A stretch of 64,000 nucleotides of DNA from Octopus sinensis (GCF_006345805.1 NC_043008.1:49662001-49726000); one strand, 5' to 3'; counted from the stretch's first letter, positions 1-64,000 are shown. The notes: generated from the sequence alone by a model not told the origin. Made by a program: numbers and translations.

Positions 1-305
1 AAAACATTCGTGTGAGGTCGTTGCCAGTGCTGCCGGACTGGCTCCTGTGCAGGTGGCACATAAAAAACACCATTTGAGTGTGGCTGTTGCCAGTACCACC
101 CGACTGGCCCTTGTGCCGGCGGCACGTAAAAGCAACTACACTCTCAGCGTGGTTGGCATTAGGAAGGGCATCCAGCTGTAGAAACTCTGCCAGATCAGAT
201 TGGAGTCTGGTGCAGTCATCTGGTTCGCCAGTCCTCAGTCAAATCGTCCAACCCATGCTAGCATGGAAAGTGGATGTTAAATAATGATGATGATGATGAT
301 GATGA
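1..305 (+). mobile_element. RTE 3' UTR/tail fragment ending in (GAT)n; one of more than 12 short copies
   Basis: Shared tggttggcattaggaagggcatccagctg...catgctagcatggaaag.ggacgttaaa(cgat)n. Also at approximately 2135-2215(-), 2787-2938(+), 5120-5350(-), 6680-6900(+), 8000-8110(+), 8130-8600(-), 9245-9390(-), 10593-10950(-, two copies), 12205-12440(-) and 46731-46866(+). Confidence 0.85.
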
Positions 306-854
306 AGTTCCTGTTTCTTATTGTTGGCCATTTGTGGTGCTTCTGAATGCCTGATGCTCCAACAATTCTGCCACACCACCACCATGTTGTTTTTGATGAC
401 AACAACGGTCCCTTAGAATACGCTTCAAGGCAACAACAGCTTCTGATATATCTAAACTGATAGGTTTAGTCCACTCAGCTGGCAAAAATGAGGAATACCT
501 GTAATTCAATGGGCCAACCTGGTCAAACTCTGTGTCACGCAGAATCTCCCTGAGAACTACATTAAGGGTAGACATATCTATGGAGTATTCAGCCACTTGC
601 ATGGTAATTTCATGAGCAGGCTGTTCCATTGATCAGATCAACCGGAACCCTCATTGTCATAACGGACGGAGTACGAGTTAGAACCCACTTGGCAAAACAG
701 TATATTGTTGTTGTTGTTAATAATGAACAGATCTGTTTGGCTGAGATTGTTTGCAGTTAACAATTAAAATCAAAAGTTATTTTTTTCAGTTTTTCATAGA
801 AATTAAAAATGTAATTAAAAAAAAGAGGGGGAAAAACCCTGGTACCAAACTTAC

Positions 855-913
855 ATGCAGCCGTTTAAGAGTATCAGTCCAGGATTTATAGGCACCAAGA
901 CCAGCATTAAAAC
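855..913 (-). CDS. ZMYND15: ZMYND15-like exon (GFNAGLGAYKSWTDTLKRLH); gene continues beyond window start
   Basis: cttcttttgcag acceptor and CAT|gtaagt donor, 59 nt, phase 1 to 0. GFNAG is the MSS51-family C-terminal motif. Confidence 0.88.
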
Positions 914-937
914 CTGCAAAAGAAGAAATAAACAAAC

Positions 938-1130
938 TTAAACCCTTTCGTTAATGTATTTCTTTCAATTACTTTATTTGTAACAAAGAACTTAGTAAAA
1001 TAACTTAGTTCTCGTTAAGCTGGAGTTAGGAACATAAATTGTGACTAGGGTTTGGTGGAAGATTTTAATTCAAAACTTATGAAAACAAGACATTTGTACT
1101 AGTGAGTTGGGTTGGTATTGAAAGGGTTAA
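938..1130. mobile_element. piggyBac-like MITE (TTAA-CCC...GGG-TTAA); related copies at 1275-1439 and 4268-4495
   Basis: Termini ttaaccctt(t)cg/gttacc...ggtaacga.agggttaa; the internal sequence is shared between the 938 and 1275 copies. Confidence 0.7.
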
Positions 1131-2945
1131 ACACACCTCTACATTTGGGCAGATAGAGATTAGAAGCAGTTGGAAGGGTGTGGATTGAAGGACATTTAGG
1201 CTATTATTTCTAGCATATAGAGTGACCACTCTGAGGTCTCCTTCTCTTATGTCTTCTGTTGATTATTTTTCTTATTAACCCTTTTGTTACCATATTTCTT
1301 AATTATCATTAAGCTGGTGTTAGGAAGATAAATTGTGACTAAGGTTTGGTAGAAGATTTTAATTCAGAACTATTGAAAACAAGACATTTGTACACAGAGC
1401 CAGAGGCGGTTTCAGCCAGGTTGGTAACGAATGGGTTAAAGCTTCTTTTTACCTTTTGTTATTTACTTGTTTCAGTCATTAGTCTGTGGCCATGCTGGGG
1501 CACTGCCTTGAGGAATTTTAGTTGAACAATTTGGCCCTAGGACTTTATTTTTTTATAAGCTTGGTACTTATTCTATTGGTCTCTTTTGCTGAACTGCTAA
1601 GTTACATGGATGTAAACAAACTAACAATGGTTGTCAAGCAGTGATGGGGGACAAACACACACACACACAATAGGCTTCTTTCTGTTTCTGTTTACCAAAT
1701 CTACTCACAAGGTATTGGTTGACCCAAGGCTATAGTAAAAGACACTTGCCCAAGGTGCCACACAGTGGGTCTGAACCCAGAACCACGTCACTGGGAAGCA
1801 AACTTCTTACCACACAGCCATATTTTAATAGTAGTGGAAGTGGAATGGTAGAATTGTCAGAATGACAGATGAAATGCCAATGGTATTTAGTTGTGGATAT
1901 TTACGTTTTGAGTTCAAATTACATCAAGGTTGAATTTTACCTTTCTTCCTTCTGGTGTAGATGAATAAAGCCTAGTACAGGGGTTGGTTTAATTGACACT
2001 TCACCACACAGTGAATTTCCACCTTTACAGATTCTGTGTATATTAAATGATATTTATCTCTTACAGGTTACAGGACCCTTTTCTTGATCCAACCTATAAT
2101 GGCACAGTAAACTATATATATACATATATATATATCATCATCATTGTTTAACGTCTGTTTTCCATGCTGGCATGGGTTGGACGGTTTGACTGAGGTCTGG
2201 AGAGCCATCAGCTGCACCATTCTAGGGCGGGTAAAATTCCTGAGATCCAGGCTGCCCCTTAATAGTGAAGTTAGGATCTCTAACCCTAGTGCTGTCAAGT
2301 ACACTCTCTGTGGGTCTTTTTAATGGCTGTTAATACATTGCCGGTGCCACTCATTAGGGAGAACGATGTAGAGCGGGTCATGGGAAAGAGGAGGTAGGGG
2401 TCAGAGGTTAAATGCAGTGAGTGAGGAGCAAGGAAATGATGGGAAATATCAGTATGGCGATGGGGAAGGTGAAGGATAATCATAATTCACTATTTTGGGG
2501 ATAATTTTGCTCTGCTTTTTATGAAACCAATCTGGCATCCCCTTTGATTGCAGGAAACTTACATTTCAATTAATTAGTCACCATGTCAAAAATATGTTTT
2601 CATGTATAATAAATGATTGTTACTGTATATCAGTTAAAAAAAAAAAAATGGTCATAATAATTAAATTTATGGCAGCATTCAGGAGGGCAAATTTAGTCTC
2701 ACACACATTTCAGTCAGTTAAAGATATCTATCTGTCTGTCTGTCTCTCTGTATATTTGTACATTTATATATATATATATATATACTACACTCTCGGAGTG
2801 GTTGGCATTAGGAAGGGCATCCAGCTGTAGAAACTCTGCCAGATCAGATTGGAGTCTGGTTCGCCAGACCTCAGTCAAATCGTCCAACCCATGCTAGCAT
2901 GGAAAGCGGACGTTAAATGATGATGATGATGATGATGACACTCAC

Positions 2946-3111
2946 CGATTACAAAATGAGGAGTTTCTCCTGAGAAATTATGCCAATGTCCTCGATGCAG
3001 CTGAAACGACATGTTGTCTGCCAGCTTCTTCCAACCATTTGCTTTACGTGAGATTTTTTTACCATACAGGTGGATTTCCAGTAAATAGGAAGGCAGCAGG
3101 TATGTAAGTTC
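2946..3111 (-). CDS. ZMYND15: ZMYND15-like exon (ELTYLLPSYLLEIHLYG...WHNFSGETPHFVIG)
   Basis: ttcttttcag acceptor and G|gtgagt donor, 166 nt, phase 0 to 1. Matches recalled ELLVLLPHVALELQFVG...PKPDLVIG. Confidence 0.88.
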
Positions 3112-4504
3112 CTGAAAAGAAGAAACCAAAATCTAAATTAAGGAACTAAATTTTCAAATATTTGTTTATTTGAAATTCTGTTTTAATCTGTAAATTTTTG
3201 TCAAGACTACAATTCTTATCATTTCAGTGGTTCCCAATATTGGAACATGGCTATGCCGAGGGGATTCTATTAAGGGTTGCACTTAATTATATTGATGACA
3301 TCTTTGGCACTTATTTTATTGCTCCCTGTCAAATGGCTACAATTTTAGAATACAGGCATAAGGAGATATAAACTTGACAATTAATATCATTTATTTATCA
3401 CTTACTGGAAAATTACATTACTAATTCTACTGTCTGAAATTGTAATTTATAATGTCTAATATCATTTACATTAATGTCTCAATATTTGATTCATAATTCT
3501 ATTCTTGAGGCTATTTCTTGTTGCAAACATTGAATCAAAGGAACACACCTTGCTTTAATGGACAATAGTATAATAACCCAGCCTGCTAGCACTAAGTGAC
3601 TGATGAATTATCTTGTGGAAATTGAGTAATACAGTTAAAATAATAGAAACAAGTTTGTTCATTCATTTAACATGTTTTTTTTTTTATATTCTAGCATGAG
3701 TTAGATAAGGAAATATTTGAGGCAAGAATTTATGGTTGAATGCTCATCCAGTTCCCAGGTTAAGGGACATTTATTTTCCTAAGTTTTTTTGGAAGTGCAG
3801 AGTGAATAGTTACAATGTGAACATCAGTACTTCTTGCTCACATGATGACTACTGAAATGCTTGTGCACACAGACACACATGGCGATGGTCTTACTACCAC
3901 CAATGGAATTCACTCAAAAAGCATTGGCTGGCCAAGGGCAAAAGCAGAAGCTGCTAGCTCAAGGTGTTGTATAGAAGAATGGAACCCCAAACCAATTGCT
4001 TATCAAATAAATGTCTTAAATACACTGCAATTCCTGCACCAAATATCAAGTTGGCACACTAAGAATGAAACCCAGGCTGCTTGAAAAAATGGTGTGGATC
4101 CTGTTAAAGCATCTAATTTGATGTTAAAGGGAATGGCAGTCCCCTGCAGTGTAATCAGAAGAGCGGTCACCCAGCAAATGACAGATATGGAGTTCATATG
4201 CCATGAGGGAGACTGTTGTTGACTTCAGTCTCAAATCAGAATTTTAAAATGTCAAATATTAAAACAGTTAACCCTTCAGTATTTAAACCAGCCATTTCTG
4301 GCCCAATTATTCTTCCTGTTTTATGCTCAAACTGGTCATAGCAAGCCTCTCACACCTGCCCTACAATGTCATTCTAAAAATAAACAGTTACTTCACTGAA
4401 ATCTGAAAGCTGCACGATAATGCATAAGTAATTCAAAACAATGTGAATAAATAAGCGTTAGATTTGACGGAGTAATCTGAATGCTAAAGGGTTAAGTCGC
4501 TTAC

Positions 4505-4593
4505 CTTAAAATAATGAAACATATCAGCTTCTTTCTCAGCGCCAATCACATGAACCACCAATTGTTTGGGAAGTTCTATGCCAAAATTTGGAT
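4505..4593 (-). CDS. ZMYND15: ZMYND15-like exon (YPNFGIELPKQLVVHVIGAEKEADMFHYFK)
   Basis: ctgtag acceptor and AAG|gtaagc donor, 89 nt, phase 1 to 0. HVIGAEKE matches the family motif HVVEAGKE. Confidence 0.88.
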
Positions 4594-5601
4594 CTACAGT
4601 TTGGAAAGAAAGGGAATATTTACTCCTAAATAACAAGGTTATGCTATCATGAATAGTTATAACAACACAAGAACTAAAATATGAAAACATCATAAATATC
4701 CTTTCTATTATAGGCACAAGGCCTGAAATTTGCGGGGAGAGGCTAAGTTGATTACATCGACCCCAGTGCGTAACTGGTACTTATTTAATCAAACCTGAAA
4801 GGATGAAAGGTAAAGTCGACCTCAGCAGAATTTGAACTTGGAATCTAGCGGCAGACAACATCATAAATATGACATAACAAAGACAGGATGTTGGTATTGA
4901 CAGAAATAGCAACACAACAAAGATATGAGATTAACAAAGACTTAGTAATATCATAAATGTGACACAAGAAATATAGGACATCTTCATTTACAATAATAAC
5001 ACCTCAATAAATGCTGGTGGATGAGGGGACATTAGAAAGACAAACTATTAAAACAAGAAGAGGTTTTATTTAGGAGCCAGTCTGGGAATAAAGGCAGGAA
5101 AACCAACAAGGCCTAACAACATCATCATCATCATCGTTTAACGTCTGTTTTCCATGCTGGCATGGATTGGACGGATCAACTAGGGTCTGGGAAACCAGGA
5201 GGATGCACCAGGTTCCTATCTGATCTGGCAATAGTTCTACAGCTTGATGTCCTTCCTAACGCCAACCACTTCAAGAGTGTAGTGGGCGTTTTTTACGTGC
5301 CACCAGCACAGGGGCCAGTCAAGGCAGCGCTGGCATCAGCCACGTTCGGGTTAGCTACTTTGAGAGAAGTGGATGGTGAGTCGTTTAGATTCTGAGTTCA
5401 AATTCTGCCACAGGCAACTTTATCTTTTATCCTTCAGGGGCTGACAAAGTACAAAATGAAGTACATATAAAGTACTAAGCAACTTACTTCCCTTCCTGGA
5501 AAATTGCTGGCCTTATGCCAAAATGAAAAGAAACCATTATGTAAACAAACAAAATCACACACACAATAAAATTGAAACCAAAAAAAATCTCTGTTCCTTA
5601 C

Positions 5602-5832
5602 AATGTAGTTGAAGACATGAAGTTATGATGTAAAAAAGGGTCAAAGGGTAGGTGAGGAGGATAGCAATGGGGCTGTCGAGGCTAAATGAACGCCATTTGT
5701 AGTAGGAAAACCAGTTGGCAATGTCCCCTATCTCTGTTTGCTGTGCGTGTTGTAGCTGTTTCAATCCTGATGGACATCCAAGTTCTCGTTCTTCGACCAA
5801 AACAAATGGAAAATCAACTTCTGTAAGTTCAC
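5602..5832 (-). CDS. ZMYND15: ZMYND15-like exon (..NWFSYYKWRSFSLDSPIAILLTYPLTLFYII..)
   Basis: attacag acceptor and T|gtaagg donor, 231 nt, phase 1 to 1. Near-identical to the recalled ZMYND15/MSS51 motif SWQDYYTWRGLSLDSPIAVLLTYPLTVYYVI. Confidence 0.92.
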
Positions 5833-6111
5833 CTGTAATCAATAACAATACAAATTAAGTTCACCTATAATTAATATATACATAAGAGTAAGGCGGGGAG
5901 CTGGTAGAAACGTTAGCATGCCAGGCGAAATGCTTAGCGGTATTTCATCTGTCTTTATGTTCTGGGTTTAAATTCCACAGAGGTCAACTTTGCCTTTCAT
6001 CCTTTCAGAGCTGATAAATTAAGTACCAGTTGCGTACTGCAGTTGATCTAATCAACTAGACCCTTCCTCCAAAAATTAGGGCCTTGTGCCTAGAGTAGAA
6101 AAGAACATATA

Positions 6112-6271
6112 CATAGGAGTGGCTGTGTGGTAAGAATCTTGCTTTCCAACCATATGATTCCAGGTTCAGTCCCACTGTATGGCACCTTGAGCAAGTGTCT
6201 TCTACCATAGTCTCGGGCTGATCAAGGCCTTGTAAGTGGATTTGGTAGATGAAAACTGAAAGAAGCCTGTC

Positions 6272-6310
<39 letters not shown>

Positions 6311-6520
6311 TGTGTGTGTATTTGTGTGTCTGCGTTTGTCCACCCACCTTTGCTTGACAACCGATGGTGGTGTGTTTACGTCCCCATAACTTAGCGGTTC
6401 GGTAAAAGAGACCAATAGAATAAGTAGTAGGCTCACAAAGAATAAGTCTTGGGGGTTGATTTGCTCGACTAAAGGTGGTGCTCCAGCATGGCCACAGTCG
6501 GGTGGCTGAAACAAGTAAAA
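6112..6520 (+). mobile_element. SINE family A copy
   Basis: Colinear with 13945-14345. Confidence 0.85.
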
Positions 6521-7075
6521 GACTACCTCAGAGAGGGGACAACAAGGAACTGAGACTCCTGTGGTGTGCTTTGCTTGAGAAGAGACATGAAGTTAAGTGA
6601 AGTTGTGGTTGTCTTTGCATTTAGGCATGTCTCCTGCACTCCTCTCCAGCTGAGCTATCTTAATCTTGCAGGCCTGTGGGTGCTGGGTGCCACATAAAAG
6701 ACATCTGTGCTGGTGCCACATAGAGGCACTCATGGTGGTGCTGGGTAAAAGAGCACCCAATACACTCTGTAAAGTGGTTGGTGTTAGGAAGGGCATCCAG
6801 CTGCAGAAACCATGCCAAAACAGACATGGAAGCTGGGCAGCTCCTGTCAAACTGTCCACCTCATGCCAGCATGGAAAACAGACATTAAATGATGATGACA
6901 CACACACATGTATACATAAACATACATACACACACATGTACATACACATATGTATATACATACACACACATATATACATACACACACACACACATACATA
7001 CACACGGCCCCTCTAAAAAAAAAATGAATAAATATATCTGATATTCATCTCATAATGATACAGCTTTACACTCAC

Positions 7076-7198
7076 CATATTCCCAAACTGAGAACTGCTT
7101 TGAAGGACATTCATAGCGCCAAACACCAATATTGTAAACTCCATGAAGAACCAGAAATTCTTGATATTTTTTGGGTGTGAAATCTTGAGATGTAGTCT
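7076..7198 (-). CDS. ZMYND15: ZMYND15-like exon (ETTSQDFTPKKYQEFLVLHGVYNIGVWRYECPSKQFSVWEY)
   Basis: tctttctttag acceptor and ATG|gtgagt donor, 123 nt, phase 1 to 1, open frame. Resembles recalled EVTSETFNKEAFLASRG. Confidence 0.85.
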
Positions 7199-7424
7199 CT
7201 AAAGAAAGATAATTGTTAATAATTTCAATTTGTACAAGAAATTAATACTGATTTCGAATTTTGGCACAAGGCCAGCAATTTAGGGGGCGGGCGGTTAAGT
7301 CAACTAATTCAACCCCAATGTATAACTAGCATTTATTTCATCAACCCCGAAAAGATGAAAGCAAAGTTGGCCCCGCTGGAATTTGATTGCAAATAGTAAA
7401 ACAAGAAATTTATATTTTTTTTTA

Positions 7425-7780
7425 ATTTGTTTCAGTCATTTGACTGTGGCCATGCTGGAGCACCACCTTTAGTCAAGCAAATCGATCCCAGCACTTATTC
7501 TGTCGGTCGCTTTTGCTGAACTGCTAAGCTACAGGGACGTAAACATACTAGTATCAGTTGTCAAACGATGTTGGGGGGTGGGACAAACTGACACACAAAC
7601 ATATACATATATACAATGGGCTTCTTTCAGTTTCTGTCTACCAAATTCACTCACAGGGCTTTGGTCGACCCGAGGATATAGTAGAAGACACTTGCCCAAG
7701 GCGCCACACAGTGGGACTGAATGCAGATCCATGTGGTTTGTAAGCAAGTTACTTACCACACAGCCACTCCTGCGCCTATA
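7425..7780 (-). mobile_element. SINE family A copy
   Basis: Reverse complement is colinear with 13945-14345. Confidence 0.85.
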
Positions 7781-8366
7781 TTAACATGAAAAATAAATAT
7801 CTTTTCAGTAAATGAATGATAGTGAAAAGGGAGGAGGTGAGGTAGAGGGATGAGCGATGACTAATTCAATATTCTGATACAGAACTAATTTAACTGGAGA
7901 AAGGATCTTGGGTTGTCATGGCAGCAAAATAAAATTATATGTGCGAAATACCTGTTTTTGCAGTAGAAGGATATAAGAATTATTAGATGGAAGACCTGTT
8001 GAGGCAAGACTGGGCCTGGTGCAGCCTCCTGGCTTCCCAGACCCCGGTCGAACCATCCAACCCATGCTAGCATGGAAAGCAGACGTTAAACGATGATGAT
8101 GATGATGATGGCAGCAATTACCACCACCATTTAATGCCCTCTGTTCCATGCTGACATAAATTGGACAAGAACAGACAAGCCAGTAGACCAAAAATGAGTT
8201 CCAGTACCTGTGTCAACTCCTTTACAAAGTGTACTGCGTGCTTTTTTGGTGGCACCAGCACTGGTGAGGTCACCAAGTACCAGCAAGACAGGACAACTAC
8301 CCCACTCCAAGTGAGCGGAGTATTGTGTTGGGGGGATATGAAAGTATGAAGTGGAGGTGAATACGT

Positions 8367-8417
<51 letters not shown>

Positions 8418-8780
8418 GGATGCCCTTCCTAATACCAACCACTCAGAGTGCAGTTGGTGTTTTTTACATGCCAGTCAGGCGACACTAGCATCAACCACAC
8501 TCGAATGGTGCTTTTCACGTGCCACCAGCATGGGTGCCAGTCAGGTGGCACTGGCATCAGCCATGACTACAATTTCATTAGATTCAAATGAAGCATGCTG
8601 CCCAAACAGACAAGAAACACCAAAGTGACTCTCACAACATGATCTTTCAGTACCACATTATATCACTCAACCTTTCTGCTTCTATCTTACTTTTACCTTT
8701 ATTCATAAATCTTATAAATAATCTACCCCATAGCATTAATACTAATGAATAAAGTAAGAAATAAATATATAAAAAGCCAC

Positions 8781-8950
8781 CTTTATTATAATTAAATGGA
8801 AGATCAGCCAAAGTGTCTGTGACTTCTTGGTAAGTCTGCATTTTGAGGCACCATTCTTGATGAGAACTTTTGGGATCTCCTGGCACTAGACCATTCAAGT
8901 CTATCAACTGGCACTTCTCACTACAATATCTCACAGACTTGCATTGATTG
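8781..8950 (-). CDS. ZMYND15: ZMYND15-like exon, second half of MYND finger (CNQCKSVRYCSEKCQ...HQEWC...LADLPFNYNK)
   Basis: ttttgtag acceptor and AAG|gtggct donor, 170 nt, phase 2 to 1. Shows MYND C-x2-C-x5-C-x3-C...H-x3-C and LADLPFNY matching recalled ZMYND15 LATLPFTY. Confidence 0.9.
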
Positions 8951-11198
8951 CTACAAAAAAAAACAAACAAGGAAATAACAATGACAATAATAATCTTTTG
9001 TATTATAGGCACAAGGCCTGAAATTGGGGGAGGCGGGGAAGGGGGGGCTAGTTGATTACATCGACCCCCAGTACTTGACTGATGCTTATTTTATCAACTT
9101 CCCACAAGAGTCCATGCTGTTGGAGAAGGAATGTAATTAATTTTGGTATAACACATCAAAGCTAGATCAATTGTGACAATAATTAACGAATGCTATCTAC
9201 TCTGAGAGTGGAAAATTAAGAATATCACCAAGTTATAATTCCATCATGACCATCATCATTTAACATCCGTTTTCTATGCTGGCATGGATGGTCTGGCAGG
9301 AGCTGGTAAGCCAGAGGACTCTGCCAAGCTCCAATGTCTGTTTTGGCATGGTTTCTGCAGCTGGATGCTCTTCCTAATGCCAACCACTTCACAGAAAGAT
9401 AGACGAAATGATGATTAGTATTTTGCTTAGCATGCTAATGATTCTACCAGTTTCAAAGTTAATTAAAACAAAGACAGCGTATTTTAACAGAAATATGGTA
9501 ACGAAAGGGTTAAAACGAACCATTGCCAATTCAAAGCAAGATCAATAATTTCAAAATGAGACTTGGCTACTTCATAGTGAGAACAGCATTTTCATAGTGA
9601 GATCAACTCAAAAGATATTTATATAATAGAAAATATAACATTAAAACATCATTTACTCATAGATTTTGTGAAAATCCAACCTCGTCTTCGTTTATCTTCA
9701 AGGAGGTGACAGGCTGATATTTTTTTTTACGAGGTAGAAATTGACACAGACTATCAACATTCATATTACATCTATCACCTTTGAGTAAGACTGTTCATTT
9801 TCCTGAATTTATAAAGTCTAAAATTATTCTATCTGTAGTCTTCAGATTAATGACTATGGATTGAGCAAGGTCCTTGAAATTTGATCAGGGAGCATAACAA
9901 TCTAAGAATCGACGGCAAATACTGTTTAAACATGACATCTTCGTTGCACAGAAAAATTAGTTATACAGGGGAAATAACTCTGTAATTACTTCGTTGGTAG
10001 TTTCACTGCGAATCATTGACAAAAGAAAACCGGTTTTTCGTTTCTGTTCAGGGTTTAAAGTGAATTTTTCGACTTACAAAGTCTTCCAGGTTGCATGTGC
10101 CGTTGGTGAAAGTACAAGATTCTTGCCTAATTAAATCAAATTTCTTTTAAATGATAATCGGTTACTTTCAAGTGACATATGCTGTTCATTTAAGACTGTT
10201 TTTACTTTATAGAATAAACAAGATCATTATTGCTTTTGGACTAATTCTTTTGTTGTTGACGCTATTTTCCAGATCTCCAGCCATTTAACCCTTCCAATAT
10301 ATTGTTTGCCTTTTTCTCTCGAGAAGAGTAACACACGGGATTTTAGTTCCAAGACTCTAAACTCTGTGCTCCCTACAAAAAGACCACTTTATAGATGTGC
10401 ATGTTTTGCTTGCCACCACTCCAGCCTCTGGCTGTCGCCTCACTCTACTGTTACTACTTTGGCCACTGCTTCTGTAGAGCCACCCAAGTCTACTATCTCA
10501 TTAGTCTCTCATCACTGACATTGTGTCTTATCACCAGGACCTGCAGACATTATGTGCACAGCCCTCAATTTATAAATTTAGTAGCATAATTTGTCATCAT
10601 CGTTTTACATCTGTCTTCCATGCTGGCATGGGTTGGACGGTTTGACAGGAGCTTGCCGGGCAGAAGACTGCACCAGGCATTTGTGTCTGTTTTGGTAGCT
10701 GGATGTCCTTCCTAATGCCAAAAACCCAGCAGAGTGGACAGAGTGCTTTTACGATATCATCATCATTGTTTAATGTCCACCTTCCATGCTGGCATGAATT
10801 GGGCAGTCTGACAGGAGCTGGCCATGCAGAAGACTTCCCCAAGCTACTGTGTCTGTTTTGGCAGGGTTTTTACAGTTGGATGTCCTTCCTAACATCAAGC
10901 ACCCCAAAGAGTGAACTGAGTGCTTTTTATGTGGCACCAGCACTAATTACAATGATATACTGGTATATAGCTTATTATTAGGTAATTATACTACTTGAAT
11001 AACAGATACGACATGACAATATAAGCCTAATTAGTTTCTGTTAGGATTTATTTGTATTTGCACTGTTTTGCTTTTTTCCTTAAATCATTTTTAATTGAGG
11101 AAATCGTTCAGTGGCACAGTGGGCAATTACCCATAAGTAGCAGAAATATAGGAGCAATTATTAGGAGATAGCTTGCCCTAGAAGCTCAAGAGACTTAC

Positions 11199-11351
11199 CA
11201 AGTCTGGAAGTAATCTGGTGTTGCTCTGATATGACAAGTACTGCACTGATAGAACAAGGGAGTCTGAGAACGAGCTGGAACAACGACGTCACTGCCATAG
11301 AATATCGGAAGACAAATCTCATCCAGTTTGCTGTGTCCTGATTTCAAACGT
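11199..11351 (-). CDS. ZMYND15: ZMYND15-like exon, first half of MYND finger (..YQCSTCHIRATPDYFQTC)
   Basis: ctcattgcag acceptor and TG|gtaagt donor, 153 nt, phase 2 to 2. The split TG|C codon supplies the third MYND Cys. Confidence 0.85.
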
Positions 11352-11929
11352 CTGCAATGAGAAACACAAAGAATATGGATGAAATAGAATTTTCATTCGA
11401 CACACCAACCTGGCATCAGCTTTCACAACTAATTATATTCTAAAACCACAAAATGCAATACAACTGAAACAGAATTACAGCTTCATGCATTCCAATATTG
11501 GGGGTTTTATACATGAAGTACAAACTAGGCACAAATGTAGTCTGTGCAGTTAGAAGCTTGCTTCCCAACAACATGGTTCCAGGTTCAGTCCCACTGCATG
11601 GCACCTTGGGCAAGTGTCTTCTATTATAGCCTCGAGCCAACCAAAGCCTTGTGAGTGGATTTGGTAGATGGAAACTAAATGAAGCCCTTTGTATATATGC
11701 ATATCTATGTATGTATATCTTTGTGTCTGTGTTAGTCCCTAACCATTGCTTGACAACCAGTGTTGGTGTGTTTACATCCCTATTGTATTAGCAAAAGAAA
11801 CCAATACAATAAGTACTCCATTTAAAGAAAAAAGAATTGGGGTTGATTCCTTTGATTAAAAAGAAATTCAAGGTGGTGCCCCAGCATGGCCACATTCTAA
11901 TGACTGAAACAAGTAAATGATAAAAGATC

Positions 11930-11966
<37 letters not shown>

Positions 11967-12499
11967 AAATCTTTTATCTTTTGTACTTGTTTCAGTCATT
12001 TGACAGCAGCCATGCTGGAGCATCACCTTTAGTCAAACGAATCGACCCCAAAACTTATTCTTTGTAAGCCTAGTACTTATTCTATTGGTTTCTTTTGCTA
12101 AACCTATAAGATACAGGGATGTAAACACACCAACATCGATTGTCAAGCAATGGTGGCAGAGACAAAAACAGAAACACAAATACATATATATGTATGATGA
12201 TGATCATCATCATTTAACGTCCGTTGTCCATGCTGGCATGGGTTGGATGGTTTGACTGGGCTGGCACGTTGGAAGGCTGCATCATGAAAAAGTCTGATTT
12301 GGTATGGTTTTCTACAGCTGGATGCCCTTCCTAATATAAACCACTCCAAGAATATAATGGCTGCTTTTACATGCCACTGGCACGAATGCCATTTGCGTGA
12401 CACTGGTATCTGCCATGTCTGCGATTTTGCTCAGCTTCATGGGTTCTCCTATGACAAACGAACAACATTCACACCAACAGAAAAAAAAAAAAGACTTAC

Positions 12500-12698
12500 T
12501 GGAAGAGGTCAGCTGAGTTGCAAGTCAAACAACGAGGTTTGCGGGATTTTCCTTTGAGAGGGTGCAGCATGGCTTCACTTAGAAGGTAAAAGATAGAAGA
12601 AAATTCTAGAGAAAGCATTGACTCAAAAACAGCACTTGTCAACTGTAAACCTCTTTCATCTTGGATGGAAAGAATTAGAGCAGTTTCTTCTTCTGAAT
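12500..12698 (-). CDS. ZMYND15: ZMYND15-like exon (DSEEETALILSIQDERG...AMLHPLKGKSRKPRCLTCNSADLFQ)
   Basis: tctttcag acceptor and CA|gtaagt donor, 199 nt, phase 1 to 2. Resembles recalled ZMYND15 LLLVTDEHG...SMACPMGSGDPRKPRQLTV. Confidence 0.8.
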
Positions 12699-13090
12699 CT
12701 GAAAGATATGGAAGCACATATAATATTATATAACATCATACAGGGTGTCCCAAAAGTCACTGACGGGTTTCAATTTTTTATAACTTCCTTAACTCTACAA
12801 ATATAAGCATGAAATTTTGATACACTTCTTTATGCAGCTGCATCACATGACCATACCAGCACAGTCTTCTCTCATGCACACTACATCTGATGTCTCATAT
12901 GTGTGTGTGTTTGTGTGTGTAGTAACAGTTATGTAATCATGTGTGTGTGTGTGTGTAATGTATAGTAACAGTTATGTAATCAGGTAACTTCAAAATGTTA
13001 CACTGCTCTAATTAAAAGTATTTAAAGGCTGAACTTATTGTATTAGAAGCCATTTTGAGATAGAAACAAAAAATACCCCAAACCCCTCAC

Positions 13091-13199
13091 CTTCAAGAAT
13101 AGTTTTCTCAGCATGTAGAATCCAAAGAATATCTTGAATTGGCAACTGAGAAATATTTGATTCTGATACTGAAGTCATAATCTCGTCTTCATATTCCAT
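13091..13199 (-). CDS. ZMYND15: ZMYND15-like MYND zinc-finger protein, first identified coding exon (MEYEDEIM...LPIQDILWILHAEKTILE); exon acceptor at 13209
   Basis: tatctccag acceptor at 13210-13211, ATG at 13199, AAG|gtgagg phase-1 donor at 13090. LPIQDILWILH resembles the recalled vertebrate ZMYND15 LPQDPALWVLH. The true start may lie further upstream. Confidence 0.65.
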
Positions 13200-13944
13200 T
13201 TTCCAAAATCTGGAGATAAATAAATAAATAAATAGTTATTTTCCTTACGTTTACCTGACATGGGACCAGTGTGCCAAACCCCGACATAAAATCTGTTACT
13301 CTATCAAGAAATTCAGAGTTCAAATTCCATCCTTGCTGTCGTCCAATGTGTTCAAGTATTGTCCTCCAGCACCCACATCCAGATTAATTCTTATTTAATT
13401 ATCTTAAAGCAGTGATATTGCAGTGGTGTGAAATCATGTTTTGCTGAAGAGATTTCTCAGAATAAGATAGGTGCAGGCATGGTTGTGTGGTAAGAACTTT
13501 GCTTCCAAATAACATGATTCTGGGTTCAGTTCCACTGCATAGCAACTAACCAAGCACTTTCTTCATTAGCTCTGGGCTGACCAAAGCATTGTGAGTGAAC
13601 ACAGAAACTGTAAGCCAGTTGTATGTATGTATATACGTACATACATTTCTCATAACCAAGCTTTTAAGTGGTGTGTGTGTGTGGGGGGCAAACACAGACA
13701 CAAAGACACGCATACGTACCTACCTACATACATGCATGTATATGTATGCAGGTAGGTACGTATGCATGCATGCGTGTCTTTGTGTCCATGTTTGTCCCCC
13801 ACCACTTAACAGCCGGTGTTGGTTTTTTTACACCCCCATAACTTAACGTTTTGGCAAAAGAGACCAACAGAATAAGTACGACAGTGTTCCGGCATGGCCA
13901 CAGTCCAATGACTGAAGCAAGTAGAAGAAAGAAGTTAAGGATAT

Positions 13945-14345
13945 CGCAGGAGTGGCTGTGTGGTAAGTAGCTTGCCTACCAACCACATGGTTCTGGGTTC
14001 AGTCCCACTGTGTGGCATCTTGGGCAAGTGTCTTCTGCTATAGCCTCGGGCCGACCAAAGCCTTGTGAGTGGATTTGGTAGACGGAAACTGAAAGAAGCC
14101 TGTCGTATATATGTATATATATATAAGTGTGTGTGAATATGTTTGTGTGTCTGTGTTTGTTCCCCTAGCATTGCTTGACAACCGATGCTGGTGTGTTTAC
14201 GTCCCCGTCACTTAGCGGTTCGGCAAAAGAGCCGATAGAATAAGTACTGGGCTTACAAAGAATAAGTCCCGGGGTCGATTTGCTCGACTAAAGGCGGTGC
14301 TCCAGCATGGCCGCAGTCATATGACTGAAACAAGTAAAAAGAGAA
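13945..14345 (+). mobile_element. tRNA-derived SINE family A, well-preserved full-length copy
   Basis: Head aggagtggctgtgtggtaag..ggttcagtcccac (A/B boxes), internal (TA)/(TG) tract, tail tgactgaaacaagtaaaa. Other copies at approximately 1465-1825(-), 11545-11925(+), 11975-12175(-), 13470-13925(+), 42370-42575(+) and 63465-63625(+). Confidence 0.85.
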
Positions 14346-16138
14346 AAAAAAAGATATATATATATATATACATACATACACACACACTAAGTTTCTTGCT
14401 GAGCTTGCTACCATCTTAGCATTGCTTGCCATATCTTTGTACATGTCTGGAATGGTTCATACAAAAGAATTATCTACAGCATGATTTCCAGCGTGCATTA
14501 GGCTGTTAAACACCTGTAAAGTAGAAATGTTCGTTCTTAGCTAAGTACTTCTCTTATAGTTATTTAACTATAAATATTCCGTCTGTCTCTAAATCAACAA
14601 CTTTCAAGACTTGATCCATCATCGGTCCATAACCTATGTAACTGGTCTATCTGTTACCTTTGTATTTCTAGCAGTAAACAATGGCAAAAGTACGCCACCC
14701 ACACCTTCATTCTCAACATTTCCGCTGCTATCCGCCCTGGAGCGGCTGCTTTCCCCGTCTTCTTGATTTTTTAACTGTTTACAACCCTGAATCTAAGGTC
14801 CTTCATTTGGTCCCGGGGAAGTGTTCATTGTCTAAAACGTCCTTAGTTTATTATTATCGTATTTAGATATAAGAAAAGTGAGAAATCTACGATAAATACG
14901 GAAGCGCATTGGTTCAAAACGACAGAATAAATACCTTTATGTATCACATACGTCCGTTATGTTCTGAGTTGAAACCCAAACCTCGTCAACTTTGTCTTTT
15001 TTACTTCTGGAATCGAAAAAATGGTTAATGTTTACTTGTGAAATACTGGTATCAATTTAAACGATTAACAAATCGCTAGCCTTTTCATAAAAGCGATCCG
15101 TTCGCAGTTGTATGACGAAATTTTTGAGACTTCATGAAATAAATTGAAATCAAAATGGAATTTTAAAAACTTGTGTTAGGAACGGATTTTTTTTCATGCT
15201 ATTATTTCAGCTTAACAAGTCCTTTCACTCTGTTAAGTGTTGTATTAGCTATTAATCTACTCTTAACATCAATGTTCCGTTGTAGAATGACTATTATTTC
15301 TCCGAAAAGTTATTCAACAACGATCATCGTTTCTTAGGACAGAGAAATAAAATAATATAAAATACGAATAAATGCAATACGAACGAATCTGACATGAAAC
15401 ATTTTCTGAAGAAGTTGCCTCCCTGGTTTACAAAACTAATTGACTTGAAAGCTATTCATTTGTTTATAAATGTAGGGACATATTTAGAAGAATTAAAGAA
15501 ATATATATATAGTGAAGAACAAATCAAAATAAAAAAAAGGAGGGGTTAGTTTCCAGTTAAACATGTGATTTAATTAATTTTGCATTGAGCAAAAGGTAAA
15601 AAAAAATAAAAAGACACAGCAATAGTGGAGAATGTCAGAAAAAACCCCGCCAAAAAAGAAAAAACGAAATGAAATAGGTATTTTACTGCTTTCGTTTCTC
15701 TGCACCACCTTGAAACAAAAACCATTTGATTAACTTAATATATTAGCTTTGCTGAAAACAAGACATTTCTTATAAAATCAAATATCTTGTTAAATTAAAA
15801 ATTAAACAAAAACATAATATTTGAAAGTTTTTGAAAGTGTTATTTATGAATGGCAATGCTATGTCTTTCTCCCGACCGGAGTTAAACTAGATCAAAACAA
15901 CCATAAATATACATAAGAAATTGCAGATTGTATATATATATATATATATAATCTGCAGATTTTAGCTAAATGATGAAATAAGCTAGAAGTAATTAATGAT
16001 TTAGCAATTTTGAATTATTTATTTATTCGTTTCGGCAATTCAATTTTTTTGGCTTCTCAATCGTGGATGGTTTCTTTTGTAACTACGCCGCATTCTCGAG
16101 AAGTTTAGCAGAAAGTTTTTCTCCAAATTATTTTAATT

Positions 16139-17080
16139 ATGACCGAACTATGTGAACGTGGGAGACCGAAAGCTCGGGTAAAAATCGTGGACGAGATCAT
16201 TAATAAAGAAGATCTGATTCAAAAGGAATACACGCTACACGATATTCAGCAGGTAACTAAGGATATTGACTGTACAATTAAATTTCTTGCATCGGTCGGT
16301 TTACTTCACAATTCGGTGACATGTTGCGACCGGGCAATGGGTTTTGTGATTCGTAAACGATATTCAGATGGAAGAGCTTGGCACTGTTCAATATGCAGGT
16401 CTTATCGCAGCATTAGGAATGATTCTTTCTTTTCTAAGTCTTGCATCCGTCTGACCCGCCTTCTTGAACTTATTTATTGGTGGACGTCAATTGAGTCCAC
16501 GCAGTCTGTTGTTATGAATCAGGTTGGTCTTGGTTCAGAGGCCATAGTTAATTGGTATAACTATTTTCGAGATGTCTGTGCCATGTGGTGCATCGATCAC
16601 CCTACGAAGATCGGAGGAGAAGGAGTGAAGGTGGATATCGCCGAGTCAAAATTTATGCACCGCCAATATCATCGTGGTCATTATAAGGAAGGCCATTGGA
16701 TTCTTGGGATGGTGGAGCGCCACAGTCTTAATTCCGTCCTTGTACCTGTCCCTGATCAAAGTGGTGCCACTTTGCTACCGATCATCCTTAAACATGTGTT
16801 GCCAGGCACCTGCATAGTAACGGATGGTTGTCATTCCTATGAAAAGCTTCCAGAATCAGCTGATCACTGTCTTCAGTTCATGGATGCTAAAGACGAAAAA
16901 CTCAACAGAAACACAACAGAAGGGACGTGGAATAACGTGAAGAACAAATATAAACATTTGTATGGACCTTCCGATAATCTGTTCTCGACTTACCTGCAAG
17001 AATTCAGTTGGCGTCGTGTTCACAAAAATAATACATTTATGTCATTCATCTTCTGGATTCGGCATTATTACCCTGTCTAA
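16139..17080 (+). CDS. Merlin / ISXO2-like (IS1595-family) transposase-derived protein, 313 aa, intact ORF, first catalytic Asp replaced by Ala
   Basis: N-terminal zinc ribbon (TCC..M..DG.AWHCSIC..RSIR..SFF). DDE-region motifs GGEGVKVDIAESKF (family V(E/D)IDES), VTDG, TTEGTW and YLQEFSWR. No stops or frameshifts; no TIRs found. Confidence 0.9.
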   Translation: MTELCERGRPKARVKIVDEIINKEDLIQKEYTLHDIQQVTKDIDCTIKFLASVGLLHNSVTCCDRAMGFVIRKRYSDGRAWHCSICRSYRSIRNDSFFSKSCIRLTRLLELIYWWTSIESTQSVVMNQVGLGSEAIVNWYNYFRDVCAMWCIDHPTKIGGEGVKVDIAESKFMHRQYHRGHYKEGHWILGMVERHSLNSVLVPVPDQSGATLLPIILKHVLPGTCIVTDGCHSYEKLPESADHCLQFMDAKDEKLNRNTTEGTWNNVKNKYKHLYGPSDNLFSTYLQEFSWRRVHKNNTFMSFIFWIRHYYPV

Positions 17081-17993
17081 TGATTTATTTTACTGGTAAA
17101 AAGCCATTTTTTAAAATCCATTTCTGACTTTGGCGCTATTTTCGGATTACGGGTCCCGTCCATTTATTGTGATAAACTTGAAAACCATGGAAGATAAAAT
17201 CAAGAATGTAAATAATTTTATCATTGATTACTTTCGTTCTTTCAATGCAAACAAATATTGATGGCGAGGAATATTTTTGAAATTACGCGTAAAAAAACAA
17301 AAACAAGAAGTCCTGCAAAAACAAATAAACTATTTTTTTATATTCATCTAAAATTCGTTTTCGTTTTTCAGTTTTATTTCGCGGGTATTTTATATACATC
17401 AAATGATCACCGGTGCATGCTGTAGTTTAAAGAGGGTGATCTTGGAGTTTAGCGTTTCACTTAGATTTTGGTTAGTGAGCAGCTAATTTCAAAGTGCAAG
17501 TGAAGCAGTTAACAATAGATAAAACAAATAAGGGTAACTGACGCCAAAACAGTTAATATTTTAAAGGGATTGGTAGAATAGGTAGATGAGACTTTTCGGT
17601 ATGTCGTGACGCCCATCTACATTCATGAATTTAAAGACTTCTGAGGTCAGCTTCTCCTTCCATCCTTGAGCTATCGATAAAATAAGTGGAATCGATACAA
17701 CCTCTCCGTAAAATATCGATAGGTTTGTGTCTGGCAATCACTATTATCGTCTTTACGATGTTTATAATATTATGAAACACCCAAGCCTAAAGAATTAAGA
17801 AGAGCTGCGCCTCTGTGTTCCAATAACACCAAAAGTCTTGTGTTCAGGTGAAATAAAATATATATATATATATAATGGTTAAGTCCTATTTTAGCGTACG
17901 ATTAAAAATGGTAAAGTCTTATTTTGGGGTGCAATAACGACGGTAAACTTTGTGGTAAAAAATAATGAATTTGTTGGAATATATATATATATA

Positions 17994-18225
17994 CAAGGTT
18001 GGCCAAAAGTCACCAGGCAGTAAATTAAAACCATTTAATTCCAAGATTTATTTATGTTTACCAACTGAATGAATTTAATAAAAGCATCTCAATATGCAAC
18101 ATCATGAAAATTGTTCAAAGTGAAGTCCTTCTTGAACGACACATTTTCCCATTCGAGTCAATACAGAATTACAAATAGTATTTATGGAATTTTGATTTAC
18201 TGTCGGGTGATTTTGGCCCACCTTG
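17994..18225. mobile_element. Tc1/mariner-type MITE, 232 bp, inserted in (TA)n
   Basis: TIRs caaggttggccaaaagtcacc..cagtaaat and atttactg..ggtgattttggcccaccttg, flanked by TA. Confidence 0.85.
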
Positions 18226-18269
18226 TATATATATATATAATAATATTAATTTCTACCCTCATTATTTAA

Positions 18270-18413
18270 CAAGTAGCTTGCTAACCAACCACATGGTTCC
18301 GGGTTCAGTCCCACTGCGTGGCATCTTGGGCAAGTGTCTTCTGCTATAGCCCCGGGCCGACCAATGCCTTGTGAGTGGATTTGGTAGACGGAAACTGAAA
18401 GAAGCCTGTCGTA

Positions 18414-18497
<84 letters not shown>

Positions 18498-18715
18498 AAC
18501 AAACGGGGGGGTATATATGTGTGTGTTTGTGTGCCTGTGTTTGTCCCCGATGCTGGTGTGTTTACGTCCCCGTCACTTAGCGGTTCGGCAAAAAGAAACC
18601 GCTAGAATAAGTACTGGGCTTACAAAGAATAAGTCCCGGGGTCGATTTGCTCGACTAAAGGTGGTGCTCCAGCATGGCCGCAGTCAAATGACTGAAACAA
18701 GTAAAAGAGTAAAAG
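18270..18715 (+). mobile_element. SINE family A copy, young, with expanded (TA)n
   Basis: High similarity to 13945-14345. Confidence 0.85.
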
Positions 18716-19338
18716 AATATATATATATGAGAGGGTTCTAGTTCGCTTGAGGCATTGTAATAACGAAGAAACTATTCTCTCTTTTTACACACACACACAC
18801 ACACAAGCTTTAGGTCGTATATCTGCGCGGCTAAAAACCAAAGTCAGCGATAAAAAGGATGAAAATAATGACTTTGGGTTAAGTAACAGAATAAGATAAA
18901 TGTTAAATGGTTCCTGTAACTCAGCGAAACGAAGCCAGGTTACACTCTCAGTTTTCATTGACACTATGAATCATCAGCCACGATAAAGTGTTCGAAAATG
19001 CCGCCCTCTTTACAGAATTAACGTTGGCTTCGTTTCAAATTAAGCTGAAATCTCTAAATAACCATCATCGATACCAGCAAAAAAAAAATAACAACGTTCA
19101 TAATAATTGTAATAATATCTATAAATTATAGTTGTTTATATATGATACATAAACATAGTGTATATCCTATGTATTCTGAGATGAAAATAAGCTTATCTGA
19201 ATACGGAAATATAAATCTGTACCGTTTATTTATAATCAGACACAAGATGCTACAAGATACAATTAAACTAATTATAAATTTATGGCATATATTCACAATG
19301 ATTTTATATATGTAATTTTAAGGCAAGTTAAATCAATT

Positions 19339-19420
19339 GGTAGCGTGGCCGAGCGGTCTAAGGCGCTGGTTTAAGGCACCAGTCTCTTCGGAGGCGTGGG
19401 TTCGAATCCCACCGCTGCCA
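19339..19420 (+). tRNA. tRNA-Leu-AAG: tRNA-Leu(AAG)
   Basis: 82-nt GGTAGCGTGGCCGAGCGGTCTAAGGCG...GGTTCGAATCCCACCGCTGCCA, with anticodon arm ctggt-ttAAGgc-accag, long variable arm, and A and B boxes. Confidence 0.97.
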
Positions 19421-19427
19421 AGTGTTA

Positions 19428-19436
19428 TTTTTTTTG
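19428..19436 (+). terminator. RNA Pol III oligo-T terminator of tRNA-Leu
   Basis: Run of T about 7 nt downstream of the tRNA 3' end. Confidence 0.8.
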
Positions 19437-19739
19437 TTTGCGTTATGTTAATTTGTTTCATATGTTCTTTTATTCTTCTACTTGTTTCAGTCACTCGGCT
19501 GCGGCCATGCTGGAGTACCACTGGATCTTTTCCTTTTGAACGGCAGTTTTCAATACAATTTCTAGTTAACTAAACACTTTTAAACTTCGTATACTGGTAG
19601 AATGTGTCAAAATAAAACATTTTTTCTCTTGGATTTCTTGAGAAAATTGTAAGTTGTAAATTTAACGTAGTTTAATTTTTCGAATTTTAACCAATCAATG
19701 GCCTCTATTGAGGTAAAATCATTTGCTGCGTCTCAACGT

Positions 19740-21160
19740 ATCAACGAGAGAACTGACTTGGGATTCGTCTTTACTATAAAGTTTGAGGTCATCCATGAAT
19801 AACAAATGGCTGACGTTTTGTTGGTGGCTTTTGAATGCATACTCAGCTTTTGCTTTCCTCAGAATCAGTCTTAGTACAAAGATCAGTGGGGACAGGCAGT
19901 ACCCTTGGAAGATGCCTCTCCTGATTTCTATTGTCCCTAAACTTCTTCCATATGCTGTCAGTTCCGTCCTCCACTTAGCCATACTTTTTCCAAGCAATCA
20001 CTCAACATTTGATGCAATACCAAAGAGGTTCATACACTCCATAATCCAAGAATGTGGAATTATATTGTACGCCTTATGATAATCGATCCATGACATTGCG
20101 AAGTTAGTTTTCCTCCTCTTGCTGTCTCTAAGTACAATTTTGTCTACCAGGAGTTGATATTTGGTACCTCTGCACTTACGCTTGCAACACTTCTGCTCAT
20201 GTGGCAGGACACCATTTTTTTAACCAGATGTCCGTACATTGACTCTGCAACTATTCCAGTCAATAATTTCCACATAAGCGGCAAGCAGGTTATCTGCCTG
20301 TAATTGTCTACCATATTGCCGTTTTTCGATGTTTTACAAGCACAACACTGTCCTACTCATTGTCAACCAAACTGGTGTTATTTGGTCACCGTTTAACAAG
20401 GTGTTGAGTTGTGCAGCTATTCATGCATGACATTCACCAAATCTTTTGATCCAGTAGCTTTGAACTCCATCTGGTCGTGGGGCCTTCCAGATGCCCATTT
20501 TTTTTTTTTTTTTGCTGATTTCCTTCACTTCCCAAACTGAAATGATTAGTTCTGCCTGTTTTGGACAGACTACTGTTTGTTTCAGTTCTTGCAACCATTC
20601 AGCATCCTTCTTGTGCTCCTTGTCTTTGCTCCAGATGTCACTCCAAAACCTTTCACCCTCAACATTGTCTGGTATCAACTTTTCATCTGTACACTCTCCA
20701 TTTATTTCTTTGTAGAATCTCTTCTGATCTACTCTGAATAACCTATTCTGCTGGCATCCCTTCATTCTTTGGTCGTATCTTACCATCTTTGCTTTCTTTG
20801 CAATGAAGCACTGTTTCAGTTCCCCCATTGCTACTTTCAGGCCCTTTCTTTCAATATCACCCTTCCTGTCCAGTGCTCTGTTTCTCGTTCCCTTATAAGT
20901 TCTCCCTTCTTCTTTTCAGTCTAACACAGAAATGTCCTTCGAGAACATATCCAACCCCGCCTGTATTCTTCTTTTCCACCATGGAGCTTTTCTTTTGTCA
21001 CTCCCATTATATTTCTTTTACTTGATTTCTTTTACTTGCTGCCTTGATCAAATTATTTGTTTCTGTGATGTTTCTTCTGATGTATTTCAGAATTTCATTG
21101 ACATTATTCGTTTCTTGATTCAGTTTCCACTGATCAACCTTTTTAAGGTTGCAAATAATG
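19740..21160 (-). mobile_element. R4/Dong-like (RLE-type) non-LTR retrotransposon fragment, N-terminal region plus RT, degenerate
   Basis: QNRLF.VDQKRFY, FWSDIW, KAP.PDGVQ.YW, RRGIFQG..LSPL and HLLFMDDLKLY motifs typical of R4/Dong RTs. Confidence 0.8.
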
Positions 21161-21195
21161 TTGCTTTTATTATTATTATCACCACCACCACCACC

Positions 21196-21241
<46 letters not shown>

Positions 21242-21249
21242 CCATCATC

Positions 21250-21470
21250 ATCATTATTATTATTATTATTAGTAGTAGTAGTTTCCTTCCATTATAACTT
21301 TATTTCAGCTGCCTTAGTACCAGGCATCTTCTGGAGGCCAAGAGTAGCAAGGGCAGTTTTGTTTTGCTCTGCACACTAAAATAATCACCACATTTATTCC
21401 ATATTAGATGGAGAATGCTTTCTGTAGTATATGGGGTGTTCCCATCAAGGGAATCTTTTGTAGTTCATGG
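21250..21470 (-). mobile_element. 3' end of an R4/Dong-like element with (TAC/TAA)n tail
   Basis: The minus strand encodes QKIPLMGTPHILQKAFSI* (recalled R4/Dong C-terminus QK..L.GTA.ILRK), then a short UTR and a trinucleotide tail. Confidence 0.6.
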
Positions 21471-22059
21471 AGATTGGAGTTACCAGGGAGTTATTATTAC
21501 TATTATTGAATGAGAGAGAAGAGCATGCCATCAAAGTGACACTGGGGTAAACTATATGAAGCTCAGTATACCCATCATGACTACCTGTTGGATAAGGGTA
21601 CACCAGGTACATGCATCACAACCATATGTGCATGACATAGTGATCTTATATCAAAATAAACACTGCATGACCCTGAAGGTGGGGCCCAGTTAGAATTTTC
21701 TTCAGGTCAAGTAGCCCATCCCACTCAAAAGGTGCCTGAATAAGAGTTAAGGATATTGAACAAAACACTCAGGTTTCCAAACGTGAATTATTCAACCCCC
21801 AAAGAATTCCTCTCAACACATGGCTGTGATGCTCCCCCATTACTTCTGCTCGTGATCAGAGATGCACATATCATCAACCACCAAGGGACTTGCTCAACCG
21901 GTTACGGTTAAGCAACTGACAAGCAAATCTGTGGTATTGAGCAGAATATTTGCTGTAGCCCATCTTTTATGCCAACACAAAACAATGTACATGATAACAC
22001 TTCCAATCAGTTAAGATCAGCAGCCATAAAAGCCACTGTCTGGTACTGCATTAGAGCAT

Positions 22060-22163
22060 TTATCACCATCACCATCATCATCATCACCACCATCACCATC
22101 ACCATCACTATCATCATCATCATCATCACCACCACTACCACCACCACCACCATCACCATCACC

Positions 22164-22223
<60 letters not shown>

Positions 22224-22272
22224 GTCGTCGTCATCATCATCATCATCATTCATCATCATCATCACCACCACC

Positions 22273-22350
<78 letters not shown>

Positions 22351-22386
22351 GTCGTCATCATCATCATCATCATCATCATTATTATT

Positions 22387-22415
<29 letters not shown>
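22060..22415. repeat. Compound trinucleotide microsatellite (ACC/ATC/GTC/ATT/AGC)
   Basis: Directly visible; it gives spurious poly-H/T/I/M/D ORFs. A similar tract lies at 21165-21285. Confidence 0.97.
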
Positions 22416-22417
<2 letters not shown>

Positions 22418-22979
22418 TTTCGTCTGTCTTTGCGTCCTGAGTTGAAATTCCGCCAAAGTCGACTTTACCTTACGTCCTTTAAGGGTTCGATGAAAATAAG
22501 TGCAGAATGAGTACTGGGGTGGATGTAATCGATTCATCCCACCCCGCAAAATTGCTGTCCTTGTGGCAAAATTTGAAACCATTGTTATTATGAAGGTGGC
22601 GAGCAGGCAGAAGAGTTAAGCACGCCGGACACTATGATTAGCGACATTTCACTCGCCTAAACGTTCCAAGTTCCAATTCAAAGGTCGACTTAACCTTTCA
22701 TCGTTTTGGGGTCGATAAAATAAAGACCATTCAAGCAATGGGGGTCGAGGTTATCGACCTTCTCTCCTCCCTCAAAAGTGAAGGATTATTATTTCGACGA
22801 TGACGATGTATTCCCGCATTTAATATACTGGAAGTGGCTTTTCTTTTACACTTTTGCTCACAGACGCCTCGTCCCATTTTGTTCTCCATACGTCAATGAT
22901 AATTATTCTAAAAGTGTATCGAGGAAACATTAGCGTACCAAATAATATTTTAAGAATAAAATATTTAAAAAAAATGAGG

Positions 22980-22987
22980 AAAAAAAA
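22980..22987 (-). terminator. RNA Pol III oligo-T terminator of second tRNA-Leu
   Basis: An A run on + (T run on -) about 7 nt past the tRNA 3' end. Confidence 0.8.
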
Positions 22988-22994
22988 GTTAAGC

Positions 22995-23076
22995 TGGCAG
23001 CGGTGGGATTCGAACCCACGCCTCCGAAGAGACTGGTGCCTTAAACCAGCGCCTTAGACCGCTCGGCCACGCTACC
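22995..23076 (-). tRNA. tRNA-Leu-AAG: tRNA-Leu(AAG), identical to the 19339 copy
   Basis: Exact reverse complement of the 82-nt gene at 19339-19420. Confidence 0.97.
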
Positions 23077-23409
23077 TCTGCGCCAGCTGACAAAGATATT
23101 ATAACTTGTTTCGGTAAAATGTGTCTGCTCTTTATAACAGCCGTCACTTATGCCTTAGTCAAATGTGGAACCAAATCTGATAAGAGGATATCGAGTTACC
23201 TCCCCGTAGACATCTTCACTTTGTCGGTCTCACCTTACTGTTATTACCTCCTACCACAATATCATACTGTTGGTACCTCCCCCTCCCGTCTCTCTCTCTA
23301 CTCCTGCTCCCACTAAACATTCCTCTCTTTATCTTAATACCTCCCACCACAGCTGCACATTATTTATTTATTTATTTACTCACAAAGATGTCTTCTTTCT
23401 TTTATCGTC

Positions 23410-23830
23410 TGACTTTTTTATTTGTTTCATTCATTAGACTGCGGCCATGCTGGGGCACCCACTGCCTTGAGAGAAATTTTGGTCGAACGAATCGACCCAC
23501 AGCACTTATTTTTTAAAAGCCTGTTGCTTATTCATTCGGTCCACTTTTGCCGAACCGCTAAGTTACGGCGACGAAAGCACACCAACGTCGGTTCTCAATC
23601 ACGGTGGCGGAAGCACGCACGCACTCACGCGTACACACGCACTCACGCGTACGCACGCACTCACGCGTACGCACACACTCACGCGTACGCACGGACTCAT
23701 GAGCACACACACGCACACACACAACGGGCTACTTTCAGTTTCGTTCTACCGTATCCAATCACAAATCTTTGGTCGGTTCGAAACTATTGTAGAAGACACT
23801 TGTCCAAGTTGCTGAGGGACCGAAGCTGGA
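23410..23830 (-). mobile_element. SINE family A copy with an internal 18-bp minisatellite
   Basis: Reverse complement is colinear with family A; the microsatellite slot is replaced by gcactcacgcgtacgcac repeats. Confidence 0.75.
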
Positions 23831-24044
23831 ATGCTCAACGCCTGCACATGTTCCTTACTCGGAAAGGTTTACGTTGTCGCTTAAATCATTAGGGATGGTC
23901 ATGACCTCACATACAAGACATATTTAAAGTTCTTAATTAGAATCTTTTCGGTTTGTTTTTACGAATTTTTGTAGCAATTATGATGCAAGATATTTCTCTA
24001 ACTCCATTTATATCGCAGTATACCACGTCTGTATAATATTTATA

Positions 24045-24405
24045 CAAAGGTGAACACCGTTAATCGAAAAGTTAACCGTTAACCAAAAAGTTAACATCGT
24101 TAACCGTGAATCAGTGAACTCTTTAAAAATGTAACGGAAATTATCGATAAACCGTTAACGTTAATTTTTTTAATTATAGAGTAAATAAAATAACAAACAA
24201 AAAAGAACACAGGTTTTGCTTTAAAACCAAATAAAAATAATTTTATTTTGTGTCAAAACTATAAAATCTGTTAACTTCAATGGAATTAAAATTAACTCAA
24301 ATTAATTAGTCCGAAAATGGTTTCCAAAGTTAACTTAAAAGGTAAATCGTTAACGGAAACGTTAACTTCGTTAATTAACAATTAACTGTTTGGTGCCCGG
24401 GTTTG
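24045..24405. mobile_element. Probable hAT-type MITE with clustered subterminal GTTAAC motifs
   Basis: About 10 GTTAAC/GTTAA motifs concentrated at both ends of an AT-rich core; termini ggtgaacacc and ggtgcccggg. Confidence 0.4.
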
Positions 24406-25544
24406 TATTTCTATAAAATAATTTCTCATAGCAGACGATAAAAAACCCCCTATCAGATCGTGTATTACGATCGGGAAGCAATAACGGTCTAAGGGAGGTA
24501 ATTAATATTAAAGTAGCAACAAGAGTTATTTACCTTTGACCGTATTTTTACTTCGCCTGCATAGAATTTCATTTCCAGATTATTTTTTTTAACTTTAAAA
24601 TGAAATCAATCAAAAAGTTTGGGTTATTTGAGTGAGTTGACATTCCTTACGCTAACTTCTTAATTTTCTTTTGGGGGTGGGGTGAAATATAACCCAAAAT
24701 GTTTATGCAAAATAGCCTAGTTACATCAAATTAAAACCGAAATAACTACCAGTTATTTTTGGCAACATAGAGCAACGTGAATCCAAAGGCGCAGTATTCA
24801 ACGATACGATAATACTAATACTAATAAGGAACAGTGAAAACCTTCTAATGTAGTCCTAGATGTATTAGGGCAGAAAAGGATGTATCAATGAAGGCATGAA
24901 AGGCTCCCATCATCCATCTACTGGATCGATGTTGTCCTGGGGTTAAACTCACACCAACAAAAGTCAATGGCTGAGCATCACAATTAGTGTTCGATTTGGT
25001 AGAAAAAGCAGTCAAATCCCTTTCCGATCACATTATATAGTCCTGTAAAAAAAAAAAAAAAGGACATATTAGATAATGAAGCTACAATTATTGTAAAACG
25101 CTCTTAGGCCGAATAGTTAAAAAGCTTGGTTCGCAATCACAAGATCCTGAGTTCTATCCCACTGCGTAGCATTTTAGACAAGCGCCCTCTGTTTGGTCGG
25201 CCCAAGCGTTGTAAGTGGAAACACACACACACGACGGGCTTCTTTCAGTTTCCGCCTTCTAAATTCATTCACAAGAGCTAAAACAGTGTCGTTAAGCTGA
25301 GGGAAAAATTATTTTCCATACATTTAGCTGTTGTTTCTAGCATATCATGTGTCCTGGTAAGGCCTTGATATGTTTCGTCTGCTTTTTCTGGAGAAATCTA
25401 CGCATGCGCAGACGACCATATTCAACAAGCAGGACATTCGGAGTTTTGAGGTTTTGGAAAGCGAGGGGCGGAGGGGAAAGGTTGGATGTTTTATAAGAAA
25501 ATTTGAGAATTGAAAATGAAAATATTTTTCCAGTTTCGAATGTG

Positions 25545-25546
25545 TG

Positions 25547-25603
<57 letters not shown>

Positions 25604-25720
25604 GAGACAGGGAGAGAGAGAGAATAAGAGAAATGGAAAGAGAGTGAAAGAGACAGAGAGACAGGGAACGTGAGAGGGAGAGTGATAGAGAGAGGAGAGA
25701 GACCGAGAGACAGGGAGAGA
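25545..25720. repeat. (GA)n and GA-rich tract
   Basis: Directly visible; a related tract lies at 27000-27215. Confidence 0.9.
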
Positions 25721-26206
25721 GAATTTTTAACCTCTCAGTTAACGCATGCGCATTAGTGAATTAGTTATCGTCTGCTCAGTGAAAACTTTTAAAATGTCCA
25801 ACAAGAGAAGATGTAAATCCAGCAAATGAAAGGTAAAGTGTTTTTATATTTGTTTTCAAATCACCGTATTAGGGTTTATTGAAATTTTACCAACGTAATG
25901 GTAAAAATGGTTTCCACCTGTTCGTCGCCTTAAAAGATAAAAATATTGTTTTCCACTCTAGACACAAGGCCCGAAATTTTAGGAGAGGAGGCCAATGGAG
26001 TTAGATGGACCCCAGTATACAACTGGTACTTAATTTATCGAAGCCGAAAAGGACGAAAGGCAAAGTCGACCTCGGCGGAATTTGAACTCAGAACGTAGCG
26101 GCAGACGAAATACCGCTAAGCATTTCGCCCGGCGTGCTAACCATTCTGCCAGCTCCTCGCCGCCCTTGGTGTATAGAATAATTAAAATAAGAAAATTGTA
26201 CAATAA

Positions 26207-26612
26207 ACTAGCAGTATCGCCCGGCGTTGTTCGGGTTTATTTCGACCCTTTAGAATTGGAATTTTTGAAAAGTAAAAATTTTGCGTTATGCAGGTTGTTA
26301 TTCTCTTTAAGTGAACATTTTTCTGGTTGAAATACACCGAAAAATGGCGACACAGCAGTGAAAAAAACCCAAAAAACTTTAAAATAGGGATTTTCATAGA
26401 AAAAAAGCATTTTTTTTTATGTAAATACTTTTTGGTGTTAACATGGTCCGATTTGAATTTTTTTCTTTTATGGAATGAAGAGCAAGCCTTCTTCTATCAT
26501 ACTCTCAATTTTGGTCAACTTGCGCCACAGGGTCTCGGAGGAGATAGTGTTAGTTGAAGGCTACCAAACCTGCCATACACAGACAACTTCAGCTTTATAT
26601 AGAGAGAGATGT
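26207..26612 (+). mobile_element. Non-autonomous Helitron-like element (Lep1/DINE-1-like architecture)
   Basis: Starts actagcagtatcgcccggcgttg.tcggg and ends acacagacaacttcagctttatatagagagagat. The assignment comes from recalled architecture only. Confidence 0.45.
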
Positions 26613-26796
26613 ATCAAATGCCGTAGAATGGAGACAGAAACGGTTTGAACATGGAAGAAACTCACTGGCAACTTTTTGCTTCATTATTTTCATGCGAAAA
26701 GAGATATTTTCCATGGGAAATTAAACATCATTTGAAAGTTGTGGGTGTGACCTTTCTTCTCATATCGCTTTAATAAAAACCCAACTGTTACATATA

Positions 26797-26965
26797 TGGA
26801 TGGAAGCACTCCGTCGGTTGCGACGACGAGGGTTCCTGTTGATCCGATCAGCGGAACAGCCTGCTCGTGAAATTAACGTGTAAGTGGCTGAGCACTCCAC
26901 AGACACGTAGTTCTCGGGGATATTCAGCGTGACACAGAGAGTGACAAGGCCGGCCCCTTGAAATG
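26797..26965 (+). repeat. Third interspersed repeat family (ggatggaagcactccgtcgg...); diverged copy at ~490-680 (-)
   Basis: 26800-26960 aligns with the reverse complement of 510-680. Confidence 0.65.
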
Positions 26966-27604
26966 GAGTCGAGAGAAACAGCCGACCTCTGGCGAAATAA
27001 AGGAAGAGAGATGAGAAAGAATAAGAAGGAGAATGTGTGTATGAGAGAGAGAAGGAGGAGAGAGAGAAAGATAGGGAAAGAATGAGAGAAAACGAGAGAC
27101 AGAGAGAGAGAGAGAGAATAAGAGAAATGGAAAGAGAGTGAAAGAGCAGAGAGACAGGGAACGTGAGAGGGAGAGTGATAGAGAGAGGAGAGAGACCGAG
27201 AGACAGGGAGAGAGAATTTTTAACCTCTCAGTTAACGCATGCGCATTAGTGAATTAGTTATCGTCTGCTCAGTGAAAACTTTTAAAATGTCCAACAAGAG
27301 AAGATGTAAATCCAGCAAATGAAAGGTAAAGTGTTTTTATATTTGCTTTCAAATCACCGTATTAAGGTTTATTGAAATTTTACCAACGTAATGGTAAAAA
27401 TGGTTTCCACCTGTTCGTCGCCTTAAAAGATAAAAATATTGTTTTCCACTCTAGACACAAGACCCGAAATTTTAGGAGAGGAGGCCAATGGAGTTAGATG
27501 GACGCCAGTATACAACTGGTACTTAATTTATCGAAGCCGAAAAGGACGAAAGGCAAAGTCGACCTCGGCGGAATTTTTACTCAGAACCTAATGACAGACG
27601 AAAT

Positions 27605-27840
27605 ACCTATTTCTTTACTACCCACAAGGGGCTAAACATAGAGGGGACAAACAAGGACAGACGAACGGATCAAGTCGATTATATCGATCCCAGGGCGTAA
27701 CTGGTACTTATTTAATCGACCCCGAAAGGATGAAAGGCAAAGTCGACCTCGGCGGAATTTGAACTCAGAACGTAGCGGCAGACGAAATACCGCTAAGCAT
27801 TTCGCCCGGCGTGCTAACCATTCTGTCAACCTCGCCGCCT
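27605..27840 (-). mobile_element. SINE family B copy, young, inserted in another family B copy
   Basis: Reverse complement matches 33060-33290 and is CpG-rich. Confidence 0.85.
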
Positions 27841-27924
27841 TAAAAGATATAAATGTTAATATACAAACACATGTACAGACATATGTATTGAATGCCGTAG
27901 AATGGAGAGAAGCATAGAAAAAAC

Positions 27925-28149
27925 GGTACTACTTAAGAAGAGTGGTCCCGGTGCGCACACTCGCGTACTAGCGCATCCGCGCTAGCTAGTCGTGACTAGT
28001 CGATCCTTACTTTGTGTTTTTTGTGTTTTATTTATTTTGTTGCGAAAAGATCCAAAAAAATTATTCATTTTGTGTTTTATTTACTTTGCTAGGTATCTAG
28101 CGTGGATGCGCGTGTGCGCGCAACGGGACCACTCTTCATAAGTAGTACC
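27925..28149. mobile_element. MITE with ~40-bp GGTACTACTT TIRs (copy 1)
   Basis: The left end ggtactacttaagaagagtggtcccggtgcgcacac is the near-perfect reverse complement of the right end. Confidence 0.8.
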
Positions 28150-28160
28150 GTAGATATATG

Positions 28161-28467
28161 GGTACTACTTGAGAACAGCGGCCCGCGTGCGCGCACTCGC
28201 GTACTCGCGCATCCGCGCAAGCTAGTCATGACTAACGATCCTTACTTTGTGTTTTTCTATGTTACCATTTACTTTGTTTAAAAAATTATTTTGTGTTTTT
28301 GTGTTTTATTTACTTTGTTGAACAAAAATTATTTGCTTTGTGTAAAAAAAATTATCCATTTTCTGTTTTATTTACCTTGCTAGGTAGTCGTTGTAGCATC
28401 GACTAGTCACGACTAGCTAGCGCGTACGCGAATGCGCGCACTGGGACCATTGTTCTCAAGTAGTACC
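28161..28467. mobile_element. MITE with GGTACTACTT TIRs (copy 2, related)
   Basis: ggtactacttgagaac...gttctcaagtagtacc; internal sequence is similar to copy 1. Confidence 0.8.
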
Positions 28468-28967
28468 CCAACCCCAGTCCTCAAGCAGAGGTGGGGGTGA
28501 CAAGCACAGACAGATACACACACACACATACACACAAACACACACGACGGTCTTCTTTCAGTTTTCGCCTTCTAAATTCATTCACAAGGGCTAAAACAAA
28601 GTGTCGTTAAGCCGAGGAAACAATCTTTTCCATACATTTAGCTGTTATTTCTAGCATATCGTGTTTTCTGGTAAGGCCTTGATATGTTTTCGTCTGCTGT
28701 TTCTGGAGAAATCTACGCATGTGCAGACGACCATATTCAATAAGCAGGACATTCGGAGTTTTGAGGTTTTGGGTCTAGCTCTACTGCAGGTTCCCGCCAC
28801 AGTTAGAGATCAGCACTTCTTTACACAGATGTCCTTGTCCATATGGATGTTTTATGAGAATTGAGAATTGAAAATGAAAATTTTTTTCCAGTTTCATAAT
28901 CTCCGTATTTTTCCACATGGAGTAGAGAGAAACAGCCGACCTCCGGCGAAATAAAAGGAGAGAGATC

Positions 28968-30410
28968 AGCTTCTGTCACATTCCAGGGAGAAAAACTTGA
29001 AGTAGTTGATGGCTTCTGTAACTTAATGGACTAAGTCAGTAGCAGGGGTGGATGCTCTGAAAGTGTAGCTGCTAGAATAAGAATAGCCTGAGCAAAGTTC
29101 AGAGAGATCCTACCTCTGCTGGTGACTTGGTCCCCTAGGTAACGGAAGCTATCAACTACTTGTAGTTTTTTCTCCCTGGAATGTGACAGAAGCTGTTCTC
29201 TGCACATTTTCAGTGTTTATAGCATCTGAGCATTTGCCACATACAAAAACTATCTTCCCAGTTAGCTTCCCTTTGATATTGCTGCACCTCCTATGTGTCC
29301 AAAGCTTTCACTGGGTACATCTTATGAAGTTTCTACATACACCTTTCTACAGATCGAGCAGGGCCATCTACCTGAAGGGATTTGTGGTTTGTCTGTCTTC
29401 CTACTTATTAAGACTTTGGTTTTAGCTAGGTTGACTCTACATGTCAGTGAAACATGGGCTGTGACTGCTGAGGACATGCATAAACTTGCAAGGAATGAAA
29501 CCAGTATGCTCCTTCTAGATGTGTAATGTCAGCGTGCATACACAACAGAGTGCAAGCATCCTGAGAGAAAAGTTGGATTTAAGAAGCATCAGATGTGGTG
29601 TGCAAGAGAGACGACTGCACTGGTATAGTTATGTGTTGCGAATGAATGAGGACAGATGTGTGAAAAACTGCCACACCCTAGCAGTTTAGGGAACCTGGGG
29701 AAGAGGTAGACCCAGGAAAACCTGGGATGAGGTGGTGAAGCACAACCTTCAAACATTGGGCCTTACTGAGGCAATGATTAGTGATCGGGACCTTTGAGAT
29801 ATGCTGTGCTTGAGAAGACCCAACAAGCCATGTGAGACTATAGCCCATGGCCCATGCCAATGGGTGTAACCAGCCCATTTATGAATACCCCTCATTTATT
29901 GGACATATTGGACAACCTTGCTTGTGAAGACCTATTGAGGCAAATGTCTGGCACTCATGTTAGTGGAACGTTAAAAGTATGTCTGAACATGGGGTGTAAC
30001 CAGCCCACTTATGAGTACCCCTCATTCATTGGTTGCCAGGGCCACGGATTGGCTCCCATGCTGGTGACACATGAAAAGCACCATTTGAGTGTGATCATTG
30101 CCAGTGGCGCACGAAAAACAACTTTCGAGTGTGGTTGTTGCCAGTACTACCGGACTGGCTCCCGTGCAGGTAGCACATAAAAACACCTTTTGAGTGTGAT
30201 TGTTGCCAGAACCGCCTGACTGGCCCTCATGCCGGTGGCATGTAAAAAGCACCCATTACACTGTCAGAGTGGTCGATGTTAGAATGGACATCCAGCTGTA
30301 GAAACTTTGCTAGATCAAATTCAGCCTGGTGCAACCTCTGGTTTGCTAGTCCTCAGTCAAACTGTTCAACCCATGCCAGCATGGAAAGCGGATGTTAAAC
30401 GATGATGATC
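28968..30410 (+). mobile_element. Rearranged RTE LINE with an inverted internal segment (29123-29439)
   Basis: + fragment 28968-29126, - fragment 29123-29439 (PHD region), then + fragment from 29437 to the (GAT)n tail at ~30405. Confidence 0.85.
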
Positions 30411-33005
30411 ATCATCATCCTCATCATTTATCATCTATTGTCCATGCTAGCATGGATTTGATGGTTTGACAAGGGCTGGCAATTTGGAAGGCTACACCAG
30501 ACTCCAGTGTGATTTGGCATTGTTTCTACCGCTGGATGCCCTTCCTAACGCCAACCACTCCAAGAGTGTAATGGATGCTTTTACGTGCCACTGGCATGGG
30601 TGCCATTTGCATGACACCAGTATCTGCCACAAGTGCGATTTTGCTCTGCGTGACATAATGCCAAACGTCTCAGTCATTCCCTCCGTGAGGCCTAACACTC
30701 AAAAGGAGCTCAGTCACTTTGCCTCTGTGAGGCCCAAGGCTCAAAAGGAGCTCAGCCACTTCGCCTCTGTGAGGCCCAATGCTCAAAAGGAGCTCAACCA
30801 CTTTCCCTCCATGTGGCCCAACACTTAGAAGGTGTTTTCTCCATGAGATCCAATGCACAGATGGTGTTCTTTATGTGACACCAGCATCATCCACAACTAC
30901 AATTTCACATGCCTTGACGGATCTTCTCAAGCACAGCATATCACCAAAGGTCTCAGTCACTAGTCATTGCCTCCGTGAGGCTGAAAGTTTGAAGATCATG
31001 CTTCACCACCTCATCTCATGTCTTCTTGGGTCTAGCTCTACCGCAGGTTCCCTCTACAGTTAGAGATCAGCACTTCTTTACACAGCTGTCCTCGTCCATA
31101 TGCATCACATAACCATACCAGCACAGTCGTCTCTCTTGCACACCAATTTGGATGCCTCTTATGCCTAACTTTTCTCTCAGGGTGCTTACACTCTGTTGTG
31201 TATGCACACTGATATTGTATATCCAGCAAAGTATGCTGGCTTAATTTCTTTCAAGCCTATGCATGACCTCAGCTGTCACAGCCCATGTTTTACTGCCATG
31301 TAGCATAGCTGTTCACACACAGGCATCATACAATCTGCCTTTCATTCCAAAAGAGAGGCCTTTTGTTGCCAGCAGAGGTGGGAGCTCTCTGAACTTTACC
31401 CAGCCTAATCTTATTCTCACAGCTATGCTCTTGAGCATCCACCTCTGCTACTAACTTGGTCGCCTAGATAATGGAAGCCATCTTCTACCTGTAGCTCATG
31501 CCCCTGTCAGTTGATGGAGTCTAATTTCTGTACATTTTCAGTGTTTATTGTACCTATGCATCTTCCACATATGAAAGCTATTTTCCCTGTTAACCTTCCT
31601 CAGATATAGCTGCACATTTTATTCATCCAAAGATTTGTGATTTATCTGCCTTCCTACTTTCTAAGACTGTGGTTTTTACTAGGTTAACTCTAAGGCTCTT
31701 TGATTTTAGACCTTGCTTCCATTCTTGGATCTCCTTCTCTAGTTCTGGTAGTGATTCAGCTATAAGAGCAAGGTCATCAGTATAGAGGAGCTCCCAGGGG
31801 CAGTCTGTCTTAAATTCTTGTTATTGCTTGGAGGACTATGATGAACAAGAGGAGGCTGAGGACCAGTCCTTAGTGAACCCCTACTTGTACCCTGAATTCT
31901 TCACTGTACTTGTTGCCAAACCTCACCTAAATGACAGCATCCCTGTACATGGCTTGAACAGCTTTCACCAACCACTCATCTATCCCTTGTTTCCACATTG
32001 ACCACCAGATAAGGGATTGGGGGACCCTGTCAAAGGCTTTCTCTAAGTCAAGAAAAGTCAAGTACAAAGGTTTGTCTTTGGTTATGTATTTGTCTTGCAG
32101 CTGCCTTACTAGAAATATAGCATCAATGGTGCTTCCCCCTGGCACAAAACCAAACTGCATCTCAACTAGACTCTTCCTAATTAGTTGGGCTATGACTCTC
32201 TCCATAACTTTTATCACCTGGTCCAAAAATTTGATACTTCTATAATTATTTCTATCTAAGGCATCACCTTTACCTTTGTAGTAATTGACTACAGTGCTGT
32301 TAATCCTTTGTGAATCACCTGATTTACAATACAGGTGACTAGACCACAACCCACACCACCAGATATTTTAAGCATTTCAGCAGTGATTCCTGGATATAGA
32401 GACAGGGACTTTCCCTGTCTTTATATCCTTAATTGCTTTATCTACCAAGGTACTGTCAATTTGGGTAGCTTCTCCCTCAATTGTGTCAATATTTGACAGG
32501 CTCTCCTCCTCCCATTCATTCTCCATGTTCAGTAGTCTTTCATAATGGCATTTCCAAGCCTCTTTTTTGCAGAATCATTAAATGCAAGTGCACCATCATC
32601 CATGCAGACACATAACATCTCAACTTTCTCTCACACACTGTCTTGCAATCTGAAACACTTCAGTTCATTGGTCCTCACAATGCTGAACATAGACGAACTT
32701 CTTTTCTTGGCTAGATATACTTGTCTCCTAGCTTCCTTTCTGACTATCTGATACAGGTCTCTGCTACCCCAACTCTTCCTGGCCTTCCAGACCTGTTTCT
32801 TTGCTCTAATGGCCTTGCCTACAGCAGTGTTTCACCACACCATGTTACCCTAGGTCTGGAGGGAATTTTGCACCAGCTGCAGATTTGGTTTGTGGCACTC
32901 AGCAAGCTGTCCCGCAGGAATTCCCAGTTGCCTTCTATGTCACAAGTCTGTAGCTCCTCTTCCCACTCATCAAATTTCTCAGTTAGGATGTCCCTAAATC
33001 TCTGA
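30405..33005 (-). mobile_element. RTE LINE, ~2.6 kb degenerate copy (linker, RT, 3' UTR)
   Basis: ORF 31927-32349 has YKGKGD..NYRSI...QFGF...DLEKAFDRVP; it continues through the RT to the shared 3' UTR and tail. Confidence 0.9.
30669..30832. repeat. 42-bp minisatellite, about 4 units, inside an RTE 3' UTR
   Basis: The unit ctcag.cact..cctc.gtgaggccc.a..ctcaaaaggag starts at 30669, 30709, 30751 and 30793. Confidence 0.9.
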
Positions 33006-33059
33006 TCACTCACACACACACATATGAGCAGAATATTATTATTATCATTATTATTATTA

Positions 33060-33290
33060 AGGCGGCGAGCTGGCAGAAATGTTTGCACGCTGGGCAAAAT
33101 GCTTAACGGTATTTCATCTGCTATGTTCTGAGTTCAAATTCCGCCGAGGTCGACTTTGCCTTTCATCCTTTCGGGCTTGATAAATTAATTACCAGTTACG
33201 CACTGGAGTCGATGTAATCGACTTAATCCCTTTGTCTGTCCTTGTTTGTCCCCTCTATGTTTAGCCCCTTGTGGGCAATAAAGAAATAAG
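33060..33290 (+). mobile_element. tRNA-derived SINE family B, full-length copy
   Basis: aggcggcgagctggcagaa...gagttcaaattccgccgaggtcgactttgcctttcatcctttcggg...aaagaaataag. Other copies at approximately 4715-4855(-), 5891-6105(+), 7260-7400(-), 22420-22770(+), 25965-26163(-) and 41655-41852(-). Confidence 0.85.
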
Positions 33291-35377
33291 AGTTATTATT
33301 ATTATATATGAGCAATTATTAAAACAGCAGCAAGCCAGCAGTTTCATTATCCCATCAGACAAAACTTTTAGTGGTATTCTGAGTTCAATTCCTGACAGGA
33401 TCGACTTCATCTTCCATCATTTGGGGGTCAAAATACTATTCAAGTATTGGGGTCAGTATAATCCACTTGTCCCTCACTTCAAAACTTGCTGGCCTTGTGC
33501 AAAAAGTAGAAAGTGTTCTTATTCTGAGCATTTCCCTGGCCTTCACATATCAAAGTTGCTGATATGTAGGACATATTATTTATATGGGATGTAAACATGA
33601 TATTGTGTTTCTTGAAGCAATCTTATGTGAAGATACTTGAAATGTAAACGTTAACACACACACACACACATAGCACATACATGTTATACAATAACCCATA
33701 AGTATTCCCACCGATGCCAGCATGGAATGCAGACATTAAACAATAATGATGTAACATAAATACTGCAATACATTTACAGTAGACAAAACTGAGCAGTATT
33801 TCACTCTGAAATGTATCAAGTATTAGTTTTATTAAATCTTCAGAAACTTTTATTTTTGTTTAAATGTTTTTTTTTAAGGTAGGGTGAGAGAGAATTCATA
33901 ATTTGTCAAAATGGATTACAATAATAAAAGGTTGTGAACCACTGTAGGGAGGGAGAACAAATTAAAATTTTTAATTTTAGAGTCAACTCCCCTTATCTGG
34001 TGTATTTACTGGTGTATATTAAATTTTCTGTAACTGCCCGGTTGGGTAGTTAAAAATCCACCACATAATCACGGTCACCAAGGTTCAATTCCACTGCATG
34101 CCATCTTTGGTAGATTCTTTTTTTATCATAGCTTCATGTTGAATCGAGCTTTGTGAATGAAACTAGGTTGATGGAAACTGTGTGGAAGCTTGTAGAGTGG
34201 ATTGTGCATTTACTTTAAAGCTTTAACCTCATCACACACTTTGTCATGCCAATTCTTTCTTGAGGATTACATTAAGTTATTTGTCTTTGTGCAATACTTG
34301 ATCACGTATGCACTAACTCATTTTTCAATGTGTAAATAGTTCAGTTGATAGAAGTAAATACTCATCGGTGGAACCAGTGAGATTCACATACATCAACAAA
34401 CATAAACTGAAGCATCAGAACCTCACAGTTCTTCTCCATCTGATCAGGGCAATATTCATATCACTATATATATATAAAAATTTTTTTTTATTTACATCTA
34501 TCCATATAACAGCCTTAATAGCTTGCCTTTCATTTTTAAATTTAACTGACCAATTATATCGAAAGTTGGACTTTGGTCAATCCTATTATTGGTAATAGGT
34601 GGTTGGTCTTTATAACATATCAGTAAGTAAATAATTTGTAATTAATTGATGGGCATTTTATTAGGATAAACTATTAATTTGTACTATTAATATCATCTTA
34701 AGAACTATTATGATTACTTCTAAACGTTACGTCACTATCACTCCCACTTTTCCTAGACCTATTGTCGTATTCCATTATTGTAAAGTATTTTACTTTTTTA
34801 TTATTATTTATACACCCTGTTACCCCTAAAGAAAGATTAACCCTCCCATGAATATTTCTAGTTAAGTCATTTACTCAATGTCCTGTAGCGTTACTCTACA
34901 AAATGGTATGATTTAAATATATTAAGCCTTCATTCTTCTTCTCGAGGCTCTTCCTCTTCTCTTTTCTTTTCTTTTCTCTTATGTATTTTTCTTCACTCTG
35001 ATAAAGCTCCATGTTCCAGATCAGATGTTTTACAAAATATGACAAATATTATTCTCAGAATTTGCAATGGCAATACCATAGGACATTGGAAGCAGAAATG
35101 GCTGTCAGATGGGATAAAGTTTTATCTTAAAAAATAATAATCGATATTAGTCAATTGTTGTTGATCAAGATTTCTCCATTTTCTGCTTAATTTAACCTTG
35201 ATACCTGATAAACTAATGTCTATCTTTGTCATTGCCTGTATCCTATGAGCATAATATGCTCACATATGTATGCCTAGGGTTGATATAGGTAATTATACTG
35301 GTAGTAAAATGGATATTTTATCCCTTAGACTGTTATTCCAACCGCTAACTCTACTAATCTTATATATATATGTGTTG

Positions 35378-35413
<36 letters not shown>

Positions 35414-36480
35414 TCACAATATACACAATATATGAATTCAAGTAATCTGGTAGTACTCATAAAAAAAGCATTATTTTGAAGGATTTTTTGCATTTTGCAT
35501 TATGCACAGACATAAGATATTGGAATTTTCTTATTGTTAAATAAAATTTCATCAAATTATTTTTCTGTCAATTATGACTTGATATGTGTAGGGGTGGGAA
35601 TATTTTTGGACTAATGAATATATGTTAGTGTGCTGATGTGTTAAGTAAAGCACTGGCACAGTTTGGGCTACCTATGTGCATGTATGTATATGCATATGCA
35701 TGTGTTTGTTACTTGTGTATATATATATGTATGCAGAATAAGACTGAAGTTTCGATTTTGACTGTATGATATATGAATATAATGACATTATTTGTTGAAT
35801 TAATGTGCTTGCATCTTTCATAAACGTCTGTCTATATATTATGTTATACTATATTATATTAGATTATACTATATTATATTGTACTATATTCTATGTGGTA
35901 TTTTCCATTTACTATGTATTGTGAATAGCAGAATGCACATAATTCAATATTAGTATTATTAATGATAATAATAATATTAATAGTTTTGGTAATGTAATGA
36001 ACATGGTATATGTTCCCATTGATGTGGATGTATATGTATACTCCAGTATATATCTTTGATTATCTGTAACCTTATGTGTATGTATATTATTATCCACCAT
36101 GGGTCATCACAATTGCTTAAGGTAAAAATGAATTCCTCGCTCTTTCGGAAACATCAATCTTCTGTATTGACCGCTTTCCACCACTTTGATCTGTTTTTTG
36201 TATTGAATACGTATCGCCACCGTGGGCCACTGCATCGAACACTTTGAACATATAGCATGAATGAACTTACTTCAAACTATATATCAACTATACATGAACT
36301 CTAAGATGTCTGACTCCGTTGTGTATTATAATGAATTTCTTGTGTTTGACGGCATGAGCTGTCTTTTTTTATATATAATTTTTTTTGATAAGGTTCATTT
36401 CAGGAACTGAAACATGTTATAATGTATATATAAAAATTAAAAATTGTATAATACAGCAGCATTTTCGAACTTCATTTTTT

Positions 36481-36521
<41 letters not shown>

Positions 36522-36525
36522 CACT

Positions 36526-36568
<43 letters not shown>

Positions 36569-36644
36569 TTGTGCATGTAAATTTTGTTTCATATTTATAT
36601 TTGCATTTTTATACTTGTACTTTATAATCTCTGACGAGGCCTTG

Positions 36645-36682
<38 letters not shown>

Positions 36683-37109
36683 AACTCATTTTTAACTGCA
36701 TATTATCTCAATACATCTGACTAATATAGGCAGAATGAGATACCTTTATCTACAGGCTGAAACAGCTGTAAGATCCATTTTATGTGTATTATTCTTATGG
36801 TATTATTATCTTACATATTGATATATATTGTTTTGTTGGATTTGGATGTTCCTATTTATGTAGTTAATAAATAATAGGAATTAGTAATATCTGTAAGTTG
36901 ATGATTGAAATGAATTTGTTCCTCCATTTTCTTATTTGTATTATGAATTTGAGGTAAAATATTTTACCTTCACCCATCTAATGCAATAAATGAATTAATT
37001 GCATTGCAATTATAAGCATTTATGTATTTGGCATTTGGGTGCTTCACCAGCAGTATATTGGATAACTGATATCCCATAGTGGGTTACACTCATAACCCCT
37101 ATCTCACTT

Positions 37110-37149
<40 letters not shown>

Positions 37150-37221
37150 CACACATATAGTTAATCCATATATACATACACACACACATACACACACACA
37201 CACACACACATACACACACAA

Positions 37222-38070
37222 GGGGGTACACAAAAGAAACCGGAATTTTACAATATGATTTTATTCACTTAGTTTTACATGTTTAAAGCAATACATCAGT
37301 CCAGACATGTCTTTCACTGTTTGAAGCAGTGCTGGAACTCTTTTAACACCTCTGTTGTTTTTTTTGTTCACCTCTTCCACAACTGCAAATTCCATAGCAC
37401 CAGCTTTCATACCAGTGATGACCTTCAAAAAAAGGTCCAGATCAATTTCCCACTCTCTTTTCAGTTCATAACACACATTCAGTTGTGACTGCTTTTGATC
37501 TTTCATAAGCAAGCGAAGTACAAATTTTGTTGCAACTCTTTCCATTTGCAATTTGTTGTCAAAAATTCGTTGGCAGGAGCTCCAGGACACACAAGTCATA
37601 TCAACAAGTTCATCAATTGTTCGATGACAGTCTGCCAAGATCAGTTCATGAATTTTCATGATATTTTCATTCATTCAGGAGGTTGATGGATGTCCTGAAC
37701 AACGTTGGTCTTCAAGCAACAAGTGGCCATTCCTAAAACATGAAAACCACTCATAAACTTGTGTCTTGCTCATAGCAGCTTCCTTGTAAACTGTTTGTGA
37801 CATGATAACTGTTTCAGTCACTGTTTTCCCCAGTAGAAAACAGTATTTCACAGAATCATGCTGTTCTTTCATTTCAACCAACACAAAAATCAATGAACAG
37901 GGGAGGATCACTGCACAACATAGATGCTCCACGTAGCAGTATGACCACACCCAACAATACCAGTTGTCAGACTGATGTCTGAGAGTCATATCAAGTGGCT
38001 TTTAGTGATGGAAGCCTGAACTACAATGTGCTTGTCCCACAGAGAATGTTTCTGGCTACTTTTGGGTACT
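37222..38070 (-). mobile_element. Mariner (Tc1/mariner) transposon, internally deleted pseudogene
   Basis: HTH ...KYCFLLGKT...VYEWFSCFRNG..LED..SGHPSTS and VATKFVLRLL...FLKVITG. Degenerate TIRs gtac.caaaag.a.cc.gaa at both ends. Confidence 0.85.
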
Positions 38071-38186
38071 TACATGTGTGTGTGTGATAAATTGTGTGTA
38101 GAGTTGTTCAGTATCAGGATTATCGATGGGTTGAGGTGGGATGTCCATCTATAGCACTACATTTCCATTTATGTCATTGATTCCAA

Positions 38187-38445
38187 TTAATGTAATGTTG
38201 CTCTTGGATCTTCATTTTCACATGGACCTCTAGGGTTTTGCTGTAGAGAGTATAATTCTAATTCAATTTCATTGCCATAAACTGAATCAGAGTTTTGCAC
38301 GGCACGACAGATATTCTCTGCAGGAAGGGCTTCATCTGCTTGATCGATATCATCAATTTGATCAATTTGATCAGCTTGATTGACTTGATTGACTTGATGT
38401 GCTGGCATGTGATCTTTGCGTCTTTTGTTTTTGAGTATATTATAT
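38187..38445 (-). CDS. Uncharacterised type I membrane protein, terminal exon (cytoplasmic tail RYNILKNKRRK...VYGNEIELELYSL...RATLH*)
   Basis: tctattgcag acceptor with phase 2 start matching the TM exon; basic stop-transfer residues; 86 codons to TAA. Confidence 0.75.
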
Positions 38446-39963
38446 CTGCAATAGACAATATATATGTGTATATGCGTGTGTGTGCGTACCTGTGTGTATA
38501 GATGTGCATGTATGTCTGTATGTATGTATGTATAATTTGGATGAAAATATTTCTCTCTCACTCTTTCTCTCTTCCCATCTCTCTCCGATCTTTCTTGTCT
38601 TATACATGTGCTCACAAACACCCACATATGTATGTGTACATACATATGTGAGCTTGTGTATGTACATATATGCTTGCTTGTGGGCATGCATATATATATA
38701 CATATATCATCATCATCATTTAGCGTCATATATATATATATACATATATACATACATACATACAGAGAGACAGCGAGACAGTGAGAGTCAATTCAATTAA
38801 ACAAATAATAAAATTAACAGACAACAAGAGGACATGCACATGGAATGTATTAGCTCGACACTCAGTAAAGAGAATGAGTTTTTAATGTTTTGATCATATA
38901 TATGCAGATTAATCAATTATGTAATTTATCTATATATAAAGATGAGAATGTCTGCCTGTCTGTGTGAATCCCACTCACTCTATTTGTCTCTCTCTCTCTC
39001 TCTCTCACATAGGCATGCACGCACACACACACACATGTCCATTTCATATACATGTACATACATCTTTCACTATCTCATCTCCTTCACTTTCTTTCTCTTT
39101 GTCTTTTTTGCTTTCTCTTTCAATTTCTGCTCTCTTCAAATAAATTTTTACTGAATGAGCAGGAGAAATACAAAACGAGAAAAAGACAGAGACAAGAGAA
39201 AGAAACAGAGACAGAAAACAAGTTTCTCTAGAAGATGAAAGACAAGGATAGTGGATGACAGAGAAATGCTGGTGTTTCATACCTTACATATGCTCTAAAA
39301 GTGAAAGAGAGAGAGAATGTGTGCATGTGTGTGCATGCACATATGTTCCTTATGCATTCCAATATTGTGTTGCCCATTTTGACATATGGGGTATCAAAAT
39401 ATTCAGTAGTATTTTGGCTACCAAATAAATTATATTTTCATTTACATATATTCTATATTATTTCAACAACTAGATATAGTTATTTGAAAGACACTGCTCT
39501 GCAATGACAGGTTTCATTAGAAAGTGAAAATAGTTTCATACTTTCAATTTCAACCAAAATTACAAAGTGTTGCATTACGAGAGTGACGATGTTTCAATAA
39601 TGAAAGTAATGTTTCACCGAATTAGTCACATCTGTACTATAATAAAGAAAGCTGCTTATCATCTATAATGTGATAAAGCTATACTATTGTTTCACTTTTA
39701 ATTCTAATGTGATAACATTAAGATCACCTTATTTCTATTATATTTGAAATAAATGAATAATCTAGATCCTAATATGAACAACATTACACATCAGCAACTT
39801 TCCGTGTTTACGACCACCACAGCAGAATGGTGTGTCAGTGTATGTGTTGACTGACATAACGAATAGCTGGAGGCGAAACTCTTGACCAAAAACAATGAGG
39901 TGGCAGGTCCAAAGTGTATAAAAATACACATTTACCATGCAATTACCAGTTAATAATTATCAC

Positions 39964-40186
39964 AGCAGTTGCAAGGTGTTTACAGTTTCATATTTACCTT
40001 TAAATTAACATTTAATACATGTGCTTAATCATCATCATCATCATCATCATCGTTTAAGCGGACGTTAAACATCATCATCATCGTTTAACGTCCGCTTAAA
40101 CGATGATGATGATGATGATGATGATTAAGCACATGTATTAAATGTTAATTAAAGGTAAATATGAAACTGTAAACACCTTGCAACTG

Positions 40187-40188
<2 letters not shown>
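39964..40188. repeat. Near-perfect inverted repeat, ~107-bp arms, 12-nt spacer
   Basis: The arms are reverse complements with a single 1-nt indel. Confidence 0.93.
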
Positions 40189-40233
<45 letters not shown>

Positions 40234-41075
40234 ATATTATTTTATGTAGAAAAATACAAACTGGGACAAGAATGTAAAACATTTAGAAGATGATACAAAA
40301 AACACGGACGGGACATTCGAAGCCTTCAATCTTCAGTCAAGAACCGGATCAATATATATATGTGTGTGTGTGTGTATTATGTGTGTATGTATGTGTGTAT
40401 GTATGTATGTATGTATGTATGTATGTATGTATGTATGTATGTATGTATGTCAGGTCACTTTCGAGTGCTACTGGTAACATGTAACCCAGTACAACCTGTT
40501 GTATGGTCAGGTCGTCGGCGACTAAACCGGCAACCCCACCAAGCTTGCTTGGTGAGGAGGGTGTTTATTGGACACCCTGTGGGATGAAAAACAAAACCTG
40601 TCAAAGGGCGGAGGAACTCTTGAGAGTCAACGGCCATCCAATAAATGTGTATTTTTTTTTCTCTCTTAAGGCTTAAGACTGTATCATGCGCGGGGACATA
40701 GAAATAATCAGACTGAATACCCGATCGTGCGGTTAAACCATTGAGAATGAAGGACTCCTAGCCTTTGTTAGGGCATCCTTCTAGGAGAAGATAACTCAGG
40801 TAACTGGGATAACTCCGACATAAAACCTGCGGCTCAGTGGTTACTGATGATGTTGACTTGTTCTTCTTTTCGGATTATGGCTGCTGTTGCTTAGTGAGTG
40901 GGACTGACTCAGTGCACAGCCTTTCCTCACTTTAAAAAAAGTCTTCTTGCACAGGCATTGCACGATAACAACATTTATTAAGCTTCGCGCAATGGCTATA
41001 CTCGATAACGAGGGGGCAGCCACCATGTATGTATATATATATGTATGTATATGTATATATATATTTATTTGTATG

Positions 41076-41108
<33 letters not shown>

Positions 41109-41129
41109 TAGGGTAATGTCTGTCATTAG

Positions 41130-41295
41130 GACAATGCCACACTTTTTTGCAGACATGACAGAATTTACTAGGGATTGGCTGGGTTAGTATGTCACACCCT
41201 CAACATTCACCTGAACTGGTGCCTTCAGATTTCTACCTATTTCAGTCTCTTCAAAATTCATTAAATGGACAAACCTTCAACTCTGTGGAGGAAGA
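41130..41295 (+). mobile_element. Mariner transposase C-terminal relic
   Basis: HPQHSPELVPSDFYLFQSLQNSLNG matches the mariner HPPYSPDLAPSD motif. Confidence 0.75.
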
Positions 41296-41451
41296 GTTTT
41301 GTTTGACAGTAAATGCAAGCAATTATTTGAGGAGACAATTCACACACAGACAAATTCAAACACACATATGCACTTACACACATGTCTACACACATACAAA
41401 CACAAAAAGGAAATAGACTGAGAATAAAGATTGATAATATACAAGCTTTAC

Positions 41452-41515
41452 CTGATACAGAGAATGATGATGATAATGATCAAAAATGACATGAGGACTG
41501 CAGAGAGGCCAATAA
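41452..41515 (-). CDS. Uncharacterised membrane protein, transmembrane exon (xIGLSAVLMSFLIIIIIILCIR)
   Basis: tttctcctttag acceptor and AG|gtaaag donor, 64 nt, phase 1 to 2, encoding a ~21-aa hydrophobic helix. Confidence 0.78.
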
Positions 41516-41996
41516 CTAAAGGAGAAAACAATAAGATACTCATATAAACGATAATTTATATAAGTTTGAACAGAATTTAATATACGTATCTCAATAATCA
41601 AAACCAAATTTATCATCATAAAAAATTACAAATGTAATTCTTTTCTACTCTAGGCATAAAGCCTGAAATTTTGTGGGAGGGGGCCAGTCAATTAGATCGA
41701 CCCCAGTATGCAACTGGTACTTAATCTATTGACCCCAAAAAGATGAAAGGCAAAGTTGACCTCAGCAGAATTTGAACCCACAATGTAAAGACAGATGAAA
41801 TATCACTAAGCAATTCGCCCAGCGTTCTAATGTTTCTGCCAGCTCACCACCTTAAAATTACTAATATAATTAAAAGGGCAAGTGTCTCCTACTTGGGCTG
41901 ATCAAAACCTTGTTAGTGGATTTGATAAACAGAAACTGAAAGAAACCTGTCAGATAGATAGATAGATGGATGAATGGACAGATGGCTGGACATATA

Positions 41997-42027
<31 letters not shown>

Positions 42028-42034
42028 ATCTATC

Positions 42035-42131
42035 TTCTTAAGAAGATTTTAGTTCATGTTGTGTGTGAAGTTTGTGAATGAAACATTCACAAACTTCTCC
42101 ATACACAACATGGACTAAATCTTCTTAAGAA
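42035..42131. repeat. Imperfect inverted repeat, ~46-48-bp arms, 3-nt loop
   Basis: ttcttaagaagattttagttcatgttgtgt...gaagtttgtgaatg-aaa-cattcacaaacttc...acacaacatggactaaatcttcttaagaa. Confidence 0.9.
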
Positions 42132-43553
42132 AATACAAAATTACAATAATTTCAATGTTGTGATTAGCGAAAGCGAAACTAGTCAACAAACACAATACTC
42201 TTTCACTTAGAAATATATTAAAACTATGTAAAATGTGTGCATTTTCCTTCTCTTACTATATATAAATATATATATATATATTTGCATTACAACTCACCAC
42301 GTGGTGATAACTGAAAATCTCCTCCTCTCTTTTTTGTTACTATATATATTAATATACATATGTATGTGTCTGTGTACATTCCCAGCCACCACTTGACAAC
42401 TGGTGTTGGTGTATTTATGTCCTCATAACTTAACAGTTTGGCAAGAGAGACTGATAGAATAAGTACTAGGCTTGAAAAGGATATTAAGTGCTGGTGTCAT
42501 TTAGTTTCACTAAAATTTCTCAAGGTGGTACCCCAGCAAGGCCACAGTCTAATGACTGAAACAAGTAAAAGGTAAAAGAATCCATTCTGAAGGAAATGAG
42601 AAACTGTCTAATGTAAGGGAGAAAACTCTAATCCCTTCTCAATCAATTTGTTCTTTCACAGAATCATTACAAAGCTGGACTTTGACTTGGACAGTTTTCA
42701 GTATGATATTAAGAGTTAATTAGATATTTTTGTGTGGGTGTGTTACTACATTAAGTTTGTTAACCTCACTTAACTCTCTGTCCTTCATTCAGATATTCTT
42801 AGTGCAGTTATTAAAATGCGAAACATCAGCTTAAGAAGGACAAATTTATTCAACTGAATTCTTCATTAATTAAAACAAAGACTATTTGAATAGTAATGTG
42901 GTAACAAAAGGTTAAACTCATTCAAATATTCTTGATGCAGTTATTAAATTGTCATTGAATTTAGAGTTGAGTTTTGAGAAAAGACCTCTCCCAATCATAA
43001 AATCATGTTTGCAAAGTATGAACCAGTTTCCATAGCTATCAAACCATGATATGATGTGACAGATTTTCAATACTTGACATTAAGTGGATACCATTCCAAT
43101 GATAGTCAGCGAATAATCACAAAGTCTCTAACTTCCAAATACACTCATAAGGCATTAGTTTGTTGGCCCAGAGCTATATTGAATGACACGTGCCAATGTG
43201 GTTGCAAAATGAAAACTTGATAAACAAAATTTATGAGATGATACATGAGAAAATAAAAATAATTACCTATTTTTACAGAGAAATTTGTTTCATTACAATG
43301 TATTTTCTCTAAAAAGTAAAGACAAAATTTTAATTAAAAATTGGCAAAAATATCTCTGAAACACTCGAACATTATTATTGATTTGAGAAGTCCAATCCTG
43401 TTTCATATAAGGATTGTTCATTTCAATCACTGATGCTATCACAATTTGGACGAACCATTTAGTATGGAATAAATTCTTGGAAACAAGAAATAGTTTATGA
43501 TAACATCAGATGATGAACAGATATATATACACACAAACACACACACACACACA

Positions 43554-43649
<96 letters not shown>

Positions 43650-43661
43650 CATATATATACA

Positions 43662-45265
43662 TCTGTCAGCAAGGTTAGGATTGGCAATGAGTATAGTGAA
43701 GAATTCCGGGTAGAAGTAGGGGTCCACCAAGGTTCAGTCCTCAGTCCCCTTTTATTCATCATAGTCCTCCAGGCAATAACAGAGGAATTCAAGACAGGTT
43801 GCCCCTGGAGCTCCTCTATGGTGATGACCTGGCCCTCATAGCAGAATCACTACCAGAACTAGAAAAGAAATTTCGGGTGTGGAAGCAAGGTTTAGAATCA
43901 AAGGGCCTTAGAGTAAATGTCGCAAAGACCAAAGTTATAGTAAGCAGAAAGGCGAACTCATCACCCACCCCCTCGGGCAGGTGGCCCTGCTTGATCTGTA
44001 GGAAAGGTGTAGGTAGAAACTCCATAAGATGTACCCAGTGTAAGCTATGGATGCATAAGAGGTGCAGCAACATCAAAGGAAGATTAACTGATAAGATAGC
44101 TTTCATGTGCGGCAGATGCACAGGGGCAATAGACACCACAGATACTTAGAAAACAGATTCCATCACACTCCAGGGGAAGAAACTAGAAGTAGTTGATAGT
44201 TTCTGCTACCTAGGTGACCAAGTTAGTAGTGGAGGTGGATGCTCAGAGAGTGTCACCACTAGAACACGAACAGCCTGGGCAAAGTTTAGAAAGCTCCTAC
44301 CCCTACTGGTGACAAAGGGTCTCTTGCTCAGAGTGAAAGGTAGATTGTATGATGCATGCGTGCGAACTGCCATGCTTCACGGTAGTGAAACATGGGCTGT
44401 GACTGCATAGGACATGCATAGACTTGAAAGAAATTAAGCTAGCATGATCCGCTGGATGTGTAATGTCAGTGTGCACACACGACAGAGTGTAAGCGCCCTG
44501 AGAGAAATGCTGGACACAAGAAGCATCAGATGTGGTGTGCAAGAGAGACGTTTGCGCTGGTATGGTCATGTACTATGGATGGATGAGGAGAGATGTGTGA
44601 AGTGCCACTCTCAAACAGTTGAAGGTATCAGGGGAAGAGGTAGACTCAGGAAGACACGGGATGAGGTAGTCAAACATGACCTTCGAACATTGGGCCTCAC
44701 AGAGGCAATGACGAAAGACTGAGATCTCTGGGGATATGCTGTGACTACAAAGATCCGGGCTGCTTCTTGCACCAGTTTCGCATAGCCCCAGCCCATCCAA
44801 AGTACCTTGGATTGCAGAACACATCCTGCTGTGCTTACCTTGGATCGTAGGGTGACCTGCTGTGCTTGAGGAGACCTATTGAGTCAAGTACATCAACATT
44901 AAAATGAATATCAAATGGAAATTGTAGCTATGATACCTGTGCCGGTGGCATGTAAAAAGCACCATCCAAACGTGGCCGATGCCAGCGCCGCCTTGACTGA
45001 CTTCTGTGCCGGTGGCATGTAAAAAACACCATCCGATCGTGGCCGTTTGCCAGCCTCGTCTGGCACCTGTGCTGGTGGCACATAAAAAGCACCCACTACA
45101 CTCACGGAGTGGTTGGCGTTGGGAAGGGCATCCAGCTGTAGAAACACTGCCAGATCAGACTGGAGCCTGGTGCAGCCTCCTGGCTTCCCAGACCTCGGTC
45201 GCACTGTCCAACCCGTGCTAGCATGGAAATCGGACGTTAAACGATGATGATGATGATGATGATGA
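43662..45265 (+). mobile_element. RTE-clade LINE, 5'-truncated (RT C-terminal half with PHD-like insert, 3' UTR, (GAT)n tail)
   Basis: GVHQGSVLSPLLF, LYGDDL, KTK, CYLG, LHGSETW and RRLRWYGHV motifs with frameshifts and stops; ends cggacgttaaac(gat)n. Confidence 0.92.
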
Positions 45266-45286
45266 TACACACGCATATATATATAT

Positions 45287-45950
45287 ACTGAGTTGGCCAA
45301 AAAGTCTATTCTGTTTTCATTGAAACTAAACTTCATGCATGCCAATAAGTAGCTAACTTCAGTCTGTCCTATGTTCAATGTGAAATTACAACAAGACAGG
45401 TTGTATTTTGTATGCTTGAAATCATCCTGTAAATGGAGACCCAAACAAATATTATCAACGCTTCATGCTGTTTTATTTCAAAACAGGCGAGAAAAGAACG
45501 CAACAAAAGAAACCAATAGGAAGATATGCACTGGCACACAAGTTCTTCTGTTAATCCAGAACATGTATTTTAAAAGCAGTTTCCAGGAAATTTTTCATTT
45601 TTTTTCTGGCCAGCCAAATGAAATTAACAGTGACAAAAATGAAGGAGTTAGTTGACTCCAACCCCATTACATGATCAGGATGGTTACAGATATTCTCCAA
45701 ATACATAAGTCGAGTGCCAAAACCATCTGCATTGACTTGGTCTCAATGTTTGGGCTCCACATCAGATGAATGGGGCTAACCTCGCCCAATAGAACATATC
45801 TTTCTGTGGGTTTCTGTTGCTTTCTTGTCTTGCCCTTTAAGAAATAAAACAGCATAAGGTGTTGATAATGTTTGCTTTCGGTTTCCATTTTCAGGGCAAT
45901 CTTGAGCATGCAAAATACAACCTGTTTTCTCAAAAGTTCACATTATTTTG
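45287..45950. mobile_element. Mariner-derived element with two inverted 5' ends
   Basis: The mariner N-terminus (MET...Y...MLFYF.KG) is on + at ~45433 and on - at ~45890, with matching upstream ~70 nt. Confidence 0.65.
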
Positions 45951-46269
45951 ATGTCTATTTTTCCATACTTGCATGGAACAGATGGAATTTATTATGGCAG
46001 ATTTTCTTTGACTAGATGCTTTTCTAGTCACAAACATACATGTGTGTGTGTGTGTGTGTGTGTACGTACACGTATATATTTACACACAAATGTATATATA
46101 TATATATGTATTTACAAACATAAGTACTTGTGTTTGTATGTACATATGTATGAATGTATGTATATATTATGTATGTATGTATGTATGTATGTATGTATGT
46201 ATGTATGTATGTATGCATGCATGCTTGCATGCATGTATGTATGTATGTATGTATGTATAAATGTATGTA

Positions 46270-46495
46270 TGAGATGGTATCAAAAAGTTCCAGGACTAGT
46301 TATGTTTAACAAAAAATAACTTATTTATCTAAGTTTTAACATCATCACCTTTGAAGTGGTCACCTTGTGCTGCAAGTCACTTATCCCAGTGTTCCTGCCA
46401 ATTTTGGAATCTGGCCTGGTAGTTTTCCATAAGTGGATCAAGGACCTTCTGCGATTCACTCTGGATCTCATCAATGGTATTAAAATGACAACCTG
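46270..46495 (-). mobile_element. Mariner 3' terminal fragment
   Basis: TIR-like gagatggtatcaaaaagttcc after a (TA/TATG) tract; resembles mariner C-terminal coding sequence on -. Confidence 0.55.
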
Positions 46496-46963
46496 GACAC
46501 TGACAAAATCATTTCCTGACTGGATTTCCTCCAGAAGATTCTACTGAGTTGGCTTTTCCGTGCATGATCTACCCAACAAGTGTATATGTGTATATGTGAT
46601 GAAAATATGTGTGCATGTGTGTTTATATATATGATGAATGTATGTGTGTCCCCATTTATACTGATGCTGATAACTGTCATTTAAAATAAACAATATTTAA
46701 GCATGACAATTTCAGGCAACCATATACCTTGGCATTAGGAAGGGCATCCAGATGTAGAAACTCTGCCAGATCAAGATTGGAACCTACTGCAGCCATCTGG
46801 CTTGCCAGTCCTCAGTCAAATCGTCCAACCCATGCTAGCATGGAAAGTGGATGTTAAACGATGATGATGATGAATGTATGTGTGTGTCCATCTATACTGA
46901 TGCTGATAACTGGCATTTAAAATAAACAATATTTAAGCATGACAATTTCAGACAACCATATAC

Positions 46964-47063
46964 CTTTTGTTATTCGAGAAAATTCTGTCACCAAGTAATT
47001 CTGAAATTTTCTTTCTACATTTGTTTTAAATTGATACTCCGAGTAATTGCTGATCACACTTAT
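46964..47063 (-). CDS. Uncharacterised membrane protein, short exon of extracellular module C (ISVISNYSEYQFKTNVERKFQNYLVTEFSRITK)
   Basis: ataatttcag acceptor and AAG|gtatat donor, 100 nt, phase 0 to 1, open. Confidence 0.7.
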
Positions 47064-47167
47064 CTGAAATTATAGATTTGAAACATCAAATTCACTTTCA
47101 TAAAACAAGCAATGTGCTTGCCTATAATATTTAAATATTTTAAAATATGTAAAGAAAATATTTTTAC

Positions 47168-47397
47168 TTCATTGATTCTCAGAAGTTGATCCAAAAAGTG
47201 GAATTTTAATTTCATGATTTCGTTTTTCTCATATGACTTCAGATTAAAATATTTTATATAAGTATTTCCATAAGGAAAAACATATTTCCATTGTAAATTT
47301 CTAGTGAAAGAAGAAGATAGAGTGTCTTGAATTATTTCCACATCGAAATTTCTTTCATGTTCTTCAGGAGAAATAACTTTCAACAACCAATTTTTGC
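47168..47397 (-). CDS. Uncharacterised membrane protein, long exon of module C (xKNWLLKVISPEE...DQLLRINE)
   Basis: tatatttcag acceptor and GAA|gtaaaa donor (weaker), 230 nt, phase 1 to 0, open. Confidence 0.65.
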
Positions 47398-47852
47398 CTG
47401 AAATATAAATTTAGGAAATAAGTCTTTTAGTGCATGTGCTTGTGTGTGTGTACACACACACACATACACACAAACACACACACACATACACACACACACA
47501 CACAGAACTTGGGATTCAAATTTAAGCACAGACATGTCTTCAAAGTAAAATAAAGTTTCTCTTGCAACTTCTAAAACTCAATTTATGCCATAACATACTG
47601 TAGAAACTGCATCAGACAGATGGGATTATCACTTTGCAGACAATTGATGATGCACAAGCAAAAAAAAAGAAAAAAAAGAAAGAAAGAGGAACACATAGCA
47701 ACTAATACTGAAATGGAACCACCCAATTTAAAGATTTTTCCATTTTACAAATGCTCAGATTCTACCATGTAACATCTATGAACAAATAAAGGAAGAAAAT
47801 TTATTATGAAATATAAGCCTTGCTGGAATAATTGACAAACAATTTCAGGCAA

Positions 47853-50776
47853 CTCATTCACACACGCACGCAATCATGCACGCAGTCACGCAAGCACGCA
47901 CGCACGCAGTCACGCACGCAGGCACTCAGACACGAACTCACTCACGCACTCACGCATTCCTGCAGGCATGCACTTACGCCCGCATGCGCTAATGCACGCA
48001 CTCACGCACGCACGCACTCAGACACAAACGCACTCACGCACGCACTCTGACACGAACTCACGCACGCTCGCATCATGACACGAACTAACGCACTCACTCA
48101 CTTACGCACGCATTCACGCACTCTCTCACGCACGTATTCACGCAAGCACACACTCACGCAGGAATTTAAGCAGGCACTTACGCACGCTCTCACACACGAA
48201 CTCACTCACTCATGGACTCACGCGCGAATTCGCTCACGCACTCACGCTCTCACACTCTCACGCACGCACTCAGGCAAACACGTACTCACGTTCGTAAGCA
48301 CTGACGCACTCACGTACACATGCACTCACGCACGCACCTGCGCATGCACTCACGCACGAACTCATTCACGCACGCAAGCAAACACTCATGCACGCAAGCA
48401 AACACTCACGTACGCACTCACGTAAACACTCACGCACACACGCATGCACATATGCACGAACTCACTCACGCAGGCACTCACGCAATCACGCATGCATTCA
48501 GGCAAGCACGTACTTACGCACGCACGCATGCATCCACGCACGCACGCACTCACGCACGCATTCATGCACTGACACACGCACGCACTCTGACACGAACTCA
48601 CGCAATCACGCACGCACGCACTCTGACACGAACACATGCACGCACGGGCGCTCGCACGCACTCACGCACCATGACACGAACTAACACACGCACTCACTTA
48701 CGCACGCATTCACGCACTCCCGCACGCACTCACTCACGTATGTATTCACGCAAGCACACACGCACACACACGCATTCAGACACACACGCACGCACACACT
48801 CACGCATGCACGCACGCACGCATCATGCACTCACACACGCACGCTCGACCGCACGCATTCACGCACGCATTTTCGCACGCATACACCCACGCACGCATAC
48901 ACCCACGCACGCAATCACGCAAACATTCCCGCACACCACGCATCCGTGCATGAATGCACGCACTCACACACGTACGCAAGCATTCACGCACTCACGCACA
49001 AACTCACTCACGCAGGCACTCAAGCACGCACTCTCGCACGCAGGCACTCACGCAGACACACAAGCACGAACTCACTCACGCATGGACTCATGCACGAACT
49101 CACTCACGCACGCACTCACGCGGGCACCTACGCACGCTCTCACACACTCAAGTACGCACTCAGGCAAGCACGTACTCATGCACGCATACACTCACGCATT
49201 CATGCACTCATGCACCCACGCACGCACTCACGCATGCACGCACGCATACACTCAAGCACGAACGCACTCACACATCCATGTACTCACGCACGCACGCATT
49301 CACCCACTCACGCAATTACGCAAACATTCACGCACGCACGCCTGCACTCACGCACGCACTCACGCATCCGTGCACTCACGCACGGACTCACACACGAACT
49401 CACGCACGCACACACGCATGCATTCACGCACGCACGCACTCACACACTCACGCACGACGGCACTCTCGTACTCGCACACGCGCACGGACGCACTCTCGAT
49501 CGCACGCACTTTCGAACGCACTCAATCACTTGCACACGCACTCACGCACGCACGCATTCACGCACGGATTCACGCACTCACTAACTCATGCACGCATACA
49601 CTCATGCACGCAGACACTCAGACACGAACTCACGCACGCACTCATGCACGCATTCCCGCACACATGCACTTACGCACTCAGACACGAACTCACTCATGCA
49701 CGCACTCATTCACGCACTCACACACGCACGGACGCACTCCCGCACGCACGCTGACACGAACTCACGCACGTACACGCGAACGCATTCAAGCAGGCACTCA
49801 CGCAGGCACTCAAGCACGCCCTCACACAGGCACTCACGCACACACAAACGCACTTGCGCACGCAAGCACTCACGCACGCACTCACACACACACACGCACT
49901 CGCGCACGCAGGCACTCACGCGCGCACTCACGCGCGCACTCACGCGCGCACTCACGCACGCACTCACTTACGCATATATTCACGCACGCACACACGCACG
50001 CACTCACGCAGGCACTCAGACACGCACTCTCGCACTCAGACACTCACGCAGACACTAACGTACGCACTCACGCACGCTCTCACATATTCACGCACACACT
50101 CAGGCAAACACGTACTCACGCACGCAAGCAGTCACACACGCACGCATGCACTCACGCATCCATGTACTCACGCACGCACTCACGCACTCACTCTCGCACG
50201 CACTCACTCACGCACGCAAGCACTCACACACGCACGCATGCACTCACGCATCCATGCACTCACGCACGCACTCGCACACACACGCACTCACTCAAGCGCG
50301 CACTCACGCACGCACGCATTCACGCACGCACTCACGCACGATCTCACACACTCAGGCAAGTACGTACTCATGCACGCACGCACTCACACACGCTCGCACG
50401 CACTCACGCACTCACTCTCGCACGCACGTACTCACGCACTCACGCACGCAAGCACTCACACACGCACGCACGCATGCACTCACGCACGCACTCACGCTCG
50501 AACACACGCACTCACTCACGCACGCATTCGCGCACTCACTCTCGCACGCACGTACTCACGCACGTACTCACGCACGCACTCACTCACGCACGCTCTCACT
50601 CACGCGCGCACACACTCACGCACGCATGCATTCACTTACGCACGGACGCACGCACTCACACACGCACGAACTCACGCACTCCCGCACGCACTCGCGCTCA
50701 CACACACGCACTAAGACACACACTCACGCAGGCACTCACGCACCCACTCACGCACCTACTAACGCATGCACACACG
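47853..50776. repeat. 2.9-kb degenerate (CACG/CACT)n CpG-rich satellite
   Basis: Continuous gcac/tcac/acgc tetramers with interspersed higher-order motifs. Confidence 0.95.
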
Positions 50777-50789
50777 TTTATGTATATAT

Positions 50790-51975
50790 ATACAGGAATT
50801 CCTAAAAGTCTATTCCCAATTTAACACAATTTTCATTTCAAATTTAACCCATTAAATATTGTGTGAGCCCAGACTAAGCTTTGAACAAAAATTAATTTCT
50901 TCCACGATAATACTGGAAGTTTGGGAGCGTGTTTTAAAAAGGGTTCACTACATGACTTACTACCATTAAAGATGAGTTTTGAAGCCAATGGGTCTGTTCA
51001 GAATGTCCACAAGAAATATTCCAGAAGACTATAGACATTACTGAGTCACACAAAGCAAGAAAGTGCACTAGAAACATATTGCCAGAATATAAGAAAATCT
51101 CTGGCAAGCAAGTCATGAGACGTTTGTTTCAAAATCAAGTGTTCATCACATTTTCAAGTGCTGTCAGTGGAAATGTTACATTCCAAGAATAGTCCATGTT
51201 CTCAATGAAGATGACCCAGAGCAAAGAGTGGAGTTTTATGAGCAGTGCTTTGTAAGATGTGTATGAGCTGCACATTTCCAACAAAGATTGTTTAGAGTGA
51301 TGAGGCTACATTTCAATTAAATGGCCTAATTAACAACCATAATTGCTCCTACATATATTATAGAAAAATATCATCTTAACTTACTTGAAAGTGAAGTATG
51401 GTGCAATTTATCAGGAAAAGGGTTAATTGGACCATTCGTTTTTGATCATACTGTGACTCATCCCATTTACTTGAACTTGGTGTGGCAATATATCATGCTA
51501 AGCACTCAAGTGGACTTTGAAGATGCTTTATTTTCATCAAAATGAGTCACTTCAACACTTCCATAGTTATATAAGAGCCTACTGGGATGACATTCTGTCA
51601 AACAGGTGGATTGGAAGAGGAGGTTCTGTAGAATATCTTCTACATTCACCAGACCCTACTCCACTTGACATTTTCTTAAGGGGATACTTAAAAGATAATG
51701 TCTACAATACAAAATTAGCAGCCGTTGATAACCTGAGACTAGACATTGAACAAAATTGTACAGAAATACCAAATGAAATGTATTTTTGATACGTTGCAAC
51801 TTCATAGCTCCAAGTTATCAGCAGTGCCTGGGGCAGAATGGTCATCATTTTGAGAACAGGCATTCATAAAAAAATTAAATATTTGAATTCTATGCATCTT
51901 TTTCCTTAAGTTTCCTTATTTTCAAATTTCAGATACTGCTTTGAATTATTACAAAATGGTCAACTCCCTTGTAAT
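50790..51975 (+). mobile_element. Tc1/Tc3-like DNA transposon relic (DUF4817-HTH type), degenerate
   Basis: NRWIGRGG...SPDPTPLDIFLRGYLKDNVY motif; starts TACAGG after (TA)n. TIRs were not resolved. Confidence 0.75.
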
Positions 51976-52033
51976 AGCTGCACCAATTACAAGGACCACA
52001 TATGTTTCATTTAGTAGTTGAATGAAATCTTAC

Positions 52034-52127
52034 TTTTCTGTAGTTTACACGAATATTTAGCTGGGATTGTCTTATGTATGTTAACACAACCATATTTTTC
52101 TCCTGTAGGTATTCTTGTCATGACAAT
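52034..52127 (-). CDS. Uncharacterised membrane protein, short exon of module B (IVMTRIPTGEKYGCVNIHKTIPAKYSCKLQK)
   Basis: aatttttcag acceptor and A|gtaaga donor, 94 nt, phase 0 to 1, two Cys. Confidence 0.72.
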
Positions 52128-52967
52128 CTGAAAAATTATGAGACAATTTTAAGCTGATTAGTTTTATTGTATATTTAAATTAACACAAATTGATAAAAGG
52201 GCAGTTTTTGATAGATTGATAGAAGGGCAGTTTTTATCTCTACGTGTCTGGTCCACTCATTTTATTTGTGTGAGATATGCACATGCATACACATCCTGTA
52301 ACATATACACATTTAGACACATGTACACACACATTTACATGCATGCACAGTGAGGACACTAACTGTGAATAATAACCTTCTTAGATTGTGATATACCCAT
52401 CCAACCCATTCCAGCCTCGAAAGAGGAGATAAAATGACGATGATGATGATGATGATGACGACCACGACAATGGCGATGGTTATCGTGGTGTTGGGATGGG
52501 GAGGAGGAAGAGGAGGAGGGGAGGGCGGAGGAGGACGAGGAGGATTGTAATATATTTTCATACACACTCACAAACAAACACAAACACACCTCAAACACAT
52601 ACACACTGATACCCACACAAAATAATTACTCCAGTTAATGAGGGCAGCCTCTTTGTGATTGGTTGACTTTGTCAAAACAAATATCAAATCTCCTTTAAAT
52701 CACATTGTACTGTCTTAGAAAAGTGCACACTGAATAAAGTTCTTGAGTGCATGCATCTGAGAAACTAGCATGGTGGTCATAGTTGGAATGTATTTGAGTC
52801 TGGGTCCACTGAATCAAGACTGATCAGGACTTTAACAATGATAATAAATAAATTGTTATTAGGAAACAGAATTCAAAAAGGTAAAAATTCTTTGAATATG
52901 TCAAAATATTTGCTACTGTTTTCTTAAAATAAAAAGCAAACATAGAAATCAAGGAGAAAATTCTTAC

Positions 52968-53200
52968 TTTGGATATGTCAAAAGAATTGTTACTGTCTTT
53001 AAAGTATATTTCAGCCTCACCAATGCCTATTTTTCCTATATTAGTAAAAGCAGAGAATGTCGGGAGATAAGCTAACTTTTTGAATGTTAAACTTTGTGAA
53101 GAATTTGTTCCACTGCCAGTCACTCCAACAGATATCTTTATTTCTTCTATATTTTTAATTAGTTTGGATAGAGAGCTTAGTTCTATTTTCCACTCAAGAT
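52968..53200 (-). CDS. Uncharacterised membrane protein, long exon of module B (DLEWKIELSS...SNNSFDISK)
   Basis: tttcttctttag acceptor and AAA|gtaaga donor, 233 nt, phase 1 to 0, open. Confidence 0.72.
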
Positions 53201-54036
53201 CTAAAGAAGAAACGAGAAAATGAAAAGAGCATTGAAAAAATTAAATAGTAGCTGTGATACATTAACAAAAGAAATGTGCTGCAAGAAAAATGATGACTTA
53301 TTTGACATTTAGAGATTTGAGTTATTCGTCAGCAGAAAACGACTGATTTTCTTAACATTAACCTTTGTGTCTTCATGTTTCTGTTGAAATATGTTTTGCC
53401 ATATTTCTCTGTTACCAAATATTGTTATATTTCTGCTTAAATATGTTTTACCATATTTCTGTGGTACCATAATTCTGTTGAAATATGTTTGGTTTCGTTT
53501 AATTTTGAGAACAATGAAAAATTTAATAAGTAACTTTGTCGTTATTAAGCTGATGTTTGGAAAATAAATTAACATGGAATTTTAATGAAAGGTTGCCATT
53601 AAGAACACTTTAAGACAAGGAATTTATATCATAGAACTAGGGTTTGTTTTAGGCTGGTTGGTATCAAAAGGGTTAAGAAATAAGGGAATGGTAGTTGTAA
53701 CATTTGTACTTGTATTATGTTTAATGAGTTGAATAAGTAATAAAAGAAAGAATTATCATCAACAATGTTTACTAATGGGACTAAACATTTTTAATATAGA
53801 ATTTGTTGTATGTACATTATGTATGTGAATCAAGAAATAGTGAAACTGTCAAAAAATAACAGCAGGAATACCTCATAAATCAAATCATAATTGCGTGTTA
53901 CAATAAGAATAATCTCTTGGAGAGAATAATCTCTTTTTTTATCATTAACATCTTGTAAAAGCCACACAGGCAGCAAGGTAGAACTACTTCATAGTTTCTA
54001 ATGAAGTGACATAAGAAATGCCTTCTCTCAACTTAC

Positions 54037-54130
54037 CACTTCTCAATGAACACTCATGGTAAGGATTACTTTGTTTAAGAAGATAAATACAGAAATATAT
54101 TTTGAAAGTTTCCATGTTTTTCAATTTGAT
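54037..54130 (-). CDS. Uncharacterised membrane protein, short exon of module A (IKLKNMETFKIYFCIYLLKQSNPYHECSLRS)
   Basis: ttttactttag acceptor and G|gtaagt donor, 94 nt, phase 0 to 1, two Cys. Confidence 0.72.
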
Positions 54131-55055
54131 CTAAAGTAAAAGAAAAAAGCAACAAAATTATGTCTCAGGAATTATATAGGTTTAGACAGGTGTCATTTTG
54201 TTCTGGATCCAGTAATTAAACGGATGAGAAATAATTAACTTATCCATCCACTCAGCAATTCTACCTCTACAAATATTGATAGCTTTATAAATAGTCAACA
54301 AGGCCATGTTTTCAGCAGCTGAGCAACAGATGATGGTAGCAGAGAAGGAAACTGGTCTTGTCATCTTAGTATATTCATCTTGAAAATATTATTCTATTCT
54401 AAATCATAAATTCATGTAGAACTGAATGTAGAAATAGAGAAAACACTAAGTGACAGTTAGGTAAAGAGAAGAAAGAAAAAATGTTGACTGTTAGGAAGGA
54501 TGAGGTCATTGTAGGTAGGATAGGGAACAGATAGTTCCAGTAGCATCTTTCATAACACAGAATAAACAGCAAAAAGGATAAATGGTAAACTTAGGCCTGG
54601 CATGAAGTGAACACAGAACAGTGATGTTAAGTCATTCATCCAAACTATCTGCTTTCTAGAAGAGGAAAGAATAATCATCAATGCACAGCAGTGCGTTTTA
54701 CTGAATTATGTGTGGGCATACATGTATGTAACTTATTTTATTTACTCAAATCCAGAAACCCTAAAAACAAGTAATAAATTGGTTTCAAATTTTGGAACAA
54801 GTTGAGTAAGTTTGTGGGAGGGGATAAGTTGAGACATTGAACCCCAGTGTTTAAATGGTATTTCTGACACTGAAAGAATGAAAGACAGAATTTGTATTCT
54901 GAATGTAAAGATGGATGAAATGCCACTAAACAGCTAATGATTCTACCAGTCTGTCACGTTGAAAACAAGTAGTATATTGGAGTTGAGTCAAGCAGTTATA
55001 CTCTTTTCTAATTGAATAACTAACTAATTCAATAATTAATATAGGGTTTACTCAC

Positions 55056-55261
55056 AGTCTTGTCCAGCCAAAATTTTCCTGTTGTCGATAACTCTAGTCT
55101 TGACTTTGTATTCATTTTCGTTGGAAGAAAGAACGGTGCATTTGTTGTTTTAGAATTTGCTCTAAACTTTAAGTAGTTTTTATCATAAGGCTTTATTTCA
55201 AAAGAATATTCGTAATTGTCATACGTCTTACTATGTATAACTGACATGTTCCAGTGTACCC
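55056..55261 (-). CDS. Uncharacterised membrane protein, long exon of module A (GVHWNMSVIHS...GKFWLDKT)
   Basis: ttactttctag acceptor and ACT|gtgagt donor, 206 nt, phase 1 to 0, open. Confidence 0.72.
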
Positions 55262-55451
55262 CTAGAAAGTAACAGAACAAATTTGCCCATCAGTGAAAAC
55301 ATTTCAAAATAAATGATCATAACACAATAATTGTTTTATAAGAAGAGCGGATTTAAAATGAAATTATTAGAATATGATTGAAAGCCATTTACTTTCTCTG
55401 CTCTTCCAATACAGATTAGGACACTTCTTTTCATGTGGAAAATGCTCAAAG

Positions 55452-57105
55452 GATGGGTCCACCAAGGTTCAGTCCTCAGCCCCCTCCTATTTATCATAGT
55501 CCTCTAGGCAATAACAGATGAACTCAAGACAGGATGCACCTGGGAGCTCCTCTGTGCTGATGACCTTGCTCTAATTGCTGAGTTTCTATCAGAACTAGAG
55601 GAGCAGTTTCAGGTGTGGAAGCAAGAATTAGAATCGAAGGGCTTTAGAGTCAACCTAGCTAAAACCAAAGTCCTAATAAATAGGAAGGCAGACAAACCAC
55701 AAATCCCTTCAGGTAGATGGCCCTGCTTGATCTGTAGTAAAGGCATAGGTAGAAACTCTATAAGATGTACCCAGTGTAAGCTATGGATACATAAGAAGTG
55801 CAGCAATATCAAAGGAAGGCTAACTGGGAAGATAGTTTTTGTATGTAGCAGATTCTCAGGAGCAATAAACCCTGAAAATGTGCAGAGAGCAACTTCTGCC
55901 ACATTCCAGGGAGAAAAACTAGAAGTAGTTGATAGCTTCCATTACCTAGGTGACCAAGTCAGTAGTGGGGGTGGGTGCTCTGAAAGTGTAGCTGCTAGAA
56001 TAAGAATAGCCTGAGCAAAGTTCAGAGAGGTCCTACCTCTGCTGGTGACAAACGGCCTCTTGCTCAGAGTAAAAGGTAGACTGTATGACGCATGTGTACA
56101 AACAGTCATGCTTCACGGCAGTGAAACATGGGACGTGACTGCTGAGGACATGCGTAAGCTTGTAAGGAATGAAGCCAGTATGGTCCGATGGATGTGTAAT
56201 GTCAATGTACATATTAGACAGAGTGTAAGTGCCTTGAGAGAAAAGTTGGACCTAAGAAGCATCAGATGTAGCATGCAAGAGAGATGACTGCACTGGTATG
56301 GTCATGTGGTGAGAATGGATGAGGATAGCTGTGTGAAAAATGCCACACCCTAGCAGTTGAGGGAAACTGTGGAACCTGAGGAAGACCTAGGATGAGGTGG
56401 TGAAGCATGACATTTGAACATTAGGTTTCACCGAGGCAATGACTACTGACTGAGACCTTTGGAAATATACTGTGCTTGAGAAGAACCAGCAAGCCAAGTG
56501 AGACCATAACCTGTGGCCTATGCCAGGAGTGTAACCAGCCCACTTATGCATACCTTTCCTTCATTGGACACTAAACTCTGCTTGTGAAGACCTGTTGAGG
56601 CAAGTAAAATCAAAATCAAATTCGATGACAGCACCGCATGACTGGCATCCATGCTAGTGGAGCGCTAAGAGCACCATCCGAGCATGATCGTTGTCAGGGC
56701 TGCTGACTGGCTCCCATGCCGGTGGCACGTAAAAAGCAGCATTTGAGCGTGATCGTTACCAGCATCGCCTTACTGGTACTTGTGCCGGTGGCAAATGCAA
56801 AACAATATTCAAGCGAGGTCGTAACCAGTGCTGCTGGACTGGCTCCTGTGCAGGTGGCACATAATAAACACCATTTGAGCATGGCCATTGCCAGAACCAC
56901 CTGACTCACCCTCATGCTGGTAGCACATAAAAGCACCCACTACACTCCTAGAGTGGCTGGCATTAGGAACGGCATCCAGCTGTTGAAATTCTGTCAGATC
57001 AGATTGCAGCCGGGTGTAGCCATCTGGCTCACAAGCCCTCAGTCAAATCGTCTAACCCATGCCAGCATAGAAAGTGGTCGTTAAACAATGATGATGATGA
57101 TGATG
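55452..57105 (+). mobile_element. RTE-clade LINE, 5'-truncated, degenerate
   Basis: Colinear with the 43662 copy (HQGSVLSP to 3' UTR) and ends in a (GAT)n tail. Confidence 0.92.
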
Positions 57106-57363
57106 AACGGCGAACTATATATGTAAAGAAGGTTAATGTCTTATAACAGGTCTTCCCAAATTTTATTAAACTGTAACCCCTTTTCTTTCATTAACACTTC
57201 ATCATACCCCTTTCTATGATTCAATGCTCTCTTGCTAAGATTTAACCACCCCATCTTTAATGTACATATACTTAATATTAAGCTAGACTAATAAAGCTCC
57301 AAATAGATTTATGGTCAAAGGTGATTACTTGAACTTTTAGTACATCACTTCAGTCACACTTGT

Positions 57364-60300
57364 ATAATAATAATAATATTGTGTACAGTGCTCAGGTGCA
57401 CTACAACTCATCTAAAGTGTATATATAATCAGGTGTAGTTTCGGCGGATTTCGGAAAGCATGAGGGCCTTAAAAGATGCAGTGTCATGGCAGTCAACAAC
57501 TGACGCAGGCAGTTTATTCCATGCTTCAGCAACTCTGAGCGTGAAAAAATGTTTCCGAAAGTCATGGGAGCTGTATTGTTTTCTGACTTTGTAGGCATGT
57601 CCACGTGTGTTAGACACATGAAGATCAAAAAGGTGTTCAGTGTTGTTGTTGGTGAGGTGGTTGATAACTTTGTGGGTGTTTACCAAGTCCGTCGCCAAAC
57701 GCCGGAGCTTCAGTGAATCCATGCCCAGGGAAACAAGGCGCTCAGAATATGGTAGGTGTCTGATGGAGGGTATGCGTTTGGTTGCACGTCTCTGGACAGA
57801 TTCCAGGAGGTCAATGTTCTGTGCAAGATAGGGGTTCCAAACTGATGATGCGAATTCCAAGTGTGGTCGTACCATAGCTGTATACAGTTTTAAATAGATG
57901 GCTGGAGAGCGGCTAACAAAAGACCTGCTGAGTGATGCCAAGACACCCTCGGCCTTCCTGACAATCTTAGAGATATGCTTTGACCAACGCAAATCACTGC
58001 TGACAGTGATGCCTAGGTCACGCTCGCAAGAGGATTTCTTGATATCAGTGTTGTGGAGGGAGTAAGTGAACGCAGGGTTTTTTCTCCCAAAATGCATGGT
58101 GGTACACTTGTCCACAGCCAGTTTCAGTTGCCAGTCTGTGATCCATTGCTGCATTGTGTCTAGGTCTGATTGCAGGAAAGAGTTGTAGACATCAGGATCT
58201 GTCCTCTTGATTTCAAGGTACAGCTTGATGTCGTCTGCATATTTCAATACTATGGCATTCTTTAAATTGGCATCTATGTCGTTAATGTATGCCACAAACA
58301 AGAGGGGACCAAGGACAGATCCCTGTGGTACACCCGATGACATCTCATATGGTGTAGAGTGCTGTCCTAGAACTGTGACTACCTCCTTTCGGCTGAGGAT
58401 GAAGGATTTCAACCAGTTAAAAAGGTCATCCCCAACACCCATTGCAGAGAGTTTCACCATAAGCCTTTTGTGTGGCACAGAGTTGAAAGCCTTAGCAAAG
58501 TCAAGGTAGACAACATCCACCCATGAGCCACTGTCAGTAATCTGAGTAATGTCCTCAAGGAACTCGACAAGCTGGTCACTGCAGCTGGAGTTAGGGACAA
58601 ATCCATATTGTGAGGGTTGGATGAGACTGTGAGAGCTCCAGAAGTTCCAGAGTGTTTCTCTGACACACGATTCCATCAGTTTTGCAATACAGCTAGTGAG
58701 ACTGACTGGGCGATAGTTGACAGGTGATGTGCGGTCGCCCTTTTTGAACAGAGGAATGACACTGGCAGTTTTCCACTGCTCCGGAGTAGCACCATTGTTG
58801 AGACAGTACTGGAAGAAAATAGAAAGCTGGTGTAAAAGGAAGTGCCTGCCACGTTTGAGAAGCAGGTATGTAACTCCATCGAGACCAGGGGAGGCATAGT
58901 TGCGCTTATTTTGAAGGTGACGTCGCAGCATTGCAGGTGTAAATTCCATAGTTGTTATGGAGTTTGCTGTTAGTGATGGTGAAGATGGTACATTTTGACT
59001 TTCAACAGTGAATATGTTTGCATAGTACTCGGCAATGAGTTCTGCGCATTCCTTGGGGTCGTCAGTGATCTGGTTTGTGTGAGGGTTGCGAAGAGGGCCC
59101 ACTGGAGAGTGAGGTCTCTGCTTTGAGTGCATATTTCCAGAAAACCTTGCTGTCAGGATTGGCTGCTATGCACTGTTCAAATTCAAGCACTGCTTTTTTT
59201 GTCACTTGCTTGCTTGAGATGGTTGGAGGATTTATTCCGCTTCTTCCTGTTGGTGTCTGATTTATGCAACCTGTATTCCCGTTCAGCAGTCCGACGTTCC
59301 CTCCTGGCAAGTCGGACCGCTGAAGTTTCCCAAATTGCCCTTTTGGGGCGGTTCTTCTTTTTTGTTTACGTGGCACAGATGCTGCACATGCTGCCCATAT
59401 TGAGTCCAGGATACTGGAGTATAGTATTCACATCTCCAGAGTTGTAGAATTCACGCCAGTTTGGGTGCTGTAGTTCAGTGTGGTACAGGTTCCAATCTGC
59501 TCTCTTCCAATCGAAGGAAGCAGATTGTAGATGGTTCAGGTTTTCGTTGCCCGCAAGAGCCAGATTGGCGATGATCATAGCATGATCAGAGTCACCTAGA
59601 GGTTCCTCCGTAGTGCAATTGATAACCGCTTCAGGAGTTGTGGTGAAGAGCAGGTCCAAGGTGTTGTCGCCTCTTGTTGGAGAGGTGACTACTTGTGACC
59701 AGTTTGAGTCCAGCACAAGCTCAACAAAATCGTTTGCACTCTGTGGCCAATGGAAGGTCTCCCAATCGATCTCAGGATGATTGAAATCGCCTGCAATAAA
59801 CACATAAGTGGCTGTTTTCCTGGCAGCAGCTCGGAGGACATTGCAAAGCTGTGTGTCCCGATGGTAACTTGGGGGACGATAAACAACGCCAAGCAGGAGT
59901 GTTGACATGGTCATACACACGTCACAAAAAAAAACTTCTTGTGATTCGTTCAAATCGGCACAAGGAATTACCAAAAAATTTGAACGAACGTAGACCATCA
60001 CACCACCACCACGGCGGTTAGTGCGGTCCTTACGGAAGAGGTTGTACCCCGTAATGTTGAAAACCCCATCACAGAGTAAGGAATGCGCCCATGTTTCCGT
60101 GACAGTGATGAAGTCAGGGTCAACACTTCTGACGTAGGCGTTGAACAAATGTATTTTGTTGCATAAACTGCGAGCATTTAAGGACAACAATTTGTACCCT
60201 GCTCGCAGTTTATGATGGTGTGTAGAGGATGGCAGGTTGTTCTGGCTTAGTTTCCCTGAGTTGCTGTAGTCTTTTTAGTTATTGTGGGTAGAGAGCACTC

Positions 60301-60420
60301 AGACCAGCTGGTATCTCTCTTCCACGTTTCAGCAGTCTTGACAAATCTCCAGATTTGTCCATCTTCCCGAAGACTGAAGCTTTCCTGTAGAGCTGAGTTC
60401 CTATTCAGGGAAGCCACTAA
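57364..60420 (-). mobile_element. CR1-clade LINE, 5'-truncated in ORF1: ORF1 C-terminus, APE endonuclease (59366-60190), RT (57429-59132); frameshifts in the linker
   Basis: EN motifs NARSL.NK, VTETW, GDFNHP, LDL and SDH. RT motifs YRPVSL, QYGF, YLDFAKAF, GVPQGSVLGP and YADD. CR1-type C-terminus TRGH...FF..RV..WN.LP. (ATT)n tail at 57364-57378. Confidence 0.93.
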
Positions 60421-60790
60421 AATAATGAAATTATTGTATACAGTGCTCAGGTGCACCGCAACTTGTCAGAAAGTGCATATAAAGTACATGCAGTAATGTA
60501 AAAATGTCTGGAAAGTGAACAATGTATGAGTCAGATACATGCTTGTGTGTGTATGGAGGGCAGAAAATCAGGTGTAGTGTTGGCAAATATCAGATAGCAT
60601 GGAAATTTTGAAGGATGCAGTGCTCTGACAACTAACAACTGATGCTGGCAGTTTGTTCCATGCTTCAGCAACTCTCAGCGTGAAAAAATGTTTCCTGAAG
60701 TCATGGGAGCTGTGCTGTTTTCTGACTTTGTAAATATGTCCACAGGTATTAGACAGGTGGAGTTTGAAAAGGTGCTCAGAGTTATTGTTT
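60421..60790 (-). mobile_element. 3' fragment of a related CR1 element directly abutting the 5' end of the long copy
   Basis: 60433-60455 and 60567-60750 align with 57378-57620; this copy has a ~90-nt longer 3' UTR. Confidence 0.85.
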
Positions 60791-61543
60791 GTTCTTATTC
60801 ATTATGTCACATATATACTGATGTAGCTACCAGTTTCTAGTAATAGTTTCTATATATTCACAAGCACATATGCTGTTTTCCCAGCAACATGCAAGTTTAC
60901 ATATGTCTAGTTATAGATGTGAATAAATCATGTGATTAACAAACAGCCAGGGCATTACATATTGCTACAAGTGCAGTAGCTGTCTTTATTTCATGTATGG
61001 AAATACTCAAAATTTTGAGAATATCTTTTAAATTGAATTTAAGTTTACTGTTTATAAATTTCATGCCATAGATAGTATATAATCAGTTTTGTTTAATTAT
61101 TCATTTAATTTCATAGTCTTTTAATATTGTTGATTTGTTCTTGTTATTGTCATCATTATGATTGTGAACAACAAGTAGTTTCTAATAATTACATATCTAA
61201 AATTATTTTAAGATTTAATATTTAAATATGAAACAAAGATTAAAAAAACTGTAAAGATGTATCTATTGCTCCTTCCTATTGTCCCCTTGCCCCAGTGGCC
61301 ATATAAATTTTCACACACTTCAAGGTCAGTATCACCTACTTTGTGAAACACTGCCTCATTGTATTGAAACATGGGTGGTGAATGCAGAAGATTTTTATAG
61401 AGTAGAATGCTAACATTTACTCAAAAAGGTTTCCATTAAACAGGAATTTCTTGTGCAACATTAAATAATAAAAAAAGACTGGAAATAAAAATAAAGCATA
61501 TGAGAAGGATAAGTTGTGCAGAAATATGGAAGCATTAAATTAC

Positions 61544-61598
61544 CTGGACAGTCAAAATGATAATGTCTACAGACTAATCTGTTCTTTAGGACATTCTT
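61544..61598 (-). CDS. Probable upstream exon of the membrane protein (KNVLKNRLVCRHYHFDCP)
   Basis: ttttctctatattag acceptor and CAG|gtaatt donor, 55 nt, phase 0 to 1, two Cys. The phase fits the 55261 exon. Confidence 0.5.
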
Positions 61599-62744
61599 CT
61601 AATATAGAGAAAATAGTTTTAAATAATTTCAACCATTGTAATTTATGAATTAAAAAATTAACTTCTGTCAACTGGTTAATCAGGCTAGAGTAAACTATTC
61701 TATGCTGATGAGGTCTAATAGACTGAAATATGCCCATAGTTATCCTTTGTTTCAATTTTGGATGAGGTGCTCCTATATTATGTACATTAACTTTGAGTAT
61801 TCATCTAATTTTTTGAAATTATTTCACCTTTTCTTTGAATGTTATTAACAATTACTATAGAATTTTATTTTCTCTTCAGTTTAGTGTGAAATTTTCACTT
61901 AATTTAGAATATTCTACATGAAATTCAGTATATCATCTTTATAATTTATTTTATATAAATCCATGCCATGGGTCCATTTGTGTTATCAACCTTAGCTCAT
62001 ATTTTTTATTTAATTATAGAAAATATACCAGCCTAAAATTATTTGTAACTGTTTTTACATATTAAAAACATTGTAACTTGGAGTAACTAAGCTATACCAA
62101 TGCCTAACAGACAGAACACTCATCGTTGCACTTCTCACCTGCAAATTAGTTTGAAAAATTAATTCTAAATTTTAAAAAATGATCTCCCCTTTTCCTTGAG
62201 AGTTGCCAACAATTGCAACTAGATTTTCATTTTCTTCCCCTACATAAAAAGGAAATTTCAATTAATTAAGAATTGTTTGTATGCATCAGGTAGTGTATCA
62301 ACCCTTAGATTATACAATGTTTTAAACTCAGAACAATCTTTTTATATCCATTTTCATGTGTCAACATTGATTGGAAAAGTTGTCGAAAATTTCACTAATG
62401 ACATGTGATTGACTGGAGATATTGATTTTACTGCTGTTTTTCTTTCTTCTGCTGACTACACAACTGTGGATTGAACCACTAAATGTAGAATAATGTGTCT
62501 TTCCTAGGGATTGAATAGCAACAATAAAATTTGAACTGATAATATTGATCTTTGTTGTTGAGCATATTAATCTTACAATTATTATGCTTCTTTGGGTGTG
62601 GGTGTGTGGGGTGTGGAGGGATGTGGTCTGTGTGTGTGTGTGTGTGTGTATGTGTGTGTGCTGTATACATGGATTTTAAAGATGAATGCAAGAAAAAGAA
62701 AGAAAAAAGAAAAGAATAAAATCATTTTTAAAGGAAAATCTTAC

Positions 62745-62832
62745 ATCTTTCTAATTCAGAATCAACTGTTGAACAATCTGCCTGGCACTTAGCAACATAC
62801 ATTTCATGAAGATGGTGATTTTGAACAAATGC
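62745..62832 (-). CDS. Possible upstream exon of the membrane protein (AFVQNHHLHEMYVAKCQADCSTVDSELER)
   Basis: ttctgttttag acceptor and T|gtaaga donor, 88 nt, phase 0 to 1, open. The connecting phase 1-to-0 exon was not identified. Confidence 0.45.
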
Positions 62833-63629
62833 CTAAAACAGAATGATTCAGCAAAGTTAACAACAGAGCAATATTTAAAATAATTTGATGATGATGATAA
62901 CAATGGTGATCATGATGACTATCACGATGATGATGATCATCATTATCATCATCATGATCATGAGGTTATTCATGACAATGACAGTAAAACTTTTATAGTG
63001 TACAGCTTGTATTATGTTTCTCAATCCAAGATTGCTTTGAAGCTGTGTACACACACGTGCACACATTCATATATGAATATGTATACATATGTGTGTGTGT
63101 TTGTGTGTGTGTGTGCATGTGTGTGTATATGTGTGTACTCATGTATAAGTATTTATACACACACATATGCATGAATATACGTATATGTGTGTTAATGTTT
63201 CTCTATGTCTATGTTTATGTAAGGTCCTATATTTTTGTGTGCGTGTGTACATTGTTATGCAAGTATATGTATGTGCATATACATCTCTCTATATATATGT
63301 TTATGTATGTATATATATGTCCGGAGGTGGTTAGTGTTTGTATGTATGTGTGTATGTTTGTAATTAAACATTCCCTATTTAAACAGTGAATAACAAACTC
63401 TAAAATAACAGTTTGAAAACCACTTTTATCATTATCTGGTCACAGAAGCCTCCCTATAATTTTAGGCGCAGGTGTGGCTATGTGGTAAGAAGGTTGCTTC
63501 CCAACCACATGGTTCTGGGTTCAGTCCCACTGTGTGGCATCTTGGGCAAGTGTCTTCTACTATAGCCGAGGGCTGACCAAATGTTTGTTTGTGGATCTGG
63601 TGGACAAAAACTGGTATAAGTCTGTCATG

Positions 63630-63660
<31 letters not shown>

Positions 63661-63679
63661 TATATATATATAGATATAG

Positions 63680-63743
<64 letters not shown>

Positions 63744-63861
63744 ATATATATATATATTTGCGGATCTGGTAGACAAAAACTGGAATAAGTCCGTCATGTA
63801 TATATATATATATATACATGTATATATATATACATGTATATATATATATATATACATACAT

Positions 63862-63897
<36 letters not shown>

Positions 63898-64000
63898 CTT
63901 ATTATAAAAGGCAGATTTTATCTGCCTCCCTTTGTAACTTATAGAAATCTACAATATAGGATTTCTTCAATTACAATTTAGTTAGCATTTTTAAGAGTAG

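Follow-up and report, generated by a model that had tools for sequence, protein, structure and literature searches.

A probably domesticated Merlin transposase gene, one of two old paralogues, in Octopus sinensis

New DNA-binding and recombination proteins have repeatedly arisen from domesticated transposases. Among the DDE transposases that were domesticated in animals are catalytically inactive ones, such as the pogo-derived proteins of the CENP-B/TIGD/POGZ type, and truncated or inactive transposases can act as repressors, e.g. KP of the P element. The link of the Merlin superfamily to domestication has so far been tentative and restricted to protists, where TIR-less but conserved Merlin-related ORFs of Stentor, Symbiodinium and Bodo saltans/Perkinsela have been proposed to be domesticated (PMC8101967). 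Mobile Merlin elements possess TIRs of 24–462 bp, which begin with 5'-GG, and TSDs of 8–9 bp (PMC8101967). The same survey reported 191 Merlin sequences for O. bimaculoides and names no higher count for any other bilaterian that it covered. Our literature search for a Merlin-derived host gene in animals found none, and Merlin is not mentioned in a survey of transposon-derived transcription factors that includes O. bimaculoides.

The window, by which we mean the whole stretch of 64,000 nucleotides of Octopus sinensis DNA that was analysed, contains at 16139..17080 (+, coordinates including the stop codon) an uninterrupted and intronless ORF of 313 codons for a Merlin/IS1595 transposase of 313 aa, which represents paralogue A of a Merlin-derived gene pair A/B. 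An earlier reading of the same DNA (hereafter the sequence-only reading) had already described this open frame, and indeed neither strand has another ORF of 60 aa or more between 15000 and 18500. An in-frame TAG is found 33 nt 5' of the ATG, so that the frame cannot extend further upstream without splicing. The GC content is 0.40–0.46 within the ORF versus 0.23–0.33 in its flanks. The protein matches Pfam PF12762 (DDE_Tnp_IS1595, 'ISXO2-like transposase') with E=1e-15 and 58.5 bits (cut-off 27), and it reaches 48.8 bits with the NCBIfam IS1595 model NF033547, which is under the equivalog cut-off of 75. An exhaustive HMMER scan yielded 6148 relatives at E<=1e-3, and residue conservation was assessed in an alignment of the ORF protein with 113 near-full-length relatives. 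The following features were located within the ORF:

16322..16396 (+): zinc-binding module CC-x19-CxxC (C62, C63, C83, C86), all cysteines kept
16631..16648 (+): VDIAES on strand beta-1, with Ala168 replacing the first catalytic Asp
16640-16642 (+): GCC codon of residue 168, Ala here, Asp in 99 of the 113 relatives
16823..16825 (+): second catalytic Asp, D229, within VTDG, retained; Asp in 103 of 113
16853..16867 (+): ESADH in place of the family motif NHxxVNH, two residues shorter, with V changed to A and N to D, His243 kept
16904-16912 (+): NRN in place of the family motif HTN, Asn258 kept
within 16904..16942 (+): catalytic Glu, E261, within TTEGTW, retained; Glu in 102 of 113
within 16904..16942 (+): K268, retained; Lys in 101 of 113

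The DDE triad of the protein is incomplete, as position 168 is Ala, with D229, E261 and K268 present. Within the zinc module, C62, C63 and C83 are Cys in 109–111 of the 113 relatives, and C86 is Cys in 94 and His in 9. These alignments agree with the sequence-only reading as far as the GCC-coded Ala of VDIAES in the place of the first DDE Asp is concerned, as well as the preservation of the zinc cysteines, VTDG, TTEGTW and YLQEFSWR. Two further statements went somewhat too far: an H..VNH motif had been called missing and an HT(Q/N) motif replaced by NRN, and while ESADH and NRN do stand in these places, H243 and N258 are retained.

An AF2 model of the protein (22-sequence alignment; pLDDT 84.5, pTM 0.80) displays the element order of an RNase H-like fold, with beta-1 (residues 164-173, including A168), beta-2, beta-3, a helix and beta-4 (225-228). 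D229 follows directly after beta-4, E261 and K268 are situated on a helix formed by residues 260-272, and short beta-hairpins extend across the zinc module (residues 61-91). A Foldseek search of the model against the PDB retrieved the catalytic cores of retroviral integrases and the Mos1 transposase, whereas nothing in the PDB was matched by the family profile at the sequence level. Together, the element order and the Foldseek matches put A168 in the place of the first catalytic DDE Asp, and the RNase H fold, which had earlier been named as a point to be checked by modelling, is recovered.

The best database match of the window protein is a 313-aa protein of O. vulgaris and O. sinensis (P0001, 89% identical), accompanied by a 313-aa protein from Logan run SRR11869394 (P0002, 86% identical), and the next relatives are just ~55% identical. 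In addition, the 90% cluster of P0001 holds the O. vulgaris protein CAI9731413.1 (P0177), which is 99% identical to the window protein, as well as a 313-aa protein (P0178) and a 188-aa fragment (P0179) from O. bimaculoides. Two types can be distinguished:

Type A: the window protein, P0177 and P0179; 97.9% identity between O. vulgaris and O. bimaculoides over 188 aa, the 188-aa model P0179 being the sole representative of O. bimaculoides A
Type B: P0001 and P0178; 95.5% identity between O. vulgaris and O. bimaculoides

A and B proteins are ~89% identical to each other, which is less than the identity of either type between the two species, and the duplication is therefore older than the split of O. 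vulgaris and O. bimaculoides. On the O. vulgaris chromosome OX597825.1, B is located at ~76.5 Mb (locus L001) and A at ~79.97 Mb (locus L008). In O. sinensis, B corresponds to the RefSeq model XP_029643493.1 (LOC115217914), and an A-like copy is present in the Logan contig L003, again from run SRR11869394, which represents a third and more distant species. Literature searches for this run and for the protein accessions found nothing. Counting the annotated proteins, there are two loci per genome. The single copy which the sequence-only reading had named as support for domestication is hence replaced by two old paralogues, which are separated by ~3.5 Mb of the same chromosome. In ~190 kb of octopus DNA (the rest of the window and ~125 kb of other sequences), there is no further copy of the flanks or of the CDS, with the exception of CDS matches of 65–67% to distant paralogues.

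The altered motifs VD(I/V)AES, ESA(D/G) and NRN are common to all seven proteins, which represent four species or more. Six of the seven have His243, and O. bimaculoides B (P0178) has Arg instead. The codon of Ala168 is GCC in 5/5 DNA copies, so that the conservation of the Asp-to-Ala change, likewise put forward at the outset as a mark of domestication, was in fact observed.

Both copies seem to have exchanged sequence. The window differs from O. vulgaris A at 17 sites, and at 16 of these it has the base of paralogue B. At seven of those sites O. vulgaris A has the base of L003, and these sites are clustered:

window 16489-16552: clustered sites, CDS nt 351-414
window 16663-16690: clustered sites, CDS nt 525-552

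Furthermore, O. bimaculoides A shares the residue of O. vulgaris A at 4/4 amino-acid differences (127, 133, 181 and 270). Judged from these sequence patterns, it looks as if A and B exchange sequence by ectopic gene conversion in spite of the ~3.5 Mb between them, in which case the A–B distances given below would be slightly too small and some of the comparisons blurred.

The surroundings of the ORF were compared with the O. vulgaris loci and with L003, and the features referred to in the following are:

4487..12735 (-): MSS51-like neighbour gene (zf-MYND and MSS51_C), head-to-head with the ORF
within 4487-4780, 5558-5854, 8650-9090 and 12499-12735 (-): candidate exons of the MSS51-like gene
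14657..15258 (+): A-specific upstream flank, common to L003 and absent from B
15259..17300 (+): block of ~2.1 kb shared by A and B, matching L001 9123-11095, with ragged edges and no TIR
16010..16138 (+): conserved proximal 5' block of ~130 nt in A, B and L003, TCGTTTCGGCAATTC ... GAAGTT..AGAAAGTTTTTCTC ... TTTTAATTATG
17324-17329 (+): AATAAA, 245 nt past the stop codon

The window and the O. vulgaris A locus are collinear across the 20.9 kb compared, with 95–98% identity and a mismatch rate of 1.46%; the B loci of O. vulgaris and O. sinensis differ by 0.44%. The DNA of the window thus derives from a species that is very closely related to O. vulgaris. In O. vulgaris, the upstream neighbour of A is encoded on the opposite strand, comprises 538 aa with zf-MYND and MSS51_C domains, and its annotated CDS starts 728 nt from the ATG of A, the first exon of this annotated gene looking like a weak ab initio call. 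In the window, an exon with half of the MYND finger is found at ~8.7–8.9 kb, the start of MSS51_C at ~4.5–4.7 kb and the first CxxC of the finger at ~12.5 kb. The neighbour had previously been taken for ZMYND15, and a MYND gene does adjoin the ORF, its domains being those of an MSS51-like protein; the proposed recurrence of the locus beside such a gene in another octopus is evident, for this close pair of species, from the collinearity with O. vulgaris. A homologue search with the concatenated MSS51-like exons (window 4487-12735 (-) / L008 1-9273) retrieved no protein, either because the annotated model uses other exons or because the word index misses it. By tblastn, no MYND exons were detected within 10 kb on either side of the paralogue B loci, because B is a different locus.

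Nearly the entire length of L003 can be matched to the window, from 14657 to 17326. Since this includes 600 nt or more of upstream flank which is absent from B, L003 is regarded as a positional orthologue of A. Beyond the A/B block, sensitive searches on both sides revealed just microsatellites and a dispersed SINE-like repeat. Downstream, L003 and B can be aligned ~35–50 nt past the point where the window diverges, and as the divergence points thus differ from pair to pair, the edges of the block are ragged, unlike the sharp common termini of a transposon. The ~130-nt block directly 5' of the ORF is, from its sequence conservation, a candidate promoter or 5' UTR. The AATAAA, which the sequence-only reading had pointed out at 17324, is present, but it is conserved only in O. 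vulgaris A and is absent from B and L003.

No TIR had been visible by eye, and this was substantiated by searches for inverted matches. Within 3 kb on either side of the ORF, these matches were copies of the SINE-like repeat or chance matches of 10–15 nt. At the edges of the A/B block there were no inverted matches, and at the edges of the B block not even an 8-mer. With the edges being ragged, no element termini could be defined at which an 8–9-bp TSD would be recognisable.

The SINE-like repeat itself (GGTGCTCCAGCATGGCCGCAG...TGACTGAAACAAGTA) occurs in many copies and both orientations, e.g. at 13945-14339, 18271-18715 and other positions of the window and at L001 12230-12640. Its copies in opposite orientations account for the only long 'inverted repeats' around the ORF. 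As candidate TIRs, TA microsatellites, SINE-like repeats and chance matches were all rejected. Within TA repeats at 17980-18239 of the window there is a MITE-like unit, the 29-nt arms of which (..CAAGGTTGGCCAAAA / TTTTGGCCCACCTTG..) are 97% complementary and lie 202 nt apart.

The missing ends bear on the possibility that A and B belong to a Merlin family of low copy number which is mobile now or has been until recently, perhaps non-autonomous and moved in trans, with TIRs too degenerate or too short to be recognised and with coding constraint that reflects transposon-level selection. The ~2.1 kb of the A/B block are a typical size for Merlin, two copies per genome among the annotated proteins are compatible with such a family, and Merlin sequences are indeed numerous in octopus, as the 191 of O. 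bimaculoides illustrate (PMC8101967). Nevertheless, all copies have lost the first catalytic Asp and have the surrounding motifs altered, no inverted match of at least 10 nt links the flanks and no 8-mer the B block edges, and the edges are ragged in a manner that differs between copy pairs. In addition, A resides at the same locus in the window and in O. vulgaris, and L003 contains the A flank past the block. We therefore consider a mobile family unlikely and favour the domestication of an immobile gene. Nonetheless, the A/B block is of the size of a Merlin element, and the duplication may itself have been an old transposition in trans.

The statement that every other transposon of the window is riddled with stops was too sweeping. 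At 57429-60190 (-) there is a nearly intact and possibly young LINE, in which ORFs for an endonuclease (Exo_endo_phos, 274 aa) and a reverse transcriptase (RVT_1, E=2e-37, 567 aa) are preserved. A mariner-type remnant at 37261-37989 (-) contains a Mos1 HTH_48 domain (E=2e-9) and consists of adjacent ORFs of 104 and 137 aa that are split by a stop. An 834-aa 'ORF' at 48320-50824 (+) was rejected as a gene: it is a degenerate tandem repeat, almost entirely of T/H/A/R/S composition and with several overlapping ORFs in other frames, which lacks stops by chance.

Among the other Merlin copies of octopus, P0005 has an intact DDE site, and identical coding sequences for it are found at three loci (L004, L005 and L006; gene 5001-5918) on CM016860.1 and CM016861.1 of O. 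sinensis and on OX597829.1 of O. vulgaris. Each of these loci is part of a segment of at least 8 kb, and the segments are ~99.5% identical mutually; no TIR was detected within a few hundred nt, and a 42-nt imperfect hairpin spans the stop codon. The P0005 loci may have arisen by segmental duplication, or they may belong to a composite element of larger size. The closest O. bimaculoides copy, P0003 (L007), reads VELLES instead of VEIDES.

Constraint on the coding sequence of A and B is apparent from both indels and substitutions. There is not a single indel across the 942 nt of five coding sequences, as opposed to 27 indel events in 1.29 kb (A versus L003) and 19 in 0.84 kb (A versus B) of the homologous upstream flank, a rate at which ~20 indels would be expected in 942 nt. 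The substitution distances of flank versus CDS are 0.25 versus 0.12 for A–L003 and 0.42 versus 0.08 for A–B. Pairwise Goldman–Yang (GY94) likelihood estimates, with a likelihood ratio test (LRT) against omega=1, were as follows:

A–B: omega 0.38, LRT p=2e-4
A–L003: omega 0.25, LRT p=2e-10
B–L003: omega 0.37, LRT p=2e-6

The Nei–Gojobori dN/dS values of 0.20–0.30 are in agreement with this. In neutral simulations with substitutions only, a lineage kept its frame open with a probability of 0.03 (d=0.1) or 4e-4 (d=0.25), and no fewer than three lineages have to be considered here. A dN/dS well below 1, which had been named beforehand as support for domestication, is therefore found (0.25–0.38, omega=1 rejected), with the qualification that the control Merlin pair discussed below gave ~0.3 as well.

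These data speak to the further alternative that A and B are dead relics without host function, the frames of which stayed open by chance and were perhaps kept alike by A/B gene conversion. The first Asp is absent from ~9% of the other near-full-length relatives as well, as would be expected of decaying copies, and signs of gene conversion do exist. But the LRT rejects omega=1 for every one of the three pairs, with or without L003, the CDS has zero indels instead of about 20, and once d reaches 0.1 the simulations give each lineage no more than a 0.03 chance of an open frame, with three lineages or more involved. Gene conversion can homogenise both copies, yet it cannot clear stops and frameshifts from both of them. 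Chance survival as relics is thus improbable, somewhat more so than a mobile family, and the retention of A and B as domesticated genes fits these observations better.

The other octopus Merlin ORFs P0005/P0003, taken as a control, have an omega of ~0.3 too. This is what a mobile family of the kind described above could show, and it follows that an omega below 1 alone cannot tell a host gene apart from a transposon lineage that is selected for its ability to transpose. On the other hand, selection on the CDS at the level of the transposon is of no benefit to a protein which cannot function as a transposase. The case for domestication is consequently based on a combination of the shared dead site, the missing ends, the fixed loci and the retention of both paralogues. 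Taken together, we conclude that the ORF is probably a domesticated Merlin transposase gene, one of two old paralogues, a conclusion that is well supported, but not proven. Of the sequence-only reading, the domestication proposal as such stands, given the conserved Ala, the omega below 1, the CDS free of indels, the absence of a TIR and the corresponding locus in O. vulgaris, but the gene is not single copy.

The constraint is not evenly distributed, with an omega of 0.16–0.26 in the C-terminal, dead catalytic core versus 0.39–0.52 in the N-terminal half. A further alternative is that the protein still acts as a nuclease or recombinase, but through an active site that has shifted. Such a site might use Asp166, which precedes A168 by two residues and points to the same side of beta-1, in combination with the invariant Glu169. 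The family residue at 166 is Glu, and E166D is a clade-specific change which accompanies D168A; D229, E261 and K268 are still in place, and constraint is strongest in the core (omega 0.16–0.26). As the neighbouring active-site motifs are altered as well (VNH to ADH, HT to NR) and there is no sign of mobility, we regard a shifted site as very improbable, the least probable of the alternatives considered here, and prefer to see A and B as domesticated proteins with an inactivated nuclease.

According to the domestication reading, a Merlin gene would have turned immobile, without terminal repeats and at fixed loci, and would have lost the first metal-binding Asp of its DDE site. As far as can be predicted from the sequence, this loss makes DNA cutting very probably impossible for the A/B protein. 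Octopus species would then have kept the gene as an open and constrained reading frame. The protein may still bind DNA through its zinc module and core and may multimerise as transposases do. Its action would not involve cleavage and would most likely be that of a regulator which binds specific DNA sequences. As constraint is strongest in the core, the activity under selection probably depends on the complete transposase architecture, i.e. DNA-end binding or multimerisation, and not on the N-terminal DNA-binding domain alone. This would fit a protein that inhibits Merlin transposition competitively or as a dominant negative, or one with a regulatory role via Merlin-derived sites. A role as Merlin repressor or DNA-binding regulator, which the sequence-only reading had brought up as well, is nevertheless purely conjectural. 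In its full form, the suggestion would be that A and B represent the first host genes of Merlin origin to be described in an animal, with products that are nuclease-dead and sequence-specific DNA binders on Merlin ends or Merlin-derived sites, e.g. dominant-negative Merlin inhibitors or regulators that act via dispersed Merlin remnants; we put this forward tentatively, as a doubtful possibility that is still somewhat better placed than a mobile family.

The octopus ORF resembles the transposases of Merlin and of the bacterial IS1595/IS1016 elements in that it belongs to PF12762, is a single intronless ORF of ~300 aa and has an RNase H-like core in which D229, E261 and K268 are preserved, and the N-terminal CC...CxxC module of animal Merlin relatives is present in A and B too. 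In contrast to these transposases, the first Asp of A and B is Ala and the VNH and HT motifs are altered, and in contrast to mobile Merlin elements there is no 5'-GG TIR, nor a definable terminus at which a TSD would be recognisable, and both genes appear to occupy fixed loci that are common to species. The closest analogues described so far are the Merlin-related ORFs of protists, which are preserved without TIR and TSD, show synteny between related species and were amplified in a way that resembles segmental duplication and not transposition (PMC8101967). These ORFs belong to ciliates, dinoflagellates and kinetoplastids, whereas the octopus case concerns an animal, i.e. a cephalopod, and the selection has been quantified.

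If true, the constrained but nuclease-dead Merlin pair of octopus would add this superfamily to the animal list, with the tractable question of why a dead catalytic core is conserved more strongly than the DNA-binding end. The general importance of the finding is for now modest. A host genome with unusually abundant Merlin elements makes the case more useful. Like the proteins of the CENP-B/TIGD/POGZ type and like KP, A and B combine a transposase fold and a DNA-binding module without a complete triad, with lost transposon ends and with purifying selection. They differ from them in that they derive from the Merlin superfamily, are not fused to a host domain and are so far limited to Octopus.
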